Shown here: one piece after another, positions 1 to 48,316 of the stretch | Numbering within the stretch: the stretch's first letter is position 1 | How the letters are laid out: each line of letters begins with the position of its first letter | Assembly: GCA_045863295.1 (NCBI GenBank) | Contig: BTWA01000038.1 | Span: forward strand, 1 to 48,316 | Source of the DNA: Candidatus Hydrogenedentota bacterium | GTDB taxonomy: Bacteria > Hydrogenedentota > Hydrogenedentia > Hydrogenedentales > SLHB01 | Reading direction: 5' to 3' | DNA length: 48,316 nucleotides | Notes under the pieces: model-generated | What the model was told of the DNA's origin: nothing | Seen by the model: the letters and a program-made list of their open reading frames with translations, nothing else | Databases searched by the model: none | Program-made: the position numbers and the translations under genes

Positions 1-262
1 CTCGAATCCCTCGTATTCACTATTCAATGTTGTCACTTTCTGCAGTGTATTCAGCCTTCATGTACCAGATCGAAATGGACCCCAAAATGGATGGGCTCGC
101 AGTTTTCAAAATCGTAACCGCATAAGCGAATCAAGATATGCGAGTTATGCAACAAGTGACTATCTATTGCATTATTTGTGCGTTACTATAATACCCTTTA
201 AGGGAAACATAAGAAATCGAGGTAGTTCTGGCAAATGTAGTTAATCTTATTGCATTCGTTTA

Positions 263-3200
263 CTACTTTCTCCCCATTGCCCCCAGGATCACCTGAGACA
301 CGGCCCTCTTGAGCGATTTCCCCTCCACCTCGTCCGTGTGGCGGTATTTCACCTTCACCTTGTACCCGCGTACCGTCTGCTCGGTGTAAGCGGCGCTGAC
401 CTCCATGGTCTCGATGTATTGAAAAAGTGCCCCAGTATCCACGAAGTGAATTCTTCCCACTTCAGTAGACGTGAAGTGTTCACGTGCCATGCATTCAATT
501 TCCCCGAGTTTCTTCGCGTCATTGGATACAGCCATGATATACGTGAAACTACAAGCCAGACACTTCTTGAGATTATCCAATTCATGGCCCGGCGACGTGG
601 TGACCGCTATTTCACAGGCGATGGACACCTTTCCTTTTTCCAGGACCACATCCACGCTGGCCCCTTCACCTAATTGCTTCTCAATGGTCGCGCGATAACC
701 CAACCCTTCCCCCATCCGCTTGATCAATTGCTGAAGATAGCGGTGCTCAGGCCCGCCTTTGCCCATGACGAGGGTTTTACTCACGGTACCCTTAGGCTTC
801 TCCGTAGGAATCACCGTGGTCGCAGCGATGGGCGCTACTTCGACGGGTGTGGTGTTTTCCTTTCCATTGGATGGCTTATCAGCGGAAACCTTAATGGGCG
901 ATGATTTGGCCTCGTCATCTCGCGTCCATGCTTTCTCTAAGGCACCCACAACCGAATCCAGCGGCGTACCGTATCGCTTCCGGGAAAGTGTAACAATCCG
1001 ATTCCGTATATCTTCCGCCAGCGCTACATCTACGCCCTTGGGCTGTGATACAGTAAGACTAAAATCGCACTCGGCCCGTTCAATGCGGCCGAGGGCCTGT
1101 CCAGTACCCAGATTCAACAGGTCCGTGGATTCAAAATAACTCATGCCCTCGGCCAACTTTTTGGCGTCGGCTTCGCCCACACGAAAGCAGACCCGTGTAT
1201 GCGGATTGGACAAGGCAGCACTGGCCACCTCACTATCTCGTTTTTCCAGTTGCCGCAGTTCCTGGTGCGCCAGCACCAAACCCAACCGATACTTCCTTAC
1301 ACCCGAGAGGATGGAAGCCATGGACGGCGTCAGGAAGTTTTGGAATTCATCGATGTACAAATAGAACGGCCGGCGAGCACGCACCTGCATCTCCTGCCGA
1401 CTCAGCGTCACCTGGTGAAACTTGGAGACCAGCAACGTGCCCAGTAGGTAGGCATTCTCTTCGCCAATGGCCCCTTGGGAGAGTTTCGCCAAGAAGATCT
1501 TGCCGCTGTTCATGATGTCCGCAAAGTCCAGGCGGTTTTCTTTTTGGCCAACCATGTACCGGATGAGTTTGGGGCGCAGGAACGCGTCCAATCGGGTCAA
1601 AATGGGTCCTTGAGGCCTGCCGACAAGCAGAGGAAACTCCTTTTCCCAGTAGTAGACCACATCACGATCCTGGACCGTTTTGAGGAACTCCTGCCGGTAG
1701 CTTTTGTCCACCAGGAAGTGACGTAGATCCGAGAGCGTCCCGCCCCGCTCGCTTTCCAGTATCGCCAGAATGGCATTGGACAGAACCGTGGTCATCTGGT
1801 CGCCCCAGCTCGTGGAAAGGCGCTGAAACACGGCCACGAGGTCGGAGGCAATCAGGGTCTTTTCCAGTTCCGAGTGGGCGGCCAGGATATTGAAACCAAT
1901 CGGATGCTCGCTGTCGGAGGGGTCAAAGAGGACCACGTCCTTGTGGCGGTGTTCCGGGATTCGGGCCAGGATGTCATCAATCAGATCGCCGTGGGGATCC
2001 ATGACACCAATGCCCCGGCCAGCCTCGATGTCCTGGGTGATCATAGTCAAAAGGAGCGTCGACTTGCCGGTACCGGAGGCACCCACCACATACATGTGCC
2101 GGACCCGCTGGTCTGCGCTTAGAGTTACGGGTTTCGTGCGGCCGTTATGAGTATTGAGACCCAGAACGACCTCCCCATCCAGCGGATTGTCCGGGGCGGT
2201 CTTGGTACGCGAGACTTTGCGGTTGAGTTTCTCGGCCCGGACCGCCAGGGACGGCAAATGGACCAACGAGACCAGTTCCTCGGCATTGAGGATCATGCCG
2301 CTCCGTCGCGTTTGCCGTTTCAGCAGGGCATGGAGATGGTCGAGATTTGGATACTCGTCATTGTTCAACGGGATTAGTTCGTTACTGGAAGGATCGCCAA
2401 ACTGAGACAGGCCGCTACCCAGATTCCGGACGATGTGCCACGCCCGCTGGGGAACCGCGCTCTTTCCGGCTACCCGAAGGACGGCGGCGAAGAGCGGCTG
2501 GGCAATCTTTTGCCTAGCCAATGCCGGCATCTCCGGGGCATCCACAAAAAAGCTGTCTCCCTCCCAATCCGTGACGGAGTGCAGGATGCTCTCGGCCCAA
2601 GGGCACCGGACAGGCTGGAAGAGTACCTGAAACACCCCCACATCACCGGGGGCAAAAGAGTCCAGAGCGCCAAACACACCGACAAACGGATCCGCGTCAA
2701 AGTTGCGAAACGATCTCAACGGGCGTACAAACTCGTTGGACAAGCCGAAGTCTACAATGACATTTTGTCCACTCGACACACTACGCCACGCCTGGTCCAG
2801 CGCATCTTTTCCACCGGTCACCCGAATGTCCGGGTAGTGGGCCCGCAGTTGCTGATGCACCTGTGCGCCATCCGGTTCTTCGCAGGTGAATTGCACCACA
2901 ATGGCGTTGTGCGTGGCGATCAATTCAAAACAGACCAGCCCTTGGCAATACGCCAAGTTAAGCAGGAAATGGCCGGCCGTCTCCTTGGCCACCTTCATGT
3001 CACGGGGGAGGATAACCTGCAGGTGGCACAGAGACGAGGCCGCGAGGACACCATCGGGTAGCGCCGGGGGAGACTCTTGAACGGCCACTACTGCCTCCAT
3101 TGGCAAGTCGCGGCGACCGAAAAGCGTATTAATCAAGCGCTGGACAAACGGCTCCCGGCGGCCGTCATCGGGGGTAGGGACATCCGGGAGGTAATAATAA

Positions 3201-3361
3201 AAGGGCTCAAACGGGGGTTCCAAGGCCACCGGCCGATCCCACACCTGCCAGCCCCGGCCCCGGCGTTCCCAGGCATAGAATTGCCGCGTCAGCTCTTCGG
3301 GCAAGAAGAGGGGTTGCCGACGTACGACTTGAACGGGATGTTCTTGCACCTGACTGTTCAT
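263..3361 (-). CDS. VirD4/TraD-like (HerA/FtsK superfamily) coupling ATPase with probable C-terminal PD-(D/E)XK nuclease-like domain
   Basis: 1032 aa. Walker A GASGTGKS, DPHGDL motif, Walker B YLYIDEFQNF and 'RKYRLGLVLAHQ', all typical of T4SS coupling-like ATPases. The C-terminal 'EHRYLQ...EK...VDVVL...IACEIAVT' resembles a restriction-endonuclease fold. Confidence 0.85.
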   Translation of the reverse strand: MNSQVQEHPVQVVRRQPLFLPEELTRQFYAWERRGRGWQVWDRPVALEPPFEPFYYYLPDVPTPDDGRREPFVQRLINTLFGRRDLPMEAVVAVQESPPALPDGVLAASSLCHLQVILPRDMKVAKETAGHFLLNLAYCQGLVCFELIATHNAIVVQFTCEEPDGAQVHQQLRAHYPDIRVTGGKDALDQAWRSVSSGQNVIVDFGLSNEFVRPLRSFRNFDADPFVGVFGALDSFAPGDVGVFQVLFQPVRCPWAESILHSVTDWEGDSFFVDAPEMPALARQKIAQPLFAAVLRVAGKSAVPQRAWHIVRNLGSGLSQFGDPSSNELIPLNNDEYPNLDHLHALLKRQTRRSGMILNAEELVSLVHLPSLAVRAEKLNRKVSRTKTAPDNPLDGEVVLGLNTHNGRTKPVTLSADQRVRHMYVVGASGTGKSTLLLTMITQDIEAGRGIGVMDPHGDLIDDILARIPEHRHKDVVLFDPSDSEHPIGFNILAAHSELEKTLIASDLVAVFQRLSTSWGDQMTTVLSNAILAILESERGGTLSDLRHFLVDKSYRQEFLKTVQDRDVVYYWEKEFPLLVGRPQGPILTRLDAFLRPKLIRYMVGQKENRLDFADIMNSGKIFLAKLSQGAIGEENAYLLGTLLVSKFHQVTLSRQEMQVRARRPFYLYIDEFQNFLTPSMASILSGVRKYRLGLVLAHQELRQLEKRDSEVASAALSNPHTRVCFRVGEADAKKLAEGMSYFESTDLLNLGTGQALGRIERAECDFSLTVSQPKGVDVALAEDIRNRIVTLSRKRYGTPLDSVVGALEKAWTRDDEAKSSPIKVSADKPSNGKENTTPVEVAPIAATTVIPTEKPKGTVSKTLVMGKGGPEHRYLQQLIKRMGEGLGYRATIEKQLGEGASVDVVLEKGKVSIACEIAVTTSPGHELDNLKKCLACSFTYIMAVSNDAKKLGEIECMAREHFTSTEVGRIHFVDTGALFQYIETMEVSAAYTEQTVRGYKVKVKYRHTDEVEGKSLKRAVSQVILGAMGRK

Positions 3362-3861
3362 CGGTCAAAGAAGTTCCGCATGACAGGTTTGCGCTCACCT
3401 TCCGAGAGGGCCCGGATGCCTTTCGTCTTGGAAACATGATCAACCACTTCCAAGACGGCGGAATGGACGGACTCTTGGAACATGAGCGCGGTATCGTATT
3501 TAAAATACGTCATCCGGGGCGCGAAGACCCAGGCAATCTTATCCAACAGCGGCAATGCCAGACAGATGCCAAAGCAACCGATGGGCGGTTCGCTCAACCA
3601 CCAGGAAAAAAAGAAACTGTTGCCAAACGGCGCGCCACAGATATCGAAAAAATGGTTCTTGCGCCACACCCGCAAATAGAGTCGCTTGGCCGAGAGAAAG
3701 CCCGACTCATACAACTCAACACGCGAAACCTGCGTGTCCGGAATCTTTCGTTTGGCGATGGCTTGCTCCACCACGTCATAGAATTGCTGCGTGGAACAAT
3801 GGAACCCCTCCAAAAGACAGTCCCAATGCGAGATGACATCGTCCAATTTTGAGTGCGCCAC
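3358..3861 (-). CDS. Hypothetical protein with a central hydrophobic segment
   Basis: 167 aa. Its stop overlaps the ATPase start (ATGA, 3358-3361), suggesting translational coupling. Hydrophobic stretch FFFSWWL...CLALPLL. Confidence 0.7.
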   Translation of the reverse strand: MAHSKLDDVISHWDCLLEGFHCSTQQFYDVVEQAIAKRKIPDTQVSRVELYESGFLSAKRLYLRVWRKNHFFDICGAPFGNSFFFSWWLSEPPIGCFGICLALPLLDKIAWVFAPRMTYFKYDTALMFQESVHSAVLEVVDHVSKTKGIRALSEGERKPVMRNFFDR

Positions 3862-3944
3862 GTGCCAGTCCCCTCATGTTCCCACGACGCACGTTGCGCG
3901 AGGCTTAATTGTATCCACGATACGGAAATTCCGCAAGCAGTTTT

Positions 3945-5134
3945 CTAGTGCTCCCTCATAGGCGAAACTCTATGAGGTGGGAGGGTAATCGCGCTAAAGG
4001 GCGGAGAAACCTGCCCGTCAATCAGCAGTTTCAAGTAGATGTGGTGATTCGGCAGATTCGTGATATCCGTCATGGAAAAGTGGGGATAAAACTCGTTCGC
4101 AAGCACTTCCGCGTCCGTCGCCCCTACCCGGAAAGAAATCAGGGTGCCGACATTGCCGAGAATGGCCTCTTTCACCAGGGGGTCGACTTGGGCAAGGTAC
4201 TGATGGGCCAAGACCATCCCGACCCGGTATTTCCTGAGTTCCGATAGCATGGTAATAGAGGCTCTGGAAGTAAACGTATGAAACTCATCCAAGTAGACGA
4301 AGAAATCCCGACGGTGCAATGGATCCGAATCGGCCCGGCTCAAGGCCGCGAGGTTTAGGCGGGACACCAGCAAAGAACCGAGGAGGGCGGCATTCTCCTC
4401 CCCTATACGTCCCTTGCTCAGATTAACAATGAGAATCTTGCCTTCGTCCATGATTTCACGCAGCCGAAGGCGTTTGCTAGGCGTCGTCAGGATTTGTCGC
4501 AATGTCGGGTCCGTCAGGCAGGCCCCCACTTTGTTTTGCACCGGGGCTATTGCCTCGGCCCGTAGCCGTTCCGGGTAGCGTTCAGCCAGAAGCGTTGGAC
4601 CTCCGGGTTGGTGGAGGCCTTGGCGACGGCCGTGCGATACGCCTTGTCGTCAAAGAGCCGGAGAATATCGGACAGGGTAGCGTCCTGCCTTTCCAACAGG
4701 GCGAAGGTGGCGTTGCGCAGCAGATGTTCCAGGCGCGGTCCCCACGAATCGCCCCAGAGTTTCTTGAAGGCATCCATCAATCCCGCCGCCGCCAAGCTGC
4801 GCCGCGCGGCCGGCACATACTCCAGGGGATTGAATCCGATACCCTCCCGGTTATCCGGAACATTGAAAAAGACCAGATTGGCCTTGCGGTGCTCTGGGAT
4901 ATACCGCATCACCTGCGCGGCCAATTCGCCGTGCGGGTCAAGCAATGCCAGGCCCCGCCCTTGTTCCATGTCCTGTTTGATCAACGAGGCCAACAGGGTG
5001 GATTTGCCCACGCCCGTCATACCAATCACGTACATGTGGTTGAACCGGTCTTCTTGGCGAATGCCGAACACCCGATGCGTACCCCTGGCGTTGGTGGCCG
5101 CAAAGTAGGAAACGGTATGGGTCCCTTTAAACAT
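3945..5134 (-). pseudogene. Second VirD4/TraD-like ATPase, split by a frameshift at ~4581
   Basis: The 5' part (4547-5134) has GMTGVGKS and DPHGEL. The 3' part (3945-4541) has FVYLDEFHTF and RKYRVGMVLAHQ. At the junction 'TTC TGG CTG AA|CGC TAC CCG GAA CGG CTA CGG GCC GAG GCA ATA GCC CCG' the family-like RYPERLRAEAIAPVQNK continues in another frame. Confidence 0.85.
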
Positions 5135-5283
5135 TGGACCACGATCGCACGCCAGACTTGACGCACAAAGGGTGCTGTCACTGGCAACCTCGTCACGCCT
5201 GACCGCCTTTTTCCGTTTTTCTCTTGGCCTACTCTGGGTACAGCTTCTGCACCTTCAAACTACCAACCCAAGGAGACCAAGTC

Positions 5284-6132
5284 ATGGAAGCAAGTGCACG
5301 AATGTCCGAGTGTCAACAGAAGGAGAATCCCGTTTTCGTGGTCATCGCGGTGGGCGATGGATTCGATGTCTACAAGCCGGAGAACCCGGACGTAGTCCAT
5401 CGGGTCACCGGCAACCCGGAGTCGCCGGAATGCACATGCGCGGACTACCAATGGCGAGGCAGTAAGTCCGGTGTGCCGTGCGACCACATCAAGGCGGTCT
5501 TTCGCTATGTGGCACCTGCCAATGGACAAAGGGAATCACAAGAGAGTGAATCCAATCGGCTTGGATCGCAAGCGGAACCCGATACGGCTTCAAACGGGTC
5601 TTTTGAGATCGACGGCGCCCCGTCCCTACTGGGATTGAAACGCAGTGTCAGTCTCGATGGAAGGATCAATTCCTTGTCCGTGGAAATGACGCTGCCCATC
5701 CAAGGGCTGACGCCCGAAATGGCCCAGCGCAATGCTGCCAAAGCCCTTCGATTGCAAGAGGCCGTTGCCCGGCAGTTCCTGGCACAAGGCGACGGGCACT
5801 CGGCCAATGGGGATCCCGGCCACGAAACCGGGAATGGAAACGGAACGCGCCCGGCCTATCTGCGCGACATCGGCGGCATGCAAACCCGCAACGGGTGGCG
5901 TTACATCGTCAATGTCGAGATTGACGGCCAGACCTACAAACTCTTCGGCACGCGGCGACAGGTCAGCGACCAGTTGCGCAATGCGGGACACGCCCGGTTC
6001 TCCGATCAGGTGAACAAGGGGACCCGGCTCAACGTGCCATGCCGCGCGGTGCTGGAATCCAGCGAAGACGGCCGGTACGTCAATGTCGTTGAGTTGTTGC
6101 CGGTCCAAACCGGCTCAGGGAACGGGAGGTAA
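5284..6132 (+). CDS. SWIM zinc-finger domain protein
   Basis: CTCADY...PCDH fits the SWIM CxC...CxH pattern. An AGGAG RBS at 5271 supports ATG 5284 over the ORF-track start at 5224. Confidence 0.75.
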   Translation: MEASARMSECQQKENPVFVVIAVGDGFDVYKPENPDVVHRVTGNPESPECTCADYQWRGSKSGVPCDHIKAVFRYVAPANGQRESQESESNRLGSQAEPDTASNGSFEIDGAPSLLGLKRSVSLDGRINSLSVEMTLPIQGLTPEMAQRNAAKALRLQEAVARQFLAQGDGHSANGDPGHETGNGNGTRPAYLRDIGGMQTRNGWRYIVNVEIDGQTYKLFGTRRQVSDQLRNAGHARFSDQVNKGTRLNVPCRAVLESSEDGRYVNVVELLPVQTGSGNGR

Positions 6133-6135
6133 GCC

Positions 6136-6930
6136 ATGAGCGCGGCATTCCCATTAGTCACGAGCCCGGAGTACAAGGCCCACCTCCCCTACCTCTCCCA
6201 CTCCCGGGTCAACCGGTATCTCCTATGTCCGGAACAGTACCGCTTGTACTACATTGAAGGTCTGCGGCCACGGATTTCCTCGGCCAGCCTGGAGTTTGGT
6301 CATTGCATCCACCACGCCTTGGCCGGGTTGTTTCAGTCCGAGAAGGACCCCATCAGCCTCTTTCTGGAGACCTGGGACACGCTGAAGGACGTCCCCTTGC
6401 AGTACTCGCGTCAGGAGACGTGGGACAAACTCCGTGAACGAGGCCAGATGCTCCTGTCCAAGTTTGTCTTGGAGGAACATTGGCGGATCAGTTGCGTGGA
6501 GGCGTCGGAGCGGCCGTTTGAATTGGAGGTGTCCTCGTTGGAGACCCCGCTGGTCGGGATCATCGATCTAGTGGCCCGAGTCGAGGGGGTTGTCAGCGTG
6601 GTGGACTTCAAGACCTCCGGATCGGCCTACCAAGACCATGAATCGGCGCTGTCCGACCAACTGACGGCCTACCAGATCGCCGTGCCGCACGCCAAACAAT
6701 GCGTGTTCTGCGTCTTCGTCAAGACCAAGGAACCGCGCATCGAATGGCATTACTCGACACGGATTGGCCGGGATTTGATGGACTACTTGACCAAGGTTGG
6801 ACTCGTAGGCCGTCAAATTGCCGCAGGGCAATTCTACAAGCGGCCCGGCAAATGGTGTGCCCAATGCGATTTTCTGCCCGTTTGCCTGGGTGACCGCAAA
6901 CGCGTTGAAGAGACTTTGACTACCGTTTGA
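6136..6930 (+). CDS. PD-(D/E)XK nuclease, RecB/AddB/Cas4-like with four-Cys Fe-S motif
   Basis: LSHSR..YLLCP, G..IH, E..F, GIIDLV, VVDFKT, QL..Y and C-terminal WCAQCDFLPVC. GGAGG RBS just upstream. Confidence 0.88.
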   Translation: MSAAFPLVTSPEYKAHLPYLSHSRVNRYLLCPEQYRLYYIEGLRPRISSASLEFGHCIHHALAGLFQSEKDPISLFLETWDTLKDVPLQYSRQETWDKLRERGQMLLSKFVLEEHWRISCVEASERPFELEVSSLETPLVGIIDLVARVEGVVSVVDFKTSGSAYQDHESALSDQLTAYQIAVPHAKQCVFCVFVKTKEPRIEWHYSTRIGRDLMDYLTKVGLVGRQIAAGQFYKRPGKWCAQCDFLPVCLGDRKRVEETLTTV

Positions 6931-6939
6931 CCCACTTTT

Positions 6940-6964
6940 GCCAGCACCCTGTGCTGGCTTTTTC
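6940..6964 (+). terminator. Rho-independent terminator after the nuclease gene
   Basis: Perfect 8-bp stem GCCAGCAC-CCT-GTGCTGGC followed by TTTTTT, 10 nt after the stop. Confidence 0.8.
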
Positions 6965-7022
6965 TTGGTGCACTTGGGGTAGGAAGGAACCGACACCGGA
7001 CAAAGCTGATTTTGATGCGCCA

Positions 7023-7487
7023 TTACGCCTTGCGCTTCCAACGGTACTTGGAAGTCCAGACATCGTCCAATAGATTGTCGTACCAGGTGCAACGGCCAGT
7101 CATTTCCCGTGAGTCCGCGTTGATTTTCAATACAAAACTCCCGGTGCCCGCCAACACATGGGAATCCTTGCGCCGGAATGTCCCGTAGAAGACATTTCGC
7201 TTGACTATGCCTTGGTATTCAAATGGGTCACCGGGTTCGCCGTGGATATGACCCGTACCGCGGATAAGACGGCCGAATTGAAGGATTGTCGCGTCTATAG
7301 CTTGGGTACGGACCTTTCCTTTTGGACTTGGCTCAGTGAACGTCACTAACCAGGTGCTCTCCAAGTCGGCCACGTCGCCGACCATTCGGGTGCAGATCCG
7401 GGCTAGTTGGCGTTGAATCGCAGGGGTCAAAAGGCGAGCGAGAATGGCCAGAAAGTAGGCAGCGGCTTCGTAGATAGAGTGTTTCAT
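7023..7487 (-). CDS. Hypothetical protein: N-terminal hydrophobic helix plus beta-strand-rich domain (possibly Cap15/S-2TMbeta-like barrel)
   Basis: 154 aa with an ATGA overlap with the GNAT stop. The pattern L.STW...ILQ.G..IRG...GSFVLKI...MTG..WYD...YRW.R suggests an 8-stranded barrel; judged by eye only. Confidence 0.55.
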   Translation of the reverse strand: MKHSIYEAAAYFLAILARLLTPAIQRQLARICTRMVGDVADLESTWLVTFTEPSPKGKVRTQAIDATILQFGRLIRGTGHIHGEPGDPFEYQGIVKRNVFYGTFRRKDSHVLAGTGSFVLKINADSREMTGRCTWYDNLLDDVWTSKYRWKRKA

Positions 7488-8038
7488 GGTTGAACATGGG
7501 TTAAATCCTTATAATATACGACCATGTCGTCGCCGGAGGGCAGATAAGACGTGACGTAGCCTCCTAGACGAAATCCTCGGGCACAGTAGAAATCTCTTGC
7601 CTTTTGAAACTCTGGGCTGCTGTAAGTCTCAACGTAAAGTTTTTTGAATCCATCATGCCTCGCCCGGTCAAGAAGCCGATTGAGTAGGCGAGTGCCCAAT
7701 CCCTGACCCTGCTTTCTAGGATCCACGGCGAACCATGCGAGCCACACATTCTTTGGTGGTCCCCAAGCATAATGGTGCAACCCACCAATGCCAGCAACTG
7801 AATTATCAACCAACAGCAGTTCGTACACTCTGCCGTCCGGAATGCCATTTTTCTGGCAATTCAAGTGTGTTATCAGCGTTGTGTGGGCTTGATGCTCCTC
7901 ATCACTATTCATGGCTGCACCAATGAGCCCGCACACCAACTGCAAGTCCGCTTCCTGAAGGCCGCGAAATGCGATCCGCTCTTTCAGAAGTTGGTCTGCA
8001 GTCGACGAAGCAATCACCTCTAAAGCCGCCTGTTCCAC
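7484..8038 (-). CDS. GNAT family N-acetyltransferase
   Basis: Acetyl-CoA motif FAVDPRKQGQGLGTRLL and ARDFY..RGF. Start moved to GTG 8038 (GGAG upstream) because the longer ORF (to 8131) overlaps the divergent HTH gene. Confidence 0.85.
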   Translation of the reverse strand: MEQAALEVIASSTADQLLKERIAFRGLQEADLQLVCGLIGAAMNSDEEHQAHTTLITHLNCQKNGIPDGRVYELLLVDNSVAGIGGLHHYAWGPPKNVWLAWFAVDPRKQGQGLGTRLLNRLLDRARHDGFKKLYVETYSSPEFQKARDFYCARGFRLGGYVTSYLPSGDDMVVYYKDLTHVQP

Positions 8039-8115
8039 GAACTCCCAAGCCTCCAATACTTCCCATATGTGGGAAATTATACCTGATAGATTTCTGTCCC
8101 ACAAGTGGGAATAAA

Positions 8116-8319
8116 ATGAAATCGTTAGCAATTAGATTGGGCGAGCATCTACGGGAGTTGCGGGGCGAAGAGTCGCAGCTTCAGTTCGCTAAGAAGTTGG
8201 GCATCTCGAAGTCTTCCTTAAACCGAATCGAGATCGGTGAGCAGAATATTTCTCTAAAGACTTTGGAGAATCTGTGTAAGAGGCTCAAGTGTGATATTGG
8301 GGAGTTGTTTCCGATGTAA
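8116..8319 (+). CDS. XRE/Cro-family HTH transcriptional regulator (67 aa)
   Basis: LGEHLRELR..SQLQFAKKLGISKSSLNRIEIGEQNISLKTLENLCKRL is a typical HTH_3 domain. ATG at 8116. Confidence 0.88.
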   Translation: MKSLAIRLGEHLRELRGEESQLQFAKKLGISKSSLNRIEIGEQNISLKTLENLCKRLKCDIGELFPM

Positions 8320-8334
8320 GCGAATTCGAATCGG

Positions 8335-8841
8335 ATTCAAAAAAGAAGCGAAGCATTTCGACGCGGACGCACGATGCGCTTGGATAAATCCTGGCCGTTG
8401 CTCGACACGATTGGAAACTGGCCCGACGAACAACAACGAAACGTGCTGCCCAAAAGTCCCATCGGAATCGCGATTGCCGACGCGCTAAACCACTGGGCCG
8501 CGCTCGCGCGGTTGCTCGACGACGGCATCATCGCCATTGACAACAACGCCGCCGAACAAGCCGTCCGCGGAATTGCTATTGGACGCAAGAACTGGCTATT
8601 CCTGGGAAGCGACAACGGAGGACGCGCCGCCGCCATCCACTACACCCTCATCCAGACCGCCAAACGACACGGCATCGACCCCTACGTGTATATACGCAAC
8701 GTCCTTCTCCGCCTCACCACCGAACCCACCCTCGACCTCCGCCAACTCTTCCCCGACCAATGGAAAACCCCAATCCAAGGCTGAACAATTCCTCCCGCAA
8801 AACCCGTCACGCGGGCACCATGGTGACTACCGGACGTTTAC
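8335..8841 (+). mobile_element. IS66-family remnant: 3' part of the TnpC transposase (frameshifted near 8380) and right terminal repeat
   Basis: LPKSPIG.AI..ALNHW...IDNN.AE.AVRGIAIGRKNWLF.GSD.GG.AAA..YTLIQTAK..GIDP is the IS66 TnpC C-terminus. EAKHFDADAR lies upstream in another frame. The element ends ...CCGGACGTTTAC at 8841, matching IS66 GTAA-type ends. Confidence 0.88.
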
Positions 8842-8898
8842 CAAAAATGGGGGTAACTTCGGAATGGCTCGACGCGCTTGAGCATGTTGTCTCCGTTG

Positions 8899-8924
8899 GG
8901 AAAAAGTGGCTGTCCCCATTTTCC
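8899..8924. repeat. Imperfect palindrome, REP-like
   Basis: GGAAAAAGTGGCTGTCCCCATTTTCC forms an imperfect hairpin around a CTGTC core. Only one clear copy in the window. Confidence 0.35.
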
Positions 8925-8962
8925 ATCCGATCGCACGGATACCATGGTGTCCGCCGGATCAG

Positions 8963-9922
8963 TTACCTACATATATCCCTATACATAAATTGCTTATTCT
9001 TTATCTTCATCTCTCTGCTTAGGTCCATGGATCGGAGCCGATCATCGACTCGAGTCGACGACTTCTTAAGTGCTTCAATAAATCGTAGATACTCAATTAG
9101 CACTTGTTGCTCTTTAGGGTCTAAGCTTGGTAGTGTCTCTCCAGCGATTTCGATTGAATCGTTGTCACCTAAGGACAGAAGGGACTGAAGTGCTAGGCTT
9201 GAGTGCCGCATAGTAGTAAGCGCAAAATAATTACGCAGAGAGTCGATAGCGTTGCTATTACCTGTAAGTCCTAGAGCAACGATTACCGCCGCAAGTAGGT
9301 CAGAATCCATTCTGTCACGTTCGTCATTGAGAAAGTTCGAGAGATTCCGGACACTTTCGTCTGTGCCTATGAGCCCCACAGTCCAAATATGTAAATGCGT
9401 TGGCCAGATTTCATGTTCACCTTGAATCCTGAATGCCTGAATTTTCTCTGTGTTGATGGGATCTTGCACCAACATCTCAATTCGTTCGCGCTCCGAGAAA
9501 TAAAAAGCACCGACAACTCTTGAACGTCGACATATGAAATCTTGGTAAGTAACGTAATCGCTACTAATGGTATTGCATTGTCTATCGAGCAGTTCCCTGG
9601 CTGTTGATTCCGCAAGACTTGACCCAATTTGACTCAGAACAAACGCCACCCGTGCATCTGCCCCATCGTTGAGTTCAGTAAAATCCCCACTCCGCCTTCT
9701 AAGCTCGGGTATTACTATATCCCTCTTGTATATTGCTCGCTTGATAACTTGATCGTGTCTCATAATACCAGATGTAAGCAAGTTTACAGCAATTCTCTCG
9801 GGGTCATACATAATGTATGTATATAAGAGCCCGATAAGAAGACCTACATAGATCGCAATACATATAAACGTCCATAGAACCCCGTGCCAGATTGAATTCT
9901 TGGGCAGCGTCTCGACCATCAC
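8963..9922 (-). CDS. Membrane-anchored HEAT-repeat-like protein; candidate immunity protein of the RHS toxin
   Basis: 319 aa with an N-terminal TM helix and HEAT-like motifs (AAVIVALGLTGNSNAIDSL). AT-rich like the toxin tip, and starts 42 nt after the RHS stop. Confidence 0.65.
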   Translation of the reverse strand: MMVETLPKNSIWHGVLWTFICIAIYVGLLIGLLYTYIMYDPERIAVNLLTSGIMRHDQVIKRAIYKRDIVIPELRRRSGDFTELNDGADARVAFVLSQIGSSLAESTARELLDRQCNTISSDYVTYQDFICRRSRVVGAFYFSERERIEMLVQDPINTEKIQAFRIQGEHEIWPTHLHIWTVGLIGTDESVRNLSNFLNDERDRMDSDLLAAVIVALGLTGNSNAIDSLRNYFALTTMRHSSLALQSLLSLGDNDSIEIAGETLPSLDPKEQQVLIEYLRFIEALKKSSTRVDDRLRSMDLSREMKIKNKQFMYRDICR

Positions 9923-9964
9923 TCACCTCATAGTATCAAATCATAAACAATCCTTGACTTGATA

Positions 9965-12900
9965 TTAGGAAGGATTGTCTTCTGCGTCATGCTCTATTGC
10001 TCTACTAAATACTGTATTAACATACCAAGCACAATTGTAGTATGGCCCCCAAAATGTGTTGTGCGATCTCTGAAAGTTCTCCCATTCGGCAGTGGCCTGA
10101 TCGCATACATGGGCGCTATATGGGCCATTCTGCGTACAAGTATACTGCTTACTCGGGGATACGGCACCTTGGTATTCAATCTTTGTTATAGCTGCACGTC
10201 TCGGTAAAAATATTGCTGAACATGTTCCTTTAAATCCTCCTTCGACACCGTCCTCGGGCATGGCCTGCCACTTATCTCCAAACTTATCCCCATTATGGTC
10301 GACAATCATGAATCTATGAGCAAAATCGGAATCCTCTATGCACTTCCATAAGATACATGTTTTCTTGCTTTGATTTGGTGAACCGCTTCTAGTCGCAACA
10401 GCTGTCCCTTGGTACAATGGCATGCCGTACTGTGATATGGTAAAGCCTTTTCCGTCGAACTCAGTCTCTCCTACTACTGCTCTCCCCTCATTCGTCGAAG
10501 CCCGAGCGTTTCCGCCTCTATCCTCCACAAAATAATAGTACTCATCGGAGATAGAGTCGAATATGGCCAATGGATCGACCGGTTTACCAGACAAAATCGA
10601 AGTGACTAATGTATTGGATGCTCCGTCTTCAACATTAAGTAGTCTTCCGTTCGCGGTCCACCGGAATTGCAGTGTGGTGTCAGAATCGAGTAAATGTAAT
10701 AGCATATCCCCGCGATACACATATGTCGAGTCACTTTCTCCCCAAAAGTCAGTTTCAATTTCTGCCAATATGGGTCCTTGGAAATAGGTGAAGTCCGCAG
10801 TGAAGCCACCGTTCGTCTTCTGCGTCATCCGTCCCCAGTCGTCATAAGAAAGGTTCGTCGTGCCGCCGGGAGTGGAGGTCATGCTGGTGAGTTCGTTGGC
10901 ATTGTCGTACGCAAAGGTCGTGGTGGTTTTCAGGTTCGAGCCGGTGAACCGCACGTCGTCGAACTCCGCCGTGGTCCAAAACGCCGTGACTAACCCGCAC
11001 TGGGCCGACGTGACTTCCGTGAGGCTGCTCGTGCTCAGCACTTCCTCCGGCATGTCCCCGTCTTCCCAGCGCCACACCGTGAGGTCCGCCCCATCGGCCA
11101 CGACGCGCACGTTGTACCACACGTTCTGCGTGGTAGGCAGCGAATTGTTCGTGTCCGGATACGCCGTCGCGCCGCCGTCCGTCTGGCGGATGCTCGCCGT
11201 GCCCCCGCCGTAGAACTCCACGCGGACGAAATCGTTCACGCCCGTATACCGGGCCCAGAAGAGTACATCGCCAATGGAAGACGTCCGCCGGTAGCGGAAC
11301 GTGGTATCGTAATCCGCCTCGTCCTGGTCCACCTTCCAGATGAGGTCGTTCGCCGCGTTGGCCACCGTATCCGCCAACACACCGCCGGACGCGGACCACG
11401 TGCCCGAACTCACCGTCCATCCTGTGTAGTCCGCATCGTTAAAGTCGTCCATGAACGGCTCGCTACGGGTGATCATGTTGTCCCCGTCATCGTAGGCATA
11501 ATCGTACTCGCCCACGATATTCGCGGAAAACACATGGTCCGCCACCGTCAGTCGGTTGCGTCCATCGTATTCGTACTCCCAGTGCGTGCCGTCATCCTGG
11601 GCAATCTGCTCGATGCTGCCTCCCGCGGACAAGGTGTACTCGAAACTCTGCTTCGTGGTTCCGCCGTCTTTGTGATCGATCAAGGTCAGTCGGTTCCGCG
11701 CGTCGTAATCGTACTCGGTCGTCATGCCATTGGGATGTTCAAAGTCCGTGGTTTGTCCCAGAGCATTGTAGTTGAACTCCCATACTTTGGAGCCCGGCGC
11801 GGTAATCGTGCTGACTTGGTTCAGATCCGTATAGGAGTACGTGGTGGTGTTGCCATGGTGATCCGTCATTGAGGTGGCATTACCGGTCGCGTCGTAGGCG
11901 TAAGTGAGGTACTCCGTGTCGTAATCAGTCAACCGGGTCAACCGGCCCGCGTTGTCGTACGCGTATTGAAGACCGTTGGTGTCGTCGATCCAGTCCGCCA
12001 ACTTGGTTAGCCGGGCCGCACCGTCGTAGGCATACACGGCTTCGTACGTGTTCCCGCCTGAGGTATACGCCGTCTTCGTCATCAGGCCCGTGGTTCCGTG
12101 AAAAAAATACTCCGTTGGATCCGTGGTTCCAGATCCTCCGGCACCTACTTTCGTCATTCGACCGAAGGCGTCGTAAAGATACTTCGTCACCTTGTTCACC
12201 GGGTCCGTCACCGAGGTCAGCCTGCGGGCGTTGTCATAGGCGTAGCTCCAGGTGTGGTTCAGCCCGTCGGTTACGCTCGCTAAGTCGCCCGCGCTGTTGT
12301 ATGTGGAGATGGTGTCCACCACCACATCGGACGTCAGCGTCATTCTCCCAAGGTGATCATAAGCATATTCGACAGTCTCACCGTCAAAGTCCGTATGCTC
12401 CTCAAGCTGCCCAAGGAAGTTATAGACACTTTCCGATTCGTTGGCACCGCCGGACGGAGACACCACCTGCGTCAGGCGGTTCATAGAATCATAGAAATAA
12501 TCTGTCTCTACACTCATGGCGTTGGTTACCTTGGTAACGTTGCCGTTGCTATCGTGGGCATAGAGCGTCTCGTTGTTCAAGGCATCCTTCACCTTGGTGA
12601 GGAGTCCATTCGACCCGCCGCAACCGCCGCAACCGCCGTAGGCATAAAAGAAAGTCGTTGTCTTGCTTCTAGGATCGGTCATAAGCGTCATGTTGCCCAA
12701 TGAGTCATAGGCATAGCTCGTCACTTGGGACATGGGGTTTGTCACCGAAGTGACTTGCCCGTAGCTGTCGTATTGCACGGCGGTTGTGTGCCCAAGCGGA
12801 TTCGTAATGGACGTGATATTGCCCGCGGTATCGTAGGCATATACCATCCCCGCCGCATCGGTGTCCGGCGCCACCACCTTGGTTAGCCGTTTCAAATTGT

Positions 12901-15900
12901 CATAATAATAAAGAGTATCCAGTCCCCGTTCATCGGTGGACTTCGTGGCATGCAAGCTTGCAGCGGGATAGGCGTAGGTAACAGTCTGGTTGTTTACGTC
13001 AGCGACCGTGGAAATACGTCCGCTCGCATTATATGTATAGGTTTCGACTGTGATGTTTCCCGGCCGGCTCGTGCGTGTCAAATCGCCTGATGCGTTGTAT
13101 TCGTATGACCAACGTTCGTAGGTACTAGCATCAAGGTAGTAGTCATCATACTGAACCCGGCTCAAGTCGCCGCTGATCGGCCGGTACACCCGTTTTACCA
13201 ACGGCGTCGTGTTGTCCAGCCCGGTGAATGTAACCACGCCCGTGGACACGCTCCGATCGAACTCGGAGGTCAATCCCGCGGCATCATCAATCTCGATCGT
13301 CGTGGCCTCGTACTGGGAACTGCCGTTCAAGGAGTACGCCCAAGTCAACGCCGTTGTCACACCCTTTTTGTCCGTAATACTGGAGATGTAACGAGATTCG
13401 GCAACGCCGCCTGTGCTCCCATAGGCATAGTCCACCGTTTTGCTTGCGTTGTCGGTCACGCGCGTCAATTCATTCGAAGGATTGTAGCCGTAGGTCGTGG
13501 TTTGGAGCACCGTGGTGCTCTCCTTCAACTCGACCTTCGTAATGAGATTGCCCGCATAGGCCAATTGTAAGTGTTGCGAGGCGCCGCTTGAAGACACCTT
13601 GGTCAGACGCCCCGTGCCCACCGCGCCATTGTAGTCCAACGAAATCGTATTGCTGGAAGCATCCTTGATGGCAGTCAATCGCGCATACCGATCCGCATCC
13701 GCAGTCGCCGCAGAGAACTCATAGGTCAAGCCATCGGGAAATGTGAGCGTATATGCCAGGGTGGTCGTGTTGCGCTTTAATGTGATCGCCTTCTCTCCCG
13801 TGTGTCCTGTGGAAGTGCGGGCGTAGTGGTTATTTCCACCACTTGTACTCTGGAAATTATAGACACGCGGATATCCCTGGGAGTCGAAATAGGTGACCGT
13901 GAACGGCGGAGTCCCGACAGATGCCACGAGGTAGGTATTCAAGGTGTGAGTCCAGCCGTCCCCGATGTTATTTTTCCATACTTTGTCTGTTCCCTGGAAC
14001 TCCCCGCGATGGTAGCCCATGTCATTCGAATAAAACCTTCGAAACTCAAATTCCATAGGACCTATAACGCTTACTCTTGCATCTGTCACCGCATGAGAAA
14101 ACGTTGAGGTGAATGCAAAAACCTGCATTTCGTAGTAAGAATTGAATTCCGTCGCACCTAGATAACCCATGTCAACTACATTTGAACAACCAACACCCGT
14201 ACAGTCGGCCCCAAAACGGAGAGCGTGGTCGATTGGGCAAGTGGGTGGTTCGCCAACACCGCCGCTACCGCCATTGCCACCGTTTTCGCAGTTTGTACAC
14301 GGCGGCGGCGGCGGATAAACTGGCCTTCCAGGCGTATTGCCGCCTTTCGAGGTCATTAGTGTTCGAAGGTCCAGAACCTCCGCAACATCAATTGCATGAT
14401 CTTTCATTACGATTGCATCACCACTCCATCTCGCTTTGAAAGCATTCACCGGTTGAAGCAGATTGGCCTCGTCATCGCGCAATCGCACGAGTCCATTCTC
14501 AACGGATTCAACGAGCACAAAATGGCGTCCGTCTGTAAACGCGATGGCAGGCAGGGTTAGTTCATCCAGCGAAGCCACCCGGACACCCGACACGGCAACG
14601 TTGTTCTTTGCCGCCGCGTCGATCAGGCCTTGCATCGTTGTGCCCGAGGAATCCGTACTTGCTTGAAGCGCCAATTCTTCGACGGAGACATTGACTCCAA
14701 CAAGGTAAAGCAACGCGTGCAACGCCTGCGGACCGCAAAGCTGCGAAGCCGCCAATTGGGATCCGCCAGCTTGTTCTTGGGGCACATCCGCGACTTCAAC
14801 CGAACCCAGTAGATGTCGCGTCAGATAATCAAGTTCATATTCCGCAACTCTGGCGTATTGCGTATCGGGATACTCTTCAATCACGCGGGCATAGATGGCA
14901 GCCGCATTCGTATCGTCGCTCGCGGCGCTGTAAAGCGCGCCGAGTTGCGTGAGAGCCAGACCGGTCTCCCGTTTGCCGGGAAACTCGTTTACAAACGCCC
15001 AGAGGTCCTCTACGCCAGCATCTTGATTAAACCGGTTCACTTGCTGCTTTGTGATCGCCATTTGCAGCTTCAGCCCGCGGGCGGTAGCGCCCTTCGGATG
15101 ACCGACGACTACCAACCCACGTTCACACCAGGCGATTGCCTCGTCGTACAGTCCCAGGTCTGTGTATGCCAGCGCAATGTCGATTGCCAGTTGGCCTTTC
15201 ACCCACGAATAAACATATCTATTCTCGAACAAGGCATTCACGGCCCCTGCCCTTACTTCCTCAATCAGATTCGCCTGATGAATATAGGCAGCGCCGCTGT
15301 CGTGTGCGTTCTTGTTTGCATATTCCGTGAGTACTGAATGGGCAACCAGACGGGCATATGAACTTTGCGACGTATTGGCGATGGTACGAATCTCAGCGAT
15401 GGTTGCCTTCAAAGCCTCCGTGTCCATGAACGATGCTGCGGCGTAGGCACTGTCGGCCACCGCATGGGACAATGGATGTGCGGCGTGCTCACGTAGAAAT
15501 TCAAGTGCGGTATCGCGCGCCTGCGAAACATACTGGAGGGCAATCTCATTATCTTCTTCTAGCAACCGGTTAACGTTATTCACGTACATGCTGGCAACGA
15601 GGTACCTGCCGTTGACGTCCAACGATTGCCATGCGGGGAGAGAAGCATAGATATCCACCAGGACGGACGGATTGAGTTCACCGTCCAGCACCCGGTTCAT
15701 AACCCGGAAGATCCGTTTGTCCGCCTGCAACGACTCCCACGTACCCGGAAAATTGCAGAAGACTTCAAAATACGTGGACACCGCGCTTGTGTAATCGCCC
15801 GCGCCCGCCAACAAATCCCCATCCGCCAACGCCGATTGCGCTTGAGCTCCCGCTGTTGGTTCCACCCGCGCGATTTGAGACTCGCCACCGCCTTGTGCCA

Positions 15901-16312
15901 GCAGCTTCTTCTCTGCGTCCTTCGAGGCGTTGATTTCCGCCTTCTTCTTGTCTATCGACGCGAACATGGCCGCCGCCGCCGGAAGCGTGCGGTTATTCTG
16001 GGCTAATAGCACACGTTGCCCCGCGCGGTTAATGGGTGCGACTACATTATTGGATTGGTCTTGATCTAAAACGCCCGAATCGTCACCTGCAGGTACCTTG
16101 GCAAGTTCGATGGAATCCGTCTCGAATGATTCCTTGGAACTGGCTTTATGCCATGGCAGGTCTCGCCACGGTTCAAGCGTATCTTGCTCGGTAGGCGTGT
16201 TCGGCAGCGTTGCCAATACGTCCGCAACGCCAGTGGCGCTTGGTAGAAATGAAGCCAGTGTGATGACGGAAACAGCCCGCAAGACCTTGGGAAATGGCGC
16301 CAACTTATGCAT
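9965..16312 (-). CDS. Secreted RHS/YD-repeat protein with TPRs, C39 peptidase domain, lectin-like insert and variable C-terminal tip (polymorphic toxin-like)
   Basis: Signal-peptide-like N-terminus with a GGAGG RBS before ATG 16312. TPR motifs (A..Q.G..Y...IEEYP), C39 motifs QLCGP / HFVLV / LRD, many YD repeats (YDxxGxLTxVTDP), and a DDF...W...FDDV beta-sandwich. Confidence 0.9.
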   Translation of the reverse strand: MHKLAPFPKVLRAVSVITLASFLPSATGVADVLATLPNTPTEQDTLEPWRDLPWHKASSKESFETDSIELAKVPAGDDSGVLDQDQSNNVVAPINRAGQRVLLAQNNRTLPAAAAMFASIDKKKAEINASKDAEKKLLAQGGGESQIARVEPTAGAQAQSALADGDLLAGAGDYTSAVSTYFEVFCNFPGTWESLQADKRIFRVMNRVLDGELNPSVLVDIYASLPAWQSLDVNGRYLVASMYVNNVNRLLEEDNEIALQYVSQARDTALEFLREHAAHPLSHAVADSAYAAASFMDTEALKATIAEIRTIANTSQSSYARLVAHSVLTEYANKNAHDSGAAYIHQANLIEEVRAGAVNALFENRYVYSWVKGQLAIDIALAYTDLGLYDEAIAWCERGLVVVGHPKGATARGLKLQMAITKQQVNRFNQDAGVEDLWAFVNEFPGKRETGLALTQLGALYSAASDDTNAAAIYARVIEEYPDTQYARVAEYELDYLTRHLLGSVEVADVPQEQAGGSQLAASQLCGPQALHALLYLVGVNVSVEELALQASTDSSGTTMQGLIDAAAKNNVAVSGVRVASLDELTLPAIAFTDGRHFVLVESVENGLVRLRDDEANLLQPVNAFKARWSGDAIVMKDHAIDVAEVLDLRTLMTSKGGNTPGRPVYPPPPPCTNCENGGNGGSGGVGEPPTCPIDHALRFGADCTGVGCSNVVDMGYLGATEFNSYYEMQVFAFTSTFSHAVTDARVSVIGPMEFEFRRFYSNDMGYHRGEFQGTDKVWKNNIGDGWTHTLNTYLVASVGTPPFTVTYFDSQGYPRVYNFQSTSGGNNHYARTSTGHTGEKAITLKRNTTTLAYTLTFPDGLTYEFSAATADADRYARLTAIKDASSNTISLDYNGAVGTGRLTKVSSSGASQHLQLAYAGNLITKVELKESTTVLQTTTYGYNPSNELTRVTDNASKTVDYAYGSTGGVAESRYISSITDKKGVTTALTWAYSLNGSSQYEATTIEIDDAAGLTSEFDRSVSTGVVTFTGLDNTTPLVKRVYRPISGDLSRVQYDDYYLDASTYERWSYEYNASGDLTRTSRPGNITVETYTYNASGRISTVADVNNQTVTYAYPAASLHATKSTDERGLDTLYYYDNLKRLTKVVAPDTDAAGMVYAYDTAGNITSITNPLGHTTAVQYDSYGQVTSVTNPMSQVTSYAYDSLGNMTLMTDPRSKTTTFFYAYGGCGGCGGSNGLLTKVKDALNNETLYAHDSNGNVTKVTNAMSVETDYFYDSMNRLTQVVSPSGGANESESVYNFLGQLEEHTDFDGETVEYAYDHLGRMTLTSDVVVDTISTYNSAGDLASVTDGLNHTWSYAYDNARRLTSVTDPVNKVTKYLYDAFGRMTKVGAGGSGTTDPTEYFFHGTTGLMTKTAYTSGGNTYEAVYAYDGAARLTKLADWIDDTNGLQYAYDNAGRLTRLTDYDTEYLTYAYDATGNATSMTDHHGNTTTYSYTDLNQVSTITAPGSKVWEFNYNALGQTTDFEHPNGMTTEYDYDARNRLTLIDHKDGGTTKQSFEYTLSAGGSIEQIAQDDGTHWEYEYDGRNRLTVADHVFSANIVGEYDYAYDDGDNMITRSEPFMDDFNDADYTGWTVSSGTWSASGGVLADTVANAANDLIWKVDQDEADYDTTFRYRRTSSIGDVLFWARYTGVNDFVRVEFYGGGTASIRQTDGGATAYPDTNNSLPTTQNVWYNVRVVADGADLTVWRWEDGDMPEEVLSTSSLTEVTSAQCGLVTAFWTTAEFDDVRFTGSNLKTTTTFAYDNANELTSMTSTPGGTTNLSYDDWGRMTQKTNGGFTADFTYFQGPILAEIETDFWGESDSTYVYRGDMLLHLLDSDTTLQFRWTANGRLLNVEDGASNTLVTSILSGKPVDPLAIFDSISDEYYYFVEDRGGNARASTNEGRAVVGETEFDGKGFTISQYGMPLYQGTAVATRSGSPNQSKKTCILWKCIEDSDFAHRFMIVDHNGDKFGDKWQAMPEDGVEGGFKGTCSAIFLPRRAAITKIEYQGAVSPSKQYTCTQNGPYSAHVCDQATAEWENFQRSHNTFWGPYYNCAWYVNTVFSRAIEHDAEDNPS

Positions 16313-16448
16313 TGCACCCTCCAATTCAGAGTGGAGAACACGAACTACATAACGTTCACGAAATTGTCTGGCACATTGAACCGGCGAATCTAGAACTCAC
16401 TGACCCCACACGCGAACCGGTCGCAGATCCGGCAACCAACGTAGAATC

Positions 16449-16477
16449 GTTATATCATGACTTTCTAGTAGTGTCAA
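16449..16477 (-). promoter_or_regulatory. Sigma-70 promoter (extended -10) for the RHS gene
   Basis: Minus strand TTGACA-17 nt-TATAAC with TGn before the -10 box, ~135 nt upstream of the RHS start. Confidence 0.75.
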
Positions 16478-16605
16478 CCCCATAGTACATTGGAGCAATC
16501 AACTCATGGGTTTGAACTGGACCTACCGGTCCAAAATTCAAATCCGTAAACGCAAACACTTGCGGCGCCTACGGTTGAGCCATCGGAACAAGCTGGAAAC
16601 ACACC

Positions 16606-17610
16606 TTACTCCACGGTACCAAACACGCCCACGGTGAATACCTGCGTTAGATCCCCTTCACTGAGTGTTAAATTCAGCTTGGTCTGCATTGGGCCGCGCG
16701 CAGCATGTGGCGTGAGTCGAACCTGTATGGATGGTTGCTTGCCCTTTTCGGATTTCGTGACCGCCGCTACCACGGTTTCGGCCAGCGACGCAATCTGCTC
16801 AATGACTATTTCATTACCGCTTTCGACAATAATCTCCCCTATGGGCTCACCGGCCTTTGCCTTGCCAAAAACCAATACCTTGGGCCGCAACTTGGCTTGG
16901 ATTCCCGGCACCATCGCTTGCACCGGCAACCGGTATTCGGGAATCCGAGCTACATTCGTTTGCAGGATGACGGTATCTCTCCATGCACCGGGTCGTAGCG
17001 GGGCCGTCAGTGTCATGCTCAAGACAATTGTTCCAGGGGAATCGCCCCGGCCAGCTTCGGAATCGGTGGTGATCACATTCGCCACGAGTTCCTTTGGAGA
17101 ACGAATACCATTCAACACGATTGTTTGACGGCCATTCTGCCGCACAATCACCTGGCGGGTGAAGGTCTTTCCCGCCTTCACGTCTCCAAAATCCAGGGAT
17201 TCGGGTTCAATAAGAAACTCAGGTTTGACAGTTGCAAACACTGATACTTGGAGCGTTGTCGATCTATCATCCGCAACAGTGATTATCGAATGCACGTCGT
17301 TGGAGGGATACTTGGCCAAGTCCAGCGATACCCCAATTGTGGCGTGCTCGCCAGGTTTCAATAACGCTTTTGACAGTTCAACAATCGTGCAAAAACAGGA
17401 CGACTTGGCACTGATCCCCGAAATCGCCGTTGATCCGTTGTTAGTCAGCCGTATTTCCCTTCTGGGCGATGCGTCCGGCATTACCTCTCCAAAACTGAGT
17501 TGCGACTCGGACACCTGCAAGGTCTCTGGATTCGACCCGGGGTCTGCTTCACCATAGGCAAACGAGATTAGACCTAAGGTCAGCAGCAAGCACGGATACC
17601 AACGCGTCAT
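16606..17610 (-). CDS. DUF1573-type Ig-like repeat protein, secreted
   Basis: Signal peptide, then FGEV...NNG...SSCFCT...LKPGE (DUF1573 pattern) and two further Ig-like repeats (LDFGDV, LVFGKA). ATG 17610 overlaps the GT4 stop (ATGA). Confidence 0.8.
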   Translation of the reverse strand: MTRWYPCLLLTLGLISFAYGEADPGSNPETLQVSESQLSFGEVMPDASPRREIRLTNNGSTAISGISAKSSCFCTIVELSKALLKPGEHATIGVSLDLAKYPSNDVHSIITVADDRSTTLQVSVFATVKPEFLIEPESLDFGDVKAGKTFTRQVIVRQNGRQTIVLNGIRSPKELVANVITTDSEAGRGDSPGTIVLSMTLTAPLRPGAWRDTVILQTNVARIPEYRLPVQAMVPGIQAKLRPKVLVFGKAKAGEPIGEIIVESGNEIVIEQIASLAETVVAAVTKSEKGKQPSIQVRLTPHAARGPMQTKLNLTLSEGDLTQVFTVGVFGTVE

Positions 17611-18749
17611 AGGGACGCCACCTTTGAAGGTGACGGCACGGCCGAACCCGCAACTTCTTCCAACAAGCGCCAGGTGTGGTCTGTGGCGGCTGACCAAGTA
17701 AAGTCTCTGTAATGTCGCTTGGCGGCCTCTCCCAAACGCCTTCTGAGCACCATGTCGTCCAATACCTTACAGACGGCCGCCTCAAGGGCCGCGATATCTC
17801 CATAGGGAACCAAGAGCCCGGTCTCGCCATTCTTTACGGAATCGCACAACCCGGGAACGTCAAATCCAATAGTAGGTGTGGAGCAAAGCGCAGCCTCGGG
17901 TATCGTCAATCCGAAGCCTTCCTTGCGAGACAAATGGCACATCGCCCAACCGGATTGATACATCTGTCGCTTGGCAGCTTCATCGACATATCCGTGGAAA
18001 CGCACGCAGTGAGTTAACCCAAGGCTCTGCATTAGTTGCTCCAAATACGGACGCGCATCGCCGTCGCCTGCGATGTCCAGCACAAGTTCCGGGTAGCGTT
18101 TACGTAAGCGCGGCATTAGTTTTATAATGAAATCGATGCCTTTATAGCGTTTAAGGCGGCCGACGTAGATCAACGAAGGGTTGGACGACTTTTGCCCAGG
18201 AGAGTAGGCATTAGTATTAACACCATAAGATGTCAAATGGACGCGCTCTTGGAATAGCCCCATCTCGACCAGTTCTGTTCTCGTACTCTCAGACCCCGTG
18301 AGAATGCGACATTGCCCATAAACGCTTGGAATTAAGGCTTCTCCGGCTCGAATTGTCCATGCTATGGGCATCGGCAATTCGAACGATGCGGCGTCACCAA
18401 ACAAGTGGTGGACGAAACCAGCTACCGGCACAGAGGTCCAGAGCGGCGTCATTACTGGAATCTTATTGATAACCTCGAGAACGAGGTCCGGATCATGCGT
18501 GCGAACAAGTTTTTGTATATACCGAGGTACAAAGAGCGGGAATGTGTAGTCACTCCCCACCCGGACAACGCGGATGCCATCAATGACCTCTTCTGGCCGG
18601 GCACCACGAAAGCCCGAAGATAACAGTGTCACGGAGCAACCGGGGTGGGATTTAGCGCCAAACACATTCCAAATGTGTTCTTCCGCGCCCCCTGACTTTG
18701 AGTTGCGGATATCCCGCCAATTGACGATCAATACCCGTCGCAACGCCAT
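17607..18749 (-). CDS. Glycosyltransferase family 4 (GT-B)
   Basis: NWRDI...GGAE, YVGRLKRYKG and EGFGLTIPEA (ExFGxxxxE motif). Confidence 0.92.
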   Translation of the reverse strand: MALRRVLIVNWRDIRNSKSGGAEEHIWNVFGAKSHPGCSVTLLSSGFRGARPEEVIDGIRVVRVGSDYTFPLFVPRYIQKLVRTHDPDLVLEVINKIPVMTPLWTSVPVAGFVHHLFGDAASFELPMPIAWTIRAGEALIPSVYGQCRILTGSESTRTELVEMGLFQERVHLTSYGVNTNAYSPGQKSSNPSLIYVGRLKRYKGIDFIIKLMPRLRKRYPELVLDIAGDGDARPYLEQLMQSLGLTHCVRFHGYVDEAAKRQMYQSGWAMCHLSRKEGFGLTIPEAALCSTPTIGFDVPGLCDSVKNGETGLLVPYGDIAALEAAVCKVLDDMVLRRRLGEAAKRHYRDFTWSAATDHTWRLLEEVAGSAVPSPSKVASL

Positions 18750-18972
18750 GCTGAACGCCTCGCAGGTCTAAGATTGCTAAGTTAGACGACCAGAGAACCC
18801 AACGCGGGTAAGAAAAAGCTCGACTCTGTATGCTCTAGGAGTTCCGTTGCCGAAAATACAGCCTCACCATAAATCTACTTCTTGAAGAGGCCCCACAACA
18901 GCCGTAATAGCTCTGCTCATTCGTGTGTTTGATAATCATAGTACATCCAATTTCCCATTCTGTCAATCCCAT

Positions 18973-21306
18973 TCAGGGCAATCCAGGCAAAGACGGAATT
19001 TCCGGTACTGGAATCTGGGGTAAGTGGGCGTCAATTCCGGGGATAGAAGGGAGTGGCATGGGATTGGGAATCGTCGGATCCTGGGACTGTGGCTGGTTCG
19101 CCTGAGCCGCAAGCCGACTCATCAGTTCCGAGAGGCCGGGCTGGTTCGAATCAATGGATAACGATTGCGAAAATGATTGCATGGCGCGCAAATTGTCTTT
19201 CTTGGATTCCAAATAGATCATTCCCATTTCCCGATGGACTTTTGCCTCCCGATACGGGAAGGTCGCCATGCGTTGGAGTTGGGCTATGGCGTCGTCGGTT
19301 CTACCCAGTCCTTTAAGGCAATCGACCGCGAGCCAATTCGCCTCGGGATCCAACGGGTCTTCCGTCAACAAGGCTTCCATTTGCTCAAGGGCAGCGGCGA
19401 ATTGCTGGGTCTGAACATATACCTTTCCCAAATTCCGGCGTGTCAACAGGTAGTCCGGATCGAGATCTACAGCGCGGGCATAATACGATTCAGCATCCTT
19501 CAGCAACCCGGACTCGGCGCAGGCGCTGCCGATATTGTTCAAGGCTTCCTTTGTGTCGCCACCCACGCTCAGCGCCAAGTCGAACGATGCAACGGCCGAT
19601 TCCGTGTCATTCCGTTCCAGATGATGCCTCCCACGCGCGAAATGATAGTCTGAGAGAATCATGCCCGCAGTGAGATCCCCGCGCACATCGGACGGGTCAA
19701 GTGTAGTCCAGGTGTAGCTATTCCACAGCGACTCGTTGTCCAGCAGAGACTCACCTTGCCGCAACACACGATACAACAGTCCCGCATTGACCATTCGCGC
19801 GCCCGGTATTCCGTCGACCGGACGTTTTCGGGTGAAGTAGACAGGCCGGTCCGGGTTGTTCTGGATAATCCAGTCTTCGATTACTTGCTCCTCCTGGGCC
19901 GTCGGGATCTTTCGAAAACTCCTGCGCTGCATCTCTGGCATACCTTTGTATAACTCTTCCTCCGGGTATCCGTACTTGTTGGCGAGCGTGACATCCGGTC
20001 TTAGTCCGTCTACGGCCTGCAAATAGAGGATGGGAAACGTCGCATGATCCGCCGTCGGAAAGTAGATCGCATTGGGTTCCATGGATGCGAGAGTGTTCAA
20101 CGCATAGTCGCGGCTCCAAGTGTAATCACTCTTGTCCGTGGACTCATAGTGAATCGTCAAGGGAATAAGGGGTGCAATAAGCGCAAGTACATTTCCTGCC
20201 CACTTCAGGGACATCCCTTTCACCCGCTGTTCGGCAATCCATGCAAGCCCGGCACCTGCAAACGCGGCCGCGGCAAAATACGACGGGATCCAGAACGTGC
20301 TATTGAGCCAAATGGATATCTTGTCCAGGTCAAAATTGATGGTAAGGATGGTTCCAAACGCCACGTACAGCAGTAACCCGAGCAGCGTCACGGCTCGGGC
20401 CCGGTCCTTTCTCCAAAGTGAATACAGACCAAGAAATGGTAACCATGCCAAGAGCCATGTGAATTCCTGACCGGCTCGCTCGAAGAATACTCCCACTTGC
20501 CCAACAAACCGGGAAATGCTTCTACTATTCTCGGTGTATCCAAATGCGTACTGTTGCCGGGTTATCACGTCTTTGAAGTTCTGCCATGTCTCGGGATTTC
20601 CCCAGTCAACCGCAGGATTAGCGGCCGACCTGATTGGCAGGTAGAGATATGTCAGGCCAGCCACCCCAAAGGCAACCAGCATCATTAACAAGTAGGTCTC
20701 GTAAACTAGCGGATCCTTCCATTGGTGCCGGTTCATGTACAGGATGCATGCCCCGAAAAATGGACCCAGAAAGGCCATGAGATGATGGTTTGCCAGTCCG
20801 AGACCGTACACCACAGCAAAAAGATACAGATAGCGCTTCGTGCGATATTCGCGCCACAACTCAAGAATGACCAGACAGAGGGCAATAAGGAATGTGTTGA
20901 GCGAGTAGACCTCGGCGATGACACTTTGTTCCCAATGCTCCGCCGAGAATGCGAAAATCGCCGCGCCGCCAAACGCCGCCCAAGCGTTATCGGTAAATCG
21001 TCTTATGATCCACGCCAGTAAAGCCGCCGCGCCTGCGCCAAAGAGCGCCGATAGAAGTGTCACCCGCCAAGGCACGCTCCCAATAGGAATAAGCGTAAAG
21101 GCGTTTCCCAACATACACCAGAGCGGATACCCGGAGGGGTGTGGGATCCCCGCTGTATAAGCTGCGGCTACTAGTTCCCCGCTGTCTTCGCCTGTCAAAT
21201 CCAATCCAAGAGTTGACCAATACACAGCCATAGCAGTAAGAAAGACCACCGGGAGCAGGAATTTTGAACAAGGCGGACCAAGGCTGAAAAGAAGTGTCCT
21301 GTGCAT
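18973..21306 (-). CDS. DUF2723/TMEM260-like GT-C membrane glycosyltransferase with C-terminal TPRs
   Basis: GEDSGEL...GIPHPSGYPL, AEVYSL, ANHH and WGNP motifs, multiple TM helices, TPR repeats and a Pro-rich tail. Confidence 0.85.
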   Translation of the reverse strand: MHRTLLFSLGPPCSKFLLPVVFLTAMAVYWSTLGLDLTGEDSGELVAAAYTAGIPHPSGYPLWCMLGNAFTLIPIGSVPWRVTLLSALFGAGAAALLAWIIRRFTDNAWAAFGGAAIFAFSAEHWEQSVIAEVYSLNTFLIALCLVILELWREYRTKRYLYLFAVVYGLGLANHHLMAFLGPFFGACILYMNRHQWKDPLVYETYLLMMLVAFGVAGLTYLYLPIRSAANPAVDWGNPETWQNFKDVITRQQYAFGYTENSRSISRFVGQVGVFFERAGQEFTWLLAWLPFLGLYSLWRKDRARAVTLLGLLLYVAFGTILTINFDLDKISIWLNSTFWIPSYFAAAAFAGAGLAWIAEQRVKGMSLKWAGNVLALIAPLIPLTIHYESTDKSDYTWSRDYALNTLASMEPNAIYFPTADHATFPILYLQAVDGLRPDVTLANKYGYPEEELYKGMPEMQRRSFRKIPTAQEEQVIEDWIIQNNPDRPVYFTRKRPVDGIPGARMVNAGLLYRVLRQGESLLDNESLWNSYTWTTLDPSDVRGDLTAGMILSDYHFARGRHHLERNDTESAVASFDLALSVGGDTKEALNNIGSACAESGLLKDAESYYARAVDLDPDYLLTRRNLGKVYVQTQQFAAALEQMEALLTEDPLDPEANWLAVDCLKGLGRTDDAIAQLQRMATFPYREAKVHREMGMIYLESKKDNLRAMQSFSQSLSIDSNQPGLSELMSRLAAQANQPQSQDPTIPNPMPLPSIPGIDAHLPQIPVPEIPSLPGLP

Positions 21307-21423
21307 CGGGTAAACTCTGTTGGTAGATCACCCAACATGCTATACTGCCTCGCATAATTAATCCAAGACCGCGAAAGCGAGTCCTTACATTCAAACCATG
21401 AAGCCTTGGAGAGCTTGCGAACA

Positions 21424-22965
21424 GTGCTAGCGCGAGTCCAATCGAGTGCCATTTTTGGCATCGACGGCATTCCATTGTCGGTCGAAGTGGACAATTATCC
21501 CGGCATCTACAAATTCACCATCGTAGGACTGCCGGATGCTGCGGTCAAAGAGAGCCAGGAAAGGGTAGGTTCGGCCATTAAGAACTCGGGATTCCGGGCA
21601 CCGCGCGGCGTTACAGTCGTCAATCTGGCCCCTGCTGACATCCGCAAAGAAGGAAGTGCACTCGACCTCCCTATTGCCATAGGAATCTTGGCGGCCAGTG
21701 ATCAGATCAAGGGAGAGCGCCTTGCCCATTACTCGATGATCGGCGAGTTGGCGTTGAACGGTGCCGTCCGGCCCGTAGCGGGTGCGCTGCCCATGACCAT
21801 CGCGGCCCGAGACCAGGGGCTTGTCGGCATTCTGGTACCCGGGGCGAATGCACAGGAAGCCGGCGTGGTACCCGGCATCAACGTCATCCCAGTCGAGAGA
21901 CTTGTTGACGCAGCAAGTTTCCTATCAGGTACTGCAAATATCGAACCGACAATGACCAACGTCGATGACCTCATACTACGTGGGCAAAGTAACGGTTATG
22001 ACTTAAGTGACGTGAAAGGCCAAGCCTCGGCGAAACGTGCTTTAATCATCGCTGCCTCCGGTGGTCACAACCTGCTGATGGTAGGCCCACCGGGCACCGG
22101 AAAGACCATGCTCGCATCCCGTTTGCCCGGCATTCTCCCGGACATGACTTTTGACGAAGCCTTGGAGACCACGCGTATTTACAGTGTCGCGGGGACACTC
22201 ACTGAAGGCAAGCAACTGATTACCCACCGCCCTTTCCGAGCACCGCACCACACCGCGACGACCGTGGCCATTAGCGGCGGCGGCCATGGTCAGCGCCCAA
22301 TGCCCGGCGAAGTGAGCATGGCGCACAACGGCGTACTTTTTCTCGACGAGTTGCCGGAGTTCAATCGCGGGGCTTTGGAAGTGCTGCGGCAGCCGTTAGA
22401 AGACGGGTTGGTCCATATTAGACGGGCGATGTACTCGGTCACGTTTCCATCGCGATTCCTGCTTGTCGTCGCTTTAAACTCGTGCCCATGCGGATATCGG
22501 TCACATCCCGCGAAGACCTGTCGCTGCACGATTGGGGAAATTCAACGATACATGAGCCGCCTATCCGGGCCGCTGCTTGACCGCATCGACCTCCATATCG
22601 ATGTCCCCGCACTGACCTATGATGAAATCTCCGACAGGCAACCCAGCGGCCCAACCAGTGCTGAGGTCCGGATAGCGGTACAGAAAGCGCGAAACCGGCA
22701 ACGAGCACGGCACAACCGCAAATTTGCCTGCAACGCTCATTTGGACTCCAAAGCCGTGCGGGAAATTTGCACCACAGAGTCCGGAGCCGGGAGACTCCTC
22801 CAAAATGCGATGGAGCAACTCGGATTGAGCGCCCGTGCGTATGACAAGGTGCTTCGTGTAGCAAGAACCATCGCGGACTTGGACGAGTCTGACTTGATTT
22901 CTGAATCACATGTCGGGGAGGCCATACAGTATCGGTCGTTGGACCGGCAATTGTTGAGTGTGTGA
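21424..22965 (+). CDS. comM: YifB/ComM Mg-chelatase-like AAA+ ATPase (3' part probably island-supplied)
   Basis: VGLPDAAVKES.ERV, NLAPADIRKEG, GPPGTGKT, FRAPHHT, FLDELPEF, CPCG, LSGPLLDRID and LSARAYDK. GTG start at 21424 (MLARV...). Confidence 0.95.
   Translation: MLARVQSSAIFGIDGIPLSVEVDNYPGIYKFTIVGLPDAAVKESQERVGSAIKNSGFRAPRGVTVVNLAPADIRKEGSALDLPIAIGILAASDQIKGERLAHYSMIGELALNGAVRPVAGALPMTIAARDQGLVGILVPGANAQEAGVVPGINVIPVERLVDAASFLSGTANIEPTMTNVDDLILRGQSNGYDLSDVKGQASAKRALIIAASGGHNLLMVGPPGTGKTMLASRLPGILPDMTFDEALETTRIYSVAGTLTEGKQLITHRPFRAPHHTATTVAISGGGHGQRPMPGEVSMAHNGVLFLDELPEFNRGALEVLRQPLEDGLVHIRRAMYSVTFPSRFLLVVALNSCPCGYRSHPAKTCRCTIGEIQRYMSRLSGPLLDRIDLHIDVPALTYDEISDRQPSGPTSAEVRIAVQKARNRQRARHNRKFACNAHLDSKAVREICTTESGAGRLLQNAMEQLGLSARAYDKVLRVARTIADLDESDLISESHVGEAIQYRSLDRQLLSV
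22483..22490 (+). repeat. attL-like core TGCCCATG
   Basis: Identical to 29533-29540; the match extends as TGCCCATG(C/T)GG(A/C)TA. Confidence 0.75.
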
Positions 22966-23354
22966 CACGCTGATGTTGTTCAGGCATGGAAATCGTTTGT
23001 CGATCAAACTATGGACAACTGCCAGCCGATTGGTTGTCAATTTTGAGGTAGCCCGAAAGGGACACCCCACCACGGGCTGCTACTTCCGGCGTCCTATATG
23101 GATATTGAAGGGTTGATTAAGTTTTGTCCAATAAATAGACAAATCGCGACGACAGAATTCTAACTATTTTACACTGGGTTCTGAAGCGTAGGCTCTTGAA
23201 ATACACCGATTGCGCACTCTAACACCATTCCCCATCGGATGTTGCACATCTTTTCCTCTATTGACTTGCACAAGGGCATGAGACTTGCCTGTTCTCTTCA
23301 CTTCCGACGAATCAAGGACCTAGGGGTAGTTCTAGATTTTGAAAAGAGGTCGGC

Positions 23355-25118
23355 ATGAAACCGGGTAAAGACACTTTCGTCTTCAAGAATGACCGTCCAT
23401 GGCCCAATATGCGCATGGGAACCGCCGCGATCGTCGGCCATACCACAAGCTCGTCAACTAGGCTCTGGTTTCGAACCGGGATACTTGGCGATTTCCGAAT
23501 CCTGCTATTTGATCGTGAATCAGCAAACGATCCCACGACCAAGGCAATTCTGCGACAAGTGCCATTGCCCCCCAATCGGATTCCTGCGGCGGCCCTTCAA
23601 GTTCCTTTCAGCATTAAGAACTGGAATACAGACTCGACAACCGTAGTGGACATAACGGATCTCGCGCCCGACACGGAATATTTCTATGCGCTCTATTGGC
23701 TAAGTGATGACCCCAAAGAGCAACGAGTGTACCTGGGACAAGACGACCTTCGCCGTTTTAGGACAATGCCACCGGACGAAAGTCTCTCTCCCATCTCCTT
23801 CGGCTTCTATTCTTGCAACCGCCCCTTTGATGTGGGCACTTTTGGAAAGACACTTGTGAGCAACATCGAGCTTTGGGATATGTTTCTCGAAGCCTTGGAC
23901 CGTCATAGCGGTAGAAACGCTAGTTCCGTATCTGGAGAAACCAGCCCCCGTGATCTCCGTTTCGTCATTGGCGGCGGTGACCAGGTGTATGTCGATGGCA
24001 TTGAAACCCTTGATATTTGGAAGTATTTGAACAAGAAGATGCGGCTTGGTCCCAAAGGGGCGCTCCTGCCAACCAAGGCGGACATGGTCAGTTGGTATCG
24101 CGATATTTACCGGGGCTATTGGGGATTTCCCGCTTTCCAACAGGTCCACTCCAACTATCCAACCTACATGATTTGGGATGACCACGAGATCCATGACGGA
24201 TGGGGGTCATACGACTGGTCTGATGACAAAGCACTCGTGAAGCGATTCCTGCCCAGCCTTGGGAGCAGGAAGTCCCCGTTGACCATTCAACAAGGACGCG
24301 AGCTCGCCGAACGGATGGTCGAGACTGCCAAACTCGTGTACGAAGAGTACGAACACTCCCATAATCCAAAAACCCCCAAGAATCAGTACGATTACGGATT
24401 CTATGCCGGCCCCTGTGCCTTCTATGTTCTGGATGGCCGGGGCGTCCGGGACCTGTCACGGCCATCTCACCGAATTCTCGGCAAGGAACAGCATAGCCGC
24501 TTTAGAGAGTGGTTGGGCCTGCCTTCGACCCGATCCAAGCCATTTCTCTTCGTGGTCTCCGCCGTGCCTGTGTTTCACCTTCGCGCCATCCTCGGCAAGG
24601 AGAAGCTCGTGTCCAAACTCGGGACACTGGCGGACGATCTCAGGGACTCATGGGAAAACGAATTGAACGAGGAAGAACGTTCGGAACTCCTGGAGACTCT
24701 TTTCGAGGCGACAACACGTGGACAGCGCGTATCCATCTTAAGCGGCGATGTCCATGTGGCCGCGGCGTTTTCAGTGAGGAGTCCCTCGGGAGGCGTGTTG
24801 TATCAGCTGACCTCAAGCGCGATAACCTACAATGTCTCGCGAATGCTGGGCATGATACTTGGATTAGGCATACCGGATTCTGGTCGAACAGACGATGGCT
24901 ACGAGTTTGAACGTCTTGCGTTGTACAGAGAGAGCAATTTTTCCATTGTAAAAGCCGATCCAAACGATGGCCAAGTGACCTTTCAGCTGTATGGACGGCA
25001 AGCTGGCACAGACCCGGAGCGAGAACTAATTGCCGACTTCGAAAAGCTAGCGGCTAAACTGGACCGCAAACCGTCGCTCTCCCATTCCATCGCAAAGCTG
25101 AAACTCGACTTTAGGTGA
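23355..25118 (+). CDS. PhoD-like (alkaline phosphatase D family) metallophosphatase, no signal peptide
   Basis: YSCN, GDQVYVD, WDDHEI.DGW, LDGR..RD, DSW and LSGDVH motifs, with an N-terminal FN3-like region. Confidence 0.88.
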   Translation: MKPGKDTFVFKNDRPWPNMRMGTAAIVGHTTSSSTRLWFRTGILGDFRILLFDRESANDPTTKAILRQVPLPPNRIPAAALQVPFSIKNWNTDSTTVVDITDLAPDTEYFYALYWLSDDPKEQRVYLGQDDLRRFRTMPPDESLSPISFGFYSCNRPFDVGTFGKTLVSNIELWDMFLEALDRHSGRNASSVSGETSPRDLRFVIGGGDQVYVDGIETLDIWKYLNKKMRLGPKGALLPTKADMVSWYRDIYRGYWGFPAFQQVHSNYPTYMIWDDHEIHDGWGSYDWSDDKALVKRFLPSLGSRKSPLTIQQGRELAERMVETAKLVYEEYEHSHNPKTPKNQYDYGFYAGPCAFYVLDGRGVRDLSRPSHRILGKEQHSRFREWLGLPSTRSKPFLFVVSAVPVFHLRAILGKEKLVSKLGTLADDLRDSWENELNEEERSELLETLFEATTRGQRVSILSGDVHVAAAFSVRSPSGGVLYQLTSSAITYNVSRMLGMILGLGIPDSGRTDDGYEFERLALYRESNFSIVKADPNDGQVTFQLYGRQAGTDPERELIADFEKLAAKLDRKPSLSHSIAKLKLDFR

Positions 25119-25190
25119 CCCTATCGTGCTGAGTTTCACATATCCGACATGAAACCCCTAATAGATGTCACCACACCTGGAGGACACGCC

Positions 25191-26645
25191 ATGCCGATCA
25201 CCAGAACCGCGATATTGCTCTGCCTGTTTCTCCTCTACGTCGGATTGGCGGCGGCGGAAGAACGGTTGTGGTACGGGTTACTTCATTCCCACACTGCTTT
25301 CTCAGACGGATCTGGAACTCCTGAAGAGGCGTTTAAGACCGCCCGAAAGAATGGCCTCGACTTCTTTGCGGTAACAGAGCATAACCATTCGGCCGCCGAA
25401 AGCAGCGCCGGCGAAAGGAAGGACGGAATCCTCATTGCCACCAATCATGACCTGTACAATTCGCCGACTCTGATTCCTTTGTCCATTGACGGCAGGGAAA
25501 GGAAGGTGCGGTCTGTTTTGGAAGCCGCCCGCATGGCAACAGACGAACAGTTCCTGGCCATTTACGGCCAGGAATTCTCAACCATTTCTTCGGGGAATCA
25601 CGTAAACGTCCTCGGGGCCAAGGACGTCATCACCGTTGGGAATGGAAAGTACAGCGACCTTTACGATCAGCTATCGACCAGTACGTTCCCCGTGGTCGTG
25701 CAATTGAACCACCCCGATGTCTATTCAGACCTATTTTATCAGGGGGCAAGAAGCGACACGACAAAGAAGATGTATAACGACTACGGACTGGATGATTACG
25801 AGCGGAGTTTTGCCAAGCTGGTCGCGGCCGCCGACAAACACGTTCATCTGATCGAAGTGCTCAGTGGGCCCTTTGCCACGAAAGACAAACGTGTGGACAA
25901 TCACCGGTACGAAGACCACGGCGACGATTACTATTTCTATCTGACGCAAGGATTTCACATCAGTCCATCGGTCGGCCATGACGATCACTACAGGCATTGG
26001 GGAGATAAGAGCCCCGCAAGAACGGGCGTGTATTCGGAAGAATTGACCATTCCGTCGCTATTTCAAGCAATGCAAGACAACCGCACCTTTGCCACCGAAG
26101 ATCAGAACATGGCCGTCAATCTACATGTGAATGATGCGCAAATGGGATCCAATTTGACGCTTGAACGCGACACACCATTGCAAATCCGGGTTGACGTCAA
26201 TGACAAGGATGAACCGAATCAAACCTGGGCCGTGACCTTGATTTATGGGACTGTCGAACCTCAGGCAGAGAACGGTTTTGAGGTTTGGCGGGAAATCGAT
26301 GGCGAGCAGGAAACGAAAACGGTTGAGGGAGACGGTGCTGTCGTTTTCGACGGCTATCTCGCGAGCACCGAGCCGGAGTTCTATTACGCCATAGTGGAAC
26401 AAGAGGATGGAAATCGTGCCTGGACGGCTCCCGTATGGATAAACCACCCGGCAACAGGTGCCGATCTACGCCCTGTAAGTGTCGAAACATACGTATGGAC
26501 AAGCAATCGCTCCAAGTACTACCACCACGACTGGTGTACTGTTGCCGGGAGTATTCTCTCGAAGAATCGCGTTGAGGGCCCGACGCCTCCCGATGACCGA
26601 CAGCTTCATAGCTGCACCAGGAGTACCGGGGAATCGGAACATTGA
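25191..26645 (+). CDS. Secreted PHP-family metallohydrolase (CehA/McbA-like)
   Basis: LHSHT.FSDG, TEHNH, GQEF, GNHVN, LNHP and HDDH motifs. Signal peptide after a GGAGG RBS (ATG 25191). The C-terminal KYYH..WC module is a small metal-binding-like domain. Confidence 0.82.
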   Translation: MPITRTAILLCLFLLYVGLAAAEERLWYGLLHSHTAFSDGSGTPEEAFKTARKNGLDFFAVTEHNHSAAESSAGERKDGILIATNHDLYNSPTLIPLSIDGRERKVRSVLEAARMATDEQFLAIYGQEFSTISSGNHVNVLGAKDVITVGNGKYSDLYDQLSTSTFPVVVQLNHPDVYSDLFYQGARSDTTKKMYNDYGLDDYERSFAKLVAAADKHVHLIEVLSGPFATKDKRVDNHRYEDHGDDYYFYLTQGFHISPSVGHDDHYRHWGDKSPARTGVYSEELTIPSLFQAMQDNRTFATEDQNMAVNLHVNDAQMGSNLTLERDTPLQIRVDVNDKDEPNQTWAVTLIYGTVEPQAENGFEVWREIDGEQETKTVEGDGAVVFDGYLASTEPEFYYAIVEQEDGNRAWTAPVWINHPATGADLRPVSVETYVWTSNRSKYYHHDWCTVAGSILSKNRVEGPTPPDDRQLHSCTRSTGESEH

Positions 26646-26702
26646 AAAGGTCACGGGGTAGATTGCGTTTGTTGACATTTTCCATTAACCACATTTGAGC
26701 CA

Positions 26703-28628
26703 ATGGCGGCCGACGCGGGCCCAGGGGTTGAACACGTCATGAAAGAAAATGCCTTCAGAATTGCAGGTTTGTTCATCTTGCTCCTGTGCGTCAGTGGCGG
26801 TCTCTATTTGGCGTTGCTTGGTGCCGGCATGCCAGAAGACATCCTTAGGCTCGTGGCCGTAGCGTTGTTGGGTCTCCTGTCGGGTGGAACTGTCTTCCTG
26901 ATTGCCCGCCTTGTCTCCAAGGGCACGGTAAAAGTCGACTTCGTCGTATCCACTGTTGTTGGCCTTATAACAACATTTGCCGGTTTCTTCTTTGTCCCGG
27001 CAGCCGACTCTGATCCCGTTCCACCGCCTCCAATCGGAGACAACACCGTAGTCAAAGAAAACACCATTCAGCCCCCGGCCCCACCACAGTACCTAGTTCT
27101 TACCATGGGCGTAACCCACTACAAGGAAGGCGGCTCTCTGAAAGCGGGCGAATCGGATGCGAACCTAATTGGAGGCCTGCTAGGACGTCGTCCCGGCGTG
27201 CGTGTGCGTCCATTACTTGGCGCTCATTGCACAAAGAGCGGGATTGAACGGTTCATTGCCGAACAACTCGCCACGGCCGGCGACAACACCATACTCATCG
27301 TCTTTATCTCCATGAGGGGGGTGAGCTATACGCACGATCAAGCGTCTGGATATCTCATTCCCTTTGACGCCCCAATTGACGAATCCACGGAGTTCCCTTT
27401 TGTTCGGTCACAGGGATATAAGATTCTGGCGCTATTGCAGGCGATTCATGCAAGCAATGTCAGCAGAGCTCTGGTAATGGTGGATTCCTGCAACGGGTAT
27501 TTTCGCAACTTTGATGAAACGGAACGCGCGTCCACGGCGAATCCCCGCAAGAATGTTTATGTGGTAGCCGGACCAAGAGAAGGTTGGCAGACTGAGTCGA
27601 TGGAGCAAACGCAAGGGTCACTAGCTGTGGCCGTCCAGAAATTGTTGGAGAAAGGCCTCCCTATGAATTGCACCCAACTCGGCCCAGAAGTGTATACCCA
27701 AATACTCGAAGCATATTCAGAGACACTCCCGGCAAGGCTATATCCATGGCACGGGTTCTGGAGCGGTAATCAGGACTTTTCCCTCCCCGGGATTGCCCAG
27801 GCCAAGGTCTTTCCCCAACATGAGACACTTCCATCGCCACTTCCCATCTTCGTACTCGCATCAAGTCTTGGGGCGGCCACATCCTCCACAACATCCGTGG
27901 AACCGGAAGAAAACGGCCCATCGACGGGCGGATATATTCCAACCATTCCGGAATTTAGTTCGGTATCCCTTCCACCGGAGATTCATGAACAAGTTGTTAG
28001 CCTGCAGCGCGACCCATCCGGAGCGATACACGAGGAAGTCATTGCCTCGGCAAAACAGATGCTCGAACAAGACTCGGCGAATCCATTTGGGCACTATCTA
28101 CTTGCGCACGCCTACAGTGATAACGAAGCCACCGTACCTGACGCGCTATCTCATGCTCGTATCGCGGCCCAACTCGAACCCTTGTTGGGAGGTGCCTATG
28201 GTTTAATGGGCTATTGTGAGGCAAAGTTGGGGCATTTTGAGGCGGCGATCGAAGCCGCTGATGAATCCGTGAGACTCTTGCCCGATGACCCAAATGCATG
28301 GAACGGACTTGGGTACGCGTTGCGCAAGTGCGGAGAGTCTCCAGATTCTCAATTGAGCTCTTCGGCCAAGGAAAAGCTATTCCAAGACGCCATTATCACC
28401 TTGAATCGGGCAATTTCACTCTCCGGAGGTCTGGAGGGACTGGAGGGTGAGTTGGTGGGTGCCTATTACTTCAACCGGGGCAGATGCTTCCACGGTCTTA
28501 AGATGTACACAGAGGCGATACAGGATTACGAAAAGAGTCTGGAATACAAAGCATCGCGAGGGATAAAGAATCTTCGGATAGATTCCCTAGCGGCAGCAAG
28601 AGCTAAAGTTCAGCCACCAACACAGTAA
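26703..28628 (+). CDS. Membrane-anchored caspase-like (C14) domain plus TPR protein, catalytic His apparently lost
   Basis: Three N-terminal TM segments. Caspase-fold pattern LTMGVTHY..L...SDA, T..GI, IVFISMRG (normally FSGHG), GYLIPFD, VDSC. C-terminal TPRs (AWNGLG, YYFNRG). Confidence 0.75.
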   Translation: MAADAGPGVEHVMKENAFRIAGLFILLLCVSGGLYLALLGAGMPEDILRLVAVALLGLLSGGTVFLIARLVSKGTVKVDFVVSTVVGLITTFAGFFFVPAADSDPVPPPPIGDNTVVKENTIQPPAPPQYLVLTMGVTHYKEGGSLKAGESDANLIGGLLGRRPGVRVRPLLGAHCTKSGIERFIAEQLATAGDNTILIVFISMRGVSYTHDQASGYLIPFDAPIDESTEFPFVRSQGYKILALLQAIHASNVSRALVMVDSCNGYFRNFDETERASTANPRKNVYVVAGPREGWQTESMEQTQGSLAVAVQKLLEKGLPMNCTQLGPEVYTQILEAYSETLPARLYPWHGFWSGNQDFSLPGIAQAKVFPQHETLPSPLPIFVLASSLGAATSSTTSVEPEENGPSTGGYIPTIPEFSSVSLPPEIHEQVVSLQRDPSGAIHEEVIASAKQMLEQDSANPFGHYLLAHAYSDNEATVPDALSHARIAAQLEPLLGGAYGLMGYCEAKLGHFEAAIEAADESVRLLPDDPNAWNGLGYALRKCGESPDSQLSSSAKEKLFQDAIITLNRAISLSGGLEGLEGELVGAYYFNRGRCFHGLKMYTEAIQDYEKSLEYKASRGIKNLRIDSLAAARAKVQPPTQ

Positions 28629-28844
28629 CCCCAATCGTTTCAGTACAATTAGAAGGGTAACACGTCTGGAGAAAGTGTTTTTTCTTCACTAGTAGTCTCA
28701 TATAGGACAGTTGCAGAAAATCTGCAAGCACTACCCTTGTCTTTGGGGTTGCAAACGCCTCTGTGTCCTTCGACTTGGAATCGGACAGTTAAAGTGAGAA
28801 GTGTCAACACACTGGCAGTTTTGGGGCCATATCAACGCAACGTC

Positions 28845-29474
28845 TTAACAAGACTGGGCCGAAAAGGTGATCCGTACCCCAGATCGAAAGTGACAGATCT
28901 GCTCAATTTGGGTAAGTTGTTTATTTGACGGTATACTCTTGCCCAGTTCCCACCTGGACACTACATGCTGACATGTACCCAAATGCATGCCCAGATCTTC
29001 TTGGCTCAGCCCGGCTAGTTGCCTCGCCTGACGAATGTATTCTCTCAAGCTAACGGGCCGGGCAAGTGGATTGCAGCCCAAGAACGCTGCTATCACATGA
29101 ATGGACCTGTGATCGTGCCGTTTGTCTGATTGGCACTCCCATTTGGAAATTGTCGACGGGTCAACCCCAATTGATTTGGCGGCTTCGGCACCTGACAACC
29201 CTAGCCCCTTCCTGTGTCGACGCAACCTTTCGCCGATGGTTGTACCGACTGGACGCGGATCGTATCCCAGGAATTCCAGGACGGCTGGCCACGCACGAAC
29301 ATTCGGAATCCTTGCTGTAAGTTCCCAAGATTCGATTGTCGCTTTATCTACACCTATAATATCGGCAACTTGCCGCTGGAGCAGGCCCAAATCCATACGA
29401 CGTTTACGAACATGGTCTCCGATGGTTTTGGGTTCTGCAGGGTAATCTGATAGCACAGGTTTTGGCGCACTCAA
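28845..29474 (-). CDS. Triple XRE-HTH DNA-binding protein adjacent to the right att site
   Basis: Three HTH_3 repeats (TIGDHVRKRR...SWE, TIGERLRRHR...KWE, SLREYIRQAR...RWE). TTG start is uncertain. Confidence 0.85.
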   Translation of the reverse strand: MSAPKPVLSDYPAEPKTIGDHVRKRRMDLGLLQRQVADIIGVDKATIESWELTARIPNVRAWPAVLEFLGYDPRPVGTTIGERLRRHRKGLGLSGAEAAKSIGVDPSTISKWECQSDKRHDHRSIHVIAAFLGCNPLARPVSLREYIRQARQLAGLSQEDLGMHLGTCQHVVSRWELGKSIPSNKQLTQIEQICHFRSGVRITFSAQSC

Positions 29475-29532
29475 TCGACGTTTACAGCGCGGAAGCTCAA
29501 AATTGAAGGATGGTATATTGGCAACGCAAATA

Positions 29533-30021
29533 TGCCCATGTGGCTACAGCTCGGATCCCCGGCACCACTGCAGATGCAGTCAGGGCGAAATTCAACGCTA
29601 CATGGCGCGGCTATCCGGGCCGTTGCTGGATCGCATCGACATCCATGCGGAAGTACCGGGCCTGACCTACGAAGAATTGTCCGATCGAAAACCAAGCGGC
29701 ATGTCCAGCGCCGAAGTGCGTTCGCAGGTGCAGTCCGCACGCGATCGCCAGCGCACCCGATACAAGGGACACTTCGCGTGCAACGCGCATCTCGACGGAA
29801 AGTCCGTGCGTGACTACTGCATCCTCGGTGACGGCCCGTCAAAGCTACTGCAGCACGCCATCGAGCACATGGGACTCAGCGCACGGGCCTACGACAAAAT
29901 CCTCCGCGTGGCACGCACCCTCGCGGACTTGGAAAACAAAGATGAAATCGAAGAAGTCCACGTGTCCGAGGCGGTTCAGTATCGGGGCCTCGACCGGGTG
30001 GCACAAACGCAACCTGCGTGA
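29533..30021 (+). pseudogene. comM: Displaced 3' fragment of comM beginning at the attR-like core
   Basis: CPCGY...LSGPLLDRID...LSARAYDK...QYRGLDR. My manual alignment gives about 103 of 155 residues identical to the C-terminus of 21424-22965, with no homology upstream of CPCG. Confidence 0.92.
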
Positions 30022-30114
30022 CGGACTTCCGCGTACGCCCATTACCGAGCAGCTTTGAGTCTTGTATATACGTTCCCTCTCTGACTGTCCCGTTGAAGAA
30101 TACATATTCTGGAG

Positions 30115-30963
30115 ATGCCGATCATGAGAGCCATGTGTACGCTTGCTTTGGTGGTCATTGCAATTGCCAAGGTACATGGAGAGGAGCCGTATCAACTCGA
30201 CCTGAACGTCATTTCACAGCAACCCTCGAGCGTTCCTGTAGAGGAGGTGAATCAATGGCGTCAGATCAAGGTAGTGGAACTCTTCAAGCAAGCCGGAGCT
30301 ACAAGAGTCGTGGAACAGAAAGTCCTGCGAAACGGCACATCCGATATTGGCCTTCCGGTAAAGAATGTCATTGTTCAGCTTGACGGCAAATCAGACGACA
30401 CCATTGTTGTGGGAGCACATTTGGATAAACACCCCAATGGACTCGGCGACGGTGCCGTGGACAACTGGTCCGGGGTCGTGTCGGTCGTCCACCTCTATCG
30501 CGAACTGCGAAAACTGCCCGCACGCGATCACACCTACGTCTTTATCGCATTTGCGTATGAAGAGGATTTACTGTGGGGTTCGAAAACCTATGTCACGAAA
30601 CTGAAACCAAACGAACTGGCCCGCATTCGATATATGGTAAATCTGGAGTGTCTTGGTGTAGCCCATGTGCATATATGGAAAAATGGGTCCGACCCTGCCT
30701 TGATTCAACGGGCCGAAGAACTCGCAGCGGCCAATCGCATTACAGTGGAAAGCCGAAACTTGCCGGACGGCGTCATTTCGGATTCCATCCCTTTCAGTGA
30801 TGAAGGCATTCCCACCATAACGTTTGACTCGCTGCGACAAGAGGATTTTGCACTGCTGCACAGCAAAGACGATCTGCTCGGCAAGGTCGATTCGAATACC
30901 TTGGGGAAGGGAATCGAATTTACACGGCAATACCTGCTGGAGTTGGATCAGCCCAATCCCTGA
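30115..30963 (+). CDS. M28 family metallopeptidase, secreted
   Basis: VGAHLD, GAVDNWSG, AYEE, NLE, SD and LHS..D motifs, with an N-terminal signal. Confidence 0.88.
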   Translation: MPIMRAMCTLALVVIAIAKVHGEEPYQLDLNVISQQPSSVPVEEVNQWRQIKVVELFKQAGATRVVEQKVLRNGTSDIGLPVKNVIVQLDGKSDDTIVVGAHLDKHPNGLGDGAVDNWSGVVSVVHLYRELRKLPARDHTYVFIAFAYEEDLLWGSKTYVTKLKPNELARIRYMVNLECLGVAHVHIWKNGSDPALIQRAEELAAANRITVESRNLPDGVISDSIPFSDEGIPTITFDSLRQEDFALLHSKDDLLGKVDSNTLGKGIEFTRQYLLELDQPNP

Positions 30964-31001
30964 CTCTCCACGCAATTTCGCAAGAAATCGACCGCTGTGC
31001 T

Positions 31002-34000
31002 ATGCTCCTCTCGGTCGTATCCGCTCCAAAGGATGCAATAGTTGTGGCTCGAATTGTCTGTCAAATTGCTTGCCTAAGTCTCATGCTGACCGTCGTACTG
31101 GGTCTGTTTCCCGGTGTCTCCATCGCATTCTCCGACGAAACTACGCCTCCTGCATTTCCCCCTGAGGCCATCGAATACTTCGAAACCCGGATCCGTCCCG
31201 TACTAGCGGAACACTGTTATTCCTGCCATGGGCCCGAAACTCAGAAAATGGGGCTGCGCCTCGACAGCCGCACATCCATACTCAAAGGCGGCGAGTCCGG
31301 ACCGGCGCTCGTCGCGGGTACTCCCGAATCGAGCCTGATTGTACAAGTCATCCAATACACGGGCACTGTCACCATGCCGCCGAAAGGCAAATTGGACGAA
31401 GCACAAATCGAAGCCATCCGCGAGTGGGTTCGACTCGGTGCGCCTTGGCCCGAAGGCGAGCAAAAGGCAACAGAAACAGCGGAACACGCATGGGAAGAGC
31501 GTTTCGCTGAGGCTCGCGCAAGCCATTGGGCGTTTCAGCCCGTCACACGCCCCAATCCCCCTGCCGTACCAATGGAAATGGCCGGACTATCTCCAGTCGA
31601 TCGATTCTTGCGCGCGAAACTCGACGCTGCGGGCTTGGCCCCGTCACCGCCGGCAGAACGACGCACCCTGCTGCGGCGCGCTACATTCGACCTTACGGGA
31701 CTTCCTCCCACACCAGAGGAAACGGAGGCCTTTGTAAGCGATCCCAGCGCGAATGCCTACGAGAATCTCATTGACCGCCTCTTGGCCTCGCCTCGCTACG
31801 GCGAACGCTGGGCCCGATACTGGCTCGATATCGCCCGCTATAGCGATACCAAGGGATATGTTTTTCAGGAAGAGCGCGCGTTTCCCTATTCGCATACGTA
31901 TCGGGACTACGTCATCCGCGCATTCAATGAGGATATGCCGTACGACCAGTTCATAAAGCAGCAAATCGCCGCGGACCAGATGGAACTCCCTGACAGGCGC
32001 AACCTGGCCGCCACCGGGTTTCTCGGTGTGGGCCGCAAATTCGTCGGAAATATTCACGATCAGATCGACGACAAAATTGACGTCGTTACAAGGGGAATGC
32101 TGGGATTGACCGTTTCATGCGCCCGTTGTCACGACCACAAGTACGACCCGATTCCCGCTGCCGACTACTACTCCCTCTACGGTATATTCCGAAGCACAAC
32201 AGAACCAGCCGAACTGCCACTCATTGAAGATCCGAAACCGGACGATCCCGGGTATCAAAGCTACCTGCAACAAGTGGCGCAAGCCGAAGCGGCCCTCGAA
32301 CAACTCATGGATGACTTGCATGTTGAGTTGCTCACCCATGCCCGAGACAAGGCTGCCGACTATCTTCTCACCGCACAGGAAACAATAGAACTGAAAGACG
32401 ACGAGGCTTTTCGGCGTTTGTCCGGTGAACGGAGCCTTCGTTGGCAATTGACCGATCGTTGGCGCAACGACCTCAAGGAACGATCTGCCCGGCACGACCC
32501 CGTATTCGCGCCATGGTTCGCCTTTGCCGCGCTCCCCACGGAAGGGTTCGCGGATCAGGCCACTGCGCTGGTGGCATTGGTCAGTGCCAATAAAATGGAA
32601 ACCGGCCCCATCAACACGCGAATTGCAGCCGCCTTTGCCGACGCCAAACCACAGAATCTCGCGGATGTGGCGAACCGGTATCGCGCAGTCTTTGATGAGG
32701 TCTCAAAACTATGGGCCGATCGACTTGCCGCGCGTTCTCAATGGGCCGCGCGCGAGGACAAACCCCTGCCATGGCCCGATGGACTGACAGACACGGACGC
32801 AGAGGCCATCAGGCAAGTCTTGTACGGCGCCGCCAGCGTCGCCAATGTGCCGCGGGGAGATGTCTTTGATTTAAACGATGTACCCACCCAAGGCCGCATA
32901 CGCGAAAAGCGAAACGCGATTGCACGGGTTATGGGCACCCATCCCAACCGGCCCGCGCGCGCCATGGCGGTCCAGGACGCCGAAAAACCATTCGACCCAT
33001 ACATATTCAAGCGCGGCAAGCCAGACCAAAAGGGCGACAAGGTCCCTCGCCAATTCCTCGGGGTGATAAGCGCAGTCGATCGCAAGCCTTTCGAAAAGGG
33101 TAGCGGTCGGCTCGAACTCGCGGAAGCAATCGCAAGCACTAATAATCCCCTCACCGCGCGAGTCATCGTCAATCGTGTTTGGATGTATCACTTCGGTCAG
33201 CCACTCGTCGACTCCACCAGCGATTTCGGCGTGAGAAGCGCGCCCCCAACGCACCCTGAATTGATGGATTACCTGGCGGCTGAATTCATGGACAACGGTT
33301 GGTCTATCAAGAAACTTCACCGGGCGATCATGCTGACCGAAGCCTACCGCCAATCCAGCACATACCGCCCGGAGGCCGCGTCAATTGATCCCGAGAACAA
33401 ACTTATTTGGCGGCAAAACCGGCAGAGACTCGATTTCGAAGCCATGCGAGATGCCATTCTGGCCTCCTCTGGAAATATCGACCTGAGCATGGGCGGGCCT
33501 TCCGTCGATATCACCAACCCGCCTCATACAACGCGGCGCAGCGTATACAGCTACATTGAACGCCAGAATCTTCCCGCCTTGTTCCGCACGTTCGATTTTG
33601 CAAGCCCGGATACGCACAGCCCCCGCCGATTCAGAACTACCGTGCCGCAACAAGCACTGTACTTAATGAACGGACCGTTCCTTGTCGATCAGGCGCGAGT
33701 CCTTGCGACACGTAGTACTCAATCAGCAAACGATCCGGACGGACAGATACAGGCGATATACCAATTCGCCTATCAACGCTGCCCTGACGAAGACGAAGTG
33801 GCACTGGCGAAGGTCTTCCTGGAGCAACAAGCGGCCAAACCCGCGCCGGTGCCCCCTTGGAAGTACGGCTACGGTTCCGTGAGCGTGGAGGAAAATCGGG
33901 TAACATCGTTTTCTCTCTTTCCATTCTTTGGCTCAAACACATGGAAGGGCGGCGATGCCATCCCCGATCCAACCCTTGGATGGGCCATGATAACGGACGG

Positions 34001-34439
34001 AGGCGGACACCCGGGTGGGGCTTCCACACAGTGCACAATCTTGCGATGGACCGCGACGGATAACGGAGTGGCGGAGGTCAAAGGCGCTCTGAAACACGGC
34101 TCAGATCAGGGCGACGGTGTGACAGGTTTTGCTGTGTCAAGCCGCGGAGGCATTCGCTGGAACTCGACGGTATTCAACGGGGAATCCGAATCTCATGTGG
34201 AGGGTATCGAAGTCGCCGCCGGCGATACCATCGACTTCGTTGTCGCGGCCGGTGCCAATGAATCCTTCGACTCCTATGAATGGACTCCGAGAATCGTCTT
34301 GCGAACTTCAGATGGCGCACCGATAGGTGAATGGGAATCGAAGAAGGAATTCGCAGGTCCTCCACCGGTGCCGCTCACGCCGTGGGAACAGTATGCACAA
34401 GTCCTGCTCATGACAAACGAGTTCCTGTTTGTGGATTAA
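31002..34439 (+). CDS. Planctomycete cytochrome c / DUF1549 / DUF1553 (PSD1) protein
   Basis: FETRIRPVLAEHCYSCHG, HWAFQP, YGERWARYWLD.ARY, CARCHDHKYDP, NPLTARV.VNRVW and PQQAL.LMN motifs. Exact start is uncertain. Confidence 0.92.
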   Translation: MLLSVVSAPKDAIVVARIVCQIACLSLMLTVVLGLFPGVSIAFSDETTPPAFPPEAIEYFETRIRPVLAEHCYSCHGPETQKMGLRLDSRTSILKGGESGPALVAGTPESSLIVQVIQYTGTVTMPPKGKLDEAQIEAIREWVRLGAPWPEGEQKATETAEHAWEERFAEARASHWAFQPVTRPNPPAVPMEMAGLSPVDRFLRAKLDAAGLAPSPPAERRTLLRRATFDLTGLPPTPEETEAFVSDPSANAYENLIDRLLASPRYGERWARYWLDIARYSDTKGYVFQEERAFPYSHTYRDYVIRAFNEDMPYDQFIKQQIAADQMELPDRRNLAATGFLGVGRKFVGNIHDQIDDKIDVVTRGMLGLTVSCARCHDHKYDPIPAADYYSLYGIFRSTTEPAELPLIEDPKPDDPGYQSYLQQVAQAEAALEQLMDDLHVELLTHARDKAADYLLTAQETIELKDDEAFRRLSGERSLRWQLTDRWRNDLKERSARHDPVFAPWFAFAALPTEGFADQATALVALVSANKMETGPINTRIAAAFADAKPQNLADVANRYRAVFDEVSKLWADRLAARSQWAAREDKPLPWPDGLTDTDAEAIRQVLYGAASVANVPRGDVFDLNDVPTQGRIREKRNAIARVMGTHPNRPARAMAVQDAEKPFDPYIFKRGKPDQKGDKVPRQFLGVISAVDRKPFEKGSGRLELAEAIASTNNPLTARVIVNRVWMYHFGQPLVDSTSDFGVRSAPPTHPELMDYLAAEFMDNGWSIKKLHRAIMLTEAYRQSSTYRPEAASIDPENKLIWRQNRQRLDFEAMRDAILASSGNIDLSMGGPSVDITNPPHTTRRSVYSYIERQNLPALFRTFDFASPDTHSPRRFRTTVPQQALYLMNGPFLVDQARVLATRSTQSANDPDGQIQAIYQFAYQRCPDEDEVALAKVFLEQQAAKPAPVPPWKYGYGSVSVEENRVTSFSLFPFFGSNTWKGGDAIPDPTLGWAMITDGGGHPGGASTQCTILRWTATDNGVAEVKGALKHGSDQGDGVTGFAVSSRGGIRWNSTVFNGESESHVEGIEVAAGDTIDFVVAAGANESFDSYEWTPRIVLRTSDGAPIGEWESKKEFAGPPPVPLTPWEQYAQVLLMTNEFLFVD

Positions 34440-34510
34440 TGGAACCAGCTTGCCCGATTTACTCTCGCAACCTATACTAGGATCTGTACCAGGAGGTCGG
34501 AACTACAGCC

Positions 34511-35968
34511 ATGAACCATCACGCACTCACGCCCGACGACTGCATCCTGAACCGGCGCGATTTTCTCCGCCGCACGGGCATGGGTTTTGGCGCGATGGGC
34601 CTCGCAACGCTATTGGGATCGTCAGGCACGCTTGGGGAAGCACAGGCGCAAGCCTCTTCCGCCACCCAAGCCATGGCCCCGAGGATGCCCCACTTTCCGG
34701 CCCGCGCGAAACGCGTCGTACACATCTTTCTGAACGGCGGTCTCTCCCACGTCGATTCTTGGGATCCCAAACCGGCACTGGAAAAATACGCCGGCCAAAA
34801 ACTACCCGTGGAAAACCTGCGCACCGAACGCCCCACCGGCGCGGCCATGCCCTCGCCGTTCGCGTTTAAACCCTACGGCCAAAGCGGCATTCCGGTCAGC
34901 GATCTGTTTGCAAAGACTGCCCAATGCGTCGACGATATCTGCGTCATTCGCTCCATGTACGCCGACGTACCGAATCACGAGCCGTCACTTCTGCTGATGA
35001 ACTGCGGAGAAGCGCGCCTCATCCGCCCCAGCGTCGGCTCCTGGGTAACATACGGCCTGGGTACGGAAAATCAGAACCTGCCCGGATTCATCTCCATGTG
35101 CCCGAACGGCTATCCCATCCAGGAATCTCAGAACTGGCAGTCGGGCTTCCTGCCCGGCATATACCAAGGCGCCTATATCGATACCAAACACACTGAAATC
35201 GAAGACCTTATAGAAAACATCAGAAACAATTATGTATCGAAAGACGCTCAAAGAGGCCAACTCGACCTGCTGAATACACTCAACGCACGCCATCAGGCCG
35301 CCCGTCAGGATGACCTCGAGGTAGAAGCCCGAATACAATCGTTCGAACTCGCCTACCGCATGCAACTGGATGCAACCGACGCGTTCGACATCCGCAAGGA
35401 GCCGCCCTACATCCGAAAAATGTACGGCGAGGGAGTGCATGCCCGGCAATTGCTTATTACGCGTCGTTTGCTTGAACGCGGTGTTCGCTTTGTACAGGTG
35501 TGGCACGGACAAGGCCAGCCGTGGGACAACCATGACGATCTGGAAATCAATCACAAAAAACTCGCAGATCAATGCGACCAACCCATCGCCGCCCTGCTGA
35601 AAGATCTCAAACAACGCGGCATGCTCGAAGATACGCTCGTAATCTGCTGCGGCGAGTTTGGCCGCACACCGACCGTCGAATTGCCCACCCCGGGCGCCAA
35701 CGCCGGCAAGATAAATGGCCGCGACCACAATCACTATGGATTTACGGTCTGGATGGCCGGCGGAGGCGTCAAAGGCGGCACCATCTACGGCGCAACTGAC
35801 GAATTCGGATTCCAGGCCGTGGAAAACCGCATGCACGTGCACGACCTGCATGCCACGATGCTATACCTGCTCGGATTCGACCACGAGAAATTCACCTACC
35901 GCTATGCCGGCCGCGATTTCCGCCTTACTGACGTACACGGAAACGTCGTTCACGATATCATCGCCTAG
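34511..35968 (+). CDS. DUF1501 family protein with Tat signal
   Basis: NRRDFL twin-arginine motif, AKRV..IFL.GG.SH.D..DPKP, ERGVRFVQ, WD.H, GEFGRTP and GRDH. Usual partner of DUF1553 genes. Confidence 0.93.
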   Translation: MNHHALTPDDCILNRRDFLRRTGMGFGAMGLATLLGSSGTLGEAQAQASSATQAMAPRMPHFPARAKRVVHIFLNGGLSHVDSWDPKPALEKYAGQKLPVENLRTERPTGAAMPSPFAFKPYGQSGIPVSDLFAKTAQCVDDICVIRSMYADVPNHEPSLLLMNCGEARLIRPSVGSWVTYGLGTENQNLPGFISMCPNGYPIQESQNWQSGFLPGIYQGAYIDTKHTEIEDLIENIRNNYVSKDAQRGQLDLLNTLNARHQAARQDDLEVEARIQSFELAYRMQLDATDAFDIRKEPPYIRKMYGEGVHARQLLITRRLLERGVRFVQVWHGQGQPWDNHDDLEINHKKLADQCDQPIAALLKDLKQRGMLEDTLVICCGEFGRTPTVELPTPGANAGKINGRDHNHYGFTVWMAGGGVKGGTIYGATDEFGFQAVENRMHVHDLHATMLYLLGFDHEKFTYRYAGRDFRLTDVHGNVVHDIIA

Positions 35969-38343
35969 CGAACCGCCGCGTACACCGAAACGTTGCGGAT
36001 GCACGGCATCGCAAGTGTATCGATCACCCGCACACGCAGGGCATCCGTCTCCACCGGATCGAACCGCTCAATCCGCATCCGCCCAATCGTTTGCCCTTCT
36101 GAGACAACTTTCCACTCCCCGCCGACGCGAACTTCCAAACGAAAAGTCTTCACGCGCTGACCTAATGCGAACTCCTCTTCCAGTAGTACACGGTCAATTC
36201 GATGGCTACCGCCCAAATCCACCGTCAGCACGTTCCCTTCCTCCCACCGATCCTCACTGCTAATGGCAGCAATCGGCGCCCCATACATACTCCTCCACTG
36301 TTCCCCAAACTCCCGCAGCAGCATCACCTCTGCATCCGGGACCAGACCTCGCGTATCCGGTGTCATATTAATCAGCAGATTCGCGCCTCGGCCCAGCGAG
36401 GTATGAGCTATCTCGATCAACCGATCAACCGTCAGAAGCGTCTCATCGGTATTCGCCTCCCAGAACCACCCCTTGCGCGTGTGCACGTTGGCTTCCGCGG
36501 GAATATATCCGTTGGCGTAAACCGGGCACCACACCTGAGTGGCAACTTCCGGGGTCACCACATTCCAAAGCGGGTACGCCGCCTCACCGCGCTCACTTCC
36601 TGACCAGCGGATATCGGGGCGAGTGCCGTTGAACACCACGGCATTGGGTTGAAGTTCATGCACCATCAATGCAGCGGCGTCGCCGAACACCGGCCCCAAG
36701 TACTCCCCCTTCGCATTCCGCACATCCCATCCAAAGGGATCATACGCGCCATCAAACCACATCGCAGACAGCTCCCCGTAGCCCGTGAGCAACTCGCGGA
36801 GCTGTTCAAGAAATACCGGATAATACGCATTGCGATCGCCTTCAATCACTCGCTCGCCCACAGGATCCGGAGTGCTGGTGCACGGAAATGATTTATCGCC
36901 TCCGGATAAATACAACCCGGGCTTCAACCCATGGCGCCGCGCGGCATCGACGAATTCGCGCACCACGTCCCCCTGACCTCCCTTCCACGGACTCCCCTTC
37001 ACGGAATATTCCGTGGTCTTGGTGGGCCAAAGACAGTACCCATTGTGATGCTTCGCGGTCAGCACAATATGCTTCGCGCCCATCGCCACGGCCGCCTTCA
37101 TCCATTGATCGGCATCCAACTCAGACGGATTGAATAGCGCTGCTGCGGGAACCTGCATGAAATCGCCGCCCGCAAACGTCGCCGGACCGAAATGCACAAA
37201 GGCGCCCAACTGCGCCTCCTGATAGGAAATCTGATTAGGTCGCGGTGCCGGCAAATTGGGCGCTGCAAAATAGTGTTCCAACAGTTCTTGAGCACTCCCT
37301 TCAAACACCGCCAATTGCAGGTCTCCTCCCACTTGTTGATCACCTCCGGTGAAATACGCGTAGGTCTTACCCTCCCACTCGTATATTTCAACATCGGATG
37401 CGTTTTTCTCGCGAATTTCCGGCGGTCGAATTTCGTGCACGGTCTGCAACGGATCGTATGTCACCACCGGCCGCTCTACCGGGGCGTCCTGCCAATGAAC
37501 CAAATCTTTGGATCGCGCAACGCGCGTTTCGTAGTATCCATCGCCCAGGGACTGAAGATAGAGTGTGTAGAAGTAGTCACCATAAAAATAGAGAGCCGGG
37601 CCGCCTACATACTTCTCACGCCCGTATTGGGCATGCTCCACGGGCGTCCAGTCAATCAAGTCGTCCGAAGTAAAATACTTGAATGTGAACGCAGGCCAGC
37701 GCGCATCGTCGGACTCTACAAGCAGCACAAACGCATCCCGTCCACGGCATACGGAAACGTTAAAGAATCGTTCGCCCTCGCCAGCCCGAAGTACAACACG
37801 CGGCTCGGACCAATGAATCAGATCATCGGAATACGTCATTTCAATGGCCTTAATCTGCCATTTCTTCTCCGTACCCCAGTTCCCCGCAAATACATAGACG
37901 CGCCCTTCCCAAACAAACGCCATACCCAAACCATGACCCGTCAGCGCGACCGAAATGATCTCGTCGGTCTCCAAGTCTCGAATACGCACCTGATCTTCTT
38001 GGAACCGGTCTCCATCTGGCGATCCGATCTTTTCCCACTGCCGTTGCCAATTCTCCAGTAAACAGCGGCGGCCCTTAAAAATAAACGGAGTAACCTCAAC
38101 CAACGGGGAATTGAGTTTGCCCACTTTAGTCAAACGGTTCTGCCACTCTGGATAGGCCCGCTCGGCCCCAAATGCCTCCACAGGAATGGGCCGGGCGGGA
38201 GCAACAAGAATCGGCAACCAATCGTCGGCATCAATTGCGGGACCCTTTTGTGGCTCTGGATTGGCTGTCAATGCAAGTGCGCAAATCCCTATCCCCAAGA
38301 GACAACTCGTAAGCAGCCGAAACCTGATACGTGAATACCGCAT
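35965..38343 (-). CDS. Bimodular glycoside hydrolase: N-terminal beta-propeller, GH29 alpha-L-fucosidase and C-terminal CBM32/F5-8-like domain
   Basis: GH29 motifs FVHFG, LTAKHHNGYCLWPT, GLYLS, WFDG, LGRGANLLIN. Asp-box-like SxDLxxW repeats in the N-terminal half. Signal peptide from ATG 38343. Confidence 0.85.
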   Translation of the reverse strand: MRYSRIRFRLLTSCLLGIGICALALTANPEPQKGPAIDADDWLPILVAPARPIPVEAFGAERAYPEWQNRLTKVGKLNSPLVEVTPFIFKGRRCLLENWQRQWEKIGSPDGDRFQEDQVRIRDLETDEIISVALTGHGLGMAFVWEGRVYVFAGNWGTEKKWQIKAIEMTYSDDLIHWSEPRVVLRAGEGERFFNVSVCRGRDAFVLLVESDDARWPAFTFKYFTSDDLIDWTPVEHAQYGREKYVGGPALYFYGDYFYTLYLQSLGDGYYETRVARSKDLVHWQDAPVERPVVTYDPLQTVHEIRPPEIREKNASDVEIYEWEGKTYAYFTGGDQQVGGDLQLAVFEGSAQELLEHYFAAPNLPAPRPNQISYQEAQLGAFVHFGPATFAGGDFMQVPAAALFNPSELDADQWMKAAVAMGAKHIVLTAKHHNGYCLWPTKTTEYSVKGSPWKGGQGDVVREFVDAARRHGLKPGLYLSGGDKSFPCTSTPDPVGERVIEGDRNAYYPVFLEQLRELLTGYGELSAMWFDGAYDPFGWDVRNAKGEYLGPVFGDAAALMVHELQPNAVVFNGTRPDIRWSGSERGEAAYPLWNVVTPEVATQVWCPVYANGYIPAEANVHTRKGWFWEANTDETLLTVDRLIEIAHTSLGRGANLLINMTPDTRGLVPDAEVMLLREFGEQWRSMYGAPIAAISSEDRWEEGNVLTVDLGGSHRIDRVLLEEEFALGQRVKTFRLEVRVGGEWKVVSEGQTIGRMRIERFDPVETDALRVRVIDTLAMPCIRNVSVYAAVR

Positions 38344-38458
38344 ACTCCCCGCTCTCCTCAATCAGTGCATGGACGTCAAATCGCAATACAAGAGTCGTGG
38401 TATCATACCGGAAATGGCTGCGCAATCGCCTGACAAGAGATAGTGGAGTCGAATACAC

Positions 38459-39406
38459 ATGTCCGCATTCGCCCGATGGACCATGGCCATTCGCGAATTC
38501 ATTGTCAGTACATCCGCGCGATTACTGTTGCCCGAACTCCGCGAAAGCTCCGCCAGAGAAGACGAAACGCAACCGTTCTCCACCACTGCTGAACAAGATG
38601 GACCATCCGCGCACGTGCTCGTTCAGGACAATGGCGCCTCAATCACCATCTTTTCCTTTTCGAGCACTATGCTGCTCTTCGCCAGCCAGCCAACATTCGA
38701 ATTTCAAGGGTTTTTCGATAATCTCAGTCAACCCTGCAATAGAGTTTTCTTCCGCGACACGCATCGCTGCGCCTACCACGTCCACCCAGATGGCGCTGCG
38801 AATGGACGCGAATTCTTTGAAAACGAGGTCAGGCATTACATGGAAACTCTGGGAAGCACGATAAACATCGCTCTCGGCGATTCCTCCGGCGGTTCCGCGG
38901 CCATCTATTTCGGCTCCCGGTGTGGCATGCAGAAAATAATCGCACTGAGTCCCGCCTTTCCCCTGCGCACGTGGATCAACCCGCCGCTTCAATGCCGATA
39001 TCTATTCAATTTGCGCAGGCTAAAGAATGATTGGCCCGCTTACCGCGAAGGGCTCGTTTTGCTCGTATCGACCCCCGTGCTCCTCGTGGATCTGCTCATG
39101 CGCGTCGGAATCCACGGAATATGGAAACCGATGGAAGTATTCAGAAATACCACTCCAAGGCCTGAAGCCACTATCTTCTATGGTGAACAAAGCGATGGAG
39201 ACTGCCGAAACGCGCATCGAATCGCCGATCTGCCCGGGGTTAAACTTGTCCCCCTACAATCTGCACGTCACAGCATTGGCCTGTTCATGGCGCGGAAAGG
39301 CATATTGCAGAAAGCGCTCGTGGAAGAAATCGAGACCTTTCTCGATCGCTCGCGAACAGATAGCATTCAACGAACCACATACTCAGACGGGAATCCCGGG
39401 CAGTGA
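38459..39406 (+). CDS. Alpha/beta-hydrolase-fold protein
   Basis: Nucleophile elbow LGDSSGG, with later D (SDGD) and H (ARHS) as candidate triad residues. Confidence 0.6.
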   Translation: MSAFARWTMAIREFIVSTSARLLLPELRESSAREDETQPFSTTAEQDGPSAHVLVQDNGASITIFSFSSTMLLFASQPTFEFQGFFDNLSQPCNRVFFRDTHRCAYHVHPDGAANGREFFENEVRHYMETLGSTINIALGDSSGGSAAIYFGSRCGMQKIIALSPAFPLRTWINPPLQCRYLFNLRRLKNDWPAYREGLVLLVSTPVLLVDLLMRVGIHGIWKPMEVFRNTTPRPEATIFYGEQSDGDCRNAHRIADLPGVKLVPLQSARHSIGLFMARKGILQKALVEEIETFLDRSRTDSIQRTTYSDGNPGQ

Positions 39407-40878
39407 ATCTTCATGCATTTTCCGGAAGGCGTGCGGGGCAATGTCTCAACAAAATGAAACACGGAAGGTACCTTAAAAACATCCAGTTCGGCAAAACAAT
39501 GGTGTCGCAGAACATGGGCATCCACGCGCGAGTCGCTCGCTTGGATGGCGGCCTGTACATACTCGACTCCCTCACTGCGTAAACCAGGATAGACTACCGC
39601 ATCCACAACCGCCGGATGGGCGCGAAGCACAATCTCCACTTCCGCCGGATCCACTTTCATTCCGCCAAGATTAATGATGTCCTTGATCCGGCCCGTAATG
39701 TGGATGGCTCCCCAGGTGTCCAAAAGCCCCAAATCACCGGTCGCCCAATAGGTGTCCTCAGAAATGGACGGCTGTCCAACATAGCCCTGCATCATGGAAC
39801 TGGACCGAACCAGTATCTCATGCACACCACTGGAAAGCGATGCGTATTCGGCCCCTTCCGCAATGCACACATCCACATTGCGAAGCGGAATCCCCACACC
39901 ATCCACTGAAGAATCGTCATGATAAGTCGTGGATATGGCGCCCGTTTCCGTTGTGCCGTAGATTGCGTAAAGCTGCACCCCCAAGGTCGATTCAAATTCC
40001 CGCTTGACGTCCGCGCTGCAGGGCCCGCCCGCGAAGAACACGTGGCGTGCCATTGTTGGTCTGTCACGCCCATGCGACACCTGAGTCAAGGACTTGACCA
40101 TAGGCGGCACGAGCGCCAGAATGGTGCTCGGGTGTTGCTGTTCGTGGTTCAACACACGCTTCGGATTAAACTCGGCGTCCAGCACAAGCGTGTTATCGCA
40201 AAGCAAGGAGGCGACGAGGCCAAACCCATACGCGTAGGCGTGGCTAAGTGGTGTGGTCACGCGCACCCGCGCCTCCCCGTGGATTGTAACACGAGAAACA
40301 TAATTCTCGCCCTCCGCCACGGCAACGCGCTGATTCCTGTAGCAAAACCGTGCCAATCCGTACGTGCCTGAGGTCGGATGAAGCACCACTCCGTGCAAAT
40401 CGCGAAGAGACGACGATTCGCGCGGAACGCCGGAAAAAGTAGAAAGCTTAAGAGACATCCCGCACACTTCAGTGTAAGCGCATACCGAAGCATCGGCAAT
40501 ATCAATACGGCTTGTAGATTCGACGAAGTCGTGGATCCACCACTTAATACCTAATGCACTAGCCGTTCGGTCCAATTCACGAAGTGTGGTCCCGGCGTAC
40601 TGAAGCACCGGATTGCAACCCAGCTGAAGCAGTGCCATAAGCGCAACCGGAAACGCCGCCGTATTGGCCAACGCCAATACCACGCATTCCCCCGCGCGAA
40701 CGCCTTGGGCGGACAGCACCCGGGCAAAACGGTCAGTTTCCTCGCGCAATTCCCCTGAAAGCCAAAGGCGCTGGGTCACAGTGCAGTCGATGCCGCCCTT
40801 CCAGCGTTTCCAACAGGTGATCAACTCGTCACTTGTGTCTGACCCACAGATCTCCGGGCTGCATTCCCTCGCACTCAT
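39367..40878 (-). CDS. AMP-dependent acyl-CoA/acyl-ACP ligase (class I adenylate-forming)
   Basis: TSGTYG, YGTTETG, TGDLG, GRIKDII..GG.KV.P.EVE and LPRTPSGK. ATG 40878 overlaps the ACP stop. Confidence 0.88.
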   Translation of the reverse strand: MSARECSPEICGSDTSDELITCWKRWKGGIDCTVTQRLWLSGELREETDRFARVLSAQGVRAGECVVLALANTAAFPVALMALLQLGCNPVLQYAGTTLRELDRTASALGIKWWIHDFVESTSRIDIADASVCAYTEVCGMSLKLSTFSGVPRESSSLRDLHGVVLHPTSGTYGLARFCYRNQRVAVAEGENYVSRVTIHGEARVRVTTPLSHAYAYGFGLVASLLCDNTLVLDAEFNPKRVLNHEQQHPSTILALVPPMVKSLTQVSHGRDRPTMARHVFFAGGPCSADVKREFESTLGVQLYAIYGTTETGAISTTYHDDSSVDGVGIPLRNVDVCIAEGAEYASLSSGVHEILVRSSSMMQGYVGQPSISEDTYWATGDLGLLDTWGAIHITGRIKDIINLGGMKVDPAEVEIVLRAHPAVVDAVVYPGLRSEGVEYVQAAIQASDSRVDAHVLRHHCFAELDVFKVPSVFHFVETLPRTPSGKCMKIHCPGFPSEYVVR

Positions 40879-41162
40879 CTCGAAATCAATCGAACGAGGT
40901 GGCCAAGACTGGATATCCGCTTCGCACCCCAATAGTCTTCAGGAATGGAAACGCCGAGTTCGCGCTCCACCGCCGCAAGGAGTTCGAGCCGGCCCATGGA
41001 CGTCAGACCAAGCCCTTCCTCGGAAAGCGAAGCATCCAAGTTGGGTTCAATCGTTATCCCTTGCCCCTTCATCACGCGCGCTGCAACGGCAAGGACTTCC
41101 CCGCTCCAGTCTTTGTTGACTTTTTGTGGACCTCTGAACAAAGCCACATCAATCTCCCACAA
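40875..41162 (-). CDS. Acyl/peptidyl carrier protein
   Basis: LGLTSMGRLELLAAVERELGVSIP carries the phosphopantetheine Ser motif. About 95 aa; start uncertain. Confidence 0.85.
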   Translation of the reverse strand: MWEIDVALFRGPQKVNKDWSGEVLAVAARVMKGQGITIEPNLDASLSEEGLGLTSMGRLELLAAVERELGVSIPEDYWGAKRISSLGHLVRLISR

Positions 41163-41177
41163 AACGCAAAAAGTGAG

Positions 41178-42557
41178 TCAAATCCAATCGCCTTTCCCAA
41201 TCACATGCCCCAAGCGTTCCAATACCGTGTCAACCACGTCGGGAGTGTGCGCGGTCGAAAGATACCAAGGCTCGAATCGGTTGGGATGAAAATACACGCC
41301 CGCAAGCTGTGAGGCGTGCTGCAAACGGATGTACCGCTCGTGCAATGTACGGCTCGCCGCACTTCGATAATCATGGGGAACGCCTGCCGATGCATCATCT
41401 AACAACCAGCAACTCAGCATAGGGCCCACATGCGATATGGCCGCGCAAACGCCAGCATCCCGGAAAAGACGTTCCAAACCGAAAGCAAGCCGGCTCGCGG
41501 CAGACCACAACTCGTCATAAAGTACAGTCCCACGCGCATCGTAATGTTCCTGCACCGCGAGCGCCGCCGCAAGAGAGAGCGGGTTTCCCGAGTAGACTCC
41601 CCCGTGAAATACCGTGCCATCTGCCAATTGCTTCATGACATCGTGACGGCCGCCAATCGCGCCAAGGGGAACGCCGCCCCCTATCGCCTTCGAAAACATC
41701 GTCAGGTCGGGGTGGACTCCGTAAAGTTCCTGTGCACCGCCTCGGGCTACGCGAAATCCTGTGATGACTTCATCAAAAATCAGCAGCGCCCCGTATCGGT
41801 CCGCCAGTCCACGCACGTCCTCAAGAAATCCGGGAACTGGCGCTATGACGCCCGCATTTCCCATCACCGGTTCCATCACAATTGCGGCAACCTCATGGCC
41901 ATGGGCCTGCAGCACGCTTTCAAGAACCGGCGTATCGTTCCACGGAATCACTAAGGCACATTCGATAGAACGGGACATCCCTCGAGTTCCTGGGATGGAC
42001 TCGTATCCAGCCCGCGTCTGTAGATCGGCAGGCGTCGCGTGGTAGCGGTGGAAAACACCTTCGCTCGAACCGTGATAATGCCCCTCGAACAACACAATAA
42101 GTGGGCGACCGGTATAGGCGCGCGCCAAACGAACCGCCGTCTGACCGGCCTCGGTTCCGGTCGATGTGAATCGCAATAGATCGACTGAGGGAAAGCTCTG
42201 CTTCACCAATTCGGCCGTGCGGAATGCCAACTCGTGGGGAAATCCCAACTGAGTGCCCCGTTGGTTCAATTCCTGAATGATGGCGCGGTTGATGAACTCG
42301 GGACAATGCCCAAACAGCAGGGGGCCATAGCCCATATTCATGTCAATGAGTTCGTGACCGTCGGCATCCCAGATTGAGGCGCCTCGCGCGCGCTCCACGA
42401 CAAGCGGAAGGTGGTACGGCAACACGCGCATCGTGCTGCTTGCCCCTCCCGCAACGCTCTCTTTGGCGCGTGCCAGCATCTGAATGGATCGCGCTGATCC
42501 CCGATGCATATGAATTGCCGAATGTACTGCATCGACGTCTAGTGATCGGCTCGACAC
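41178..42557 (-). CDS. Class III PLP aminotransferase, glutamate-1-semialdehyde aminomutase-like
   Basis: G..IWDADG, STGTEA, FEGHYHG, EPVMGN, LIFDEVITGFR, FSKAIGGG and GVYSGNP motifs. Confidence 0.9.
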   Translation of the reverse strand: MSSRSLDVDAVHSAIHMHRGSARSIQMLARAKESVAGGASSTMRVLPYHLPLVVERARGASIWDADGHELIDMNMGYGPLLFGHCPEFINRAIIQELNQRGTQLGFPHELAFRTAELVKQSFPSVDLLRFTSTGTEAGQTAVRLARAYTGRPLIVLFEGHYHGSSEGVFHRYHATPADLQTRAGYESIPGTRGMSRSIECALVIPWNDTPVLESVLQAHGHEVAAIVMEPVMGNAGVIAPVPGFLEDVRGLADRYGALLIFDEVITGFRVARGGAQELYGVHPDLTMFSKAIGGGVPLGAIGGRHDVMKQLADGTVFHGGVYSGNPLSLAAALAVQEHYDARGTVLYDELWSAASRLAFGLERLFRDAGVCAAISHVGPMLSCWLLDDASAGVPHDYRSAASRTLHERYIRLQHASQLAGVYFHPNRFEPWYLSTAHTPDVVDTVLERLGHVIGKGDWI

Positions 42558-42648
42558 CAGGACCGGTCTCCCCTGACTAAACTCGTGCTTTCAGATCGAG
42601 ATGATAGCACAGCACCGGCCCGATGCCAACCGTTGTGAGAGGGTGAAT

Positions 42649-43416
42649 CTACCCCTCCCTGCGGTGGCATAGGTAGAGGATACGGCGACTTGATTCGGCA
42701 GCACTGGTAAACCGTTCACCATCCAGGCACTCGCACGCAAACCCCGCATCACACAGATGCAAATCCATACTTCTTCGTTCATATGACCGCTGCACATGCT
42801 CCTCCTCAAATCGCCGATAGTGTTTCCCAGATTGAACAAATCCCACTACTTGAAATCGGTGCACCAAGGTGTCCTCGTCATAATGACTTTGAAAACAGAC
42901 TACTCGGTGGTCTTCCACAAACGTTCTATCCGATTCGGCCCGAAATCCCTCCGGTGTTTTCACATCAAAGACAAATAATCCATGGGACGTTAGATGTACT
43001 GCAATTTTCCGAAAAAGACCCGCTATAAAGGCCTCATCCAATATGTAATTCAAACTGTCGAAAAGACATGTAACCACATCGAATTGACCGGAAAGTCGCG
43101 CGGTCAGAATATCAGCGCACACTAACTTGGATTCAGGAGTCAATTCCCGCGCATGAGCCAGTTGATGGCGAGACCGATCCACACCCACGGTCTGAAAGCC
43201 ACGCTCGGATGCCAGACGCAACAGCGATCCCGTCCCACAGCAAAGATCCAGCCACCGGCCTCCCGCAATGCCGCGCTCGTCTAAGCGCCGCATCAGAAAC
43301 GGCCACATCATGCGGCTCCATAAGTCCCACCGCTCGCGGTAAATGCTTGAAAACTCGTTCCCGTATGCCGGCATGCCGCCGCTCCATGTACCGGTAAATG
43401 AACGGGATTCTACCAT
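42649..43416 (-). CDS. Class I SAM-dependent methyltransferase
   Basis: WLDLCCGTG, GVDRS, FDVVTCLFDSLNY and GLFVFD motifs. Confidence 0.92.
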   Translation of the reverse strand: MVESRSFTGTWSGGMPAYGNEFSSIYRERWDLWSRMMWPFLMRRLDERGIAGGRWLDLCCGTGSLLRLASERGFQTVGVDRSRHQLAHARELTPESKLVCADILTARLSGQFDVVTCLFDSLNYILDEAFIAGLFRKIAVHLTSHGLFVFDVKTPEGFRAESDRTFVEDHRVVCFQSHYDEDTLVHRFQVVGFVQSGKHYRRFEEEHVQRSYERRSMDLHLCDAGFACECLDGERFTSAAESSRRILYLCHRREG

Positions 43417-43457
43417 GGAACGGGTAATCGCGAAAGCGCCCCGGACAGTCGGGGGAC

Positions 43458-44714
43458 TCAGGAAGGTGTCGAAACGAGAGCGGCCGTCGCGAAAGAGGCT
43501 TCAATAATGGCGGCGGTATCCCGCGCAATCATCAACTCTTCGTTGGTGCGGATCACCAGTGCCTTCGCCGTTGAAGTCGGACTTGCGATGCAAACCGCAT
43601 GCTTGCTGTTTTGCTCCTCATCGATGTGAATGCCAAGGTAACCGGATTTCGCAAGTATACGGCTGCGCATGGCCGCATCGTTTTCACCAATTCCTCCAGT
43701 AAAAACAATCGCATCCGCGCCCCCAAGCGCCATCGCGTAACCGCCAATGAACAGAGCAATTCGGTATGCAAACATATCGAGTGCAAGCTGCGCCGATTCG
43801 TCGCCTTCCAATGCCAGTCTTTCAATGTCGCGAACGTCGGTGTGCTTGCAGATTCCTTCCATGCCGCTCGAACGGTTCAACGTGCGAGTGACCTCGTCCG
43901 CGTCCAGACCCATCTCACGGATCATATACAAGGGTATATACGGATCCATATCGCCAGAGCGCGTCCCCATCATGACACCACCCAAGGGTGTCATCCCCAT
44001 ACTCGTATCGATTGACTTGCCGCGGTTTATCGCTGTAACGCTGCAACCGTTTCCAAGATGACACGTAATGAGACGCGTTTCCTCTATCGGCTTTCCAAGG
44101 TACCGCGCGGCTTCAAGCGCGACGTACCGGTGCGAAGTGCCGTGAAATCCATATTTGCGAATGGCATGCTCTTGATAGTATGCATACGGAATGGGATACA
44201 AATACGCATTCCTGGGAATGGTGTGATGAAACGCCGTGTCGAAAACCGCAACCTGAGGCACCGCCCCAAACGTGTCCGTACATGCCTTAATACCCATGAT
44301 GGCTGGTGGATTGTGAAGCGGAGCCAGACGGGCACAACGTTCAATTCCCGTGAGCACACTCTTGTCGATCAACACCGACTTGTAAAACTCTTCGCCACCA
44401 TGGACCACGCGATGTCCTATCGCGCTCAACTCGGTTACATTCCCAATGATCGGACTCGATGGATTTAACAGCGACTTGCAGATCAATGCTATTGCACCGT
44501 GATGATCCTTGATCTGCGCCGGAGACTTCTCGACATTGCTCAATCCGCTTGTGGAAGAATCGTTCCGATCCAATCGCGCACACGTGATCGTCGCGCCGCT
44601 CTGCCCGATCCGCTCCACGATACCTTTGGCTTCGCTCCGGCTACCTTCACTGTTGAATTCGAATACTTGGTACTTGATAGAGGATGAACCGCTATTCAAA
44701 ACCAGGATTTTCAA
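43458..44714 (-). CDS. ackA: Acetate kinase
   Basis: ILVLNSGSSSIKY, GHRVVHGG, APLHNP, FDTAFH, YGFHGTSH, HLGNG.S, MGTRSGD, FTGGIGEN and TNEE. TTG start with an AGGAG RBS. Confidence 0.97.
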   Translation of the reverse strand: MKILVLNSGSSSIKYQVFEFNSEGSRSEAKGIVERIGQSGATITCARLDRNDSSTSGLSNVEKSPAQIKDHHGAIALICKSLLNPSSPIIGNVTELSAIGHRVVHGGEEFYKSVLIDKSVLTGIERCARLAPLHNPPAIMGIKACTDTFGAVPQVAVFDTAFHHTIPRNAYLYPIPYAYYQEHAIRKYGFHGTSHRYVALEAARYLGKPIEETRLITCHLGNGCSVTAINRGKSIDTSMGMTPLGGVMMGTRSGDMDPYIPLYMIREMGLDADEVTRTLNRSSGMEGICKHTDVRDIERLALEGDESAQLALDMFAYRIALFIGGYAMALGGADAIVFTGGIGENDAAMRSRILAKSGYLGIHIDEEQNSKHAVCIASPTSTAKALVIRTNEELMIARDTAAIIEASFATAALVSTPS

Positions 44715-44919
44715 TACTTCTCTCCTGGCCTGGCCTCATCAACGGCCAGCGGGCAATGCGCACTCCTTGCGCCCGTATATTGTATGCACTCGTCCAATTG
44801 TCCAGTCATGAAATACCGCCGCCGGTGCGACATACCTTATCCTAGTTACGCCCTGCTCGCCGCAAAGGCCACCTGACCCGGACAGGCAATTCCCCACGCA
44901 CCGCCCGCCCTCGTCCATG

Positions 44920-45933
44920 CTAACGTAACGAGGTGGCCGCATGCATCTGGCTCTGCACCACCGTCACGGCGGCCACACCGACGATATCCTCCCACGAACA
45001 CCCACGGGACAAATCATTGACCGGTTTGCGAATGCCTTGAAGTATGGGACCGTACGCCGAAGCCCCGGCCAATCGTTCTACCAACTTGTACGCCATGTTT
45101 CCCGAATTCAAATCCGGAAACACCAGCACCCGTGCTCGGCCCGCAACTTCGCTGTCCGGCGCCTTGCGACGCGCTACCGATTCCACAATCGCCGCATCGA
45201 CCTGCAACTCACCATCAATGCGTACCGCACTATTTCCACCAAACCGCTCCGCACAGCGTGACTTGGCAATTTGGGTCGCCTCTACCACTTTGCGCGTTAA
45301 TGGACTGTCCGCGGATCCAAGCGTGGAGTAAGACAACATCGCCACATAAGGGTCGATACCGAACTGAAGTGCCGTTTCGGCCGATGAAAGCGCAATTTCC
45401 GCCAACTCCTCCGCGTTCGGATTCTCTACCAGACCACAGTCCGCAAACAGATAAGTGGTCTCCCCTAACGTCATAAAAAAGAAACTGGATACCATCGAAC
45501 ACCCTTCGCGAGTTCTCAATATCTGAAGCGCGGGACGAAGTGTCGCCGCAGTTGAGTGGCAAGCCCCTGCCACCAATCCATCGGCCTGATCGAGATGCAA
45601 CATCATGATTCCGTGCGCGATCGGATTCTGCATCACGGATTCCGCCTCGGATAGGGTCATACCCTTGCGGCGGCGCATCTCATGGTACATACCAGTAAAA
45701 GGTTCCAGACGCTCTGGGGACAACGGGTTCACTACTTCGATGGATTCGCGAATCCCGTATCCGTGCAGTGCCCGCGTGACAACAGCCGGATCTCCAATCA
45801 GGCAAACGTCGGCAATCCGCCGCCGCTGAAGCTCCGCGGCAGCACGCAACGTGCGCTCATCTTCGGACTCAGGCAATAGGATTCGAGTGGGATGGGCCTG
45901 CGCCTGTTCGATAATTTGGTCAATGAATTGCAT
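44920..45933 (-). CDS. pta: Phosphate acetyltransferase
   Basis: ILLPE..D.R, VSSFF, FADCG, AMLSYST.GS, DGELQ.DAA, FPDL.SGN..YK, GPILQG..KPVNDLSRGC. GAGG RBS before ATG 45933. Confidence 0.96.
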   Translation of the reverse strand: MQFIDQIIEQAQAHPTRILLPESEDERTLRAAAELQRRRIADVCLIGDPAVVTRALHGYGIRESIEVVNPLSPERLEPFTGMYHEMRRRKGMTLSEAESVMQNPIAHGIMMLHLDQADGLVAGACHSTAATLRPALQILRTREGCSMVSSFFFMTLGETTYLFADCGLVENPNAEELAEIALSSAETALQFGIDPYVAMLSYSTLGSADSPLTRKVVEATQIAKSRCAERFGGNSAVRIDGELQVDAAIVESVARRKAPDSEVAGRARVLVFPDLNSGNMAYKLVERLAGASAYGPILQGIRKPVNDLSRGCSWEDIVGVAAVTVVQSQMHAATSLR

Positions 45934-45995
45934 GGCGTTATCCTCTTGGCACACAAGATCTTGCAGAGAGTCACAAGAAGGCCATGAGGGTAAAC

Positions 45996-46010
45996 GCACA
46001 AAACGTGCCA
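45996..46010 (-). promoter_or_regulatory. Sigma-54 (-24/-12) promoter for pta
   Basis: Minus strand TGGCACGTTTTGTGC versus consensus TGGCACG-N4-TTGC (one mismatch). It lies 62 nt upstream of pta and next to a sigma-54 activator gene. Confidence 0.75.
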
Positions 46011-46150
46011 ATGAGGTACATTCAAAGATGTTGTGGTAAGTGACTTTAAACGAATGGTTTACGAAGGTACGACGTCAAAATTACAACGCCCGGCCAATGA
46101 GCAAAACGCACATATGTATCTACCAACATGAACAAAAGTGCTCACAAATT

Positions 46151-47881
46151 CTACAGATCATCCGGGCGGTCTATGTTCATCGTTTTCAACTTGTTATACA
46201 ATGTGTTCCGAGCCATGCCAAGCAATCTCGCCGATTTCGCGACATTCCAGTCGGTCTGGCGCAAAACCGATAAAACGCGGTCCCTGTCGGAACCGTTTCC
46301 AGACACGCCGGCCTGACCACTGATGGAAACCGGGGAAGGTACGACTTCGTAGTTCAAAAGCTCCCGTGGCAAATGCTTTGGCAGAATCATCGGCTCATGA
46401 CACAAGATCACCGCGCGCTCCATGCAATTCTCCAATTCACGCACATTGCCCGGCCACGGATAGCTCATAAACAGCTCCATTGTCTCCGGAGCCACCCCCT
46501 CGGTCTCACGCTTCATGCTCTTGGTAAACCGTCGAAGATAATGCTCGATCAACAGAGGAATGTCTTGTCGGCGCTCCCGAAGCGGCGGAATCTCAATGCG
46601 TACCACGTTTAACCGGTAATACAGGTCCCGGCGAAATTCTCCACTACGAATCAGCGTCTCAAGATTCTGATTCGTCGCGGCCAAAACCCGCACATCGGTA
46701 CGAACCGGCCGGGAGTCACCCACGCGCTCAAACTCGCGCTCCTGAAGCACCCGCAGAAGTTTCGACTGAAGCCGAGGACTGACGTCGCCGATCTCGTCCA
46801 GCAGAATCGTGCCGCCGTTGGCCGCCTCGAATCGTCCCACCCGATCTTTGACCGCACCAGTAAACGCACCCTTCACATGGCCAAAAAGCTCGCTCTCAAG
46901 GATGTTCTCGGACAGGGCAGCGCAATTGACCCGTAAGAACGGCCCCTTGGCACGAGGACTAGCGTGATGCAGCGCGGATGCCACCAACTCCTTGCCCGTA
47001 CCACTCTCCCCGTTGATAAGCACAGTGGCCTCCGCCTCGGCCAGGTCCTTGATGAGCCGGAAAATCTCCTGCATTTTCGGGCTCTTGCCTATCATGTTGC
47101 GATATTGCTGGCTCTCTTCAACCTGCTGCTCCAGACGAACCAGCCGGGTGTTGTCCCGCAAGATCAGCAACACCCCGGTGTACCGCTGCCCGTCGCTAAT
47201 CAGCGGTGCAGTGCTCACCATAACTACCTTATCCTGCAACTCCATCCGCCGCTCCGGCTGCGGATTATGCGAACGTATCGTTTCTTCCAACGCTTCTTTG
47301 GTGCCACGCAAACTCGCCGGCGCCACCTCGTCAAACAACTTGCCAGTCTGCGCACAGCCAACCCAACCCAATAGCGATATCGCCGCCGGATTGACCTGCC
47401 GTATGCGCAAATCGGCATCAAAAGTCACGATTCCCTCGGTCACGCTGTTGAAGATGGCCTGCAAATCCCGCCGGTAATAGTCCATTTGAGCGGCATAGTG
47501 ATCGCGCTCGTCGGTAAGTCGCTTCTGCTCAAGGGCCATCCTAGCCACACGCCCAAGCGCATCCCGCGTAACCGGCTTGGAAAGGTAGTCGAATGCCCCC
47601 AGCCGGACCGCCTCCGAAGCAGTCTCGATATTGGGTTCGCCCGTGATCATAACCACGGGGCACTTGAGGTCCTTTTCACGAACGGTGCGAAGCAGATCAA
47701 CGCCCGTCTTACCCGAGAGGATGATGTCCGTGATGATGAGGTCGAAGTCCTCTCGATCCAAATGGGCTACGGCGGTCGGATAGTCCTCCGCCGTCACTAC
47801 ATCGTGACCTTCCTTTTTCAGGAATTCGCCAAATGTCAGCCGAAGTACACTTTCGTCTTCAACAACAAGAATACTTGCCAC
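46151..47881 (-). CDS. NtrC/AtoC-family sigma-54 response regulator (REC-PAS-AAA+-HTH)
   Basis: REC (ILVVEDE, TDI, KP), PAS-like region, GESGTGKE, GAFTGA, LLDEIG, WPGNVREL and a Fis-type HTH. Confidence 0.95.
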   Translation of the reverse strand: MASILVVEDESVLRLTFGEFLKKEGHDVVTAEDYPTAVAHLDREDFDLIITDIILSGKTGVDLLRTVREKDLKCPVVMITGEPNIETASEAVRLGAFDYLSKPVTRDALGRVARMALEQKRLTDERDHYAAQMDYYRRDLQAIFNSVTEGIVTFDADLRIRQVNPAAISLLGWVGCAQTGKLFDEVAPASLRGTKEALEETIRSHNPQPERRMELQDKVVMVSTAPLISDGQRYTGVLLILRDNTRLVRLEQQVEESQQYRNMIGKSPKMQEIFRLIKDLAEAEATVLINGESGTGKELVASALHHASPRAKGPFLRVNCAALSENILESELFGHVKGAFTGAVKDRVGRFEAANGGTILLDEIGDVSPRLQSKLLRVLQEREFERVGDSRPVRTDVRVLAATNQNLETLIRSGEFRRDLYYRLNVVRIEIPPLRERRQDIPLLIEHYLRRFTKSMKRETEGVAPETMELFMSYPWPGNVRELENCMERAVILCHEPMILPKHLPRELLNYEVVPSPVSISGQAGVSGNGSDRDRVLSVLRQTDWNVAKSARLLGMARNTLYNKLKTMNIDRPDDL

Positions 47882-47898
47882 GATCGACTACCCCCTCA

Positions 47899-48316
47899 TC
47901 ACAATTCGGTCTTACTATCAGACAGAAGCTCGGGCTGAACACAAGAACGTCCGTTGTTCAAGGGCAAATCAACATGAAACCGCGCATATTTACCATATTC
48001 CGACTCTACCGAAATCTGACCACCGTGTTCCTTTACAATACCATCTGAAACAGATAGTCCCAGGCCTGTTCCGCGATCGCGCCCTTTGGTCGTGAAAAAC
48101 GGGTCAAAAAGGCGATCTAAATGAACAGGCTGAATTCCACCCCCAAAATCCTCCACGGTCAACCGAAGATAGGGCTCAGAATCCAACGTCAGCGGACGAC
48201 ACGTCAGCGACATGCGCTTGCCCGGATCGGCGGTGGAGTACTTGTCGTCCAGACTGTGCAACGCGTTGATGAGCAGGTTCATTACCACCTGCTGCAATTG
48301 CTCGCTGCTGCAACGA
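47899..48316 (-). CDS. Sensor histidine kinase, C-terminal HATPase domain (runs off the window)
   Basis: QQVVMNLLINA, D.GGGI, FDPFFTTK, GTGLGL and HGG boxes. Confidence 0.93.
   Translation of the reverse strand, partial: RCSSEQLQQVVMNLLINALHSLDDKYSTADPGKRMSLTCRPLTLDSEPYLRLTVEDFGGGIQPVHLDRLFDPFFTTKGRDRGTGLGLSVSDGIVKEHGGQISVESEYGKYARFHVDLPLNNGRSCVQPELLSDSKTEL

Follow-up and report, generated by a model that had tools for sequence, protein, structure and literature searches.

A C39 peptidase followed by its own double-glycine leader in RHS proteins of Candidatus Hydrogenedentota: a likely self-cleaving prodomain

Introduction

C39 peptidases of the PCAT/AMS type, such as LahT, ComA and PCAT1, cleave after double-glycine leaders. 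The leader is the N-terminal part of a separate substrate, has hydrophobic residues at positions −12, −7 and −4 and ends in GG or GA, and the peptidase carries a Cys-His-Asp triad with a spacing of 16 residues between His and Asp. According to the LahT report (PMC6363468), the bound leader is helical from −11 to −4 and linear from −3 to −1, with residues −4, −7 and −12 lying in a groove, and the Gln six residues before the catalytic Cys is 4.3 Å from the intermediate. This Gln is suggested to form the oxyanion hole in another report (PMC6959990), and its role is disputed.

RHS/YD polymorphic toxins such as RhsA, Tse5 and Rhs1, together with the Sec-exported forms treated in Zhang et al. 2012, combine a plug, a YD shell and variable tails, and may carry PAAR/VgrG at the N-terminus. 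RhsA undergoes an N-terminal cut, the mechanism of which is given as unknown in PMC8765631. In the portions consulted of Zhang et al. 2012 (PMC3482391), C39 appears as a toxin domain only (Tox-PLC39), not as a processing domain.

C39 domains that act as toxins include Cpe1 and StbD. StbD-CT is a precedent for a C39 cutting its own chain: as described in its report (10.64898/2026.05.07.723447), it cleaves itself in cis after GG and needs a reductant. In these proteins the GG precedes the peptidase, and the peptidase is a C-terminal toxin. Having a C39-like fold does not guarantee cleavage at GG: an archaeal C39-like protein of a different architecture is reported in PMC13642728 to have no GG-cleaving activity.

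Here we describe a protein encoded in a window of 48,316 nucleotides (the whole stretch of DNA analysed, contig BTWA01000038.1 of a Candidatus Hydrogenedentota bacterium). It is neither a PCAT nor a T6SS effector. Unlike in PCAT/AMS, there is no ABC transporter, and peptidase and leader share one chain, with the leader coming just behind the peptidase; unlike in StbD-CT and Cpe1, the peptidase forms the conserved, processing portion of the protein and has a complete leader behind it; and in place of a PAAR/VgrG N-terminus the chain opens with a predicted signal peptide, a TPR region, the C39 domain and the leader. In the literature searched, which covered few subscription journals, we found no paper in which a C39 domain is followed by a fused leader. 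The parts and the concept are known, and the arrangement of a C39 domain followed by a leader appears to be undescribed.

Results

Architecture of the C39-RHS gene

The gene occupies positions 9965−16324 on the reverse strand, where it forms one open frame of 2119 aa from a TTG codon, with the order signal, TPR, C39, leader, plug, RHS and C-terminal domain. The database protein (P0002) has 2115 aa, i.e. it starts at M5 of this frame, and the corresponding ATG at 16312 is the likely start of the gene. A predicted Sec-type signal peptide spans residues 5 to about 34 (16223−16312, on the reverse strand like all further features unless stated), with a basic n-region and a hydrophobic stretch at 17−28; its hydropathy is 1.92 over 12 aa, a reading from the sequence and not from a signal-peptide predictor. 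It is followed by an all-helical TPR-like solenoid (residues 160−505; 14810−15847), which shows weak Pfam TPR matches, is CpoB/YbgF-like and is modelled by AlphaFold as helices with pLDDT mostly above 90. The C39 peptidase domain covers residues 525−642 (14399−14752), as defined by Pfam (PF03412), by its structural match to LahT (6MPZ) and by residue conservation. A TPR-C39 prodomain had been part of the original prediction, and the TPR matches, the helices and the C39 match agree with it.

Downstream of the peptidase lies the leader L651-x4-L656-x4-G661-G662 (14339−14374), with a predicted cut between G662 and N663 (14339/14338). The sequence that follows is rich in Pro, Cys and Gly (residues 663 to about 720; 14165−14338) and is the prospective new N-terminus. 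This enrichment, also predicted originally, is common to the family: the 60 aa after the GG contain at least two Cys in 67 of the 77 C39-RHS members defined below, with a family median of 3 Cys and 35% Pro+Gly.

The RHS body begins with a DUF6531-like plug (residues 751−818; 13871−14074; weak Pfam PF20148 match) and continues as an RHS/YD-repeat shell (residues 819 to about 1975; 10400−13870) that matches PF05593 (RHS_repeat, E 5e-74) and TIGR01643 as well as solved Rhs structures, and ends without the core autoprotease. A DP[VI] motif precedes the plug in many Rhs proteins; none is present before the plug of the query, and one of the 54 members examined carries it. A beta domain (weak PF06439; residues 1626−1751; 11072−11449) is inserted in the YD shell of the query and of an orphan cassette on contig C29, and is not found in P0003 and P0005. 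A CxxC motif of the GGCGGCGG type lies mid-shell (residues 1231−1236; 12617−12634) and occurs also in P0003, P0004 and P0005. The chain ends in a variable C-terminal domain (residues 1984−2119; 9968−10375), a candidate toxin with no Pfam match and low GC3. A promoter and terminator scan gave no excess over shuffled sequence.

A family of C39-RHS fusions

A word search found three homologues, and a profile of four sequences matched 35 of the 135 genomes of the home phylum that made up our survey. The C39-bearing family occurs in 33 of these 135 Ca. Hydrogenedentota genomes, at 47 places. Because the first search profile included the leader, the phylum search was repeated with a C39-only profile. 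This leader-free profile, built from family members, returned the same 47 places at 111−162 bits (next best 75.7); the repeated search also gave 20 weaker C39 matches in frames of up to 1084 aa, two of which were inspected.

A HMMER library search added members, some of them named Omnitrophota, Nitrospirota or Paenibacillus. Pfam architectures and an ESM Atlas cluster of 58 C39/RHS proteins bear out the earlier guess that such fusions were already in databases. In a metagenome scan 2 of 21 loci belonged to the family, and a plasmid search returned ABC exporters only. Four very long members (L067, at G063:C26, L068, L072 and P0024), with open frames of about 2900−6570 aa, have the same C39 start. 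A tree of the C39 domains (95 rows and 119 columns, from a quick search, with about half of the RHS rows) did not resolve well enough to tell how often the module arose. After duplicate removal, the family set comprised 77 distinct C39-RHS fusions (41 genome loci and 36 library proteins including the query), with a mean C39 identity of 35%.

An intact peptidase is followed by a conserved leader

The query matches Peptidase_C39 (PF03412) at residues 527−642 with an E value of 2e-15 (57.2 bits, cut-off 22). Translation and the Pfam match confirm the catalytic residues, and their positions, that had been read from the sequence at the outset: Cys530 in QLCGP (14735−14737), His601 in HFVLV (14522−14524) and Asp617 in LRD (14474−14476). 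Across the family the Cys is present in all 73 sequences that cover it and the His in 77 of 77; the third residue is Asp in 62 of 77, Glu in 6 and neither in 9. The fold and the Cys-His-Asp triad with its 16-residue spacing are those of PCAT/AMS peptidases. In contrast to those enzymes, the family does not conserve a Gln at the position six residues upstream of the catalytic Cys: the query has Leu524 there, and 5 of the 77 members have Gln. Judged by its residues, the peptidase of this family looks active.

The leader was also as first described, with GG at residues 661−662 (14339−14344), Leu at −12 (651) and −7 (656) and Ser at −4; Lys stands at −3. The same prediction named loss of the GG in homologues as the result that would refute it, and we find the GG strongly conserved. 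A regular expression for the leader (hydrophobic-x4-hydrophobic-x4-G[GA], counted within 45 aa of the C39 end) matched 68 of the 77 fusions near the C39 end, compared with 82 of 2796 windows elsewhere in these proteins. When sites were anchored by a profile, they ended in GG in 67 members, GA in 7, GK in 2 and VG in 1, so that Gly stands at −2 in 76 of 77 and a GG/GA ending in 74 of 77. Position −12 is hydrophobic in 71 and position −7 in 74 of the 77, and L, I, V, M or A occupies −4 in 66, which is the pattern of PCAT/AMS leaders. These leaders differ from PCAT/AMS leaders in that Glu(−8) is uncommon (the query, with Arg/Thr at −9/−8, departs from this consensus) and in that Lys or Arg occupies −3 in 52 of 77. 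The leader sits 19−22 residues past the end of the C39 domain in 63 of 77 members.

The site after the C39 domain outscores every other leader-like site of its protein in 72 of 77 members by a leave-one-out profile, which in the query scores it at 15.2 and the next best site at 3.6. A score of at least 9 was reached by none of 10 ABC exporters, 15 C39-DUF1573-like proteins or 857 background windows. The regular expression is carried by 56 of 63 clusters at 60% identity and by 52 of the 59 members that score at least 85 bits on C39 alone, although the homologues are related and these conservation counts are thus not independent events. P0170, a member found later and absent from training, has its leader at +21. 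TIGRFAM and Pfam leader models gave no match on the leader segment of the query.

AlphaFold models of residues 517−674 and 160−674 (mean pLDDT 90) both place the leader block at pLDDT 93−94, with a helix at −10 to −5 (residues 653−658), a bridge at −3/−2 (660−661) and, in the peptidase, a short strand at the G-T-T loop. The best structural match of the modelled C39 domain is LahT 6MPZ (Z 16.9, rmsd 1.6 over 118 residues), and the C39 toxin structures 8SSK and 9L5U match at Z 13.5−14.3. The predicted shape of the leader, read from confidence and secondary structure and not from contacts, matches that of the leader bound to LahT.

A docked leader fits both self-cleavage and inhibition. It could be a built-in inhibitor, uncleaved or cleaved slowly, that blocks the peptidase until delivery, with the peptidase acting on other proteins as a second, N-terminal effector; the lack of conservation of the oxyanion Gln and the known use of C39 domains as toxins (Cpe1, StbD) are in line with this. 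An inhibitor should, however, avoid a scissile GG or GA, which 74 of 77 members keep together with an intact Cys-His pair, and known C39 toxins are C-terminal and variable, whereas here the C39 domain is conserved and it is the tails that vary. We regard this explanation as improbable, and consider it likely that the C39 domain cuts its own chain after G662.

Secretion context

A hydrophobic, signal-peptide-like start in 42 of 51 family members makes Sec export of the C39-RHS protein likely. The query protein contains no ABC domains by Pfam, and beyond the signal its 19-aa hydropathy peaks at 1.42. We were not able to find T6SS markers: the 96% complete genome has no VipB or Phage_base_V match, and the protein has no PAAR. 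Seven secretin matches in the genome are over cut-off. No exporter or secretion gene is conserved beside the family gene, as judged by Pfam on 47 of about 70 neighbours. The gene directly upstream of the query, a DUF1573/Ig-like gene (16606−17697), recurs in that place in only 2 loci (L066 and L080); C39-DUF1573 fusions without the leader are common among the library matches. Downstream of the locus lie an IS66 transposase remnant (8374−8784, forward strand) and, within 263−6930, type IV coupling-protein-like, SWIM and PD-(D/E)XK genes, which together suggest a mobile region.

In 7 of the 77 members (L038, L049, L063, L080, P0008, P0012 and P0022) extra double-glycine leader copies scoring at least 13.7 are found near the N-terminus, before the TPR region and about 350−480 aa before the peptidase, so that sites other than the tethered one may also be cut. 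Two such copies each occur in P0012 and L038; in L093 and P0020 the GG region behind the C39 domain is doubled.

These upstream copies would also suit a leader that serves type I secretion and is cleaved in trans, whether by a second copy of the protein or by a peptidase-containing ABC exporter distinct from it. Such exporters are known to use this motif as their export signal, and some genomes of the phylum do encode C39-ABC exporters (L088 and L089). The query C39 is, however, the only one over the Pfam cut-off in its 96% complete genome, the leader is internal and at a near-fixed distance from the peptidase fused to it, the members mostly start with a signal-like segment, and their conserved neighbours include no exporter. 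We hold cleavage in trans for export to be doubtful, and cleavage in cis of a Sec-exported protein to be the preferred reading.

The RHS core, the tail and the downstream gene

The query lacks the RHS core autoprotease: it has no TIGR03696 match and scores −0.8 bits with a core HMM. This part of the original prediction stands; the idea that the missing autoprotease belongs to the system does not, and we rejected it. Of 41 complete members, 38 have the core aspartyl autoprotease, ending in PxxxxDPxG; only the query, P0018 and P0024 are without it, and the orphan cassettes of the genome keep it. There are seven further RHS core matches in the genome (C29:2878−4669, C61:613−1957, C37:57995−59282, the ends of C24 and C12, C62 and C87); five of them were read, and all are orphan cassettes in which the core is intact and the tail differs. 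One homologous orphan carries Ntox16. A short remnant resembling the N-terminus of the gene (44% over 50 aa) lies beside a shell fragment at G000 C68:11600−12273 (L106), suggesting a collapsed second copy.

The shell of the query diverges from the orphan cassettes after about residue 1846 (about 1846−1975), and ~57 core residues are missing. MAFFT aligns the sequence RFMIVD..DKFG as a shrunken core, but the ESM Atlas recognises residues 1978−2119 of the query as one domain family, and we favour a deletion of about 57 core residues. A contig from another study spans 10314−10564, across the place of the missing core, without a mismatch; an assembly artefact at the tail junction is thus unlikely and was not supported.

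Tails are polymorphic in the family (38 tails in 37 groups). BLAST of the query tail against the tail of the C12 orphan found nothing. Comparison of the tail with the ESM Atlas gave 0.95 to mostly unnamed clusters, some members of which are IcsB_M (14−21%), and 0.94 to TseH-like proteins; with His2003 and Cys2098 these matches offer a lead, and only a lead, to a permuted papain-like enzyme. The 319-aa gene downstream (8963−9922) has an N-terminal hydrophobic segment, weak HEAT repeats and low GC, and its product is a candidate immunity protein by position alone. The plug, the YD shell, the variable tails, the core autoprotease of relatives, the immunity-like downstream gene and the orphan cassettes are all features of RHS/YD polymorphic toxins, from which the query copy differs in lacking the core. 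The Rhs-type protein is probably antibacterial.

The missing core could also mean that the family processes itself and that the query is a decaying gene whose cassette has lost the RHS core and whose motif is a relic, an explanation compatible with self-cleavage. The diverged end of the shell, the IS66 remnant downstream and the Ser at −4 of the leader agree with decay. Against it, the frame is open for 2119 codons, the triad and the leader are intact, with the high site score given above, and the reading frames of the tail and of the downstream gene are unbroken; pieces of the gene also occur in an RNA library, where DNA carry-over is possible. We think it unlikely that the query is such a relic.

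The same module beyond RHS proteins

Four giant proteins (P0055, P0112, P0118 and P0121; 2450−3237 aa, partly incomplete) have a signal-like start, a C39 domain and a leader. Two of them are named Omnitrophota and one Ca. Gorgyraea. For Omnitrophota giant proteins, a preprint (10.1101/2023.11.21.568195) proposes that a C39 near the signal peptide cleaves the giant chain; it gives the cleavage points as unknown, and the word 'glycine' is absent from its main text.

A second group of matches is of a methanogen type, with three proteins named Methanothermobacter, Methanothermus and Methanobacterium. The pattern, found in P0051, P0073−P0075, P0082−P0086, P0088, P0103, P0107, P0114, P0117, P0120, P0127, P0129, P0146, P0148 and P0150, is a C39 domain, then L[TS]xEEMxxIKG[K/R/Q], then a short variable tail that is often cationic or hydrophobic. 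The residue at P1 in this archaeal set is thus non-canonical, the leader ending in G-K/R/Q. The leader follows the C39 domain by exactly 20 residues in 4 of 4 giant proteins, ending in GA or GS, and is present after it in 20 of 23 methanogen-type proteins, fractions that may be inflated because these matches were ranked by a leader-containing profile. By their sequence pattern, the methanogen-type tails are candidates for self-released peptides.

Discussion

We propose that the query is an RHS polymorphic-toxin-type protein whose C39 domain likely cuts its own chain after G662, releasing the prodomain of signal, TPR, C39 and leader from the RHS shell. Both the cleavage and its taking place in cis rather than in trans are inferred. 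The protein would be exported by Sec. A tether of 8−10 residues would let L651 and L656 enter the hydrophobic groove of the peptidase and place G661-G662 in the active site; the cut after G662 would release the N-terminal third of the protein, and the Pro/Cys/Gly-rich segment from N663 would become the new N-terminus of the RHS body. The leader would stay on the peptidase after the cut and block it, which would make the module a single-use processing switch. The TPR solenoid may serve as a chaperone, a tether or an export adaptor. StbD needs reducing conditions, and activity of the C39 domain after Sec export is therefore uncertain.

The C39 cut would stand in for the N-terminal autocleavage that T6SS Rhs proteins undergo. 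In contrast to RhsA, a dedicated peptidase and its site are present here. Since the DP[VI] motif is so rare in the family, and the N-terminal cut of RhsA has no known catalyst, this step may fall to the C39-leader pair. The toxin would then be freed by a second cut, made in most members by the RHS core. As the query has lost the core, its tail would remain on the protein or leave it by another route.

The C39 domain with its own leader may be a portable, single-use self-maturation cassette that is shared by RHS toxins, both in Ca. Hydrogenedentota and in other phyla, by giant proteins of Omnitrophota and by small methanogen proteins, a generalization to which we give about even chances. A compact domain of this kind that removes itself could serve as a tag in protein engineering. 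For polymorphic toxins it is likely a new processing module in which the exact bond can be named, and it turns the usual bacteriocin arrangement around, placing the enzyme and the leader on one chain with no transporter. If the generalization is true, it would provide the first predicted cut site for the giant proteins of Omnitrophota, and the methanogen proteins would release short, variable, bacteriocin-like peptides without an ABC exporter.
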